Part shown: positions 1 to 42,756 of the stretch, piece after piece
How positions within the stretch are numbered: position 1 is the stretch's first letter
How the letters are laid out: every line of letters begins with the position of its first letter
Source of the DNA: Minisyncoccota bacterium
GTDB lineage: Bacteria > Patescibacteriota > Minisyncoccia > Phycocordibacterales > EsbW-18
Length of the DNA: 42,756 bases
Direction: 5' to 3'
Assembly: GCA_033811555.1 (NCBI GenBank)
Contig: JAPXOG010000002.1
Coordinates: 1 to 42,756, forward strand
The notes under the pieces: model-generated
The model's input: the letters and a program-made list of their open reading frames with translations, nothing else
Told to the model about the DNA's origin: nothing
Database searches by the model: none
Made by a program: the position numbers and the translations under genes

Positions 1-1936
1 CCGGTGGCAAGTCGAGGTTGTGGGTTTGATAGAAGGAGGTGAAGGAGGAGACGGAGGATTCAAGGTCAAGGGTGATGACTTCGGGTTTTGTGGTGCCGTC
101 TTTCTCCGGACGGTGGTATGTGGCGGAAAAACTATCAGCCACCTGTGGCCCGCCCTCAATCCTTCTCTTGTTACGCAGAATGCTTTGAATGAGTCCGTCG
201 CGCTCTCTTTGCTCCTCCAGTTTCCGTTCAGCTTCGGCGCGAAACTTTGATACTTTCGTCCGTGACGAAACTTTCCGTTTTTTGAATGGGTCAAGTTCCG
301 CAAGTTCGGCAAGCGATACATGTGCTTCGCGTCTAGAATCTGCAACAAGAGCTTCAATTTTTTTCTTATCACCACGCAGCTTCTTCGCCGCTTCAAAATC
401 AAAGATATCGGCCGGCAAGCCCAAGTCCTTCGGCGAGAGCATGCGGAGCAACCCCTTTGACGCGAGAATTTTTGCCGCAAGCGCGCGGTCTTCCTGCGAA
501 TACTCTTTAAATGTCAAACCCCGTTTAAGGCGAGAATCTAAGTGTTCTACAAACGACACCTCTTCCCCTCCCATTTCTTTCTGTACACGCCAGTCGGCAA
601 GAATGGCTTCAATAGTACCTTGCGTCATAACAAATTTTTTCAACCCAGGCACCTTCCCTGATGCGCCCAGCATTTGTGTTGCGTCTGCCGTTTCTTTCCG
701 CATAACACCAGCGTATGCTTCTTGAATCTCTGTCATCGCCTCACAGAGTTTGGGAAGAGTTTCGTTGAGATCGTGCCATGAGAGATCAACGGAGCCGTCG
801 GGGTTCATGAGACGTGCGAGTATGATGTCGTACGATTCGTCTTTTGGTTGGTACCCGATTTCAAGATTATTCTGTTCAAATTCACGCGCCACCTCCGGTG
901 GGAGTTCTTGCCGTTCAGGGTTTTTTTCTGATTTGAGGTTTGCGGTGAAAATCATTTGGAACCCCTCAGAAATACGAATTTTTCCGTTTCCAACAACATT
1001 TACTTCATCCCCGGGTTTTGCATTAAAGATGCCTTTGATGAAAACCATTTGCTCCTTAGGAAGCGCTGAAAACTCATCAAAAATAACCACTGTCCCGTCC
1101 CGCATTGCTTTTGCCAACGGACCATAAATATCAACAGTCTCTATCTGACCCTCTTTTGTCGGGCGAATACCCGTTTTCCCCCACACAGAAGATTCTCGTG
1201 TTTGTGGAGAACAATAAACCATTTCTGGACTTTTGCCCGTAAAATGTTTTGCAGCAAGACGCGCAAGTGACGTTTTTCCTGTTCCCGTCGGACCATGCAA
1301 AAACATAGGCTTACCTATGAGCATGTTGCGACCTATAGCTTCAAGCGTTTCTTCCACGCTCTCCGTGTGCGCAATGTGCCCTTCTTCAGAGAGCCCTTCC
1401 TTAAACTTCACCAATTCATGCGCGCGGAATAAAAGTGGCTCTTCAGACGCTTGCTCTTCCAGTTTTTCGCGAAGTGTCCCTTTTTCTGCCCGTATGGTTT
1501 TGAGAAGTCGCTCAAGTCCGTCACGCACATGCGGACTACTGCGTTGCAATTCAAGCATCCGTCGCATTTCAAATTCACGGATGTCGTCATATTTGTCTGA
1601 GAGTTCATCTATTTCCTGATATGCGGGGGCGGCGTCCCCCAAAGACTTCAAAACAGCATCTTCGTTGATGCCGAGATTATTCCGTAGAGCCTCTTCTTCG
1701 GCAATTTTTTGGTCAGAACGGAACCGCTCTTTTGCCTTTGAGAGCCCGCCTGAGCGCCCTATAAATCCTTTGGTTTCATGTGCAATACGTTCAACCTCTC
1801 GCTTTGCAATGTCTGCGCCAAATGTTCCAGTTTCTGCGCGCCCAATACGGCGGAGTGCTTTTTTTTCTTCTTGCAGGCGAAAAACATTTTCTTCTTCACC
1901 GCTTGGACCAACATTAATCTCTGGGGACTGTTTCAT
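1..1936 (-). CDS. AAA+ ATPase (AAA_5 / MoxR-McrB-like P-loop), N-terminal 645 codons. The C-terminus runs off the left edge.
   Basis: This ORF is absent from the supplied track because it is edge-truncated. My own minus-strand translation from the ATG at 1936 is stop-free down to position 2 (MKQSPEINVGPSGEEENVFRLQEEKK...). It contains Walker A 'FLHGPTGTGKTSLA' and Walker B 'TVVIFDEF'. The + strand ORFs at 189-1949 are Ser/Arg-rich antisense shadows. Confidence 0.75.
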   Translation of the reverse strand, partial: MKQSPEINVGPSGEEENVFRLQEEKKALRRIGRAETGTFGADIAKREVERIAHETKGFIGRSGGLSKAKERFRSDQKIAEEEALRNNLGINEDAVLKSLGDAAPAYQEIDELSDKYDDIREFEMRRMLELQRSSPHVRDGLERLLKTIRAEKGTLREKLEEQASEEPLLFRAHELVKFKEGLSEEGHIAHTESVEETLEAIGRNMLIGKPMFLHGPTGTGKTSLARLAAKHFTGKSPEMVYCSPQTRESSVWGKTGIRPTKEGQIETVDIYGPLAKAMRDGTVVIFDEFSALPKEQMVFIKGIFNAKPGDEVNVVGNGKIRISEGFQMIFTANLKSEKNPERQELPPEVAREFEQNNLEIGYQPKDESYDIILARLMNPDGSVDLSWHDLNETLPKLCEAMTEIQEAYAGVMRKETADATQMLGASGKVPGLKKFVMTQGTIEAILADWRVQKEMGGEEVSFVEHLDSRLKRGLTFKEYSQEDRALAAKILASKGLLRMLSPKDLGLPADIFDFEAAKKLRGDKKKIEALVADSRREAHVSLAELAELDPFKKRKVSSRTKVSKFRAEAERKLEEQRERDGLIQSILRNKRRIEGGPQVADSFSATYHRPEKDGTTKPEVITLDLESSVSSFTSFYQTHNLDLPP

Positions 1937-2003
1937 ATACAAAACATAATACCACAAACGTAGGAGTAAAAGTGGTCACGCAAAAAATTTCCTACTTCAT
2001 AAG

Positions 2004-2030
2004 GAAAAACCGGCGACAAAACGCCGCCGG
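2004..2030 (-). terminator. Intrinsic terminator downstream of the structured RNA element / obg
   Basis: The minus strand reads CCGGCGGCG-UUUU-GUCGCCGG followed by UUUUU. Confidence 0.6.
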
Positions 2031-2042
2031 TTGAAATGGCGC

Positions 2043-2162
2043 CCCTTCCAGGGCTTTTTGGTACCTACTAAACAAGGAAGGGTCAGACACCTACGCGGTG
2101 TCCGTACCCTCGCTCATTCGTGGGCATGGCTCCGCGCGCGCTACCGCGAAACCCTGGAAGGG
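2043..2162 (-). ncRNA. Unclassified GC-rich structured RNA element (candidate sRNA or riboswitch-like leader)
   Basis: A GC-rich island sits in an AT-rich gap between the obg stop (2187) and the ATPase start (1936). An 11-bp closing helix pairs cccttccaggg (2043-2053) with ccctggaaggg (2152-2162). An internal hairpin of about 12 bp lies at 2080-2109. The terminator at 2004-2030 follows on the minus strand. Strand assignment rests on that terminator. Confidence 0.35.
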
Positions 2163-2186
2163 ACATTCTGGAGAAAACGCACCCGA

Positions 2187-3173
2187 TTACTGACCCTTCG
2201 TCAAGAGTTTTGACAAACCATCAGAAAACGCCTTAAGAGAAGCATCATCGTACACGGAAACAGTGAAAATGTTCCCTGACGAAACAGTCGTGTGCTGTAA
2301 AAATTCTTGTGTCTTTTTCTCAACCTCTTTTTCTTCCATAAGGTCCGCTTTAGTCAGCAAAACAATTTCCGGTTTTTCCGCAAGTTCTTGTGAATACTTT
2401 GAAAGTTCACTACGGATAGTTGCGTAGGCGCTACCCAAGTCATCGTGCTCAAGCGAAACGCAGTGTATCAGCATTTTGGTACGTTTGATGTGACGCAGGA
2501 ATGTGTGACCAAGCCCCCTACCTTCCGCTGCTCCGGAAATCAAACCCGGAATGTCAGCAAGCACATATCCGTACAACACGCCTAGCGACGGATTGAGTGT
2601 CGTAAACGCATAAGCTCCGACTTTTGCTCGCGCACCAGTAAGTTCGTTAAGCAGACTACTCTTCCCCGCATTAGGCAATCCTATAAGCCCAGCATCAACA
2701 ACCAGCCGCAACTCTAAGTCAATATTTGATTCTTCTCCTGGTTTACCTGGCGTCGATTGCTTAGGGGTAACGTTGCGAGAACCTTTAAAGTGCTCATTTC
2801 CATATCCTCCGTTTCCACCGATTAATATAATTTCACGCTGACCTTCATGTATAAAATCCCATGTCTGTCCCGTATCTCGTCGTGTAACAAAAGTTCCTAC
2901 AGGAACTTGCATAACAAAATCTTCTCCGTTGCGACCTTCGCGACTTCTGCTTCCACCCGGGGATCCATCTTCGGCTATATACATTTTTTGATCTGTATAT
3001 CGTTCAAGAACCGAAATATCACGTACAGCTTCAAATACAACATTTCCACCACGACCTCCGTTACCCCCTGCAGGACCCGAGAACTCCTTTCCTTTAAGAT
3101 GCAACCACCGGACAACACCGTCTCCACCTCGCCCCGCTTTCATATATAGATGTAATTCATCGATGAAAGCCAT
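2187..3173 (-). CDS. obg: GTPase Obg/CgtA
   Basis: 328 aa. The N-terminus has the glycine-rich Obg fold (MAFIDELHLYMKAGRGGDGVV...GGNGGRGG). The G domain shows GLPNAGKSSLL and DIPGLI. Confidence 0.95.
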   Translation of the reverse strand: MAFIDELHLYMKAGRGGDGVVRWLHLKGKEFSGPAGGNGGRGGNVVFEAVRDISVLERYTDQKMYIAEDGSPGGSRSREGRNGEDFVMQVPVGTFVTRRDTGQTWDFIHEGQREIILIGGNGGYGNEHFKGSRNVTPKQSTPGKPGEESNIDLELRLVVDAGLIGLPNAGKSSLLNELTGARAKVGAYAFTTLNPSLGVLYGYVLADIPGLISGAAEGRGLGHTFLRHIKRTKMLIHCVSLEHDDLGSAYATIRSELSKYSQELAEKPEIVLLTKADLMEEKEVEKKTQEFLQHTTVSSGNIFTVSVYDDASLKAFSDGLSKLLTKGQ

Positions 3174-3185
3174 AGAAACAATAAT

Positions 3186-4091
3186 TTATCTATCCAAGAC
3201 TTGCTTGGCAAGAGAAAGGGCGCTTTCTTTAGTGTTTGTAACGATCATAAAACGTGCGCTATGGCAAAACACAGAGTCAGATACGCCCGTTATACGAGCA
3301 AGTTCTTCTCCTCTTTTTCCTCCCCACTCGATAGGTAGCAGTTTTCTATTGTCATAAAACAAAGGCGGATTAATAACACAAGATAATTGCCAAAAATTAT
3401 CTTCGTGTTTTCGTACAAAATAAAGAGTGTCAGGGTACTCTCCTAGCAAGCTGGCTACCGTAGTCCTGTCTGCTGGAATATCATCGTCAAACACAATAAC
3501 GCGTTTATCCTCTGCTTGCTCATACAATTCTTTGATTTTTTTTCTGACCTCTAATTGCTGACGTGCGTGCATAATAACTCGCTCAAGAACTACACGAGCA
3601 TATGAAACAGCTTTTAAAAACTGATCATCAAGAGTTATATCTTCTCCGTCTACTGGCTCAAATACACTTAAGGCATCTTGAATCAAAAACGGCTTATCAG
3701 GCGACTGCTTCAAATCATAGAGTGGATACCCATTGTCGTAGGCATCAATTGCTTGGACTAATGACCGCTCCACAATATCAGCTACTTCATCCGAACCACA
3801 TAATTGTACTCCTAAATACTTCCAAATTAATCCAAAAGAAGCATAAGGAATACCATTTTCACGCTTCCCTCCTCCTTCTTTTTGGTGATGATCAAACCGT
3901 TTTAAGGAAGCGTCATATACAAAACCTACATCCAATACATAATCAGCAGAATCAATAACTGATTGTTCACGTGATCGAATAATCTCAACGTTTTTATCGC
4001 CAAGCAATAATAATAGTGCGGAAACTCCAAAAACATCATCGGCATGAAACCCACCGTTATGTGTAACAATCCGAATTTTTTTGTCTACCAT
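3186..4091 (-). CDS. MYG1/UPF0160 family metal-dependent hydrolase
   Basis: 'IRIVTHNGGFHADDVFGVSALLLL' is the MYG1 (DHH-like) N-terminal signature. I chose the ATG at 4091 (MVDKKIRIV). The track's longer start at 4157 would overlap the upstream gene. Confidence 0.8.
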   Translation of the reverse strand: MVDKKIRIVTHNGGFHADDVFGVSALLLLLGDKNVEIIRSREQSVIDSADYVLDVGFVYDASLKRFDHHQKEGGGKRENGIPYASFGLIWKYLGVQLCGSDEVADIVERSLVQAIDAYDNGYPLYDLKQSPDKPFLIQDALSVFEPVDGEDITLDDQFLKAVSYARVVLERVIMHARQQLEVRKKIKELYEQAEDKRVIVFDDDIPADRTTVASLLGEYPDTLYFVRKHEDNFWQLSCVINPPLFYDNRKLLPIEWGGKRGEELARITGVSDSVFCHSARFMIVTNTKESALSLAKQVLDR

Positions 4092-4092
4092 G

Positions 4093-4440
4093 CTAGTCGT
4101 TGTCTGGGAGCATCTTATGACCAATCCACACAACCACGGAAATGAGAAGTGCCCCAATAAACGCTCCAGTAAACCCTACAACATCAAAACCGTTAACAAA
4201 ATATGCCGCGAGCCACAAAAGACCCGCATTTATAACGAGTGTAAAGAGACCCAGAGTCACAAGATTAATCGGCAATGTCAGCAAAACTATGATCGGCTTA
4301 ACGGTTAAATTAAGTACCGCAAGCACTACCGCTACGATAAGCGCAACATAAAACCCATCTACAAGAATAAACTGAGGAAGTAGATATGCCGAACCTAGCA
4401 CGGCCAATGCAGTAAGTACAATTTTAAAAAGAATTCGCAT
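4093..4440 (-). CDS. Small 4-TM membrane protein, phage_holin_4_2 / YvlD-like family
   Basis: 115 aa and entirely hydrophobic helices. The 'VKPIIVLLTLPINLVTLGLFTLVINA' pattern is typical of this family. Confidence 0.65.
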   Translation of the reverse strand: MRILFKIVLTALAVLGSAYLLPQFILVDGFYVALIVAVVLAVLNLTVKPIIVLLTLPINLVTLGLFTLVINAGLLWLAAYFVNGFDVVGFTGAFIGALLISVVVWIGHKMLPDND

Positions 4441-4484
4441 ATGAGTAATATTATTCTAACAATACATTAGTATAACATCTTCAT

Positions 4485-5123
4485 TTATGTAACTCTTTCT
4501 TTTTTTCGGTAGTACAAATAAAGTCCAACGGCTACAACTACTAAAAGAAAAATGGTGTTTTGCATTGTATCAAGATAAACTGCGTATCGATTGTATACCT
4601 GAGCAAACTCCCACCCAAGAAATCCCATCAGCATAGAGCGAATAATAGTTCCTAAAAAGGTGTACACCGCAAATCTAATAGCTGACCATCGCACAAGCCC
4701 TGCAAAAATATTGAGCGCAATGGATGGTATTAAAGGAAACACGCGGGCAAAAAAGAACAAAACGTCATCCCATACATGACCTCGTAAATAGGTACGCACT
4801 TTTTCAATTTCTTCCCACGAAACACCCGTATATCGTCCATATCGATCCACTAGAGGTTTACCTCCCCAATAAACTAATCCGTATATAATCATCGCACCAA
4901 TTGTAAGCCCAAGTGAAATAGGCAACCCTATATACAAAAATAATTTCCACACTGTACTTAAACCAAGAGCATCATTTTCTAAAAACACAAAACCCGCAGA
5001 AGCCATCACTAACGTTGAAGGTATAGGTGGTATTATTTCCTGTATAAATGAGAGTAGTAAAACACCCCATGGTCCCATCATGGTGAATGTCGCCTGCATA
5101 TAAGAAACCAGCCAAGTAATCAT
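4485..5123 (-). CDS. DedA / VTT-domain membrane protein
   Basis: Multi-TM protein with a VTT-like core 'RVFPLIPSIALNIFAGLVRWSAIRF'. The ATG at 5123 avoids overlap with the secA stop at 5131. Confidence 0.7.
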   Translation of the reverse strand: MITWLVSYMQATFTMMGPWGVLLLSFIQEIIPPIPSTLVMASAGFVFLENDALGLSTVWKLFLYIGLPISLGLTIGAMIIYGLVYWGGKPLVDRYGRYTGVSWEEIEKVRTYLRGHVWDDVLFFFARVFPLIPSIALNIFAGLVRWSAIRFAVYTFLGTIIRSMLMGFLGWEFAQVYNRYAVYLDTMQNTIFLLVVVAVGLYLYYRKKERVT

Positions 5124-5130
5124 GAAAATG

Positions 5131-7668
5131 TTATTTAACGATAGACCATTCACCTCCCTCGATTAAAGGTTCTGCTTTTTTATACTTCATCTGTTTTGTC
5201 TCTATGCCGTTTGTTATTGTAACAATGTCGTTCCTACCTATTTTTGAAGTCAAGCGTACAGTAGGAGTAGCAGAAGATTCTGAAGAGGTATCTCCACCAA
5301 TCATTTGTAATCGTTCGCGCTCACGACGAAGTTTTTCTTCCTCTTTTGCAAACGCCCCCGCTCCTATCTGTGGCAACATTTGTAAAACTGTCGCACGAAT
5401 CGCCCCTTCCATTGCTCGAAATGCACGCATACCTTCTTTTTGATACTCAACTAATGGATCGCGCTGACCATAAGCTCGAAGATTTACACTATTTCTCGCA
5501 TATTCCATAACTTCCAAATGATCTATCCAAAGCATATCCATCGTCTGCAAAATAAGCCGACGCACCGCCTCAAAGAACGCCTCTGAACCAAGCGTTGTTT
5601 CTTTTTCCGCGACCAAAGCTCTAGTTTCATCATTCTCACCTATGATTTCAAAAAGCTTACTACGAACATCTTCAAATGTGCCAAGAACAAGCGCACGACG
5701 ATTCCCGTATACAGATACGCGCTGAGTATTCATCACATCGTCAAACTCAAGCACATGTTTGCGTACATCAAAGTTGAGTCCCTCTATTTTTTTCTGTGCA
5801 CTTTCCAACGAACGATTTATAAGTGAGTTTTCAATCGGTACGTCTTCAGGAATGCCGAATCTCCCCATCATACGTTTCACTGTATCTGAAGCAAACACGC
5901 GCATAAGTGAGTCCTCCAACGATACGAAAAATTGTGTCTCTCCTGGATCACCTTGTCGACCAGACCTTCCACGAAGCTGATCGTCAATACGCCGTGCTTC
6001 ATGCCGTTCTGTTCCAAGAACAAACAGCCCACCAAGTTTTTTTACCTCCTCATATTCTTCTTGAGTTGCCTGCGCACCACCGAGCTTAATATCAACTCCA
6101 CGTCCTGCCATGTTTGTTGCTACAGTTACTGCTCCTTTTTTACCCGCCTGAGCAATAACCTCTCCTTCTTGCTCATGCATCTTTGCGTTAAGTACCGTAT
6201 GAGGAATTCCTTCGCGAGTAAGATGCATGGACAACAACTCGTTTTTTTCAACGGATACCGTTCCGATAAGAACAGGTTGTCCTTGATCATGTGCTTCTCT
6301 GACTCTCTTCGCAATTGCCTCAAACTTCCCTTTCTCTGTTTGATAGATAAGATCGTTACGATCTATTCTGGCCGATGGTCGATGGGTTGGAATAGGTATG
6401 ACTTCAAGCCCATATACTTTGTAAAACTCTTCAGAACTTGTAAGTGCAGTACCTGTCATTCCAGACAATCTTCCGTACATGCGGAAAAAGTTTTGGTATG
6501 TAATTGATGCAAGCGTTCTTGATTCTTCCTGAATACGTACCCCCTCTTTTGCCTCAATCGCCTGGTGTAGACCTTCCGACCAACGACGTCCCGGTTGCAT
6601 TCGTCCTGTAAACTCATCAACTATAACCACCTCATTATCACGCACAATATATTCTTTATCCCTGTGATACAGAGCTTTTGCGCGTACTGCAGTTTCAAGA
6701 TGATGTACATACTTTATCCCTGCATCAGTATAAATATTTTCAACACCAAGCATTTTTTGAGCTTTTTCAATACCAGAATCTGTAAGCAAAACCGCATGTT
6801 TTTTCTCATCAACTTCGTAATCTTCTATTTCTTGAAGCCTCCCAGCAATTTGAGCAAAGGTTTCGTATAATTTCTCTCCCTCTCGAGTTGCAATTGAAAT
6901 GATAAGCGGTGTCCTCGCTTCATCTATTAAAACAGAGTCGATTTCGTCAACAATTGCAAAGTGGTGCCCTCCACGTTCTGGTTCTCTCTGGGAAAGATCT
7001 TCCTTTCTATACACAGTATTATCTCGTAAATAATCAAAACCAAATTCACTGTTTGTCCCGTATGTGATATCCGCTCCATACGCCTCTTTTTTTGTACAGG
7101 GACGGAGAAATTCATACACAACTTTAAACGATCCTACTTGGTCACGCATCGCATCTGATTCAATTTGAGTAGGATCATACAAATACGATTGTTGCTGACT
7201 ATTCACAACACCAACAGACAACCCCAAGAAAGCATACACCTGTCCCATCCATACCGCGTCACGTCGAGCAAGGTAATCGTTCACAGTCACAATGTGCACT
7301 CCTTTTCCTTCAAGAGCATTCAAATATGCTGCAAGTGTTGCTACGAGTGTTTTTCCTTCACCAGTACGCATTTCAGCAATCGCACCTTGATGAAGAATCA
7401 TTCCTCCGATAAGTTGTACGTCATAATGACGCTGGTTCAATGTGCGTTTCGCCGCTTCCCGCACACAAGCAAAAGCTTCAGGAAGAAGTTGATCCAAAGT
7501 TTCTCCTTTTGCTATACGATCTTTAAACTCATCTGTTTTTCCACGAATAGCTTCGTCAGAAAGAGCCTCAATTTCAGCTTCAAGCGCGTTTATTGCTTCA
7601 ACATTAGGCTGAAGACGTGAAAGCGTCCGAGTTACTTCATCCCCAAAAAATCTCTTTAAAAAATCCAT
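5131..7668 (-). CDS. secA: Preprotein translocase ATPase SecA
   Basis: The sequence starts MDFLKRFFGDEVTRTLSRL, a canonical SecA N-terminus, and includes 'MRTGEGKTLVATLAAYLNAL' and the DEAD-like 'IVDEIDSVLIDEARTPLIIS'. The track's extra 93 N-terminal codons read through an upstream terminator and a repeat, so I reject them. Confidence 0.96.
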   Translation of the reverse strand: MDFLKRFFGDEVTRTLSRLQPNVEAINALEAEIEALSDEAIRGKTDEFKDRIAKGETLDQLLPEAFACVREAAKRTLNQRHYDVQLIGGMILHQGAIAEMRTGEGKTLVATLAAYLNALEGKGVHIVTVNDYLARRDAVWMGQVYAFLGLSVGVVNSQQQSYLYDPTQIESDAMRDQVGSFKVVYEFLRPCTKKEAYGADITYGTNSEFGFDYLRDNTVYRKEDLSQREPERGGHHFAIVDEIDSVLIDEARTPLIISIATREGEKLYETFAQIAGRLQEIEDYEVDEKKHAVLLTDSGIEKAQKMLGVENIYTDAGIKYVHHLETAVRAKALYHRDKEYIVRDNEVVIVDEFTGRMQPGRRWSEGLHQAIEAKEGVRIQEESRTLASITYQNFFRMYGRLSGMTGTALTSSEEFYKVYGLEVIPIPTHRPSARIDRNDLIYQTEKGKFEAIAKRVREAHDQGQPVLIGTVSVEKNELLSMHLTREGIPHTVLNAKMHEQEGEVIAQAGKKGAVTVATNMAGRGVDIKLGGAQATQEEYEEVKKLGGLFVLGTERHEARRIDDQLRGRSGRQGDPGETQFFVSLEDSLMRVFASDTVKRMMGRFGIPEDVPIENSLINRSLESAQKKIEGLNFDVRKHVLEFDDVMNTQRVSVYGNRRALVLGTFEDVRSKLFEIIGENDETRALVAEKETTLGSEAFFEAVRRLILQTMDMLWIDHLEVMEYARNSVNLRAYGQRDPLVEYQKEGMRAFRAMEGAIRATVLQMLPQIGAGAFAKEEEKLRRERERLQMIGGDTSSESSATPTVRLTSKIGRNDIVTITNGIETKQMKYKKAEPLIEGGEWSIVK

Positions 7669-7748
7669 AATTTTGTTGACACGGAAGCAATTGTAACACA
7701 CCGTAAAATGATTGGACACAATACTAAAAGAATAAATCACTATAAATG

Positions 7749-7773
7749 AAAAATCCCGCAAAGCGGGATTTTT
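7749..7773 (-). terminator. Intrinsic (bidirectional-looking) terminator between the micro-ORF and secA
   Basis: aaaaATCCCGCaaaGCGGGATtttt: a perfect 7-bp GC stem flanked by an A run and a T run. Confidence 0.7.
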
Positions 7774-7796
7774 CACATGTGGGACAAAGCGATCAC

Positions 7797-7892
7797 TTAT
7801 GCTCGGCGACGCTTTGCCGTCTTCTTTGCAACTTTCTTCTTTGCAACTTTCTTCTTTGCAACTTTCTTCTTTGCAACTTTTTTCTTTGCCAT
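7797..7892 (-). CDS. Candidate 31-aa lysine-rich micro-protein (MAKKKVAKKKVAKKKVAKKKVAKKTAKRRRA)
   Basis: My own translation: ATG at 7892, TAA at 7797-7799, and a terminator beginning about 24 nt after the stop. There is no SD, as for other native genes. All three minus-strand frames are open across the repeat, so the call rests on the start, stop and terminator geometry. Confidence 0.4.
   Translation of the reverse strand: MAKKKVAKKKVAKKKVAKKKVAKKTAKRRRA
7821..7880. repeat. Four perfect tandem copies of a 15-bp unit (cttctttgcaacttt), with degenerate partial copies at both ends
   Basis: Read directly: 7821-7835, 7836-7850, 7851-7865 and 7866-7880 are identical. Confidence 0.92.
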
Positions 7893-8058
7893 ATGTTTGT
7901 CGTGGTACCACGACTAAGTAGTTTTTAAAATCGACCAACACGATCACACAAATGTATGTGTGTATGTTCTACTTAAAATTATCGTGCATAAGTGAATACA
8001 ATACAATGCATTTTCTATAAAAGTGTGGATAACATTTTTCAACTTACAAAAATATTTT

Positions 8059-9087
8059 TCACGAAATAATCTGAACTTCACGTTCAAGAACAATTCCTGT
8101 TGCATCATATACTTGTGATTCTATTTTTTTTGCAAACTCATCAACTTCATGCGCAGTTGCTCCGCTATGTGCGCACACAACTAGAGGTTGTGATTTAAAA
8201 CATGACACATTGCCTTCTCGAAAACCATTTAGGTGTAATACGTTATCTAGAATCCACGCAATCGGAATCTTAAACAGCCCGGTTCCATCAGAAAACACGG
8301 GTATGTCTGGATATTGTTCTTTCAATAGCAATGATTTTTCTTCAGAAATAATAGGATTTTTAAAAAACGATCCTGCCGTACCACACTCTGATAAATTGGG
8401 CATCTTACGTGCGCGCACAGACAGAACGGCATTACGAACTTCCAATGCACTATTAGGCGAAACATCGCCAAAAAAAAGATTTAGATCTTTATACGCTACA
8501 TTTGGCTGAAAAGTTTTGGAGAGTGTAAACGCCACTTTTGTTACCACATATGATTTTCCTTCAGGTTTTTTAAAAATACTTTCACGATAACCAAACTCAC
8601 ACTCATCGGCCTTCAGTTGTTTACGTTCAAGTGTCTTTTTATCAAACACCTCTACCCACGCAATTGTATTCTTCACCTCAACACCATATGCTCCTATGTT
8701 TTGAATAGGTGAAGCTCCTACTGTCCCAGGAATTCCTGATAGATTTTCAAGCCCAAATGCTCCATGGGTGATTGTATTCTCCACAAATGTATCCCAAGTC
8801 TCTCCTGCTCCAGCGACGACAGTAATTGTGTCTCCATGATCTTCATATGTAATTCCAGTTATATTCATCTTAACGACAACTCCACGCACCCCAGAGTCAG
8901 ACACTAAAACATTTGATCCTCCACCAAGGACGGTGATAGACATATCCAAATGTTTCTCAGCTATGTCGTACAACTGATCTTCCGTTGTTACAATATAAAA
9001 AATATCGGCAGGACCGCCGATACGAAATGTGGTATACGGAGCAAGCTCTACAAAAGTTCTCTTTTCTTCAGAAAGCGTTCCGTTCAT
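8059..9087 (-). CDS. murB: UDP-N-acetylenolpyruvoylglucosamine reductase MurB
   Basis: Begins MNGTLSEEKRTFVELAPYTTFRIGGPADIFY and contains LGGGSNVL and GIPGTVGASPIQNIGAYG. I chose the ATG at 9087. The longer track start is Cys/Arg-rich junk that spans a hairpin. Confidence 0.92.
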   Translation of the reverse strand: MNGTLSEEKRTFVELAPYTTFRIGGPADIFYIVTTEDQLYDIAEKHLDMSITVLGGGSNVLVSDSGVRGVVVKMNITGITYEDHGDTITVVAGAGETWDTFVENTITHGAFGLENLSGIPGTVGASPIQNIGAYGVEVKNTIAWVEVFDKKTLERKQLKADECEFGYRESIFKKPEGKSYVVTKVAFTLSKTFQPNVAYKDLNLFFGDVSPNSALEVRNAVLSVRARKMPNLSECGTAGSFFKNPIISEEKSLLLKEQYPDIPVFSDGTGLFKIPIAWILDNVLHLNGFREGNVSCFKSQPLVVCAHSGATAHEVDEFAKKIESQVYDATGIVLEREVQIIS

Positions 9088-9148
9088 GCATGACCGGCGG
9101 GTGCGAAGCTCCAAGATGTTTTTATGTGAGTGCAGCCGCCGGTCATGC
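9088..9148 (-). repeat. 13-bp perfect GC-rich inverted repeat (gcatgaccggcgg / ccgccggtcatgc) with a loop of about 35 nt, ending at the murB ATG
   Basis: Read directly. The arms are 9088-9100 and 9136-9148. No U-tract follows on the minus strand. Confidence 0.8.
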
Positions 9149-9234
9149 CTAAAAAGACACACGTTTATTCTACACAAACATAACTTCAAACACAATCCGG
9201 CGTAATCAGTGCTAACTCCACCTATATAAAAAGT

Positions 9235-9648
9235 TTATTTGTTCTTTGTATCTTTTATAGAGGCCTCATACTGAGTAATTGTAGAAACGACTTCCGAATC
9301 AGAGCGGAGTGGCTGTAAAAGAAGTATGTGATCACGATTCAGATACATTTCATCTCGCGGTCCGTGCAATTCAGATCCACTTTTATTGAGCATAAATCCA
9401 GGATTGTCTCCTTCTTCTGTTTGTTGCAGATAATATACATTCTTGAGAATAACGTAGTCATATCGCAAAGAAGTAACTTTACCAAAAAACACTTGATTCG
9501 TATCAAGAAAAACTGCCACATACGTTTTGTTCCCCAAAAGAGGTGCTTTTGTGTCCAATGTCGCTTGATACATAAACAACACCGCTCCACCAAAAAGTCC
9601 ACCTAAAATAATACTGAACAATATAGAAAGTCCTGTAGGTTTTCGCAT
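9235..9648 (-). CDS. Hypothetical membrane-anchored protein (N-terminal TM helix)
   Basis: Begins MRKPTGLSILFSIILGGLFGGAVLFMY, followed by a soluble domain. No family is recognised. The start at 9648 is preferred over 9672. Confidence 0.55.
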   Translation of the reverse strand: MRKPTGLSILFSIILGGLFGGAVLFMYQATLDTKAPLLGNKTYVAVFLDTNQVFFGKVTSLRYDYVILKNVYYLQQTEEGDNPGFMLNKSGSELHGPRDEMYLNRDHILLLQPLRSDSEVVSTITQYEASIKDTKNK

Positions 9649-9726
9649 AGTAAAAATTAAACTCGTATACACTTAAGTATAAAGCATGTCGGATAAATAT
9701 AAAAACCCTCTGAGTATTTTTATCCC

Positions 9727-9755
9727 AAAACGAAAACCCCGCGCATAGCGCGGAG
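9727..9755 (-). terminator. Intrinsic terminator
   Basis: The minus strand reads CUCCGCGC-UAU-GCGCGGGG followed by UUUUCGUUUU. Confidence 0.6.
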
Positions 9756-9844
9756 CTTTCGCAGAACATCTGTGTAGTAGCTTAACACCACTGCACTCAC
9801 ATCTGCAAGTATAGCATACTAAGAATATTGGTGCAAGCCCCACC

Positions 9845-12073
9845 TTACTCTTGAGTTGGATTTACAGAATCCTTAATAATAATTTCTTTTCCAGCAATAA
9901 CAGCTTCTCGTAGCGCTTCTGTCTTCTCTTTCTCATTCGGGAAGAAAGTGAGCATATCCTTTATAAAAATTAGAGCTTTCTGCTTTTGATTGTTATTTGC
10001 ATATTCCTGCACCTTCAAAAGATATTCACCGTACCCTCTTTCTTCAAGACGCATTTGTATGCGTTCGGTCTCAAATGTTGTTGCGATAAAAGCTTGCTCA
10101 AATGTTGTGGGCGTACCATATATTGAAAGATCAAAAGAACCGTCTTCAAAGGTATTGCCCGCATATACCGCAAGCGCTTTCTGTGCTTCGTCTCGTTTCC
10201 CCTGAAGAAATAGTATTGCTGAATAACGCGTAGCGGCCTCTTGACTCTCTGGGGCAATCTCTTGAAAACGAGATAATACTTCTTCAGCAAGCTGGTACTC
10301 ATTCGTAAGCGCTAGAATAAGTCCATATTCAGATAAAAATATCTGACGATCAGGATTCACAGAAAGAAGTTCTTCAAAAAGACGTTTCGCTTCTGCAAGA
10401 TCACCTATACGAGCATAAAACATAGCAAGAAAAAATTTTGCTCGCGTATTATCAGGATCATGTTGTGCACTTTTTTCCAACTCTAACAATGTTGTCTCTA
10501 AATAAGCTTGTTTTATTTCCTCTGTTATGCTGGGGTCTGAGGATGCTGCTATAGAAAACGCCACTCTGCTAAGTTGAAATCGCGCCTCATCATCTGCAAC
10601 TGGATCTTTTACTGCATTCGTAAACAACTCCAGCGGAGTATAGAAATCTCCCTGCTGAGCACCAACTATTCCTTTGATTATATTTTTTGATGCTTGTATA
10701 TGCGGTATCGTAGTTGCGTAGGTAAGAACCGCAATAACAATAAACGCTACCACTCCTAATATAAAGCGATATCTCAAGCGATCACTGTACTTATGTAGTA
10801 TGTCGCTGTGAGAAATAACGTACGAGGATGAAATAAACCCAAGAAACAGGAAGAAAAAAATGTAACTAATAAGGTTATCAAAAACAAAAATATTGTGTAC
10901 GAAATATCCTGCAAATAACCCTGTTCCTATTGAGCGCTCAACTAGTGCAAAGTGAGAAGATTGTTTCCATATTACATACAAAGAAACTCCAAATAGAGAC
11001 AAATAAGCAAGTAGGCCCAAAATACCTGCAGATATAAGCCAATCAAAAAACACGTTATGCGCACGGTCAAACCACGGCTCTTGTTTATTCATTCGCGCAT
11101 CATAATATTTTCCAAACACAATCAAGAAATTATCCTGGCCCCAACCCAATAATGGACGTTCTTTAAAACCATCAAACGCAATACTGCTCCACAAAACTGC
11201 ACGAGAGTACCCGGTCCCTTCAGAGAAAGAAATGCTTGTAAAACGGTTGAGTATTGCACTTTTTTTTACAAAGTCAGTATCGCGAAATGCAACAAAAATT
11301 CCAACAAATAAAATCATAAAGGCAATACTTCCTATAGCCAAAGCACGCAAACGAGGATGTTCTTTCCCCTTCAACGCAATAATTAGCGATGTAATTCCTA
11401 AACCTCCAATCAATCCCAACACGGTTCCTCTCGTTCCTGTGTTGTACAACGCAAGAAGCTGTAACACTATTGCAATCAAATACCACGTTACATAAGGCCA
11501 AGATCGTCGTCGTCCATACAAAAGCCACAGTGTCAAGAATATATGAAACAGCATGTAGACCGCCAGATAAATTGAGTTACCCATTGTTGCGTCAACTCGA
11601 GCACCGCCTTGCGAAATAGAAAGAGTTCCATATGCTTGCAACAATGCGTACAACGCCATGCCAACAGAAGCTACAACTGACACATTCCAAAATGCTTTCC
11701 ACTTATCCATTCGTGAGAGAATAGTAGAACTAACTAGAAAAAATACGCAAAGATATATAAATGTAACTAACCCTTCCATCCGTTCAAAATTGCTCCACAA
11801 ACTACGTTCAAAATTCACACCAAAGATATCCGCTATTGCGACAACTCCAAAAAATATAAGAACCGCCCACAATACTGGAGTTTTCTTAGGTACAAAAGAA
11901 CGATCATACAGCATCAACACACACCACAGTGCAACAGCAATACCAACTAAAAAACGAAATGCAAACGCCTTTCCCGTAATAAATGGGAAATACATTGTTT
12001 TAGTAACAACAAACGGGATAAAAGGTACCAGAAACAGTACTCCTAGAATACCTCGTTTAAGAATTGAGTTCAT
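9845..12073 (-). CDS. O-antigen ligase/polymerase-like (Wzy_C) polytopic membrane protein with a C-terminal TPR region
   Basis: 742 aa with at least 10 TM helices. It contains 'YNTGTRGTVLGLIGGLG' and a periplasmic-loop region typical of the Wzy_C family. The C-terminal 250 aa or so is helical-repeat (TPR-like). Confidence 0.7.
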   Translation of the reverse strand: MNSILKRGILGVLFLVPFIPFVVTKTMYFPFITGKAFAFRFLVGIAVALWCVLMLYDRSFVPKKTPVLWAVLIFFGVVAIADIFGVNFERSLWSNFERMEGLVTFIYLCVFFLVSSTILSRMDKWKAFWNVSVVASVGMALYALLQAYGTLSISQGGARVDATMGNSIYLAVYMLFHIFLTLWLLYGRRRSWPYVTWYLIAIVLQLLALYNTGTRGTVLGLIGGLGITSLIIALKGKEHPRLRALAIGSIAFMILFVGIFVAFRDTDFVKKSAILNRFTSISFSEGTGYSRAVLWSSIAFDGFKERPLLGWGQDNFLIVFGKYYDARMNKQEPWFDRAHNVFFDWLISAGILGLLAYLSLFGVSLYVIWKQSSHFALVERSIGTGLFAGYFVHNIFVFDNLISYIFFFLFLGFISSSYVISHSDILHKYSDRLRYRFILGVVAFIVIAVLTYATTIPHIQASKNIIKGIVGAQQGDFYTPLELFTNAVKDPVADDEARFQLSRVAFSIAASSDPSITEEIKQAYLETTLLELEKSAQHDPDNTRAKFFLAMFYARIGDLAEAKRLFEELLSVNPDRQIFLSEYGLILALTNEYQLAEEVLSRFQEIAPESQEAATRYSAILFLQGKRDEAQKALAVYAGNTFEDGSFDLSIYGTPTTFEQAFIATTFETERIQMRLEERGYGEYLLKVQEYANNNQKQKALIFIKDMLTFFPNEKEKTEALREAVIAGKEIIIKDSVNPTQE

Positions 12074-12109
12074 GGAAAATAGTATACAGCACTAAATCTA
12101 GTACGACTA

Positions 12110-12835
12110 TTATTTTTTACGTGCCCACAAAACAACTGAAGGAAATAATAATTCACGCGTTTTCTTGTTCATTTCCATTAGATACGGTGAGATATCAAAT
12201 TCCCATTGCAAAATATGCTTAGCGAGTATTTTCTTTTCTTCCGAATCAGCAAGAAAAGTATGCAAAAAACGCTTATGGTTCGGCATCTGGTGATAGGTTA
12301 TTTTTGCAACTTGCGCTCCATATCGTTCTAATGTTTTTTGGACAAATTCTGGATCAAGATACCTAACGAATTTATGTTCTGATAACAAAAACGGAAGTTT
12401 ATTACCCAAAAAAACCTGAAAACGTTCTTTTAAATTTGAAGGATATAGCGCATGCCCTAAATCGTATCGATGAATTATATAACCCAACTGTTTCGTAATA
12501 CGCACACTGTTTTCAAGAAAACGTTCTATTTGTTTTACATGTTCTAAGACAGAAAAAGACAGACATATATCAAATGACGCTTCATCTGGAAGTGGTTCAT
12601 AAGCAAGTTGATTGTATATTTTTACATTTGGAAATTTTTTTAATAAAACGCGAGCCATTTCTGCATCTTCCTTCTTCGGTTCAACTCCGACGTAGGTCAA
12701 TTTTGGAAATCTTTGCAGTAGTGATACAAAATTCCTAGATTGTCCGCTTCCAAGATCTATTACCCGTGTTTGTTCAGATATACCTAATTCTTCCGCAACT
12801 TTTTCTATAAAAAACTCTTTTGGCTGTATTGTCAT
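12110..12835 (-). CDS. Class I SAM-dependent methyltransferase
   Basis: Motif I 'VIDLGSGQSRN' and post-I 'YVGVEP', followed by 'LSFSVLEHV'. Confidence 0.8.
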   Translation of the reverse strand: MTIQPKEFFIEKVAEELGISEQTRVIDLGSGQSRNFVSLLQRFPKLTYVGVEPKKEDAEMARVLLKKFPNVKIYNQLAYEPLPDEASFDICLSFSVLEHVKQIERFLENSVRITKQLGYIIHRYDLGHALYPSNLKERFQVFLGNKLPFLLSEHKFVRYLDPEFVQKTLERYGAQVAKITYHQMPNHKRFLHTFLADSEEKKILAKHILQWEFDISPYLMEMNKKTRELLFPSVVLWARKK

Positions 12836-12885
12836 ACCTATAACTATATCACCTTGAAGCAGAGTATATAAAAGTACGCTACACT

Positions 12886-14190
12886 ATGTTGCATATGCCC
12901 GATAAGTGGAAAGAAAAAATAATCAAAATCCTACGTTGGAGTGAGCGGTACACAAAAACGGACATGGTGTATCTCACAAGTGGAGGATTCTGGCTATTAT
13001 TGGGACAGATTACTGGTTCGATTGCTTCCCTATTTACTGCAATATTTTTTGCATATTTTCTTCCAAAAGAAACGTACGGGGTTTATAAATATATCCTCTC
13101 TATTGTGGGTATGCTTAGTGCTTTTTCATTAACTGGACTAGGATCTGCCCTCATACAAGCTACTGCGCGCATTGGTAATGGATTCTATAAATTAGCTATT
13201 AAAAAAAGTCTTCGCTGGGCTCTCATTCCTTCATTTTTATCTATCGCAGTAGGCATATACTATTTAATACAGTCAAACGCAGCTATTGGGTGGGGCTTGA
13301 TTATCTCCGGTGTATTATATTCACCATACGCTACTTTTCTGCTCTTTTCAGGATATCTCAACGGGAAAAAAGATTTTCGAAGAATGACTCTATTCGGTCT
13401 AGTACCTGATTTTGGCGTACTTTTCTCTATTATAGTTGCACTTTTGTTTACAAAAAATGTATTAGTATTAATCAGCACATTTTTTATATCTTCAATAATT
13501 ACAAACTATATAGCACACCGACTAAGCTTACGTGTATATCCTACTAGTAAAACAGAAATACATCCCGAGGAAAAACTTTCAAAACATCTCAGTATTCTTA
13601 ACATATTTTCCACGATTGTATCTTATATTGATAAGATACTAATCTTCCATGTTCTAGGTGCTACACAGGTCGCAATATATCTTTTTGCAAACGCAGTTCC
13701 TGATCAAATACGAGGATTATTTAAAATCCCTGGATCATTGGCGTTACCAAAACTTGCAAAAACTCCAAAAGATATTAAAAAAATATTCCAAAAACAATTA
13801 CTACGAATTACAGCAATTTACGGAGTATTAGTTGCTATTTATATTCTTGTAGCGCCACTAATATATCGCCTACTTTTTCCCGCATACCTTGAGTCTATAT
13901 TTTATTCTCAAATAATAGCCGTTGGTATCATCGGGTCTGGAATACTTATACTCATCAACAATGGTTTACAAGCACGACATGAAGTACGTTCTTTATATAC
14001 GTTGCATGTGGTCCAATCTGTATCACTCTTGATTGTAACAATTACTCCGCTTTTCTTCGGCGGAAGCTTGCTCACTGTCATTGTGGCTCGTACAGCCACA
14101 ACTCTAATTATTAGTATTTTTGGATACTTACTCCTGCAATATCCAACACTCAAGCTATTCTGGTTTTTGCGCGACAACAAAATAACCTAG
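12886..14190 (+). CDS. Wzx-like oligosaccharide flippase (polysaccharide biosynthesis protein family)
   Basis: 434 aa with about 12 TM helices, located in a glycan-synthesis cluster. It has a typical MOP/Wzx architecture. Confidence 0.7.
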   Translation: MLHMPDKWKEKIIKILRWSERYTKTDMVYLTSGGFWLLLGQITGSIASLFTAIFFAYFLPKETYGVYKYILSIVGMLSAFSLTGLGSALIQATARIGNGFYKLAIKKSLRWALIPSFLSIAVGIYYLIQSNAAIGWGLIISGVLYSPYATFLLFSGYLNGKKDFRRMTLFGLVPDFGVLFSIIVALLFTKNVLVLISTFFISSIITNYIAHRLSLRVYPTSKTEIHPEEKLSKHLSILNIFSTIVSYIDKILIFHVLGATQVAIYLFANAVPDQIRGLFKIPGSLALPKLAKTPKDIKKIFQKQLLRITAIYGVLVAIYILVAPLIYRLLFPAYLESIFYSQIIAVGIIGSGILILINNGLQARHEVRSLYTLHVVQSVSLLIVTITPLFFGGSLLTVIVARTATTLIISIFGYLLLQYPTLKLFWFLRDNKIT

Positions 14191-14784
14191 AGGAATTTTT
14201 TGAGCGAACAAACGATAACGTTTCCATACACATAGCAAAGAATCTATCTTTGAAAAAAAGAATCCAAAAAAACCTTGGATGAAAGAAGGAAAAACTCCTC
14301 CTATTGTTTGGAATACTAGACTAAATAAACCGTGCCCAAGAAAAGAGACATTGATGTTTATAAACCCATATTGCGACATAAGAGTTCGCAAAGCAGATTC
14401 TGTATACCTGAAATAATCATCAGGTGATCCGTGTATATGAAACATAAATGGCACGGCTACTACAAATCTGCCCTTTGGTTTAAGAACACGAAAAGTTTCT
14501 CTAACCACAGCATGGAAATCAAAAATGTGCTCCAGTACATTAATTGCTAATACTGTTTGGAAAGTATCTGTTTCTAATGGAAACGGTTTCTGTATATCAA
14601 AAACCAAATCACATCCATATTCACGATTTATATTAACTGTCGTAATTGAAACTACTCCAGGAAGAAGTTCATGATATCCAGACTTTGTGCTACCTCCCAA
14701 ATCCAGTAACTCGCCAACAGGTTCGAGTTTCTTTAGTAACGTATATTCTTCTAGGCGTATTAATGAACGAGTTTTTTTAAACAT
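14155..14784 (-). CDS. Class I SAM-dependent methyltransferase (Methyltransf_11-like)
   Basis: 'LLDLGGSTKSG' and 'VLAINVLEHIFDF', plus 'VLKPKGRFVVAVP'. Its 3' end overlaps the convergent flippase gene by 36 nt. Confidence 0.8.
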   Translation of the reverse strand: MFKKTRSLIRLEEYTLLKKLEPVGELLDLGGSTKSGYHELLPGVVSITTVNINREYGCDLVFDIQKPFPLETDTFQTVLAINVLEHIFDFHAVVRETFRVLKPKGRFVVAVPFMFHIHGSPDDYFRYTESALRTLMSQYGFININVSFLGHGLFSLVFQTIGGVFPSFIQGFFGFFFSKIDSLLCVWKRYRLFAQKIPLGYFVVAQKPE

Positions 14785-15565
14785 CTTTAATTTTTGCTGA
14801 AACTATATACCGACTCTTAGAAATTGGTGATACAGTTATATTATGCTTTTTAAAAGTATCTACAAATGTCTCTACTGGTTTTCCTACAATATCTGCGTGA
14901 TACTCACCTGTAATATAACGAAACATTGGCACACGGTCGGAATCGCCAAATAATGCACCTTCAGCTCCTTCAATATCAAACTTTAACACATCTAGAGAGT
15001 GTATGTGTGTATCTATTAAGTTTTTTAGAGTAATCGAAGGGACTTTTTTTGGAACATAAGTAATATCGCGATTAATAATAGAAGAAGACAAACTACTTCG
15101 CGGGTGCACGTATAAAACAACTTCTCCTTCACGATCAGATATAGCGGCGTGTATACATTTAATGTTAGGAAAATTTGAAGTATTTTTTTTTAAATAAAAA
15201 AAAGTATGAGAATCAGGTTCAACTGCTACAACACTTGCGTGCGGATAATGAGTTGCAAGATATAAAGTAGAAAAACCAACGTTAGCTCCCAAATCAAGAG
15301 CAAACGTAATTTTTTCGTGCCCAGTAAGATCTTTATATTGTTGCAACACAAAAACTTCGTAGGCAACAATAAAATCTATAAAATGTGATAACGGTAACTT
15401 AAGCAGTTTTCCATTACACGTTATGAGCACTGGGTATTCAATGCGTTTTTGAGTAAACTTTGAAAGAATATAGAAAAAAACTAGTCCAGCAGCTATAGCT
15501 ATTTTCCAAAAAACCGTCGCCCCAATATTTGATATATTTTTCAAAAAAAGAATTTTTCTTTTCAT
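14777..15565 (-). CDS. FkbM-family methyltransferase with an N-terminal TM anchor
   Basis: 'ALDLGANVGFSTLYLATHYPHASVVAVEPDSHTFFYLKKN' is the FkbM (Methyltransf_21) signature. Confidence 0.8.
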   Translation of the reverse strand: MKRKILFLKNISNIGATVFWKIAIAAGLVFFYILSKFTQKRIEYPVLITCNGKLLKLPLSHFIDFIVAYEVFVLQQYKDLTGHEKITFALDLGANVGFSTLYLATHYPHASVVAVEPDSHTFFYLKKNTSNFPNIKCIHAAISDREGEVVLYVHPRSSLSSSIINRDITYVPKKVPSITLKNLIDTHIHSLDVLKFDIEGAEGALFGDSDRVPMFRYITGEYHADIVGKPVETFVDTFKKHNITVSPISKSRYIVSAKIKDV

Positions 15566-15667
15566 GTATCACTATAAAGTTCGTTGTGCATTTTTATCCT
15601 CAACAAAGTTTTTCCTTTCCAAAGTTGTTTGTATTCATTTAAATTCATATCATTCCAAAGCAGTAAA

Positions 15668-16720
15668 TTAAAATATAAAACGATATAATATTTTAGTAAT
15701 AAGAGATTCTATCGAATGGTTATCTTCTACATACCGTCGGCCCATTTTACGCAAGCGCTCCAACTCTATTCCAGACAGTGATCGAATATTCATTACAGCT
15801 CGTACATATGAATCAAGATTGTCGTGTTTTGCTATACACAACGACCGAATCTCTTCTGGCAATTCTTCAGACAAAGTAGGATCACACGTTACAGGAATCG
15901 TTCCAACTGCGAATGCTTCAAGGACCGTTTTGTCTAAGCTACCCGTCTTGCTTGCATGTAAAAACAAGTCGTGCTCGGATATTACTCGTGGTATATCTAC
16001 GTGAGGATATGCTCCATGCCACGTAACAGCATTTTCTATATCTCTTCCACGAATTCGTTCGATTAACTGTAGCTTATATTCTCGCCCTGAAGCCCCCTGA
16101 GCATCTCCTATAATATCAAGTGTACAAGAAACATCACGACTATGAAGCAGAGCAACAGTATCTATCAAAATTTCTAAATTTTTCACTGGAGAAATTCTTC
16201 CAACCGTCATGAAGCGAGAAATTACATCGCTGTCACGCTCTACATACGGAAACTGATCAATATCTATTCCCTGTCCTACTATCATTAATTTTCGTGTTTT
16301 AAAACGAAAACCATATTTTGTTGACGTAAAAACTAAGTGTGATAGCGGAATAGACAGCAAAAGAGAAAAAGGAATTGATCCGTGCGCATACCACAGAGCT
16401 ACTCGCTTTCCCAAAAGCCTCCACAACAAACCGCCAAGTAGTACATATATTTGGTTCATATGCACGAACACTGAGTCATAATTACGACGCTCTTTCCAGA
16501 TGTACTTATAAAATCGTTTGAGATACTTTAAACGCGAAACTCCTTTTTCTTTTCCTAGTGACAACACACGCACATTTTTCGGTAAATGATGCTTGCCCTT
16601 ATATAAACAGATGACTATGACTGATTCACAATGTTTTGCGAATTCTTCAATCCATCGATGGAAAAAACTAAGAACAGGATGCTTTGTATCAACTGCTTGT
16701 GTAAGTATAAGTATTCGCAT
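15668..16720 (-). CDS. Glycosyltransferase family 4 (GT-B)
   Basis: Begins MRILILTQAV. The C-terminal region 'LFLHASKTGSLDKTVLEAFAVGTIPV' matches the EX7E-type region. The start at 16720 abuts the upstream stop at 16723. Confidence 0.85.
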   Translation of the reverse strand: MRILILTQAVDTKHPVLSFFHRWIEEFAKHCESVIVICLYKGKHHLPKNVRVLSLGKEKGVSRLKYLKRFYKYIWKERRNYDSVFVHMNQIYVLLGGLLWRLLGKRVALWYAHGSIPFSLLLSIPLSHLVFTSTKYGFRFKTRKLMIVGQGIDIDQFPYVERDSDVISRFMTVGRISPVKNLEILIDTVALLHSRDVSCTLDIIGDAQGASGREYKLQLIERIRGRDIENAVTWHGAYPHVDIPRVISEHDLFLHASKTGSLDKTVLEAFAVGTIPVTCDPTLSEELPEEIRSLCIAKHDNLDSYVRAVMNIRSLSGIELERLRKMGRRYVEDNHSIESLITKILYRFIF

Positions 16721-16722
16721 AG

Positions 16723-17814
16723 TTAGTGTTTCACAGCGGTTTTCTCCCACGCTGACTTCAAATTTTTAACATATACATCAGGAGACATGAGATTCTTGTA
16801 CATCCACCCCGACGCAGTAAGTGCTAGTTCATTAGTTTTTTTGGGACGAATGAAGGTTTCAATAAGAGCTTCTTCTAATTTACTTGCTTCACCAACTGGT
16901 ACAACTCGTAAATGTTCCCCATTTTTCAGAAGTGTTCCTGCTATTCCAACATCCGTTGAAACTATTGGGACTCCAGCAAGTGATGCTTCCGCAAGCACTG
17001 CTCCAAAACCTTCATATTTTGAAGTATGCAAAAACACGTGCGCAGATTGAAAGTGCGAAGTCATATCTGCAACTGGACCTAAAAATACAACCGAATTGGA
17101 GATTCCGCGAAATCGCGATCGTGCCTCTAGTAATGTTCTCAACCGACCTCCTCCTGCTATGTGGAGTCGAGTTTCTGGAATATGTTTATGCGCTCGAGCA
17201 AATACATCAAGAGCTAACGGATAATCTTTTTCTTTTTCCAATCGACCTGCCATAAAAATAATTTTTTCATTTTCAGAGGGTTTCCTTTCTATATCCAGAA
17301 ATCTTTTTGAATCAATAAACACCGGCAATACAGTAATTCGTTCTTTTGAAACTCCCAGTTTTTCTATAGCTTTCGCAACTCGTTCGGAAACAACACGAAC
17401 GCTTGTTGCTTGTGAAAGTCGGCGAAAAATTCCTATCATGCGCAGTTTATTTTTCAGCTCTTTCTTAAAAAAAGGGCTACCTATATCGGTATGCACCTGC
17501 AATTCTACTGGGATGTTGAAATACTTACCGAGTTTAAGCGCCGCCACGCCATATTCAAAAGGATCCTGAGCAGTAACAAGGTTACATCCTGTAAGTTTTT
17601 TGCCGACAGAAACTGCCGAGCTAATTCGTTTAACTGGATTTGTCGTTCCAGTCGGATGAATAAAAACATTTTCAGAAATTTTTTCTGAATTACCGGCACC
17701 TGGAATAATTATATGTAGCTCGTCACATGCTTGACCATAAAGAGACATTCGTGCGCGCACCGCACTTCTTTGAAGAAGAAGATTTTTATCTGAACCTATA
17801 GTTAACACTTTCAT
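16723..17814 (-). CDS. Glycosyltransferase family 4 (GT-B)
   Basis: Begins MKVLTIGSD and contains 'VFLHTSKYEGFGAVLAEASLAGVPIVSTDVG'. Confidence 0.85.
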   Translation of the reverse strand: MKVLTIGSDKNLLLQRSAVRARMSLYGQACDELHIIIPGAGNSEKISENVFIHPTGTTNPVKRISSAVSVGKKLTGCNLVTAQDPFEYGVAALKLGKYFNIPVELQVHTDIGSPFFKKELKNKLRMIGIFRRLSQATSVRVVSERVAKAIEKLGVSKERITVLPVFIDSKRFLDIERKPSENEKIIFMAGRLEKEKDYPLALDVFARAHKHIPETRLHIAGGGRLRTLLEARSRFRGISNSVVFLGPVADMTSHFQSAHVFLHTSKYEGFGAVLAEASLAGVPIVSTDVGIAGTLLKNGEHLRVVPVGEASKLEEALIETFIRPKKTNELALTASGWMYKNLMSPDVYVKNLKSAWEKTAVKH

Positions 17815-17935
17815 AAAAGCAACTTTCTTTTCTATAGTTGGTATATTTAGTATAACCCAGCTTTATTCCTTTGGCCTTCTAATAGTGTTACACTATACGA
17901 CAATAATTTATCAAGATAATAAGCTATGTTTTTAT

Positions 17936-18844
17936 ATGGATTTTTTGAAAAAAGAGAAACTACGTATCCTTCTCACTGGAAATCGAGGTTTTATCGCACG
18001 AAAAGTTGAGCTCAAACTTAAAGAACTCGGCCATGATGTTTTTGGATTCGATATATTAGATGGTTTCAATCTATTGGATCGTGACTCCGTGGAACACGCA
18101 GTAGAAAAAGTTGATTCTGTACTACACATAGCCGCTGAAGCAGACATGACACGTATGGTAGATCTTACAGGAAGCTATAAGGGCACTTTGGTAAATGTTG
18201 ATGGAACACACAATATTGCATACGCTTGTGCTAAACATGGTAAGTGGCTCATATACACATCTACATGCTGCGTGTACGGCAATGTCACAGAGCACCCTGC
18301 AAAGGAGGATTCTACTTTACCAAATCCCTCTGAGCTTTATGCTTGTTCAAAATACGCAGGAGAATGGTTAGTTCGAGGGTACGGATTAAACTATGATATG
18401 CCTTGGACCATACTTAGATATGCTACAGTTTACGGAGAAGGCATGCGTGAAACGTTGGGCGTCTATGTTTTTTTAAAACAAGCTATACTTAACAAACCAA
18501 TCACAGTGCACGGAGATGGTATGCAAGAGCGAACACTAACATTCGTCGACGATCTTGTGGAAGGCACAGTCGCAACTCTTTCACGTAGAGCAGAATCGTT
18601 AGGACAAATCTTTAATCTATCAACAACTGAACGCATAACGGCAATAAAAATGGCTAAAGATATAAAAAAACTCACTGGTACTTCCTCCGAAATAGTTTTT
18701 ATACCTCAACGTAAAAACCAAACTATCCTAGAAGATATAGATGCTTCAAAAGCTGAACGTCTATTAGGATGGAAAGCTACCACCCTATGGGATGAAGGTC
18801 TTACTGCGACATACGAGTGGATGAAAGGGTTAGATCTTAAATGA
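17936..18844 (+). CDS. NAD-dependent sugar epimerase/dehydratase (extended SDR)
   Basis: 'ILLTGNRGFIARK' is the Rossmann motif and 'YACSKYAGE' is the YxxxK catalytic motif. The ATG at 17936 is preferred over 17885. Confidence 0.87.
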   Translation: MDFLKKEKLRILLTGNRGFIARKVELKLKELGHDVFGFDILDGFNLLDRDSVEHAVEKVDSVLHIAAEADMTRMVDLTGSYKGTLVNVDGTHNIAYACAKHGKWLIYTSTCCVYGNVTEHPAKEDSTLPNPSELYACSKYAGEWLVRGYGLNYDMPWTILRYATVYGEGMRETLGVYVFLKQAILNKPITVHGDGMQERTLTFVDDLVEGTVATLSRRAESLGQIFNLSTTERITAIKMAKDIKKLTGTSSEIVFIPQRKNQTILEDIDASKAERLLGWKATTLWDEGLTATYEWMKGLDLK

Positions 18845-19861
18845 TTATTGAGATTTTAGATCTAAGGCTAGGGTAGAAAATTCTTTCGCCACATTTGTAT
18901 AAGAACGATTAAAAGACAATTCTTTTATTCGGTTTATATATGTAGTATATATAGTATCATTTACCATTCTTACTATTGCTTCGGCTATTTCAGAAACTGA
19001 AAGCGGATCTACATAAATCATTGCGTGTCCTATTCGTTTTTCTAGACCTGTTTCCCGTGTGATAATCACTGGCTTTCCTAAAGAAAGAGCCTCGATTGCA
19101 AAATTAGGCGATATATCGCTAAGAGATACTAGAATAGCGCAATACGAACCCGCTAGTTTTTCCATTGCTTCTTTGTGTGAAATATTAAAGTATAAATCTA
19201 GTTCTATTTCTGGGTGTTTTTGTTTAGCGATATCAAAAGCCTTCTTGAGATTTTCAATATTCTTCAACCTAATTGGCCGTGCTACACATATAAAATTCTT
19301 CCTAGTAGGGCTAAGCGAATTTATTGAAACACCATGAAATGCATTTTCAATAATTGAAGTTTTATTTAGATCAAGATCATATGGTTCTTTCCATATGCGC
19401 CGTTGATATTCGGAATTAAAAACTACATGATCGGCCCGTGACAACACCCACTTCGTCAAACGAAAAATAGTTTGCTCTTTTTTCGTAAAATACCGATGAC
19501 CTGCATAAAACTCGGAGAAAATCACTAACTTGGCAGTCCTTTCTACATACTGCTCCCATAGAAAATCCCCTCCTGTACGAATAATCATTTTCCCACCAAA
19601 CCATTTTTTCATAAGTGCTACGGGTACAGCAACTGAAAACGTATCCATTACTATTGCAGTATCTGCCCAAAGATATGCTGGAAGTGTTTTTATGAAAAAT
19701 ACTGCATGTCGAATGCCTGTCGGCAACCATCGTTCAATGGTAAACGTACGAACAGAAACCTTATGACCTAGAGCCAGAAGTTCATCTCGTAGATTTTTAC
19801 TGTAATAAGATGGGCCTCCTGCATGTGGAGGAAAAATACCTGTTGCAATTAAGATCTTCAT
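18845..19861 (-). CDS. Glycosyltransferase (GT-B, GT4-like)
   Basis: Begins MKILIATGIFPPHAGGPSYY and has the C-terminal region 'LSDISPNFAIEALSLGKPVIIT'. Confidence 0.7.
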   Translation of the reverse strand: MKILIATGIFPPHAGGPSYYSKNLRDELLALGHKVSVRTFTIERWLPTGIRHAVFFIKTLPAYLWADTAIVMDTFSVAVPVALMKKWFGGKMIIRTGGDFLWEQYVERTAKLVIFSEFYAGHRYFTKKEQTIFRLTKWVLSRADHVVFNSEYQRRIWKEPYDLDLNKTSIIENAFHGVSINSLSPTRKNFICVARPIRLKNIENLKKAFDIAKQKHPEIELDLYFNISHKEAMEKLAGSYCAILVSLSDISPNFAIEALSLGKPVIITRETGLEKRIGHAMIYVDPLSVSEIAEAIVRMVNDTIYTTYINRIKELSFNRSYTNVAKEFSTLALDLKSQ

Positions 19862-21057
19862 GTTATGTGTAAAACGCGCGCTATATCACGTGCGATAACA
19901 TCCCAATCATATTTCTCAACTACCATTTTTCGTGCATTTCGCACCACTGTTTGTACTTCATCTGGAGAATCTAGAATATGTTGAACTGTTCTTGCAATAT
20001 CTTCTGGAGAATCTACATCCACCGCAAATCCTGTAGTAGCAACATCAGGATTGCGATGAGCATCAAACAAAAAATCTGCTATACCTCCAACTTGTGTCGC
20101 AATAACAGGTATTTCTGCTGCCATCGCCTCTATAAACGATGTACCAAAACCCTCTGACCTACTCGGTCGTATAAATATATCACTTGCACGCAAATAAGAA
20201 GGCAATTTCTTAAGTCCCGGATGATCTAGCAGATGTACACGATGAGCAACGCCTAAATCCTCAGCTAGTTTTTCTAGCTTCTGTCGATCAGGGCCGAGAC
20301 CTAGATTAATAAAATGCACTTTTTTCGGTATTAACGGTAATGCTTGTATGACTATATCGAGTGCGTTTTTATGTACAAGTCGAGAGGTGCTAACTAAGAC
20401 GATATCTTCACTTGAAAAACCCCACTCAGCGCGTATTTGCTCAGAAGGAATATCTGATTTCAAGAACTCAGAAACTGAAGCACCGTTTGGTATAAGAAAG
20501 GGTTCTCCCTTATACCCCATTTGTTTTGCGAATGTACCGAGATAATTCGAAATAACTTGTACGCGTGTGGCGTCACGAAATACTTTCTTTAACAAAGGAG
20601 AGACTACCTTAATTCGTAAGCGCTTAGTTATATGACTGAAAGTGTCTCCGTCTTGAAGCGTCAAAACAAACGGAACTCGCATACCAAACATACGAGCAAG
20701 CACGGCTGGAAATCCCATATAAGTCATCAAACACCACATTGTATCGTACGGTTTATGACGATGCAGTGAGTGTGCCTTCCAAGAAGCGAGAAGCGGATAC
20801 AACGTCTTAATTAGATACCAAGGTGAATGCACTAAAGATTCATACGTAATGCCTTTTCGTGCGGGCCCTACGCGGTACACAGTGATATTTCCAACCCGCT
20901 CAACTCGAGGAAGTTGTGCATCAGCTCGTAGCGTTATCATGTCAAATTCAATTTCATCTGAAGAAATCCTGTCGGTAATTTCTTTTATTGCAAGTTCAGC
21001 CCCACCCCAAAAGGGACTGTACATAAGAGAAAAGATAAGAACCCTTCGTTTATTCAT
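19858..21057 (-). CDS. Glycosyltransferase family 4 (GT-B)
   Basis: Begins MNKRRVLIFSLMYSPFWGGAE and contains 'IFIRPSRSEGFGTSFIEAMAAEIPVIATQVGG'. The ATG at 21057 is preferred. Confidence 0.85.
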   Translation of the reverse strand: MNKRRVLIFSLMYSPFWGGAELAIKEITDRISSDEIEFDMITLRADAQLPRVERVGNITVYRVGPARKGITYESLVHSPWYLIKTLYPLLASWKAHSLHRHKPYDTMWCLMTYMGFPAVLARMFGMRVPFVLTLQDGDTFSHITKRLRIKVVSPLLKKVFRDATRVQVISNYLGTFAKQMGYKGEPFLIPNGASVSEFLKSDIPSEQIRAEWGFSSEDIVLVSTSRLVHKNALDIVIQALPLIPKKVHFINLGLGPDRQKLEKLAEDLGVAHRVHLLDHPGLKKLPSYLRASDIFIRPSRSEGFGTSFIEAMAAEIPVIATQVGGIADFLFDAHRNPDVATTGFAVDVDSPEDIARTVQHILDSPDEVQTVVRNARKMVVEKYDWDVIARDIARVLHIT

Positions 21058-21103
21058 TACTCCATAGTAGCAAGATTGTATATATAGGCGCAAAGACCAA
21101 TTA

Positions 21104-21226
21104 TTACTCTATTATTTCTATCTCATCTGAAGGCGATACCTCTTCTTGGTCATCGCTTTCAAACGCTCGAACAGCAAAAACAGCACATACTCCACCAAAC
21201 AAACCAACTAACAATACCCACAGCAT
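21104..21226 (-). CDS. Candidate 40-aa single-TM micro-protein with an acidic tail (MLWVLLVGLFGGVCAVFAVRAFESDDQEEVSPSDEIEIIE)
   Basis: My own translation. The ATG lies 5 nt after the LTD-protein stop, and the TAA is at 21104-21106. It exactly fills the gap between two genes. Confidence 0.3.
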   Translation of the reverse strand: MLWVLLVGLFGGVCAVFAVRAFESDDQEEVSPSDEIEIIE

Positions 21227-21230
21227 ACTA

Positions 21231-22340
21231 TTACCAAGACGCAGTAACTCTTCCGTTTGGCAACACCAAATCTATTCGATCTGCCTCTGAAAGAGCAATA
21301 TTTGTTATGGCAGATGGAAACGGCACTGCTGTTTCAGGTGCAATCATCGTTCCTAGCGGAATAGTAAATGTTTTTGTTTTCTTTTTGCCATTTCGTAAGT
21401 ATTTAGCTCTAATTTCCCACAACGAAAGATCCAGAGCCGTAGCACTTTTATTGTGTAACGTAATGTACCCATCAGAACCTGCTGTAGCATCAGTAATTGC
21501 GACATCTGCTGTTGTTACCCTTACCAACACAGAATCCTTAGCATCCTGCTCTCCGTCAGTAACGTATAGTGCCGCTATGTACGTGCCAGGAAAATGATAA
21601 ATATGTCGTGGCGCTCGCATATTTGATATGGATCCGTCTCCAAAAGCCCAACGATATTTCACTCCAGATATAGGCCCATTCTTATCATCTACACCAAACG
21701 CCTTGAAAAATACATAAGCTCCAGAAACCGATTCAATATCTTGTCCCGCGTATGCATAAACTATTTGCTTATAACCGTCAGTTGATTTCTTTGTCGTTGT
21801 TGCTTTAGTGCTAGTACCAGCAACTTCACCTTTATCGTCAGGCAATTTTGTATTTTCACTACTATTTACTGCTCGAGGCGTTGGTACTCCAGTAATCCAG
21901 GTGCCGTCTGCTTGTCGTTGCGCTGTATGTTTAGTGGTGTTATCTCCTCCAATCGACCATCCGGGACCACCGCGCACTACATCAACCTCTGAGCCATTTG
22001 AATCCAAAAGCAAAAGGTTTTCTGTTTCATTGCTTAAAACTCCTGTATAAATAATATCTGCAGTAATACCCGGCACCGACTCATCATCAGTGCGCTCAAG
22101 TAAAAAATATCCACCCGCTTCAATAGTTCCAGAAAGTGATATAGTCGGAGATCCGTCTTCTGCACGTAATATCCACCCAGCAAGCGACACAGATTCGGTT
22201 CCAGTATTGTACAGTTCAATCCATTCATCATTTGCCGAAACTGCAGTACCCATCCACGCTATTTCATTAATAATTACTGACGCTTGCGCCGACAAAGGAA
22301 GCAATACCACGGCGCATAAAAAATATATGCAGTATTTCAT
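21231..22340 (-). CDS. Secreted protein with lamin-tail domain (LTD) - PKD - LTD architecture
   Basis: Signal peptide MKYCIYFLCAVVLLPLSAQA. The first LTD is 'VIINEIAWMGTAVSANDEWIELYNTG...LAGW'. The PKD-like segment is 'YRWAFGDGS...HIYHFPGTYIAALYVTDG'. The second LTD-like segment is 'GYITLHNKSATALDLSLWEI'. Confidence 0.78.
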   Translation of the reverse strand: MKYCIYFLCAVVLLPLSAQASVIINEIAWMGTAVSANDEWIELYNTGTESVSLAGWILRAEDGSPTISLSGTIEAGGYFLLERTDDESVPGITADIIYTGVLSNETENLLLLDSNGSEVDVVRGGPGWSIGGDNTTKHTAQRQADGTWITGVPTPRAVNSSENTKLPDDKGEVAGTSTKATTTKKSTDGYKQIVYAYAGQDIESVSGAYVFFKAFGVDDKNGPISGVKYRWAFGDGSISNMRAPRHIYHFPGTYIAALYVTDGEQDAKDSVLVRVTTADVAITDATAGSDGYITLHNKSATALDLSLWEIRAKYLRNGKKKTKTFTIPLGTMIAPETAVPFPSAITNIALSEADRIDLVLPNGRVTASW

Positions 22341-22448
22341 ATGCAGATATACTGTTATTAATGTGGTTTCATTAAAAAACCGTGTACAACAATACACGGC
22401 ATATCTGAAGAAAAAATAAAGATGAGGAGCGTAGAGATATAAGTTTCC

Positions 22449-24200
22449 TTACTTTTCCTCTTTTGTCTTAAAAAGATCTTTCAGGACTTGCTCTGGGACT
22501 TCTTGAGGTTTTTGTTGTTTCTGACTCTGTTGTTGTAGTGATTCAGATTGTAGAGTTTTTTGTGGATGTTCTTCTTTCTTTTGCGTAGACGGTATTTCCT
22601 GTTTATTAGAATTTGCCTGGGCTTCACCAACTACTGCGTTTAATGCTGCTCGTAATTCAGAGAGATGCGCCTGTGATGGACCTTTAGATTTCTTTTTCTG
22701 TTTATGTTTTTTAAAATCAGAGTGACGTAAATTTGAGAGCGACACGGCTTTTCGCAATTCACGTTCACGCTCAGAATCCTGCCTGGGAGCATTCCAACGG
22801 TCTAACGGTTTTTTGCCTTCAAATTTTTGAGTACGCGGGTCATCACCACGTCGTTTTTCTTTTGGTACATCATTATCTTTTTTCTCAAACGCCTGCTTTC
22901 CATACTCTTTCTGATGCCATTTAAGAATTTCATTTTCAACAACTGCTCGTTGTCTTGAAAATTGACTCCGCGAACGCGCAATCACCACATCTCGATATGA
23001 AATAGACGGGGGTTCTATTGGCGGCAATCCTCCTGCAGAAAAAGGAGCAGACGCCATACCATCAATCATCAGCTTGAGATACATCTTAAACGCACCAAGA
23101 TTGACAAGATCTTCTGCGGTAAAAGCTGGGACGAATTCTTTTTCTAGATATTCAGCGTCAATTGCACCTACTCGGAAAGAAACCATCGTGCCAACGTTTC
23201 CAAATACGGCCGCGCGAACTTCATCACTCATCTGTTCAATGTATTGATGCGCGATTGTGAGATTTAATTTATACTTACGTGCCTCCGATAAAATATCAGC
23301 AAACGATTCATTTGCAAATGACTGAAACTCGTCTACATAGAGATAGAAGTTCGGTAACTTGTTAAGTTCTGTTTCACGCAAGTCAGCGCGCGACATCGCA
23401 GCAAGGTATATTTTTGTGATAAGCATTGAACCTAGAAGATTCGCACTATCTTCACCAACCTGACCTTTTGATAGGTTAATTATGAGAATTTTCTGATCGT
23501 CCATGATCTGCCGTATATTGAATGTGGACTTTGGCTGACCAATTATGTTGCGTATAACTGGGTTTGCAGTAAATTGACCGACTTTGTTTTGAATCGCAGG
23601 CGTTGCGTCTTGTGCAAAACGATCGGTATAATTTGCAAACTCACCTTCCCAAAAAGATTTAACTCCAGGGTCTGTGATATGAGAAATTACATCTTTTCGA
23701 TATTCCCTATCAACTAACATCCTATTGACACCCAAAAGAGTTGAACCTGGATACTCCAATAGAGCCAATATAGTGTTGTTAAGGATATACTCCATGCGTG
23801 CAGACCATGCGTCCACCCAAATTTTCTTAAATGCAGACATCAAGCCCGCCGACACAAGATGACGTTTATCTGTGCCAACATCTTCCATTACATTAAATGA
23901 AACCGGATTACTGAGATCAAACGGCGCAAAATATAAAACATCATCTACACGCTCTTTAGGAATATATTCCAAAAGCAAATCGGCGCTTTTTCCATGTGGA
24001 TCGATAAACGCAAAACCTTCTCCATTCTGAATATCCTGTACTGCCATGTTCTCCAGAAGTGTTGATTTACCAGTTCCAGTTTTTCCAATGGCGTAAATAT
24101 GTCGAGGCCTGTCTTTTGCTTTAATACCAAATTTCACCCTTTTATTGCGGTAGTCGGTTTCACCTATATATGTGATGCGATTAGGATCGTACAGTGCCAT
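22449..24200 (-). CDS. VirD4/TraD-like type IV secretion coupling-protein ATPase (soluble form) with a long Lys/Gln/Glu-rich C-terminal tail
   Basis: Walker A 'IGKTGTGKSTLL' and 'FAFIDPHGKSADLL'. The Walker B / TraG-D_C-like region is 'FYLYVDEFQSFANESFADILSEARKYKLNLTIAHQY'. The ATG at 24200 (MALYDPNRITY) is preferred. Confidence 0.78.
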   Translation of the reverse strand: MALYDPNRITYIGETDYRNKRVKFGIKAKDRPRHIYAIGKTGTGKSTLLENMAVQDIQNGEGFAFIDPHGKSADLLLEYIPKERVDDVLYFAPFDLSNPVSFNVMEDVGTDKRHLVSAGLMSAFKKIWVDAWSARMEYILNNTILALLEYPGSTLLGVNRMLVDREYRKDVISHITDPGVKSFWEGEFANYTDRFAQDATPAIQNKVGQFTANPVIRNIIGQPKSTFNIRQIMDDQKILIINLSKGQVGEDSANLLGSMLITKIYLAAMSRADLRETELNKLPNFYLYVDEFQSFANESFADILSEARKYKLNLTIAHQYIEQMSDEVRAAVFGNVGTMVSFRVGAIDAEYLEKEFVPAFTAEDLVNLGAFKMYLKLMIDGMASAPFSAGGLPPIEPPSISYRDVVIARSRSQFSRQRAVVENEILKWHQKEYGKQAFEKKDNDVPKEKRRGDDPRTQKFEGKKPLDRWNAPRQDSERERELRKAVSLSNLRHSDFKKHKQKKKSKGPSQAHLSELRAALNAVVGEAQANSNKQEIPSTQKKEEHPQKTLQSESLQQQSQKQQKPQEVPEQVLKDLFKTKEEK

Positions 24201-24270
24201 AAAATGAGTTTGCAAAGAAGCGATGCCTGCACAAGCAAGCATACTTACATTCAGTATAAAACAGAAACTC

Positions 24271-24316
24271 AAAAGAAAAAGCGCCGAGCGCAGGTTCTTT
24301 GAACCCCACGCTCGGC
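24271..24316 (-). terminator. Intrinsic terminator after the two-gene cassette
   Basis: GCCGAGCG...(GGUUC-AAA-GAACC)...CGCUCGGC followed by a U-rich run on the minus strand, 9 nt after the stop at 24325. Confidence 0.65.
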
Positions 24317-24324
24317 ACTAACTA

Positions 24325-24627
24325 TCACACCACGCGGAACCCAATCCACCCCGCATGTTCAAGGCGATCATCGAGAGTGATCCTCAATACCCCTCTGTTC
24401 CCGAACACACGGGCGAGAAACAGAGCTACCCTGTGGAGCTCGTTTGGACACAAGATGCCTTCCACGAGCCCCTCGAGCTGAAGAGGTGGCTTGCCGGGAA
24501 CATCCCAGCGGGCAAAACTTTGCCCCCGCTGGATCCTACACCTGAAGTACCCCCTCTCGAAATTCACTCGAAAGAGGATTAGGTCATTGACCTCAATCTT
24601 CTGGTTACCTTCCACGAAGCTAATCAT
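24325..24627 (-). CDS. Hypothetical protein, 100 aa (cassette gene 2)
   Basis: Begins MISFVEGNQKIEVNDL. GGAGGG lies 4 nt upstream of the ATG, and the ATG is 1 nt after the stop of the upstream ORF. Codon third positions are G/C-rich. No family is recognised. Confidence 0.6.
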   Translation of the reverse strand: MISFVEGNQKIEVNDLILFRVNFERGYFRCRIQRGQSFARWDVPGKPPLQLEGLVEGILCPNELHRVALFLARVFGNRGVLRITLDDRLEHAGWIGFRVV

Positions 24628-24628
24628 A

Positions 24629-25027
24629 CTACCCTCCTTTCTGCGAAACCCGTTTGATGAGACCGCGCGTGATTTCGCGTACTGTAAATCCACTACGAGG
24701 AGTCTGCCCGAGCGCCTCCTTAACTTCGCGCCATACACCTGGATCTTCCCCCTCGTGCAAATCTGGTTCAACTGTACAAAGCACGCCTTGACCATTGACG
24801 ACAAAACGCCAAATTCCGGCGTGTAAATACTTCGCTGGTCCATGCCTCCTCGTGCGCGAGCGCAGGATTCCTTCGGAAATCCCGTGGCATGGCTCAGCTA
24901 ACGCGATGAGAAAAGCGATCTCATCGTAGTCAGAGAGCCCTTTCGTGCCCGTAAGGCCTAGTCGAGCTCTCCACTGTCTGTACCTCCGTACAACGTGGAC
25001 ACTAATTACTACTCGTTCTGACTCCAT
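24629..25027 (-). CDS. Hypothetical protein, 132 aa (cassette gene 1)
   Basis: Begins MESERVVISVHVVRRYRQW. AAAGGAGG lies 4 nt upstream of the ATG at 25027. No family is recognised. Confidence 0.6.
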   Translation of the reverse strand: MESERVVISVHVVRRYRQWRARLGLTGTKGLSDYDEIAFLIALAEPCHGISEGILRSRTRRHGPAKYLHAGIWRFVVNGQGVLCTVEPDLHEGEDPGVWREVKEALGQTPRSGFTVREITRGLIKRVSQKGG

Positions 25028-25200
25028 CCTTCCTCCTTTCAAGTGTGAGCCATTGTATATTCTAAAAACACCCTACCTTCAGAAATGCCAAAAAGCAAGC
25101 CGTATCACACCAGACGTCACTTGTGTATATAACGCATTTGCGCAAGAAATTTATGCAAACCAAAACGCTCGTAAAGTACATTTAATCCCATTTAACTCAC

Positions 25201-25240
25201 AAAAAGAAAAAAGACTGCCACTAAACGTCAAGCGACAGTC
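25201..25240 (-). terminator. Intrinsic terminator after the 73-aa ORF
   Basis: A 10-bp stem pairs GACUGUCGCU with AGUGGCAGUC (two G-U pairs), followed by UUUUUUCUUUUU on the minus strand. Confidence 0.55.
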
Positions 25241-25252
25241 GGACCCTCTTTT

Positions 25253-25474
25253 TTAATCCTGGAACCCACGATTTCTTACGTGGATTCCGTTTAAAATGCA
25301 TAGACCCCATATAACAAGTGGGATCCACACAAAACAAAACCCCGCCTCCAACCCAGAGAAAATACCGTACATCCAGAATGAGAATGAGCCGAAAGTAAAT
25401 AAAACAAGAGGAAGAAAAAAATATCCGGCGCCTGCAACCGCATTGCCAAAAACAAACCTCACACATGCTTTCAT
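25253..25474 (-). CDS. Small two-TM membrane protein, 73 aa
   Basis: Begins MKACVRFVFGNAVAGAGYFFLPLVLF. AAGGAGG lies 4 nt upstream of the ATG, and the ORF has its own terminator. Confidence 0.5.
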   Translation of the reverse strand: MKACVRFVFGNAVAGAGYFFLPLVLFTFGSFSFWMYGIFSGLEAGFCFVWIPLVIWGLCILNGIHVRNRGFQD

Positions 25475-25523
25475 AACTCCTCCTTTTGGATGAATTAGAG
25501 AACGTTTCCTTAAAAACAGTACG

Positions 25524-26837
25524 CTATTGCTCCGACGGAGTCAATGTAACAGTATCATTTCGCAATGCTGCTTGCGTATATGTGTTTCCAGCATCCCAAA
25601 GCGCCCAGCTAGTTAGACCTGCATCATAAGTCGCTTGTATCTGAGCACGAACCATGTCCGGCGTATAGATTGCACCGAGATCAAAATCCTGCAACCACGG
25701 ACGCATCTGTTGTACATGAATATTACCGTGCCCTTTGTATGCTTGTGTACGCAAATACTCAGCCTCACTTGTTGTTGCCGTTGAGCCCTTTGCATCAGCT
25801 AGCGCCCGTACACGACGTACTGATTCTTCCATAGAATATTTCACAACCTCATATGGAGCAGTGGCAGGTTTTGCTATTCCAATAAATCCAGAGTTATAGT
25901 GAGATGGATACACCATAGGCATTACAAAATTGAAATAAGGCAAAGCTCTTTCAAGCAACTGTCCTATTCCAAGATCATCACGATTTGTTGTCGTATACCC
26001 AAACAAATCCACCGACAGCGCAGGTACATCTTCGTTGTCTTCCCAAGGCCCTGAAAGCTTGTCATACAAATATGCAAAAAATAGTTCAAGAACATCAGCT
26101 TTTGGTTTTCCTTCTGAATGTGTAAAAGCTATATCTTTCATATTTCCATCTGAAGGATATCGAACATAGTCGTAATTAAGCTCGTCAAATCCAATATCGT
26201 ACGATTCACGAGAGAGTTCTACTATATATTCCCAAAATGGACGTGCACCTACATCAATAAAAGGTAAACCCTTATAGTCTGTCCACACAATTGAAGTATC
26301 ACTTGCTTTTTTTACAGCAAGTTCAGGGTGTTGTTTTGAATACAACGGATCCTGAAATACCGTAATGCGACCTATAACATATATCCCCTTTGCATGAAGT
26401 CTTTCAATAAATGATTTCATGTCAAAAGCGCCACACGCTTCTGACACATACGGCGCAAGTTTTGGATTATCTGTCGGAAATGAGATACCTCCAGAAAAAT
26501 CTTTTATATCAATAATTATCGAATTTAGTTCTGTCGCTTCAACTAGCGCAACTATTTTGTCACGAAATGACGGAGTTCCTACAACACACTGCGTCATATA
26601 CACACCCTTCACAACATCAGGGGTCGGCAGGTGAATTACTTTCGGCGCTCGTACTGGTTCTTCCTCTTGCTCTACAAGTACTGAGTGTTCTGTATCCTTC
26701 TCTACACTTGAATATGTATAAGAGAACAATCCTGGCCCACCTACATATCCCAAAAATAAAATCGCCACCACAAAAAGAGGGATAGCTACATACAAAATAA
26801 AAGTTGAACCCGTAGAGCGTGAAGATCGTTTATTCAT
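25524..26837 (-). CDS. Putative glycoside hydrolase, TIM-barrel (COG1306 / DUF4015-like), N-terminal TM anchor
   Basis: The pattern 'NSIIIDIKDFSGGISF...GIYVIGRITVFQDP...GFDELNYDYVRYPSDG' is typical of this family. The ATG at 26837 overlaps the upstream small ORF by 8 nt. Confidence 0.55.
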   Translation of the reverse strand: MNKRSSRSTGSTFILYVAIPLFVVAILFLGYVGGPGLFSYTYSSVEKDTEHSVLVEQEEEPVRAPKVIHLPTPDVVKGVYMTQCVVGTPSFRDKIVALVEATELNSIIIDIKDFSGGISFPTDNPKLAPYVSEACGAFDMKSFIERLHAKGIYVIGRITVFQDPLYSKQHPELAVKKASDTSIVWTDYKGLPFIDVGARPFWEYIVELSRESYDIGFDELNYDYVRYPSDGNMKDIAFTHSEGKPKADVLELFFAYLYDKLSGPWEDNEDVPALSVDLFGYTTTNRDDLGIGQLLERALPYFNFVMPMVYPSHYNSGFIGIAKPATAPYEVVKYSMEESVRRVRALADAKGSTATTSEAEYLRTQAYKGHGNIHVQQMRPWLQDFDLGAIYTPDMVRAQIQATYDAGLTSWALWDAGNTYTQAALRNDTVTLTPSEQ

Positions 26838-27048
26838 GTGTTTCTGAAGAGGTTGCTTTATGGCCATATCTGGCATATAAACCCCACCCAATTAACAACA
26901 ATCCGATTCCAGCTGACAGCCATTGCTTCCACACCAGAGGAATCCCTACAATCTGTATTACCGCAAGTACAGTGCCTACTCCTAAAACAAAACTCGCATA
27001 ATATGTTTGCATGACACACAGTATAACGCCAAGTGCATCGTTTAACAA
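26830..27048 (-). CDS. Small two-TM membrane protein, up to 72 aa
   Basis: The ORF is hydrophobic and fills the rsmI-hydrolase gap. Its stop overlaps the downstream start (ACATGAATAA). Confidence 0.4.
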   Translation of the reverse strand: MLNDALGVILCVMQTYYASFVLGVGTVLAVIQIVGIPLVWKQWLSAGIGLLLIGWGLYARYGHKATSSETHE

Positions 27049-27060
27049 AATTCTCTCTCC

Positions 27061-27765
27061 CTATTTACCCTCCACAATCACAACAAATTCACCTTTTTGC
27101 TTTTCTTTATTTTCTTCAAAATATTTGAGTATCTCTTGTGCTGTTCCTCGTACGATTTCTTCGTAAATTTTGGTTAATTCACGAGCAACAACTATAGATC
27201 TCTTATCCAATTCACCTGAATCATGAAAAAGTTCTGCAAGAGAAGCAAGCGTCTTCATAATACGGTGTGGAGATTCATAAAAAATGGTTGCACGCTTACT
27301 CTCCTTAATTTCTCTAAATAGCGTCTGCCGTCCTTTTTTATGAGGTAAAAATCCTAAGAAAACAAAATCAGATATAGGCAAACCTGCAATTGAAAGTGCT
27401 GTAGTGAGAGCTGAAGGTCCAGGAATTGCTTCAATACGCACATCAGGAATTCTCTCTCTCACCTTTGCTACAACAACAGATCCGGGATCCGAAACCCCTG
27501 GTGTGCCTGCATCAGTTACCAATCCAACCTTCTTTCCTTCTGTAAGAGCTCCTACCACAGAACCAACTTTTGCATGTTCAGTTCGGGCATTTAGAGATGT
27601 CGTGCGAGTTGTTATGTTGTACTTATCAAGAAGTCGTTTTGTAACGCGCGTATCCTCGCAAAAAATAACATCACATTCCTCAAGTACACGAAGTGCACGA
27701 AGCGTAACATCTTCCAGGTTTCCTATCGGTGTACCAACAACAAATAAAGTTCCTATCGTTTGCAT
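27061..27765 (-). CDS. rsmI: 16S rRNA (cytidine1402-2'-O)-methyltransferase RsmI
   Basis: 'GTLFVVGTPIGNLEDVTLRALRVLEECDVIFCEDTRVTKRLL' is the canonical RsmI N-terminus. The ATG at 27765 is preferred. Confidence 0.92.
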   Translation of the reverse strand: MQTIGTLFVVGTPIGNLEDVTLRALRVLEECDVIFCEDTRVTKRLLDKYNITTRTTSLNARTEHAKVGSVVGALTEGKKVGLVTDAGTPGVSDPGSVVVAKVRERIPDVRIEAIPGPSALTTALSIAGLPISDFVFLGFLPHKKGRQTLFREIKESKRATIFYESPHRIMKTLASLAELFHDSGELDKRSIVVARELTKIYEEIVRGTAQEILKYFEENKEKQKGEFVVIVEGK

Positions 27766-27792
27766 AATAACGGAAGTGTAAAAAGCATTTAC

Positions 27793-27825
27793 TAAAAAAG
27801 CAATGGCGCCCCCGCTGGGGGCGCC
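27793..27825 (-). terminator. Intrinsic terminator after the 246-aa ORF
   Basis: GGCGCCCCC-AGC-GGGGGCGCC followed by AUUGCUUUUUU on the minus strand. Confidence 0.7.
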
Positions 27826-27838
27826 TAAGAAAGAACTA

Positions 27839-28579
27839 TCATTCAGAGTGGTGCATATGCTCTGCTGTCTCATCGAAGAGCAGAGCACGCTCCAGACAGT
27901 CACTTGCCTCCCGAGCACGATCGGCTCGGGCATACAAAATCCCTAGATGGCGGAACGCTCGCGCATGACGGCGCAAGCGGTTTGATGACCGAGCGTCACT
28001 TCCTCCAGTGAGAATCTCGGCTTCATGGGCCATCTGAGTGGCCTCATGAATCGCCTTGATTGACACGGGAGAATCTCCCATCACCCGAAGAAATATATCC
28101 GCACGTGCTATTAAGAAAAACACGTGCGTGTAGCAGACAGGTGAAGATAGATAACGGATGATGCACAATCCGTCATAAATTGCTTCTTCTGCCTGCTCCA
28201 ACCTCCTCTTCGAGCTCCAAGGATAGTTCGCAACAGCACGACAAATACGCTGCCGCGTATCACACGCCGAGACATTCATATTCCCGCGTGTGACATTATC
28301 CCAGAGCAAGTCAGAAGTTTTGGCCGCAGACATTAGCCTCTGAAAAACAGATATTCTCCAGAAAATCTTGTGAATCATCAAGTGAGATTTCTCGTGCCGG
28401 ACAAGAGCTGATCCAGCTGATGCGTAATATGCCCCTGAGAGCATATCGGTCGCATACTGCCACTCTTCGTTCGTTGGATCATATTCTCGACGGACGTATC
28501 TTTCCATTTCCCGCAAATGAGCGCGAAAAACAGAAAACTCGCTCGCCCACCGCAAGTCCATCCAATCGTTTAAAATCAA
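27839..28579 (-). CDS. Hypothetical all-helical protein, 246 aa, G+C-rich
   Basis: The start is TTG with GGAGG 5 nt upstream (alternative ATG at MDLRW). It has its own terminator, and no family is recognised. Confidence 0.55.
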   Translation of the reverse strand: MILNDWMDLRWASEFSVFRAHLREMERYVRREYDPTNEEWQYATDMLSGAYYASAGSALVRHEKSHLMIHKIFWRISVFQRLMSAAKTSDLLWDNVTRGNMNVSACDTRQRICRAVANYPWSSKRRLEQAEEAIYDGLCIIRYLSSPVCYTHVFFLIARADIFLRVMGDSPVSIKAIHEATQMAHEAEILTGGSDARSSNRLRRHARAFRHLGILYARADRAREASDCLERALLFDETAEHMHHSE

Positions 28580-28660
28580 AACTACCTCCTCTCATGTTCA
28601 AAGCGTGAGAATTCACGCAGTTTCATCCGCCGAGAACTATAGTCAGCAAGATATAAAAAG

Positions 28661-29974
28661 TCAATTAATCAAACCTGTACCAGAAGAACCTAACAAACGT
28701 TCTCCCACCATATAAATATCTCCTGCCCCCATTGAGATTACGATATCTTTTGAATCTATACCACGAGCAAGAACTCGCGTAAGAGCGTCAAGAGAATCAT
28801 ATGATTCAACTCTACCTCCATACTGCCGAATGGCATCACCAAGCATATGGTGTGAAATTGAAGAATCAAGTTCCTCACGTGCTGCGTAAATAGGAGCAAG
28901 TAAGAGACGGTCAGCATAATGAAAACTGTCTATAAAATCGTCAAATAACGTTTTAGTGCGTGAGAATAAGTGTGGTTGAAAAGCAATGTTAAGTCGACGT
29001 TCAGGAAACTGTTTCCTAAAACCAGCGAGAGTTGCTTTGATCTCACTTGGGTGGTGTGCGTAATCGTCATATATTTCTGTACCTCGGGTCGTTCGTCCTT
29101 TATACTCAGAGCGCCTCCAAGTTCCTGAAAACCGAGCAAGTGCTCGATTCACTTCTTCGTCTGATATGTTGAAATATTGAGCAACAGCATGTGCTGCTGC
29201 CGCATTTCTCTGGTTGTGTTGTCCAAACACAAACAACTCTCTCTGCTCGTCATACAACGACATATAATTAATCACTGTAGCTTGAGCTTTTGAAACTACC
29301 TCAGCAACATTTGGATCGGAAATATCGCATACAATTGCTCCGTGTGAAGGTACTTTGCGCACTAGTTCTCGGAATGCACTCTTTATGTCTTCAAGATCTC
29401 TATAGTAATCAAGGTGATCTTCATCTATATTTGTTATTACTAGAACATCAGGAAACAAGTTGAGAAATGAACGTTTGTACTCACACGCCTCAACCACAAA
29501 CCTTTTCGGATGCCCTGCAACAAAATTACTTCTACCTCCAGACAATAATGAGCCGACAATAACTGTAGGGTTTACAGATTCATTTAACACTTCAGCTACC
29601 ATTGCAGTTGTTGTGGTCTTGCCATGCGTCCCCGACACCGCAACGGTAAATGTGTCCTTTGTCATAAGCCCCAACGCTTCAGGGTAAGTCAAAGTAGGAA
29701 TTCCAAGTTTACGTGCTTGTACTAGCTCAGTATTATCGTTAGATATTGCTGGAGAATATATAACGGCATCCGCAAATATTGGCACATGATGTTCATCGTG
29801 TCCTGGGCGTACACGAACGCCCTCGCGCTCAAGTTCACGCGTTAATTTAGTTAGTTCACGATCAGAACCCGATACGTGCTTACCTCGATTCTTCATCAAT
29901 CGTGCAAGTGCAGAAATACCTATTCCACCGATACCGATAAAATGAATATGTTTTGCTGAGTCAAAAATTTCCAT
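28661..29974 (-). CDS. murC: UDP-N-acetylmuramate--L-alanine ligase MurC
   Basis: Begins MEIFDSAKHIHFIGIGGIGISALARLM and contains 'VSGTHGKTTTTAM'. The ATG at 29974 is preferred over the TTG at 29983. Confidence 0.95.
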   Translation of the reverse strand: MEIFDSAKHIHFIGIGGIGISALARLMKNRGKHVSGSDRELTKLTRELEREGVRVRPGHDEHHVPIFADAVIYSPAISNDNTELVQARKLGIPTLTYPEALGLMTKDTFTVAVSGTHGKTTTTAMVAEVLNESVNPTVIVGSLLSGGRSNFVAGHPKRFVVEACEYKRSFLNLFPDVLVITNIDEDHLDYYRDLEDIKSAFRELVRKVPSHGAIVCDISDPNVAEVVSKAQATVINYMSLYDEQRELFVFGQHNQRNAAAAHAVAQYFNISDEEVNRALARFSGTWRRSEYKGRTTRGTEIYDDYAHHPSEIKATLAGFRKQFPERRLNIAFQPHLFSRTKTLFDDFIDSFHYADRLLLAPIYAAREELDSSISHHMLGDAIRQYGGRVESYDSLDALTRVLARGIDSKDIVISMGAGDIYMVGERLLGSSGTGLIN

Positions 29975-29983
29975 ATATAACAA

Positions 29984-31141
29984 CTATACCACGACACGTT
30001 TTAGTGATGTTGGTATGTGTACCAAAATATCATATGGAATTGTATCGCAAATTCTAGCAATATTTTTTATAGAGTTTGGAGCTTGATCTATGCTACTTAT
30101 TACTTCCACAATATCTCCTTCTTTCACGTTCGGTACTTCGGTTGCATCAACAGTCATCATATTCATAGAAACACGCCCAATAATCTGACACTCAATACCA
30201 CCTATACGCACAAATCCTGAGTTAGAAAGGCGACGATCTATACCTTCATAGTAACCTACTGGAATTGTAGCAACGATAGTTTCTCGTGTTGCAGTCCATG
30301 TGTTGTTGTATCCAACTGTTTCGCCTATATGAACAGTACGAACAGCCGTAACTATAGTTTTCATTGAAAGAACCGGTATAAGTCCTGATATATCATCGGA
30401 AATTCCGTAAAGTCCAATACCAAGTCTACTAACATTAGCGTCTATGTGTTGCAAATACCGAATGCCAGCAGTTGCCGACAAATGAAAAAACTCGGTGTTA
30501 GGAAACGTATTGCGCCATTTTTTTGAAATGTCATTCCATATGGCAATTTGACGTTTTGTATGTATATCTTCTTCTCCATCCGAATCAGATAGATGCGAAC
30601 ATATACCGGTAACTTGCATCTGAGGATGTTTATGTACAATATCTATAACTTCGTAAAGTTCGTTTGGCATAATGCCTTGTCTGTGCATTCCAATATCAAA
30701 TTTCAAATGAAATGTTGTTGGAATTATTGTATTTGAAAGTGCACGTAACTGAGATATTGAGCTAACACAGAACGCCACATTACTCATACTGTTTTCCAAA
30801 ATATTTTCTGTAATGGTGTATCCAATAACAAGTATTGGTGAAATTATATTTTCGTTACGCAACCTTAGTGCCTCATAGTACGAATCAACCACCAAAAATC
30901 GTACGCCATGAAGCCCATCTACAATACGCGCCACTTCAACTAGTCCGTGCCCATAAGCATTTGCCTTCAGCACAGGTGCAATACCACGCAAATAATTTGA
31001 ACTTCCATTTTGTGATTTAACTTCTGAAAGTTTCAAAAAATATTCAAGATTATGTTTGAGTGCGTCACGCGAAATCTCTACTTGTACAAGTGGTTTGTAA
31101 GAGAAACGTCGCGCTCTCAGAAAACGAAAAAAAGATCTCAT
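29984..31141 (-). CDS. alr: Alanine racemase
   Basis: PLP-lysine motif 'VLKANAYGHG' and the C-terminal segment 'GYNNTW...PVGYYEG'. I chose the ATG at 31141, because the longer track start would run into tRNA-Leu. Confidence 0.92.
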   Translation of the reverse strand: MRSFFRFLRARRFSYKPLVQVEISRDALKHNLEYFLKLSEVKSQNGSSNYLRGIAPVLKANAYGHGLVEVARIVDGLHGVRFLVVDSYYEALRLRNENIISPILVIGYTITENILENSMSNVAFCVSSISQLRALSNTIIPTTFHLKFDIGMHRQGIMPNELYEVIDIVHKHPQMQVTGICSHLSDSDGEEDIHTKRQIAIWNDISKKWRNTFPNTEFFHLSATAGIRYLQHIDANVSRLGIGLYGISDDISGLIPVLSMKTIVTAVRTVHIGETVGYNNTWTATRETIVATIPVGYYEGIDRRLSNSGFVRIGGIECQIIGRVSMNMMTVDATEVPNVKEGDIVEVISSIDQAPNSIKNIARICDTIPYDILVHIPTSLKRVVV

Positions 31142-31142
31142 G

Positions 31143-31226
31143 TGGGCGAGAGAGGACTTGAACCTCCATGGGATTACTCCCACAGCGCCCTGAACGCTGC
31201 GTGTCTACCAATTTCACCACTCGCCC
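31143..31226 (-). tRNA. tRNA-Leu(CAG), class II with a long variable arm, no encoded CCA
   Basis: Folded by hand. Acceptor stem GGGCGAG/CUCGCCC, anticodon loop UUCAGGG, variable arm GGGAGUAAUCCCA, T arm GAGGUUCAAGUCCUC, discriminator A. Confidence 0.9.
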
Positions 31227-31351
31227 TAACAAAAGAATATTATCAAAAACCATTGAAAATGGTAATTTATTGACTCGTTAAATTTATGGTTAATCGTAGG
31301 ACTCAATATTTTCTTTTTGCCTAATTCTTGGTATAGTGCAAGCAATAAAGC

Positions 31352-31425
31352 GCGCGTGTAGCTCAGCTGGTTAGAGCACGTCACTGATAATGACGAGGCC
31401 GAAGGTTCAAGTCCTTCCACGCGCA
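31352..31425 (+). tRNA. tRNA-Ile(GAU)
   Basis: Acceptor stem GCGCGUG/CACGCGC, D arm GCUCAGCUGGUUAGAGC, anticodon stem CGUCA/UGACG with loop CUGAUAA, T arm GAAGGUUCAAGUCCUUC. Confidence 0.92.
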
Positions 31426-31563
31426 CATATATTCAAAATTGTTTTTGCCTCCTAATGTTTTATTAGTAGGTTACCTAATATTTTCTACTATACCCTACAC
31501 ATGATTAAATTTCATTTTCAGTTTTGGAAGCGTCTATAGTTACTGCTCATTTTTAACTTTTCC

Positions 31564-31815
31564 TCAACTTCTAAAGAACCCGACTATACACATATTAAAT
31601 ACACAATAAAAAAGAGAACCGCCCGGGGGCGGCTCTTCATCGCTTGGTGGAGGAGGGATCCTCCCCCTATAAACTCTGATTCTCACTCCTTTCGGGAGTG
31701 AGAATGTCTCATCCTCATCCCCATCATCGTCGGGGGGAGGTATGACTGAATCCACTAGTCTGGTCATCAGCCAAGCAACCAGAGCCAACATCACAATCAT
31801 AACTAAATGAAACAT
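31564..31815 (-). CDS. Hypothetical 83-aa protein (N-terminal TM helix, Pro/Asp-rich tail); doubtful
   Basis: Begins MFHLVMIVMLALVAWLM. AAAGGAGG lies 6 nt upstream of the ATG. The ORF reads through a terminator-like hairpin (about 31607-31636) before its stop. Confidence 0.35.
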   Translation of the reverse strand: MFHLVMIVMLALVAWLMTRLVDSVIPPPDDDGDEDETFSLPKGVRIRVYRGRIPPPPSDEEPPPGGSLFYCVFNMCIVGFFRS

Positions 31816-31873
31816 TTTTTGCCTCCTTTCTAATAGCAATATATATCATATTAAAATATTTTTGTCAAAATAA

Positions 31874-31903
31874 CATAAAACCGCCCTATTGGGCGGTTTT
31901 ATG
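31874..31903 (-). terminator. Bidirectional-looking terminator downstream of the 16S transcription unit
   Basis: CATAAAACCGCCC-tatt-GGGCGGTTTTATG, a perfect 13-bp stem. Confidence 0.6.
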
Positions 31904-31932
31904 TTAATCATATTTTTTCTTTTGTTCTGCTC
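31904..31932 (-). repeat. 3' half of the pre-16S processing stem
   Basis: The stretch 31912-31932 (attttttcttttgttctgctc) is the exact reverse complement of 33597-33617. Pairing extends about 7 more bp with one G-T. Confidence 0.7.
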
Positions 31933-32055
31933 TATCGGAGTCTTTCCTCCGAGTCGTCAGACATAGTTTAAGGATTTATGTCCATCCATCGCATGTTCAA
32001 TTGAGACATACGATATCGACCGCCTAGATTCCAACAAAAAGTTAGAACGATTGTC

Positions 32056-33570
<1,515 letters not shown>

Positions 33571-33596
33571 AAGTGAAATAGAAATTCCACTCTTTC

Positions 33597-33625
33597 GAGC
33601 AGAACAAAAGAAAAAATGTGATTAG
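33597..33625 (-). repeat. 5' half of the pre-16S processing stem
   Basis: gagcagaacaaaagaaaaaat (33597-33617) pairs with 31912-31932. Confidence 0.7.
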
Positions 33626-33856
33626 TTTTTTTCTTCGTTCTAAATATTTTGTCCTTCGAAGCAAACTGTACTAATGTCTGCTTCAAATAGACGGGAAGTT
33701 AAATTCTGTTTTTGTAAATAAATACAGAAGTCAACGTTGCGTACGACCGCGGTGACAGCCGTACGACTTTTGTTTTTTTAAATTATCAAGGTGCTTCTTT
33801 TACCTCAACAATCTTTTCAAATATTTTAACTCAAAAAGATCGCCAATGGAGAATTC

Positions 33857-33884
33857 ATTATATTCAAAAAAACCCCCATGTCAA
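33857..33884 (-). promoter_or_regulatory. Consensus sigma70-type promoter, candidate rRNA promoter
   Basis: The minus strand reads TTGACA, a 16-nt spacer, then TATAAT. It lies about 280 nt upstream of the mature 16S 5' end. Confidence 0.6.
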
Positions 33885-33906
33885 GCTTTGTTTTGAATAG
33901 CAAAAC

Positions 33907-33935
33907 AAAAAAGCCTCTTTTATTGAGGCTTTTTT
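33907..33935 (-). terminator. Intrinsic terminator after the 447-aa gene (bidirectional-looking)
   Basis: aaaaaAGCCTC-ttttatt-GAGGCTttttt. Confidence 0.65.
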
Positions 33936-33946
33936 GTTAGGAAAAA

Positions 33947-35290
33947 CTAATCCAACTCTTCCAATTTATCTTGTATCCCCAAAAGAATGGAAATCATCTG
34001 ATCCAGTATTACGTCTCTTGATATAGAGGATCCTAACACATGTCCTTTACTTGTATCCGCAGGTTTAAAAATAATATCCTTCTCTTTTGGCTCTCTTAAA
34101 TTAGAGTATATAAAGAACCAATTATCGCTTTCGTCAAAAGTGTTAGTTTTTGATTTTTCATCTGCTGGTGAAATACGAACTTTATAACCACATTCATCAT
34201 CAGCCAGATCTTTAGATATATACCAATTAAATGATCCGGTATCAAAAGCAGTAGCAATGTGTTTTATATCCTTCGTACATTCGTTCGTCAGGCTTATACG
34301 AATCTTATCGCTATTTGATCCATTTGTCTTCCAAACTATATTTCTAATTTCTCCTACACTCCATTTTTCTCCTCCGTTTGGTGTTACAACCTTTATCTCT
34401 CTCTTTACTCTCGTCTTTGAACTTATAACAAATTTGTTATCGCTTTTACCACAATACTCTTTTGCAACAGTTAAGTGTCTTCCAGAAGGACATACTACAA
34501 TTTCATAGGGGCCTACTGGCAACAATTCTCCTAATTCACTAAGAGTTCCTACCTTCCAATTATATTTTTGCAATTTTGAAGAACTATCTCTTTTTATAGA
34601 TATTGCTATTAATTTCTTATATGCTTCATCTTTATCTGCTCTTTGGATGTAGATATCATAAGAATCATTATTTGGATTATATGATTCAAGAACAGGATCA
34701 GGGTATTTTCTATTGTCTTTCCATTCTATATCTACACTATCTCCTAAATACAACGTTTCTCCTCCGTTTGGATAAACTACTTGGATATCTTTTACTATCG
34801 GTTTTATAGGTTCAGATACGCTAAAGCACCTTGAAATTGAGTTCAATCTTTCTCTAGTTTTTGCACCAACGAAACCGGTTCCAGATGATAAATCAACAGG
34901 GATTAAAACTGAGTCAGCATATTTTTCTTGAAAGCGCTTAACCGCTTGAAGGGTATTCTCTCCAAAGCGTCGTGAATTCTTTTCTTCTAAATTAATTTGG
35001 AAACCCTCTGATTCTAAAATTGAATGAAGCGCTTCTACCTCATCTCCCGAATCTCCCAAACGAATATCTTTACTAAAACATCTAGGTGTCAATTTTGTTC
35101 CTGCTTGATTTCGCAATCTTTCTATTTCGTTCAAGAGCATTTGTATTTGTCTCTCTATATCTGCCTTGGTTTCTGTCAGAGAAGGTTTGTCAAATGATTT
35201 AATTTTTACACGCGAAACAGCTTGAACTGATATCAAAGGCAAGACAAACAAAGAAACTCCAATAAATATCTTTAATAGATTTTTCTTCAT
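33947..35290 (-). CDS. Secreted peptidoglycan-binding protein (PG_binding_1 domain plus two Kre9/KNH-like beta domains)
   Basis: Signal peptide MKKNLLKIFIGVSLFVLPLISVQA. The PG_binding_1-like segment is 'LGDSGDEVEALHSILESEGF...GENTLQAVKRFQEKY'. A repeated segment appears as 'VVYPNGGETLYLGDSVDIEWK' and 'VVTPNGGEKWSVGEIRNIVWK'. Confidence 0.72.
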   Translation of the reverse strand: MKKNLLKIFIGVSLFVLPLISVQAVSRVKIKSFDKPSLTETKADIERQIQMLLNEIERLRNQAGTKLTPRCFSKDIRLGDSGDEVEALHSILESEGFQINLEEKNSRRFGENTLQAVKRFQEKYADSVLIPVDLSSGTGFVGAKTRERLNSISRCFSVSEPIKPIVKDIQVVYPNGGETLYLGDSVDIEWKDNRKYPDPVLESYNPNNDSYDIYIQRADKDEAYKKLIAISIKRDSSSKLQKYNWKVGTLSELGELLPVGPYEIVVCPSGRHLTVAKEYCGKSDNKFVISSKTRVKREIKVVTPNGGEKWSVGEIRNIVWKTNGSNSDKIRISLTNECTKDIKHIATAFDTGSFNWYISKDLADDECGYKVRISPADEKSKTNTFDESDNWFFIYSNLREPKEKDIIFKPADTSKGHVLGSSISRDVILDQMISILLGIQDKLEELD

Positions 35291-35416
35291 AATTTTTAAA
35301 TTAAAATATAAAAGCTACTTATAATGCTCTTAATTATATTACACAAAATAGACCATTCAATACCCAAAAACAACCGCGTAAATATATAGTATGGTTAATT
35401 GGTTTATAATCAAATT

Positions 35417-37630
35417 ATGAAAATTTCAGATAATTTAGCAGAACATTTTAGACTTAGCGAATTTCAAGGAAAGGCCCTAAAAAAGCTGGGCATAGAAACA
35501 GTAAGAGATTTAATTTACCACTTCCCCATTCGTTATTTATCTTCTTCAAACGAAGAAATTATTGAAACAACTAAATCTGAAAACCTGGTATCTGTTTTAG
35601 GGAATATTACTAAAACCAAAGCTCGTAAAGCTTGGAAAAGTAAAATACCGATGACAGAAGCGACACTTAAAAATGAGGGCGGGAGCTTAAAATTATTATG
35701 GCTACATCAACCTTATATCTCAAAAATGTTCCCAGAAGGAACTCCGGTGATTGTTTCTGGGAAAATACGTGAGAAAAACGGAAAACGTTCTATGGTGAAC
35801 CCAGAAATTGCTCATGCTGACCCACTTAGAAGCTTAACTTCTAAGTTTTTACACTTAGAAGTTAAGCTTCCCCACGAACACAACAAACTATTTGCCGACA
35901 AAAACTCCGAACTACTTATTCCCGTATATTCAGAGAGTCGAGGAATTACTTCGCGCTGGTTTCTGTATGCTATACAAAAACTTCTGTCTCAAGGAATTGT
36001 AGACGACCTTGAAGATCCGATTCCAAAAGATATTCTCAAAAAATATAATCTACCAACACTATCTACAGCGCTTCTTTGGATTCATGCACCAAAAAATGAA
36101 AAAAACGCAATTGCCGCTCGAAAACGCTTTGCTTTTGAAGAAGTATTTTTTATTCAACTTATACGTCAACGTGAACGCGCAGAATCCGATGCACTTCCAT
36201 CATGGGACATTGCTGTTTCAAAAAAAGAACTGAACACTTTCATCAAGCGTTTTCAATTTTCACCTACCTCAGCACAAAAGCGCGCCATTGATGTAATCCT
36301 TAAAGATTTCGCATCTCATCGCGCAATGTCCCGCTTATTAGAAGGAGATGTGGGTTCAGGTAAAACATTTGTTGCTGCTACCACTTCTTTTGCTGTCGTA
36401 ACTACGAGGCCTAAAAATACTGAGGGTAGAAAACAGGATTTTGGCAATCTACAGGTCGCATACATGGCTCCTACAGAAATACTTGCAACCCAGCACTTTG
36501 AATCATTTATAGAGTTTTTCCGAGGGCTTCCTATTCAAATTGGACTAATAACAGGATCAGGATGTAGGAAATTCCCATCTAAAGTAGACCCTGAAGGATG
36601 GACTGATATATCCCGAGCACAACTTTTAAAGTGGGTTGCAAATGGAGAAATCCCTATTGTAATCGGCACGCATGCTCTAATTCAAAAATCAGTAAAATTT
36701 AAGCATCTCGCATATGTAGTAATTGACGAACAACATCGTTTTGGAACACGACAACGCGCCGAGCTTGCTCGAAAAACCGATGTGCCAGACGAAAGTCCTT
36801 GGCGCATGCCTCACCTTCTTTCAATGACAGCCACTCCTATCCCCCGTACACTTGCACTTACTGTATATGGCGATCTTGATCTTACACTGTTGGATGAGAT
36901 GCCCTCAGGTCGTAAAGAAATTAAAACAGAAATTGTCCCTCCTTCAGAACGTACTCGCGTTTACAAACACGTACGAGAACTAGTATCACAAGGAAGACAA
37001 GCGTATGTAATTTGTCCAAAAATAGATGAAGGCGGAGGAAAATTGGAAGTAAAAAATGTCACTGAAGAAGCCGCGCGCCTTAAAAAAGAAGTGTTCCCAG
37101 ATCTGCGTATTGAAACTCTACATGGAAAAATGAAACCAAATTCAAAGGATGCAATAATGGAGAGATTCTCGCAAGGGGAAATAGATGTGCTTGTAGCAAC
37201 TTCTGTCGTTGAGGTAGGAGTAAACGTTCCTAATGCAACAGTTATTATAATTGAAGGAGCGGAACGATTTGGTCTGGCACAACTACATCAACTACGAGGA
37301 CGTGTTTTGCGCTCTACTCATCAATCTTATTGCTACTTATTTACAGACGCACGAGGTATTTCCACTATTGAGCGCCTCTCAACGCTTACAAAAACAACAA
37401 ACGGATTTGAGCTGGCAGAAAAAGATTTGGAACTACGAGGATCAGGAGAGCTGTATGGAAAACGACAATGGGGGCTCTCAGATGTTGCGATGGAAGCACT
37501 CAAAAATATCAAAATGGTTGAAGCCGCACGCGATGAAGCACACGCTCTTATCACACGCGATCCAGAACTAAAAAGCGCACCACTCCTTGATAAAGCGGTG
37601 CGCGAACGTGAATCAATTCATTTTGAGTAG
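35417..37630 (+). CDS. recG: ATP-dependent DNA helicase RecG
   Basis: The wedge domain is followed by 'LLEGDVGSGKTFVA', 'VVIDEQHRFG', 'LSMTATPIPRTLA' and 'QLHQLRGRVLRS'. The ATG at 35417 is preferred over the TTG at 35399. Confidence 0.93.
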   Translation: MKISDNLAEHFRLSEFQGKALKKLGIETVRDLIYHFPIRYLSSSNEEIIETTKSENLVSVLGNITKTKARKAWKSKIPMTEATLKNEGGSLKLLWLHQPYISKMFPEGTPVIVSGKIREKNGKRSMVNPEIAHADPLRSLTSKFLHLEVKLPHEHNKLFADKNSELLIPVYSESRGITSRWFLYAIQKLLSQGIVDDLEDPIPKDILKKYNLPTLSTALLWIHAPKNEKNAIAARKRFAFEEVFFIQLIRQRERAESDALPSWDIAVSKKELNTFIKRFQFSPTSAQKRAIDVILKDFASHRAMSRLLEGDVGSGKTFVAATTSFAVVTTRPKNTEGRKQDFGNLQVAYMAPTEILATQHFESFIEFFRGLPIQIGLITGSGCRKFPSKVDPEGWTDISRAQLLKWVANGEIPIVIGTHALIQKSVKFKHLAYVVIDEQHRFGTRQRAELARKTDVPDESPWRMPHLLSMTATPIPRTLALTVYGDLDLTLLDEMPSGRKEIKTEIVPPSERTRVYKHVRELVSQGRQAYVICPKIDEGGGKLEVKNVTEEAARLKKEVFPDLRIETLHGKMKPNSKDAIMERFSQGEIDVLVATSVVEVGVNVPNATVIIIEGAERFGLAQLHQLRGRVLRSTHQSYCYLFTDARGISTIERLSTLTKTTNGFELAEKDLELRGSGELYGKRQWGLSDVAMEALKNIKMVEAARDEAHALITRDPELKSAPLLDKAVRERESIHFE
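35826..35870 (+). repeat. Palindromic element copy 1, inside recG and in frame
   Basis: gaagcttaacttctaag (35829-35845), then an 8-nt loop tttttaca, then cttagaagttaagcttc (35854-35870). This is a perfect 17-bp inverted repeat. It shares an exact 21-mer, cttagaagcttaacttctaag, with 40290-40310. Confidence 0.88.
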
Positions 37631-37760
37631 TCTTTGTAAATCTTATCAAAGAAGACCAGATAGCCCATCTATGTCTACATCTAGATGTACACAACGTCGT
37701 ACGTCATCATAAGAAATCCATATAGTTCAAACTGCTAAATTTACTTTTATTAGAGTAAGT

Positions 37761-39536
37761 CTAATAACTCACGATCTGCATTAGTTCTTCTTTTTCCTGT
37801 TCAGAGAATCCTACTGTAGTACTAATCTCTTCTACAACCCTGACTGGGCTCAATATTTGCCAATACTCATCAATTGACTGTCTCACACCATTTGGAAATA
37901 CGAATTCTTTTTTTTCGTCTTCATAAACTATCCTATTATCATTTTTAAGTGTATCAATCATCTCAAAAAAAGATTCTTTAAAATCTATTACAGCCTGACT
38001 AAACGTTTTGAAATCCAAAGTTTTTAAATTAAGAACGTGTAAATCTTTAAGATTCAACAAATTTTTTATATGTTTTTGAGGACCTTCAAGTAAGCTAAAC
38101 CAATGAGGACCTATTTTTTCATAAACTGGATCTATACCCTTCTTAATTTTAATGGAATCATTATATTCTTTCACGTAACTTATAAGATCCTCTCCTGAAA
38201 CATCTGCTCCATTTCTAAAACCATAAAATATAATGTCTTCTTCTGCTTCTATTTCTGATCTTTTACCTATAGGAGAAACGGCAATAACTGACAAAAATTC
38301 TTTGGATACTTTCTTACCAAACCTAGAAAAAGCATCAAATATTGTACGAAGCGGAAGATTATAGAAATCCTGTACGATTTTATCTATAAATTTAGACCCA
38401 TCAATCACATTCCAATTACCATAAGGATTATTACTATATAAATCTGTAGATTTATCTTTAACCTCTGAAAAGGTTTTTTCAAATTCATTTGTTGCATCAA
38501 TACCTAAATTCATACATACCAGAAAAGCTTTAAGTCTATCCCACGGTTGTCTTATATTTTCGCACAATCCCAAAATTTCATCTTTATTCGGCGTATAACA
38601 TTTTTCTCTAATCCCCATCACTAAACGTTCAAATTTTCTAAATGTTGGTTCATTTTCAAATATCTTAGCAATCTCTTCTTCTGTAAGATCTGTATCACTA
38701 TCTTGAAATATGAAACGTTCTGCCGGAAATAAAGGTGGCCCGCTAAGTCCTTCTCCTCTTTCCTCTTCGGTTGAATCTTCGTCTTCTTCATGATTAAGTA
38801 CTCCTTCCCCTTTCTCTTCGACTAAATCTTCTTCTTCACCATCAGCATCATCTTCATAATAATGATGATACTCCGCTACTAAGATAGGCGGCTCGTTTGT
38901 ATCAGGAAAATAAAAAACAGATTCTTTATAACCAATCCCGCTATTCTCTGAAAACACATGCACTCCACGTAGCGCTTTAGATTCATCACTTACCGGACTT
39001 GGGTAAGTAAAACTATAATAACCGTGTGAGCCTCCACTCTCGATCGTCCATCCCTTAGGTCTAAGTCTCTCACGAAGTTCTTCAGAAATCTCAACTATAA
39101 TGCCGTATTCTCTAAGACGATCGACAATTTCCTCAAAATCACGTAGAGTTCTTTCTTTATAATATTTATAGTTAGACCACAATGGCCAAGTTTTTTCTGG
39201 AGCTATATCTATCGTTTCTGCAATGTGAGGTAAGGTGAGAGAAAGCGAAAATTCTCTGTCTATTTTATTTATAAATGCATCTGGTCTTCCTAATCCCCCT
39301 TCTACCTTCTTTAGATAACGATATCTCTCTTTTTTTATTCCATACTTTTTGTCAAAATCAAACCCCTCTGGTTCTATTTTAACGCGAGCTCCTTTCTCTA
39401 TGACCTCAATCACTTTATTATTCCATTCTAAAAACCTCTCTTTTTCTTTTCCTAGAACATCTTCAAAAGACACTACTACTTCCTCTTTTTGATTTTCGTT
39501 ATTATTCTTGTTATTTTCAAAGTCTCCAAATGTCAT
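37761..39536 (-). CDS. Large acidic hypothetical protein, 591 aa
   Basis: The ORF is open with native AT-rich composition. The ATG at 39536 (MTFGDFENNKNN) is preferred over 39620. Two globular halves are joined by an Asp/Glu-rich linker. No motif is recognised. Confidence 0.6.
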   Translation of the reverse strand: MTFGDFENNKNNNENQKEEVVVSFEDVLGKEKERFLEWNNKVIEVIEKGARVKIEPEGFDFDKKYGIKKERYRYLKKVEGGLGRPDAFINKIDREFSLSLTLPHIAETIDIAPEKTWPLWSNYKYYKERTLRDFEEIVDRLREYGIIVEISEELRERLRPKGWTIESGGSHGYYSFTYPSPVSDESKALRGVHVFSENSGIGYKESVFYFPDTNEPPILVAEYHHYYEDDADGEEEDLVEEKGEGVLNHEEDEDSTEEERGEGLSGPPLFPAERFIFQDSDTDLTEEEIAKIFENEPTFRKFERLVMGIREKCYTPNKDEILGLCENIRQPWDRLKAFLVCMNLGIDATNEFEKTFSEVKDKSTDLYSNNPYGNWNVIDGSKFIDKIVQDFYNLPLRTIFDAFSRFGKKVSKEFLSVIAVSPIGKRSEIEAEEDIIFYGFRNGADVSGEDLISYVKEYNDSIKIKKGIDPVYEKIGPHWFSLLEGPQKHIKNLLNLKDLHVLNLKTLDFKTFSQAVIDFKESFFEMIDTLKNDNRIVYEDEKKEFVFPNGVRQSIDEYWQILSPVRVVEEISTTVGFSEQEKEELMQIVSY

Positions 39537-39710
39537 AATAATCGTTTTATATTTAATAATATTAATAATATATGTACAATACAACTTCACCAATAAAAAT
39601 GCTATCTCACTTATGAACATGCCAAGAACAAGGTACGCTAATCCTACTTCTTAATTATCAAGTAATTCCTTGACTTATTTGGAAAATTATGTACTTTACA
39701 GAAAGGTGTA

Positions 39711-39739
39711 CTCGGCAGTTATGGTAACTGCTGAGTTTT
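39711..39739 (+). promoter_or_regulatory. 5' leader hairpin plus U4 immediately upstream of the SD of the 161-aa ORF
   Basis: CTCGGCAGTTA-tgg-TAACTGCTGAG (11 bp, one G-U), then TTTT, then AAGAAGGAGGG, then ATG at 39754. Confidence 0.4.
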
Positions 39740-39753
39740 AAGAAGGAGGGATT

Positions 39754-40239
39754 ATGAGTAGTAGGAATGGAACTTTAGCGTTAAGTATTTTCTCGGCGAT
39801 CGTAGCCGGGAAAGCTATTCAGTGCGAGAAGTGTGGTCTTGCCCGGACTTCTCCCGAGTTCCAGGATGCGCTGTGGCGCCTAATGGCGCGTATGGGACTC
39901 GTCACCGAAAGGATTGACGAGTTCTTAATGGCCATCCTGGAGCCATGCGTGGCGGAGCGCGAGCGCCAGCTTGCGCTAATCCCGCAGGAGGAGCAGGAGC
40001 ACTACTCCATCCAGGTCCTCTGCGCTCGGATTCGCCATCGAACCGAGCGCGACAAGCTCACCATAGGTGAGCTGGAGGACATTTTCGTTGGGGATGTTCG
40101 CGGAAGTGGCATCCCCGAGGAAACGATCCGAGCCTTTGTACGACGACTCTGCAACGTCGTCGTACGACAGGACTCGGATGCTCGCCGGCTTCTTCGGCAA
40201 GCGCGCAAGAAGGCTTCGGCCTTCTCGTTCCCCTGCTGA
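39754..40239 (+). CDS. Hypothetical protein, 161 aa, strongly G+C-rich
   Basis: AAGGAGGG lies 3 nt upstream of the ATG. Codons are G/C-ending, a GC hairpin follows the stop, and no family is recognised. Confidence 0.6.
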   Translation: MSSRNGTLALSIFSAIVAGKAIQCEKCGLARTSPEFQDALWRLMARMGLVTERIDEFLMAILEPCVAERERQLALIPQEEQEHYSIQVLCARIRHRTERDKLTIGELEDIFVGDVRGSGIPEETIRAFVRRLCNVVVRQDSDARRLLRQARKKASAFSFPC

Positions 40240-40245
40240 CAACAT

Positions 40246-40270
40246 AGCCGCGCCTCCTGGAGGCGCGGCT
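40246..40270 (+). terminator. GC-rich hairpin after the 161-aa ORF (no clear U-tract)
   Basis: AGCCGCGCCT-ccugg-AGGCGCGGCT, starting 7 nt after the TGA. Confidence 0.4.
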
Positions 40271-40290
40271 AAAACTTATCTCTGAAATCC

Positions 40291-40326
40291 TTAGAAGCTT
40301 AACTTCTAAGGAAGTTAAGCTTCTAA
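40291..40326 (+). repeat. Palindromic element copy 2 (intergenic)
   Basis: TTAGAAGCTTAACTTC-taag-GAAGTTAAGCTTCTAA: a perfect 16-bp inverted repeat with the same core as the recG copy. Confidence 0.9.
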
Positions 40327-40387
40327 TATTTTAAACAGTTGCATTTTATCCAAAGCAATATCACAATAACATTGGCGTATACAGTAT

Positions 40388-40462
40388 GCGCGTGTAGCTC
40401 AACGGTAGAGCAGCCGTCTTATACACGGCCGGTTCTAGGTTCGAATCCTAGCACGCGCACCA
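40388..40462 (+). tRNA. tRNA-Ile(UAU), CCA encoded
   Basis: The acceptor stem GCGCGUG/CACGCGC and discriminator A are identical to those of tRNA-Ile(GAU). The anticodon stem is GCCGU/ACGGC with loop CUUAUAC, giving anticodon UAU. The T arm is CUAGGUUCGAAUCCUAG, followed by the 3' CCA. Confidence 0.85.
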
Positions 40463-40468
40463 ATAAAA

Positions 40469-41656
40469 ATGATAACAAACAGAAGACGGCAAGGAGCACT
40501 CATGATGTTGTGGAGCGGACTCGTTCTGCTTGTTTTTGGAACCCTGTGGATCGTTAACAACGACAACGCTTATCTAAAGGCCGCTCGATTAGGCGGTGAT
40601 TATCTAACAAGTCACCAACACGACGACGGATCTTTTGATTATCAATACAATCCTGTAACAGGAAAAAAATCTTCTACTTACAACATACTTCGACACGCAG
40701 GGACTACTTATTCTCTCCTTGAGTTATATGAAGCAACGGGTAACAAAAAATATATAAACGCAGCTGAACGTGCTTTGCTTTATCTTGAAAACAGCACGAT
40801 GGTTTGTCCAGACATGAATGACGCTCTGTGTATTGAAGAGAAAAATGAAATAAAATTAGGAGGAAATGCTTTGGCGATACTTGCCCTTTCAAAATACATT
40901 TCTCTTACTAACTCTCTAAACGAACAACATCACTATCTTCCACTTGCTCAAAAACTCGCGCTCTTTATTATCAACACTCAGGCACAAAATGGAGAATTCA
41001 AGAAGCACTTATTAAAAGCAGATACCGGAGAGCCGACCTCGTTTGTATCAGAGTATTATCCTGGAGAGGCTATTTTCGCACTTACGCGCCTTTACAAAAT
41101 AGACGGAGATACTCGTTGGATTGAATCAGCACACATAGGAGCTTTATGGCTCATTGAAGTTCGTGATGGAGAAGTTTCAGAAGATATTCTCAATCATGAT
41201 CACTGGCTTTTATATGGACTTAATGAGTTATATACGCATAGACCTGAAGAAATATATCTCTCTCATGCGAAAAAAATTGTAAAATCAATAGTTGCAAAGC
41301 AACATGTAAATAAAAAAGACGACAAGAAAGAATGGAACGGTGGTTTTTATAACCCTCCTCGTTCAACACCAACTGCAACACGAGCGGAAGGTCTTGGTGC
41401 CGCATATTGGCTGTTTACTAACGCAGGAGATACAGGACAAGCACACTTAGCTCTGGAAGCAATGCGCAATGCAATTGAATTTCAACTGCGAACTCAAATG
41501 ACAGCGCATCAAGCAAAGAAACTGGGAGCTCACAAAGATGGTATAGGAGGATTTTTTGAGAGTTTGGATAGTTACAACATTCGCATTGATTATGTTCAAC
41601 ACAACATATCCGCATTGTTGGCTTTTGATCTAATAACGAAATCTAAAACTAAATAG
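40469..41656 (+). CDS. Membrane-anchored (alpha/alpha)6-toroid-like protein (prenyltransferase / terpene-cyclase-like repeats)
   Basis: The N-terminus is RRR followed by a TM helix. The segment 'HQHDDGSFDYQY...ILRHAGTTYSLLELYEATGNKKYINAAERALLYL', with recurrent aromatic/Gly repeats, suggests an alpha-toroid fold. The functional call is weak. An alternative start is at 40502. Confidence 0.5.
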   Translation: MITNRRRQGALMMLWSGLVLLVFGTLWIVNNDNAYLKAARLGGDYLTSHQHDDGSFDYQYNPVTGKKSSTYNILRHAGTTYSLLELYEATGNKKYINAAERALLYLENSTMVCPDMNDALCIEEKNEIKLGGNALAILALSKYISLTNSLNEQHHYLPLAQKLALFIINTQAQNGEFKKHLLKADTGEPTSFVSEYYPGEAIFALTRLYKIDGDTRWIESAHIGALWLIEVRDGEVSEDILNHDHWLLYGLNELYTHRPEEIYLSHAKKIVKSIVAKQHVNKKDDKKEWNGGFYNPPRSTPTATRAEGLGAAYWLFTNAGDTGQAHLALEAMRNAIEFQLRTQMTAHQAKKLGAHKDGIGGFFESLDSYNIRIDYVQHNISALLAFDLITKSKTK

Positions 41657-41660
41657 TTAT

Positions 41661-41975
41661 TTAACTTTTTATAGGTCTTTCTGAAATCTTCAAGATGACA
41701 TTAAAATCGTCATCTTTTTCGGTTTTATTTCTTCTTTCAAAATTACAACTGATGCATCGATGAACTATCATGTAATCTCTCCCTCGAAGCTCTATTCCTA
41801 CAGGTTCCATAAGACCTCCACAAGATTCTTGCCTGTCTCCAGGATTAATATCAACGTGCTTACTCCACAAACATTTAGGACAATGATTCGTATATCCATT
41901 CCCGCGCACAAAAAATCCGCACTGTTCGCATTCGAAATCCTCTTTCTTTCTCTGAAATCGTTTGTGTAAATTCAT
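41661..41975 (-). CDS. RNHCP domain-containing zinc-ribbon protein
   Basis: 'FECEQCGFFVRGNGYTNHCPKCLWSKHVD...GGLMEPV...HRCISCNFERRNK' matches the RNHCP domain pattern. Confidence 0.8.
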   Translation of the reverse strand: MNLHKRFQRKKEDFECEQCGFFVRGNGYTNHCPKCLWSKHVDINPGDRQESCGGLMEPVGIELRGRDYMIVHRCISCNFERRNKTEKDDDFNVILKISERPIKS

Positions 41976-42007
41976 AAAACAAAGTAGCGGGCGCCACGCG
42001 CGCCCGC
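41976..42007 (-). terminator. Intrinsic terminator after the 66-aa ORF
   Basis: GCGGGCGC-gcgug-GCGCCCGC begins 1 nt after the stop and is followed by UACUUUGUUUU, which abuts the RNHCP ATG. Confidence 0.6.
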
Positions 42008-42008
42008 C

Positions 42009-42209
42009 TCACACAAGTTCCTTGAGGGCTCTAAATACATCTTCCCATTTGAGCCCCCATTTTCTCTCCAGAACATAAACTGTTCGCAAAGAAGCCGCAA
42101 ACAACTCTGGAGATAAATCCCTCTTGACTAACTCCCTCTGAACTATCTTAGCTTCTGCAGATAGTCCAGGAGGAATACAGAATCTTAAAATCTTGGCTTC
42201 CGTTTCCAT
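42009..42209 (-). CDS. Hypothetical protein, 66 aa
   Basis: Begins METEAKILRFCIPPGLSAEAK. GGGAGGAGG lies 5 nt upstream of the ATG, and the ORF has its own consensus promoter and terminator. Confidence 0.55.
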   Translation of the reverse strand: METEAKILRFCIPPGLSAEAKIVQRELVKRDLSPELFAASLRTVYVLERKWGLKWEDVFRALKELV

Positions 42210-42242
42210 TGTAGCCTCCTCCCTATAATTTATCTGTTTTCA

Positions 42243-42271
42243 ACTATACAGGAAAATAGAGCTGAAGTCAA
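42243..42271 (-). promoter_or_regulatory. Sigma70-type promoter of the 66-aa ORF
   Basis: The minus strand reads TTGACT, a 17-nt spacer, then TATAGT, about 35 nt upstream of the ATG. Confidence 0.55.
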
Positions 42272-42286
42272 TAACCTTAACCGCTT

Positions 42287-42625
42287 CTATGAAAATTTTG
42301 ACTTCCCTATATTAGCAATTCTATTTTTAGCAACCTCTTTAATAAGATCCTTCAGGGTGAACTCAAATCCTGAAAATTTTTCGTCATTAGCTGTAACAAA
42401 ACCGCTCTCTTTAAGCTTAAGGATTATAAACTCTGATTCTGAAACTATATAATTCGGAGGAATAGAGTATTTATCAACTACTTCTTCTATTCCTTTTATA
42501 AGTTTCGCCAAACGACCCTCCAAACCCTCTTTTTCTTTCTCCCCTTGAGGGGTTGATATTTCTCTAACTACATCCCCTTCTTCTTCTCTAACTCCTTCAT
42601 CGTTATAAAATTGTTCTTTTATCAT
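42287..42625 (-). CDS. Hypothetical acidic protein, 112 aa
   Basis: Open ORF with native AT-rich composition. No SD and no recognised motif. Confidence 0.5.
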   Translation of the reverse strand: MIKEQFYNDEGVREEEGDVVREISTPQGEKEKEGLEGRLAKLIKGIEEVVDKYSIPPNYIVSESEFIILKLKESGFVTANDEKFSGFEFTLKDLIKEVAKNRIANIGKSKFS

Positions 42626-42654
42626 ATTTATTATATTTAAAATAATAAATTAAA

Positions 42655-42756
42655 TTATACCTTCTTATCTACACCTTTAGCAACTATTCCGTGAGAGAGC
42701 AAAATTGCCTCAAATTCTTCCTGTTCTAAAGTTTCTTTTTCAAGAAGGTGCGCAAC
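42655..42756 (-). CDS. C-terminal 33 codons of a gene running off the right edge, FtsH-like tail
   Basis: My own translation gives VAHLLEKETLEQEEFEAILLSHGIVAKGVDKKV*. The 'LLEKETL..EEF' pattern is typical of FtsH C-termini. The fragment is too short to be sure. Confidence 0.45.
   Translation of the reverse strand, partial: VAHLLEKETLEQEEFEAILLSHGIVAKGVDKKV

Follow-up and report, generated by a model that had tools for sequence, protein, structure and literature searches.

Within the window (the whole stretch of 42,756 nucleotides that was analysed), positions 25098-24271 of the minus strand hold an autonomous operon of two genes, in which a promoter, a leader, two genes each led by a Shine-Dalgarno (SD)-type motif and a terminator follow one another. 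The features of this cassette and of its two neighbours, in the direction of transcription, are as follows:

25213..25474, minus strand: upstream neighbour, an SD-led, membrane-like ORF of 73 aa (25474-25253) with a terminator (25240-25213)
25070..25098, minus strand: cassette promoter, read from the sequence, with −35 TTGCTT (25098-25093), a 17-nt spacer and −10 TAGGGT (25075-25070)
25032..25039, minus strand: SD-type motif AAAGGAGG, 4 nt 5' of the ORF1 ATG
24629..25027, minus strand: ORF1, 132 aa, ATG at 25027, TAG at 24631-24629
24632..24640, minus strand: SD-type motif AAAGGAGGG, within the 3' end of ORF1 and 4 nt 5' of the ORF2 ATG
24325..24627, minus strand: ORF2, 100 aa, ATG at 24627, TGA at 24327-24325
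24271..24319, minus strand: intrinsic terminator, an interrupted hairpin (24319-24280) followed by a T-run (24279-24271)
22449..24242, minus strand: downstream neighbour outside the cassette, a VirD4/TrwB-like core ATPase gene with no SD

The 73-aa ORF and its own terminator mark the upstream limit of the cassette transcription unit. The cassette promoter, which was not flagged by a consensus promoter scanner, opens a leader of about 35-40 nt, with transcription predicted to start near 25063, and the same arrangement (TTGnnn-N17-TA(G/T)GGT) is found about 40-60 nt 5' of the ORF1 homologues of lineages L091, L092, L093, L095, L096, L094 and L011. A single base separates the ORF1 stop from the ORF2 start (TAG-T-ATG). 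SD-type motifs also precede the ORF1 and ORF2 homologues of other lineages, where the two genes either overlap by 8 or 14 nt (L091, L093) or are 15-34 nt apart (L095, L096, L092). The terminator hairpin is strong (dG −29.3 kcal/mol, z = −5.05, with equally good folds in 0 of 200 shuffles), but was missed by a simple scanner because its stem is long and interrupted; related terminators (...CTCGGCGCTTTTTCTTTT) lie 3' of the ORF2 homologues in L092, L093 and L095. Thus, two small, adjacent and co-directional genes share one promoter, one tight junction and one terminator. The sequence-only reading of this DNA had proposed two SD-led, coupled minus-strand ORFs of 132 and 100 aa, with a strong terminator after the second stop, that together form a self-contained operon; the coordinates, both 4-nt spacings, the 1-nt junction and the terminator were all confirmed, and the promoter, SDs and terminator support the operon as a whole.

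Both ORFs are real genes under purifying selection. In the closest available pair, the comparison with L091, synonymous sites are saturated (pS 0.755 for ORF1 and 0.77 for ORF2) while nonsynonymous divergence is just 0.23 and 0.20, respectively. Nevertheless, sequence divergence in the cassette far outpaces that of its flanks: between lineages, ORF1 and ORF2 are 28-67% identical compared to 62-98% for the flanking genes. For instance, the ATPases of L012 and L013 are 98% identical, whereas their ORF1 homologues share only 60% identity; between L093 and L095, the corresponding values are 87% for the ATPase, 81% for DUF4015, 44% for ORF1 and 46% for ORF2.

The cassette occupies a slot between a DUF4015 hydrolase gene, sometimes accompanied by an MFS transporter gene, and the VirD4-like ATPase gene. 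The same slot is used in nine other lineages, in several of them at native composition (L011, L094, L012, L013). For L091, L092 and L096, in which the contig ends before the ATPase, the slot was inferred from the MFS/DUF4015 neighbour and from leader similarity; the leader 3' of the L092 cassette resembles that of the ATPase. The idea that the pair had moved to an MFS context in L091 and L092 was revised, as L095 has an MFS gene inside the DUF4015-ATPase slot. The ORF1-ORF2 pair is present in six Paceibacteria lineages and its adjacency is kept in all six. ORF1 occurs without ORF2 in L011, L013 and L094, with all invariant residues retained, and one further lineage combines ORF1 with a divergent third gene. 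The cassette is carried at no more than about 10 of about 90 ATPase loci examined, 15 of 57 loci have no gap at all, and other lineages hold type IV pilin-like genes in the slot; the hypervariability also includes a single gene gained or lost between direct repeats. Hence, in a clade of Paceibacteria, the slot is fixed in position but otherwise variable, which locates a hypervariable accessory site beside a core ATPase gene.

The ATPase itself matches the TrwB/VirD4 coupling-protein models weakly (E = 7.6e-6), and a TATACT box precedes the ATG of its gene (24242) by about 10 nt (an alternative start lies at 24200). The ATPase had been taken as a sign of foreign DNA; however, it belongs to the core genes, and its synteny is conserved, with 592 matching stretches counted across the genomes of the collection. 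Nor does the notion of a random foreign insert hold, because conserved homologues at the same locus with native composition, which the sequence-only reading had itself set against its claim, are what the nine other lineages provide.

ORF1 and ORF2 had also been described as ORFans, but ORF1 has relatives in at least 101 clusters and ORF2 has five clear homologues. The ORF1 profile search retrieved 101 proteins at E ≤ 1e-3, 12 of them at E ≤ 1e-10, which define an uncharacterised superfamily (101 or more clusters at the 50% identity level) with the core motif IT-x-H-A-x-x-R-F…WRFV…TVE, the last element of which can be extended to TVE(PD). In addition to the profile match, ORF1 retains the conserved superfamily columns H11, R58, R74, V76, T85 and E87, the exception being A12, which is V; H11 and R15 are invariant within the subfamily, and R74, T85, E87 and D89 are further invariant residues. 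ORF1 had no match in Pfam, NCBIfam, PADLOC or PHROGs, and no superfamily member reached the Pfam gathering threshold. The sole recurrent Pfam match, weak and sub-threshold, is DUF4258 (seen in 5 of the 101 members, the best at E = 1.1e-3), which is listed within the RelE/ParE superfamily (PMC11980606); ORF1 itself does not match DUF4258 (PF14076) at E ≤ 1. PHROG 8252 and PHROG 6182, phage families of unassigned function, match 27 and 21 of the 101 members, respectively. Unlike those members, ORF1 matches no PHROG, and its Paceibacteria subfamily carries two additional helices at the C-terminus, has a partner gene of its own and was found on no viral contig in the viral contig scans. Three longer superfamily members (P0072, P0079 and P0082) contain the domain twice, with the second copy degenerate, and show no recognizable delivery domain. 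Word-index homology searches with single sequences recovered the query alone, scans of metagenome and viral contigs found nothing, three superfamily members had no tblastn match among GenBank phages, and PDB sequence and profile searches with ORF1 returned only noise.

ORF1 is predicted to adopt a BECR-like (Barnase-EndoU-ColicinE5/D-RelE) alpha/beta fold. The alignment-based AlphaFold model has a pLDDT of 77 and a pTM of 0.69 (the single-sequence model, a pLDDT of 42), and its nine best PDB matches in Foldseek are all BECR toxins, although each match is weak (E = 0.1-0.6, TM = 0.32-0.45), including colicin D (1tfo, 1v74, 5znm, 1tfk), CdiA-CT of NC101 (5i4q, 5i4r) and ParE1 (8c24); PrpT (7ycs) ranks 12th. 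Against BFVD, the model matches uncharacterised phage proteins, such as phiAS5 E1A2D6 (E = 1.3e-4, TM = 0.53/0.66). A faint resemblance of the N-terminus to HxxxR small toxins, suspected from the sequence, thus pointed in the right direction, given the invariance of H11 and R15, the weak BECR matches of the model and the weak Pfam match to DUF4258. With the BECR toxins of type II systems (DUF4258, RelE, ParE), ORF1 would share a small (~100-130 aa) alpha/beta build, an N-terminal strand and H-x-x-x-R helix, a core whose C-terminus forms a three-stranded sheet and a two-gene operon, and ParE1 and PrpT are among its fold matches. Unlike these toxins, however, ORF1 matches no family model, its homologues exist partnerless and ORF2 has no known antitoxin domain; moreover, the antitoxin gene leads in DUF4258 modules as listed in PMC11980606, whereas the toxin-like ORF1 comes first here. 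If the predicted fold is right, the at least 101 clusters constitute a new superfamily of small BECR-like proteins that is common to phages and uncaptured by Pfam.

By its sequence, ORF2 is the founder of a narrow new family, a second one, specific to Paceibacteria as a partner of ORF1. The family is marked by a GD-hydrophobic N-terminal half, the motif G-I-M-C-x-x-E and a C-terminal DDxxxxxGWIxFRxV. Its homologues (in L091, L092, L093, L095 and L096) each lie directly 3' of an ORF1 homologue, and none was found away from one in this data set. ORF2 had no match in Pfam, NCBIfam, PADLOC, PHROGs or PDB sequences, the family as a whole matched nothing in Pfam at E < 5 except for one spurious hit, and neither a DNA-binding (RHH, HTH, AbrB, Phd) nor another known antitoxin domain was detected with Pfam and the PDB profile. 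The sole match of the PDB profile is weak and likens the N-terminal half to an SH3-like barrel (7nzd, E = 0.3). The ORF downstream of ORF1 in L012 resembles ORF2 with a pairwise E of 0.001 and a profile E of 0.13, which is only suggestive of homology.

Our preferred, though tentative, reading of these sequence and model data is that the cassette may be a toxin/immunity-like conflict module. ORF1 would be a small stand-alone BECR enzyme, most likely an RNase-type toxin acting through H11, R15, R74, T85, E87 and D89, and ORF2 its specific binding partner or neutraliser, with the amounts of the two coupled through one mRNA. The toxin-first order would be that of colicin D/ImmD, CdiA-CT/CdiI and HigBA, and genes that diversify rapidly together at one fixed locus are the expected outcome of a toxin-immunity or toxin-antitoxin module. 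The structures closest to the ORF1 model come from the colicin D tRNase/ImmD and CdiA-CT(NC101)/CdiI systems (1tfo, 1v74, 5znm, 5i4q; probability up to 0.87), but these fold matches are weak (E = 0.1-0.4, TM = 0.32-0.45). As in these polymorphic toxins, the downstream partner gene directly adjoins the toxin-like gene and the pair diversifies fast. By contrast, colicin D and CdiA-CT are C-terminal domains of large secreted or delivery proteins, whereas ORF1 is a stand-alone protein of 132 aa with no delivery domain or signal. The toxin-first type II systems HigBA and BrnTA share with the cassette the gene order, the close linkage or overlap and the use of one promoter and one terminator, but HigA and BrnA are recognizable DNA-binding antitoxins, which ORF2 is not, and the cassette has no PADLOC, Pfam or NCBIfam membership. 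ORF1 matches no curated toxin family (RelE, ParE, HigB, DUF4258 and others), the ORF2 family does not combine a DNA-binding domain with a toxin-binding tail, and the split between acidic antitoxin and basic toxin was sought in ORF1 and ORF2 and is absent.

Further observations count against a conflict module. An active toxin should not persist without its antidote, so the partnerless ORF1 homologues of L011, L013 and L094, together with the more distant relative P0017, a solitary gene, argue against a toxin/immunity pair and weaken the classical toxin-antitoxin reading. Furthermore, mobile toxin-antitoxin modules are not usually tied so strictly to a single core gene as the cassette is to the ATPase gene. 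Translation of the two genes from their SDs is also open to doubt in a host that lacks the anti-SD. To our knowledge, these ultra-small symbionts have very few recognizable defence or conflict systems.

The persistence of ORF1 without ORF2 would also fit a rather unlikely alternative, namely, a non-toxic accessory module serving the neighbouring locus, which comprises the VirD4-like ATPase, an LTD/PKD surface protein and, in some relatives, pilin genes. Such a module could comprise a substrate and the chaperone or adaptor belonging to it, or act as a small factor that processes nucleic acids for the ATPase machine. Its position directly 5' of the ATPase gene on the same strand in ten lineages (inferred for L091, L092 and L096), the type IV pilin-like genes that take the slot elsewhere and the Arg/Lys-rich C-terminal tails of several ORF1 homologues are in line with this possibility. 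However, the cassette is insulated from the ATPase gene by its strong terminator and by a promoter of its own, and the rarity of the cassette, with the gapless loci, indicates that the ATPase does not need it, as it does without it at most loci. In addition, relatives of ORF1 elsewhere lack such an ATPase, and the ATPase machine evolves far more slowly than the cassette that would serve it.

Returning to the conflict module, its polarity might be reversed to the canonical type II arrangement, with ORF1 as the antitoxin, immunity protein or regulator and ORF2 as the effector, which we consider improbable. ORF1 is seen without ORF2 but never the converse, the pattern expected of orphan antitoxins, and it is the upstream gene, the position of the antitoxin in most type II systems; the CcdB and MazF toxins have an SH3-like barrel fold, to which the N-terminal half of ORF2 bears its weak resemblance. 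Yet it is ORF1 that has the invariant polar residues of catalytic appearance and a model resembling BECR toxins. ORF1 has no match to a DNA-binding domain, and the PemK/MazF and CcdB models find no member of the ORF2 family, even with the cutoff relaxed to E < 5.

The composition and the leaders of the two genes raise a separate question. The G+C content of the cassette is 53.8% compared to a mean of 40.4% for the window, making it the richest among 840 sliding 760-nt windows, above even the 16S gene, and the rich block does not extend beyond the coding sequences of the two genes. For ORF1 and ORF2, GC3 reaches 0.50 and 0.65, respectively, against about 0.3 (0.20-0.37) in 25 native ORFs, and the G+C by codon position follows the pattern of coding sequence. 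These values bear out the earlier claims of elevated G+C with G/C-ending codons and of a composition foreign to the host genome. The anti-SD (CCUCC) is missing from the 16S rRNA of the window and of 13 relatives, and this loss has been published for a subgroup of Parcubacteria (PMC9297842). Still, among 50 genes at six loci, SDs are confined to the ORF1 and ORF2 homologues, and in the window the SD-led ORFs coincide with the high-GC3 ORFs (p = 3e-4). The copy in the window probably derives from a relative of higher G+C content, having arrived by recombination at the homologous locus; such an event would account both for the GC3 values and for a leadered, SD-dependent layout in an anti-SD-less host whose own genes are SD-less. 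This sets up a testable paradox: the clade has ribosomes devoid of the anti-SD, yet it conserves canonical SD leaders, and does so on these genes alone.

One quite speculative answer, to which we assign a low likelihood, is that in anti-SD-less Parcubacteria, special small, G+C-rich and fast-evolving genes keep GGAGG leaders under selection, either for a special mode of reading or for other ribosomes. The former would be an as yet unknown anti-SD-independent use of SD-type leaders by a dedicated gene class, of which the cassette is the best example; the latter would be those of anti-SD-bearing relatives after transfer, or of the host cell of the episymbiont, possibly reached via the adjacent VirD4-like machine. 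Should the SDs work, the way in which these organisms initiate translation is not understood; should they be idle, the fact that they are conserved points to frequent exchange with lineages that use SDs.

The missing anti-SD, the restriction of SDs to these genes and their coincidence with high GC3 could also be read as marks of cargo that circulates among Parcubacteria or is destined for the ribosomes of non-carriers, local function being secondary. Lineages that keep the anti-SD, or the host cell, could supply such ribosomes. This reading is highly improbable: no mobile-element hallmarks (flanking direct or inverted repeats, integrase, oriT) were found at the cassette and no viral contig carried it in the scans, the slot is unchanged across all lineages, the composition is native in high-G+C relatives and transfer to the host has no evidence behind it.

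Finally, an artefact is effectively refuted, even though the G+C content is at the rRNA level, ORFs are open on both strands, as had been remarked earlier, and some public annotations call an antisense ORF in place of ORF2. The chimeric metagenome assembly that had been raised as a concern is ruled out by at least 10 independent assemblies, in which the cassette is 100% identical in its context (over cassette plus flanks, ten contigs from JGI, ENA and Logan, with digester samples such as JGI 3300010357 and 3300010365 carrying the contig, are 99.9-100% identical), and a non-coding structured RNA is rejected since Rfam, at gathering and permissive thresholds, yielded nothing above noise in the cassette. 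The antisense gene is likewise rejected: it is the sense frames that are strongly purified, and their protein families are kept in these frames across six to ten lineages, whereas the openness of the antisense strand follows from the rarity of A-ending codons at high GC3.

The cassette consists of the following features:

25027-24629, minus strand: ORF1, 132 aa, with AAAGGAGG(G) 4 nt before the ATG
24627-24325, minus strand: ORF2, 100 aa, with AAAGGAGG(G) 4 nt before the ATG
24319-24280, minus strand: terminator, an interrupted hairpin followed by a T-run (dG -29.3 kcal/mol, z = -5.05)

The ORFs meet at a TAG-T-ATG junction, and the hairpin begins 5 nt past the ORF2 stop. At 53.8% G+C (window mean, 40.4%), the cassette ranks at the top of 840 sliding windows, and the G+C-rich block is limited to the two coding sequences, with GC3 of 0.50 for ORF1 and 0.65 for ORF2, versus 0.20-0.37 in native ORFs. 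Searches of Pfam, NCBIfam, PADLOC and PHROGs gave no match for either protein. Thus, the sequence-only reading, which described coupled ORFs led by Shine-Dalgarno (SD) sites, a terminator, high G+C content and unrecognised proteins, was accurate in every part. Between the DUF4015 gene and the cassette lies a 73-aa hydrophobic ORF (25253-25474, minus strand) with a AAAAGGAGG SD and its own terminator (25240-25213); a similar-looking small membrane ORF occupies the same place in L011, a relative's locus, without significant similarity.

The window is a chromosomal segment of Patescibacteria (Paceibacteria/Parcubacteria) carrying a 16S gene and three tRNAs. Word-index homology searches returned the query alone. 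By contrast, tblastn against 80 relatives' loci, fetched via the adjacent ATPase, placed ORF1 homologues in the same gap of the three nearest genomes; a profile built from these pulled out seven proteins, and the full HMMER search yielded 101 cluster representatives (E <= 1e-3). The closest homologue, P0009 (64% identical), is encoded on a 1.25-kb Logan contig; the next gene, overlapping it by 8 nt, is clearly homologous to ORF2 (68% identity over 78 codons). Between this contig and the window, synonymous sites are saturated (pS 0.755 for ORF1 and 0.77 for ORF2), with pN of only 0.23 and 0.20, respectively, which shows, as judged from codon comparison, strong purifying selection on both genes in exactly the frames originally proposed. 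Some public annotations place an antisense ORF instead of ORF2, a side effect of the high GC3, through which most homologues have an open antisense frame as well. The JGI (L001, L002, L007) and NCBI (L095, GCA_964631485.1) gene calls miss ORF2 or its counterpart in L095 and put a 75-100-aa antisense ORF in its place, one reason why the ORF2 family looks like an ORFan in protein databases.

The ORF1 superfamily shares a core of ~95 residues, [IV]-T-x-H-A-x-x-R-F-x-E-R … R … A-x-Y … G-W-R-F-V … L-x-T-V-E-R, and H11, R15, P46, R74, T85, E87 and D89 are invariant in the Paceibacteria subfamily. [quoted passage not shown] PHROGs 8252 and 6182, both of unknown function, are matched by 27 and 21 members, respectively. 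The best nine PDB matches of an AlphaFold model built from seven sequences (pLDDT 77, pTM 0.69) are all BECR toxins, namely colicin D tRNase, CdiA-CT NC101 and ParE1, with PrpT at rank 12; individually, the PDB matches are weak (E = 0.1-0.6, TM = 0.32-0.45). Matches in BFVD are uncharacterised phage proteins (E down to 1.3e-4). The superfamily is widespread but undescribed and, by this model, BECR-like. A distant 105-aa member, P0017, is a solitary gene lying some hundreds of bases past smpB (within L097 1931-3474 and L098 1247-2790). The region downstream of smpB is a frequent site of the tmRNA gene and of island integration. The ORF2 family is narrow, with clear members in five loci (L091, L092, L093, L095 and L096); it features a GD-hydrophobic motif, G-I-M-C-x-x-E and a C-terminal DDERKKxGWIAFRxV, and has no relatives in Pfam or PDB except a weak SH3-like match. 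Given this family membership, the ORFan label does not hold for either protein.

Paceibacteria share the gene order TP-methylase, DUF4015, gap, VirD4-like ATPase and LTD/PKD protein (592 matching stretches, of which 80 were examined). The gap is absent in 15 of 57 loci and reaches 5.5 kb elsewhere, with different fillers, MFS transporters and pilin-like genes among them. It holds ORF1 and ORF2 in the window, L093, L095 and L096, and very probably in L091 and L092, judging by their upstream MFS gene, which shares 76-78% identity with the one inside the L095 gap. ORF1 occurs without ORF2 in L011, L094 and L013, the last with two tandem paralogues. Every cassette is equipped with SD-type sites, a terminator and its own promoter (TTGnnn-N17-TA(G/T)GGT), located ~40-60 nt upstream. 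Given the conserved gene order, the ATPase is a core gene rather than the marker of foreign DNA it had been taken for. In L085 (3303-3800) and L054 (5327-5788), the gene in the gap directly upstream of the ATPase gene encodes a type IV pilin-like protein (GFTLIELLVVIAIIGILS at the N-terminus).

Between lineages, flanking proteins are 62-98% identical, and ORF1 and ORF2 28-67%. The extreme cases are L012 and L013 (ATPase 98%, ORF1 60%) and L093 and L095 (ATPase 87%, ORF1 44%, ORF2 46%). L012 carries, besides ORF1, a divergent 108-aa gene flanked by ~35-nt direct repeats derived from terminator/ATPase-leader sequence (GATTCCACC...GGTGGATAGGGACGGCGCTT); the gene is lacking in L013, and the difference is, to judge from these repeats, a clean gain or loss via repeat recombination. 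It amounts to a ~390-nt segment with one SD-led gene (L012 310-800 versus L013 4380-4470). Cassette composition is roughly native in high-G+C relatives (50-57%); in low-G+C hosts (window 40%, L093 45%), cassette GC3 is 0.44-0.65 and that of the flanks 0.30-0.39. The most economical reading is that the cassette was replaced within a conserved slot through recombination from higher-G+C relatives. The reading as a random foreign insert is contradicted by relatives that carry homologues at the same position, in some cases with native composition. The earlier interpretation is thus supported in part. Composition and translation signals of the two-gene module are both foreign to the host, but it is no ORFan insert; it is a new, clade-restricted module centred on a widespread superfamily, and it occupies a hypervariable slot within a conserved locus.

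The 3′ end of the window's 16S (32056-32080, minus strand) reads ...GUCGUGGAUUUAGUCAAAU where ...GGAUCACCUCCUU is expected, lacking the CCUCC anti-SD, and is the same in three independent assemblies. Among relatives with a 16S end in the fetched loci, 13 (L016, L028, L032, L035, L038, L040, L044, L045, L048, L054, L063, L083 and L084) likewise have AU-rich tails without CCUCC, in agreement with the published anti-SD loss in a Parcubacteria subgroup (PMC9297842). Consistently, no SD was found before native genes in the window or at gene starts of L093-L096. Many native genes instead have a TATACT/TATAGT box ~7-10 nt before the start codon (e.g. TATACT at 24253-24258 for the ATPase ATG at 24242), so near that their mRNAs are probably leaderless. 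Of the 50 genes called in six loci, only the homologues of ORF1 and ORF2 are preceded by SD-type motifs. The five ORFs of the window led by strong SDs (ORF1, ORF2, the 73-aa ORF, hyp246 and 39754-40239) are its Pfam-less ORFs of highest GC3 (Mann-Whitney p = 3e-4). G+C-rich, SD-led, Pfam-less ORFs outside the cassette include:

27839-28579, minus strand: GC3 0.51 (genome ~0.3); L095 has a homologue of 34% identity at the matching position, ahead of the TP-methylase gene
39754-40239, plus strand: GC3 0.66, adjoining tRNA-Ile(UAU) (40388-40462)

Because the SDs of the cassette persist across lineages with saturated synonymous sites, they appear to be under selection; none of the explanations tried accounts for this persistence. 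Another small SD-led ORF starts at 31814 (minus strand). ORF 189-725 (plus strand), with AAGGAGG twice just upstream (33-48), has an odd codon-position pattern (GC2 0.62 > GC1 0.39), suggesting that the real gene may not be in the frame or on the strand listed.

The best-supported reading of function, albeit a tentative one, is a conflict module: ORF1 would serve as a stand-alone, RNase-like toxin of the BECR type and ORF2 as its cognate neutraliser, translated from the same mRNA in the toxin-first order of colicin D/ImmD, CdiA-CT/CdiI or HigBA. In its favour are the fold signal and an invariant set of His, Arg, Thr, Glu and Asp residues; ORF2 also lies obligately downstream of ORF1, and the two co-diversify rapidly at a fixed locus. 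Against it, the structural scores are weak, no curated family matches, ORF1 homologues remain intact without ORF2, P0017 is solitary, ORF2 has no antitoxin-type domain, and no charge dichotomy was found between the two proteins. That the two genes form an accessory pair for the adjacent ATPase/surface locus appears unlikely, and reversed polarity of ORF1 and ORF2 quite improbable. Cargo adapted to other ribosomes, as the SD sites might invite, deserves very little credence. An artefact, finally, is practically inconceivable: Rfam has no RNA family at the cassette, and a chimeric assembly is contradicted by ten contigs, drawn from assemblies made independently (JGI, ENA, Logan), in which cassette and flanks are 99.9-100% identical.

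Follow-up and report, generated by a model that had tools for sequence, protein, structure and literature searches.

The recG gene of this Minisyncoccota bacterium carries a perfect 42-nt hairpin in frame, which is very probably a REPIN-type, non-autonomous doublet of a Patescibacteria-wide family, mobilised by a RAYT-like Y1/HUH transposase and RPE-like in its behaviour. The hairpin family is previously undescribed and is a CPR addition to the known REP/REPIN-RAYT kind. The preliminary description, made from the sequence of the window (the whole stretch of 42,756 nucleotides analysed here), had read the insert as a mobile element resembling the Rickettsia palindromic elements (RPEs). This mobile, RPE-like reading is supported, and the element fits the class of REPINs linked to a RAYT-like transposase better than that of RPEs. 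The same description was aware of no precedent in CPR-type genomes, and our search of the searchable literature likewise turned up no description of REP/RAYT-type elements in CPR genomes. The features of the window are collected in Table 1.

Table 1. Features of the recG insert, its host gene and the second, intergenic copy in the window.
Feature	Positions	Strand	Remarks
recG, host gene of the insert	35417-37630	+	ATG start, 737 aa; alternative upstream TTG at 35399; from the ORF list
CCCAC directly 5' of the recG element	35821-35825	+	candidate tag or target motif; overlaps unit 1 by 1 base
REP-like unit 1, CTTAGAAG-CTTAA-CTTCTAAG	35825-35845	+	near-palindrome by itself, 8-bp stem; same as 40290-40310
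Codons R138-P152 (RSLTSKFLHLEVKLP), element-encoded peptide	35828-35872	+	sole stop-free frame on this strand
Perfect hairpin (REPIN-like doublet of two inverted units)	35829-35870	+	18-bp arms, loop TTTTAC, 42 nt
Unit 2, inverted, (A)CTTAGAAG-TTAAG-CTTC	35853-35870	+	without the outer TAAG of the full unit
Second CCCAC	35871-35875	+	direct repeat of 35821-35825
161-aa ORF in a GC-rich, strongly folding island	39754-40239	+	lies upstream of the intergenic doublet; listed as context
Second doublet, CTTAGAAGCTTAACTTC TAAG GAAGTTAAGCTTCTAA, then TATTTTAAA	40290-40326	+	intergenic; arms 40291-40306/40311-40326, 16 bp, loop TAAG
tRNA-Ile(UAU)	40388-40462	+	lies downstream of the intergenic doublet; listed as context

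The recG hairpin was the longest perfect hairpin of the window, and perfect stems in 30 simulations of the window under a first-order Markov model reached at most 12 bp. Direct reading of the sequence upheld the perfect 42-nt hairpin described before and changed its dimensions: the arms, given as 17 bp around a loop of 8 nt, are 18 bp long (35829-35846, GAAGCTTAACTTCTAAGT; 35853-35870, ACTTAGAAGTTAAGCTTC) with a loop of 6 nt, because an extra A-T pair closes the loop. The RNA fold of the hairpin has -25.9 kcal/mol (z = -8.6 against shuffles). The element consists of two inverted near-palindromic units of about 21 nt, each following the formula CTTAGAAG-N5-CTTCTAAG. The elements of the window had no Rfam match at the gathering score; with the limit relaxed to E<=10, all matches were below threshold and to generic hairpins or miRNA-like families. 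A CRISPR repeat was rejected, because there is no array of direct repeats and the two copies lie 4.4 kb apart. In six assemblies (L001-L006), each from a different sample, the recG region and the intergenic region had exactly the same bases, and an assembly artefact or MDA chimera was therefore dropped.

The pentamer CCCAC stands on both sides of the recG element. As a target-site duplication it would imply a 50-nt insertion, which is out of frame, so we rejected this reading and take CCCAC as a tag or target and the insert as 45 nt. By frame arithmetic, excision of 35826-35870 (45 nt, 15 codons) would restore an in-frame HADPPHEHNKLF. A search for target-site duplications gave no convincing case. 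Similar motifs occur in relatives: CCCAC precedes the doublet of contig L073, CCCAC...GTGGG surrounds the doublets flanking the RAYT gene in L089, and CCCA...TGGG borders such doublets in L020 and L027.

The RecG product was called with 100% identity on 16 contigs, and contains the Pfam domains RecG_wedge, DEAD, Helicase_C and RecG_dom3_C. Judged from the named relatives of this RecG (67-71% identity), the organism is a Candidatus Campbellbacteria-type CPR bacterium. The protein can be aligned to RecG of T. maritima (1GM5) from LLIPVY onward. The claim that the hairpin lies in frame inside the recG ORF was borne out by direct reading, which gives RSLTSKFLHLEVKLP for the element and ...PLRSLTSKFLHLEVKLPHEH... 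across it. If the insert is translated, a peptide with SLTSKFLHLEVK is expected from 35821-35875. Excision at the RNA level was dropped because the reading frame is open through the element and bacteria are not known to have a religation route for such an excision.

The extra residues are lineage-specific. They were found in 2 of the 108 aligned RecG orthologues (60 inspected column by column), namely in the window's own RecG and in P0002, whose RecG is 93% identical to that of P0005, which has no insert. The preliminary description had named, as the observation speaking against its reading, an orthologue carrying the residues without palindromic DNA. Such a case is absent among these orthologues: the only other carrier, P0002, has its own perfect 44-nt palindrome, in which 6 of the 18 stem pairs differ from those of the window and all six are compensated. 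In the AlphaFold model the insert is predicted to lie between two strands of the wedge domain, in a loop that is modelled with low confidence (segment 136-164, pLDDT<50).

The recG sites with and without the insert are related by replacement and not by a clean insertion: P0002 has 64 nt in place of 31 nt. The linker is too diverged for a clean alignment of the two states. This linker is indel-prone in the orthologue alignment, and the empty sites of relatives have GGAAGY (TTAGGAAGTCCG, GCAGGAAGCCCG), similar to the start of the arm. Both points would suit a palindrome that was born locally in recG by a template-switch or fold-back replication error, in which adjacent coding sequence was copied in reverse orientation, with no mobile element. 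However, identical sequences of 21 to 37 nt stand at unrelated loci, and the same core is found in dozens of genomes and beside transposase genes, so this local origin is already disfavoured and we regard it as extremely improbable.

The exact 21-mer CTTAGAAGCTTAACTTCTAAG occurs at 35825-35845 and again at 40290-40310, and these are the sole two matches in the window even at 3 mismatches, where 0.26 matches are expected by chance. The preliminary description had already called a match of this length far beyond chance in 43 kb. The intergenic copy is flagged as terminator-like on the + strand (tail TATTTTAAAC), while the recG copy has no T-tail and is not flagged as a terminator (tail CCCACGAACA). 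The intergenic doublet is identical at 37 of 37 positions to 5094-5130 of contig L073, in the opposite orientation. For the window's own genome the copy number is known from these 42.7 kb alone: two copies, about 1 per 20 kb, which is far below classic REP densities.

The core goes far beyond these two copies. Among 185,579 species-representative genomes, the pattern GAAGCYTRRCTTC-N(0-30)-GAAGYYARGCTTC was found in 65 copies at 63 places, against about 0.5 copies expected by chance in our own estimate, and metagenomes gave 12 further places, one of which is L073. About 39 of the 63 places of these hairpins with the GAAGC-N4-CTTC core are labelled Patescibacteria. The richest MAG for the exact pattern was JBBTTI01 with 16 copies; CAYIJU01 had 7 and JAGLYP01 had 6. 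The pattern had 0 matches in IMG/VR viral contigs and hence gave no hint of a phage vector.

Most family hairpins are located just past the 3' ends of genes; about 13 of the 65 are mid-ORF, and the others are intergenic or at ORF ends. In the subfamily of JBBTTI01 and CAYIJU01, the intergenic copies lie 0-14 nt past the 3' end of the gene with a T-run on the downstream side, and some provide the stop codon. These two MAGs are about 95-97% identical and showed no presence/absence polymorphism that would point to recent movement, having the same elements in all shared regions. The loop and flank variants of the family are genome-specific, and the flanks of other CPR subfamilies are AAAA/TAAG or TTTG/CAAA. 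The pairing of the stem is kept through these changes: in a set of eight elements reached without a hairpin search, 97.5% of cells pair and 10 of 15 pairs are changed on both sides, which was matched in 0 of 500 shuffles.

The position after gene ends raises the question of DNA-uptake signals. In Neisseria, uptake sequences (DUS) are often inverted pairs that form terminator-like hairpins and double as terminators, and they are enriched in genome-maintenance genes. Known uptake sequences reach a density of roughly 1 per kb. The family units also form inverted pairs after gene ends, competence genes are kept in CPR, and dprA itself has an element. But the 13-mer is practically never single in JBBTTI01 and CAYIJU01, the density here is only about 1 per 20 kb, and the units are in physical linkage with genes for Y1 transposases. 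A Neisseria-like uptake function is thus very unlikely.

About 13 copies stand in frame within genes, with the usual reading (G/R)SLAS..EAKL(P/L), and the arm offset which gives the SLAS/EAKL frame was found in 10 of the 13 mid-ORF copies. LeuRS of L011 has about 11 residues extra in comparison with 2V0C, and Tgt of L058 has 24 residues where the solved Tgt has 3. In DprA of L015 and L065, the element is located just beyond the end of the match to solved DprA. Further in-frame hosts are a MurD-like ligase, glycosyltransferases and DUF4015. In the dprA orthologues, which are 70% identical in protein, third-codon-position identity is 92% in the element block versus 48% gene-wide, and L088 has at the same site a fully compensated variant with G:C changed to A:T.

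Synonymous sites so much more conserved than the rest of dprA might mean that the hairpin is kept in recG, dprA, tgt and leuS for a benefit of the host, as an mRNA or DNA regulatory structure or as a useful surface peptide. A perfect palindrome at the same linker in two RecG lineages and variants which are always fully compensated would be matched with such a benefit, as would the skew of the host genes to DNA/RNA transactions, known for intragenic REPs as well (PMC3733652). However, the insert is missing from 106 of 108 close RecG orthologues, it lies in a hypervariable, low-confidence loop, the recG copy is without a T-tail, and DprA orthologues such as L087 and P0131 have decayed versions of the element. 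Recent insertion explains perfect arms and genome-specific variants equally well, as does conversion from copies elsewhere. We therefore consider retention for host function improbable, and keep to a REPIN-type mobile doublet.

The 42.7-kb window has no transposase gene. The link to a transposase was first seen at the neighbour of dprA in L088. Y1 genes flanked by family units are present in L089, L091/92, L093 and L088, and also in loci retrieved solely via the hairpin pattern (L020, L062 and L071); the doublet of L020 is 30 nt upstream of the Y1 start, and the unit of L071 is 16 nt past the stop. In four genomes a unit is embedded within the transposase gene itself. The proteins belong to the Y1_Tnp family (2,924 relatives), keep the motifs YHVYNRG, NHFHLI and Y.NGN.EIH, and pass the Pfam model Y1_Tnp ('Transposase IS200 like') with 33.5 bits against a cut-off of 23. 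When six of them were scanned with NCBIfam, REP_Tyr_transpos was the sole match with E<0.01 for five, and P0304 had no match. Scores with the curated RAYT model NF047646 were 21-24 bits (E 3e-5 to 3e-4), and the cut-off of 80 bits was not reached. Judged by these scores, the Y1 proteins are at best distant relatives of characterised RAYTs. The NCBIfam models of IS200/IS605 matched none of the six, and tblastn with an approximate sequence of IS200 TnpA as the query gave no match.

Contig L073 (Ga0116176_10000010) has the window's own unit three times around a Y1 gene. It forms a doublet at 5090-5131, stands alone 3 nt ahead of the ATG, and is present internally, where it codes for LRSLTSK. The GC content of L073 is 0.406 versus 0.404 in the window, and the tetranucleotide correlation is r 0.90. 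L073 may come from the same genome as the window, a tie made by the identical 37-mer, the composition and the sample series and not by assembly.

The Y1 gene with its flanking hairpins could also be an ordinary autonomous IS of the IS200/IS605 type, the doublets being MITE-like derivatives instead of REPINs served by a domesticated single-copy RAYT. The name of the Pfam model agrees with this, JBBTTI01 has at least 4-5 diverged Y1 gene copies with a different flanking hairpin each (L025, L040 twice, L042 and L065), and many Y1 homologues are on contigs of 1-5 kb, which is typical of repeated genes. Against it stand the NCBIfam results, in which the RAYT model and no IS200/IS605 model was matched, and the doublets flanking the gene in L089, which are symmetric palindromes identical to nearby gene-less copies, unlike the distinct left and right ends of an IS. 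We think that an ordinary IS is unlikely. For the recG insert, the IS and the RAYT reading make identical predictions.

The results establish the anatomy of the element, its repetition, its lineage-specific in-frame state, its place in a loop, covariation that preserves the stem, and the physical linkage of the units to Y1 genes. From here on we infer movement by the Y1 transposase, action on single-stranded DNA and translation of the insert. Acting from a gene elsewhere in the genome, a RAYT-like Y1/HUH tyrosine transposase would recognise the doublet as a hairpin in single-stranded DNA and either cut and paste it or copy it, leaving no target-site duplication. A 45-nt copy may have been inserted in this way where the RecG wedge domain ends, in a hypervariable linker. 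Because only a single frame of each arm is free of stops, and the distance between the arms holds these frames in phase, recG stays open and has 15 more residues in a disordered loop. Selection might have purged copies in other frames or at harmful sites, and so the surviving intragenic copies would read (G/R)SL(A/T)S...E(A/V)KL(P/L). The intergenic copy occupies the usual family position past a gene end, where it may serve as a terminator or an RNA-stabilising hairpin.

Genomes of CPR/Patescibacteria are usually called minimal or streamlined, and they still carry and tolerate intragenomic mobile DNA, with a family that spreads over several CPR classes. Its repeats are written into essential genes, namely recG, dprA, leuS, tgt, a murD-like ligase and glycosyltransferases. 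The biology of REP/REPIN-RAYT systems, until now known mostly from Proteobacteria, is thereby extended to a very distant lineage. It also explains a recurrent insert of 12-15 residues, (G/R)SLAS..EAKL(P/L), which would otherwise puzzle annotators and structure predictors. The copies could serve as markers in strain typing and of assembly breaks in MAGs, and the genome-specific, fully compensated variants offer a clean system for the co-evolution of transposase and hairpin. The recG gene gained a unit at least twice, with different variants, and dprA kept one across orthologues of about 70% identity. Because units are seen repeatedly at identical positions in DNA-transaction genes, with conserved synonymous sites, and are found inside the transposase gene, we also speculate, with considerable doubt, that REPIN-RAYT-like systems are an active CPR-wide feature and not mere passengers, through targeted insertion or through hairpins co-opted as regulatory or recombination signals. 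If this were true, the transposase might be coupled through such hairpins to genes of repair and competence.

Several known systems can be compared with the CPR family. IS200/IS605 elements and their palindrome-associated derivatives (PMC6006769) also have a Y1/HUH enzyme recognising subterminal hairpins in single-stranded DNA, and a target duplication is neither expected nor evident here, CCCAC being read as target or tag. The CPR family differs from them in its symmetric flanking doublets common to many gene-less copies, and in matching no IS200 model of NCBIfam. SPRITE of S. pneumoniae is a terminator-like mobile hairpin (PMC10969869), and with SPRITE and Neisseria DUS the family shares a stereotyped hairpin with a T-run directly after gene ends, one sequence being reused at many genes. 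It differs from both in the recG copy without a T-run, in units tied to a Y1 transposase, and in having no high-density single sites.

Systems of REP/REPIN and RAYT are known, for example, in E. coli and Pseudomonas (PMC3116915, PMC3337134, PMC5581495, PMC3733652), where a REPIN is made of two inverted REPs with a spacer between them (PMC3337134, PMC3116915). REPs are typically extragenic near ORF 3' ends with an unpaired terminal GTAG or CGTC tag, the variant tag GTGG is reported for O. terrae only, and other phyla are known to have intragenic REPs in genes for repair and for aminoacyl-tRNA synthetases (PMC3733652). The CPR family agrees in its short palindromic units, its inverted doublets folding into a longer hairpin (18- and 16-bp arms here), its genome-specific subfamilies with compensated stem changes, and its location no more than about 20 nt from ORF 3' ends, where some copies give the stop codon. 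It also has a Y1/HUH gene flanked by the same units (a REPtron), some in-frame intragenic copies in repair genes, aminoacyl-tRNA synthetases and tRNA-modification enzymes, and differing variants at one site of one gene in two species, recG here and recB in Xanthomonas. In contrast, the CPR elements are without a GTAG/CGTC tag, with CCCAC/GTGGG in some subfamilies; the units are more A+T-rich and each nearly self-complementary; the copy numbers seen are low (2 per 43 kb here and 16 in the richest MAG, against tens to hundreds per genome for classic REPs); and the host genome is of the ~1-Mb class. The transposases are distant from curated RAYTs (21-24 bits versus the cut-off of 80), and a unit lies inside the transposase gene in four CPR genomes.

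Classic RPEs are about 150 bp and Rickettsia-specific (PMC10969869, PMC3733652). The likeness is an in-frame palindromic insert in unrelated housekeeping genes of a reduced genome, coding a peptide compatible with fold and function, with orthologues lacking the insert. The CPR element of 42-45 nt is three to four times shorter (PMC10969869) and has a candidate transposase, and it is set apart from RPEs by size and host. Di Nocera et al. equated RPE-4 and RPE-6 with CGTC-type REPs, and thus the comparisons with RPEs and with REPs converge.

The palindromic element inside recG is real, and the interpretation offered in the preliminary description is supported. The hairpin had been given 17-bp arms and an 8-nt loop; it is indeed a perfect palindrome, but one further A-T closing pair extends the arms to 18 bp. 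Its RNA folds at -25.9 kcal/mol (z = -8.6), and it is the longest perfect hairpin of the window, where first-order Markov simulations gave stems of at most 12 bp. It lies in frame within recG, where it reads ...HADPLRSLTSKFLHLEVKLPHEHNKLF..., as described. The 21-mer CTTAGAAGCTTAACTTCTAAG occurs at a single further site; with up to 3 mismatches allowed there are only these 2 matches, while 0.26 would be expected in the window. The intergenic copy was flagged as terminator-like and the recG copy was not. Six assemblies (L001-L006), each from a different sample, have both hairpin regions without a single base change. The label "CPR-type genome" is right, because the closest named RecG relatives belong to Candidatus Campbellbacteria (67-71% identity).

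Each arm is a near-palindrome by itself, CTTAGAAG-CTTAA-CTTCTAAG, and therefore the element consists of two inverted units of ~21 nt with a short spacer. As judged from its sequence, such a doublet can fold as two small hairpins or as a single long one. CCCAC is found on either border of the recG copy, and removal of the 45 nt between these borders would leave the frame open. Across the element, each strand has a single frame without stops.

Coordinates of the elements and of other features in the window and in related loci
Feature	Position	Strand	Detail
secA	5131-7947	-	tandem 15-nt repeats at 7816-7894
Second tRNA-Ile (GAU)	31352-31426		
Arms flanking 16S	31905-31932 / 33597-33624		28 nt, 96% complementary
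16S rRNA gene	32056-33570	-	full-length
recG	35417-37630	+	host gene of hairpin
CCCAC borders	35821-35825 and 35871-35875		
recG hairpin	arms 35829-35846 / 35853-35870		perfectly complementary, 18 bp; loop TTTTAC
GC-rich island	39730-40285	+	directly upstream of intergenic doublet
Second 21-mer site	40290-40310		
Second hairpin	40291-40326		16-bp arms, loop TAAG; between 161-aa ORF and tRNA-Ile(UAU)
tRNA-Ile (UAU)	40388-40462	+	
REP unit inside RAYT-like gene	L073 5366-5386; L088 6600-6618; L091 10177-10195; L093 6659-6677		
dprA/RAYT-like neighbourhood	L015 1676-2395; L065 5471-6199; L088 6430-6888		
Palindrome cluster	L045 4461-5730		fourth palindrome 4461-4498

Several other features of the window were recorded. 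The GC-rich island (54-60% against ~40% background) holds an ORF of 161 aa that has a strong Shine-Dalgarno sequence and matches no Pfam family. Its RNA folds at -292.6 kcal/mol, compared with -208.9 +/- 6.3 for shuffles (z = -13.2); Rfam gave nothing at E<=10, and the 161-aa gene is absent from the fetched recG regions of four relatives (L007, L008, L085, L086). The UAU anticodon is an uncommon bacterial means of reading AUA. No 23S gene was found across the window, so the 16S gene is an unlinked rRNA gene, and its flanking arms look like a processing stem. SecA has an N-terminal extension with (SCKEE)n, encoded by 4-5 tandem 15-nt copies; the SecA_DEAD domain begins only at residue 97.

Among 108 aligned RecG orthologues, 60 of which were inspected column by column, the extra residues noticed earlier are present only in the RecG of the window and in P0002 (GCA_024653945.1). 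The DNA of P0002 at the insert is another perfect palindrome of 44 nt, TTTGGAAGCCTGGCTTCCAA CGCG TTGGAAGCCAGGCTTCCAAA, which differs from that of the window at 6 of 18 stem pairs, all six compensated. P0005 and P0007, which share 93% and 90% identity with P0002, have no insert, and the window RecG is the outgroup (72%). Because of this arrangement, the doublet would have been either gained twice at the same linker, or gained once and precisely lost at least twice. Between the empty and the filled recG site, 31 nt are replaced by 64 nt, which prevents a reading of the exact insert borders. The AlphaFold2 model of RecG (mean pLDDT 83.8) agrees with a loop: residues 136-164 have pLDDT <50 and lie between strands 130-133 and 167-170. 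Similarity to T. maritima RecG (1GM5) begins again at LLIPVY, which aligns with residue 253 of the 1GM5 chain. In the same gene family, the RecG homologues P0008, P0017, P0024, P0030, P0055 and P0070 (880-922 aa) carry an additional PF13366 domain, a different and much larger insertion; one such homologue is named 'GxxExxY protein' in its source.

The core is also repeated beyond the window. When 185,579 representative genomes were scanned once with a hairpin pattern made to fit both recG variants, 65 copies were found at 63 places, where ~0.5 were estimated by chance. About 39 of the 63 places carry a Patescibacteria label (Parcubacteria, Saccharibacteria, Moranii-, Nealson-, Falkow- and Paceibacterota). 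Copies group by genome (16 in JBBTTI01, 7 in CAYIJU01, 6 in JAGLYP01, 3 in JAUXSN01), and loops and flanks are particular to each genome. The dominant core, GAAGCT-W-AGCTTC, is a 13-nt palindrome in its own right, and the same loci hold like-built perfect hairpins with compensated cores (GGAGC..GCTCC, GAGGC..GCCTC, AACAC..GTGTT). Intergenic copies of the JBBTTI01/CAYIJU01 subfamily lie 0-14 nt past a gene 3' end with a T-run downstream, and some supply the stop codon. The same core was seen in repeated elements of an Alloprevotella MAG (JAFUZP01; L026, L032, L035; common tail GCGAGGAAGTT) and of MAGs labelled Gammaproteobacteria (L020, L027, L030, L071). Two of the latter loci, L020 and L071, contain a CPR-type RAYT-like gene, which means either that these MAGs are mislabelled or that the system extends beyond CPR.

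Roughly 13 copies are located midway along long ORFs, and nearly all of them encode (G/R)SL(A/T)S-x-(L)E(A/V)KL(P/L). In LeuRS the copy adds ~11 residues relative to 2V0C, in Tgt there are 24 residues against 3 in solved enzymes, and in DprA the copy is directly beyond the end of the match to solved DprA. Further hosts include a MurD-like ligase, glycosyltransferases and DUF4015, and the C-terminal ends of CysRS and ProRS genes extend into a copy. In 10 of the 13 mid-ORF copies the arm offset is 2 mod 3, which keeps the frame of SLAS in phase with that of EAKL, a bias that purifying selection on random insertions would be expected to leave. In one Moraniibacteriota genome all three copies found, on the 58-kb contig JAUXSN010000055 (L011, L036, L058), are intragenic and in frame (LeuRS, a 758-aa protein, Tgt), and no intergenic copy was found. 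In a Paceibacterota MAG (L045), a 241-codon ORF for a hypothetical protein has three palindromic units in a row, encoding EAWLPIGSQAS, KEVKLPIGSLTS and ATLPIGSVASS, with a fourth ~1.1 kb upstream; it looks like an element cluster within a gene.

The dprA orthologues of L015 and L065 encode proteins 70% identical, and their third codon positions agree at 48% overall and at 92% in the element block, more than coding alone would require. This synonymous-site conservation and the recurrence at one site may stem from targeting, from conversion between copies or from a function for the host. Among 120 DprA relatives, some have RSLASKKEAKL and others RNLVSKKETKF. The latter was predicted to be encoded by a compensated G:C to A:T variant, and the P0185 DNA confirms it: AGAAACTTAGTTTCT AAGAAAGA AGAAACTAAGTTTCT. 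In eight elements obtained without hairpin search, pairing holds in 97.5% of cells and both sides have changed in 10 of the 15 pairs, a level matched by none of 500 shuffles (slid controls <=62%). This covariation is supportive, not decisive, because the elements are few and their arms were trimmed by hand.

A transposase gene accompanies these elements in several loci. The protein encoded next to dprA in L088 belongs to Y1_Tnp (Pfam 33.5 bits, cut-off 23), and its sole NCBIfam match is REP-associated tyrosine transposase (RAYT), far under the model cut-off. Its 2,924 relatives, with CPR as top named matches, keep the motifs YH(V/I)YNRG, NH(F/Y)HLI (HUH motif) and Y.NGN.EIH. In L089 the gene lies between two doublets, CCCAC-GGAGCTTAGCTCC-N-GGAGCTAAGCTCC-GTGGG, with 2 further copies nearby. 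In L091/92, L093 and L088, AAAGGAGCT-W-AGCTCCTTT units are found at the gene 5' end and ~177 nt inside it; L091/92 and L093 also have one at the 3' end, and L088 stops short of the gene's 3' end. L090 has another small hairpin on either side of the gene. When the transposase proteins were searched against all loci already fetched, RAYT-like genes were listed in loci retrieved by hairpin pattern only: L020, where the doublet precedes the start by 30 nt; L062 and L071, where it follows the stop by 16 nt; and L015, L025, L040, L042, L057 and L065. In L073, L088, L091 and L093 the one unit inside the RAYT-like gene is of the genome's own type and in frame, ~177 nt after the start codon; it may provide the gene with an inbuilt site for self-recognition or regulation. 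We also observed that dprA adjoins the RAYT-like gene in two genomes and is within 2.5 kb in a third, and carries an intragenic doublet in all three (L015, L065, L088).

No transposase gene was found within the 42.7-kb window. The metagenome contig L073 holds a RAYT-like gene and a copy matching the intergenic element of the window at 37/37 nt, followed by a solo unit 3 nt upstream of the ATG and a third unit in the gene encoding LRSLTSK. GC is 0.406 in L073 and 0.404 in the window, the tetranucleotide correlation is 0.90 (0.86-0.93 among window pieces), and L073 and L006 come from the same sample series. Because of the identical copy, the units, the composition and the sample series, L073 is probably the REPtron (transposase gene flanked by the same units) of this organism.

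The preliminary description compared the insert with Rickettsia palindromic elements; the likeness holds for in-frame behaviour but not for size, as those are about 150 bp (PMC10969869). It was aware of no description of such elements for CPR, and our search of papers outside subscription journals found none that links REP, REPIN, RAYT or palindromic elements with CPR. REPs are palindromes of 20-40 bp, frequently in opposite-orientation pairs that form larger folds; they lie <=20 bp from ORF 3' ends, supply stop codons and, in some species, are intragenic, notably in genes for DNA synthesis/repair, tRNA synthetases and tRNA-modification enzymes, and recB of two Xanthomonas species has different REPs at the same site (PMC3733652, Di Nocera et al.). 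REPINs, which are inverted doublets of REPs, are believed to be mobilised by RAYTs (PMC3337134, PMC3116915), and over-represented flanking 16-mers typify RAYT genes (PMC5581495). The elements described here agree with this picture throughout: palindromes, inverted pairs, position at ORF 3' ends, supply of stop codons, intragenic copies, same-site variants and units flanking the transposase genes. In contrast, the GTAG/CGTC tag is absent here, some subfamilies having CCCAC/GTGGG in its place (in O. terrae, GTGG is known as a variant of the tag; PMC3733652), and the transposases are related only remotely to curated RAYTs. The best explanation of the recG element is a REPIN-type doublet that belongs to a REP/RAYT-like system of CPR and became fixed, in frame, in a RecG loop that tolerates it.
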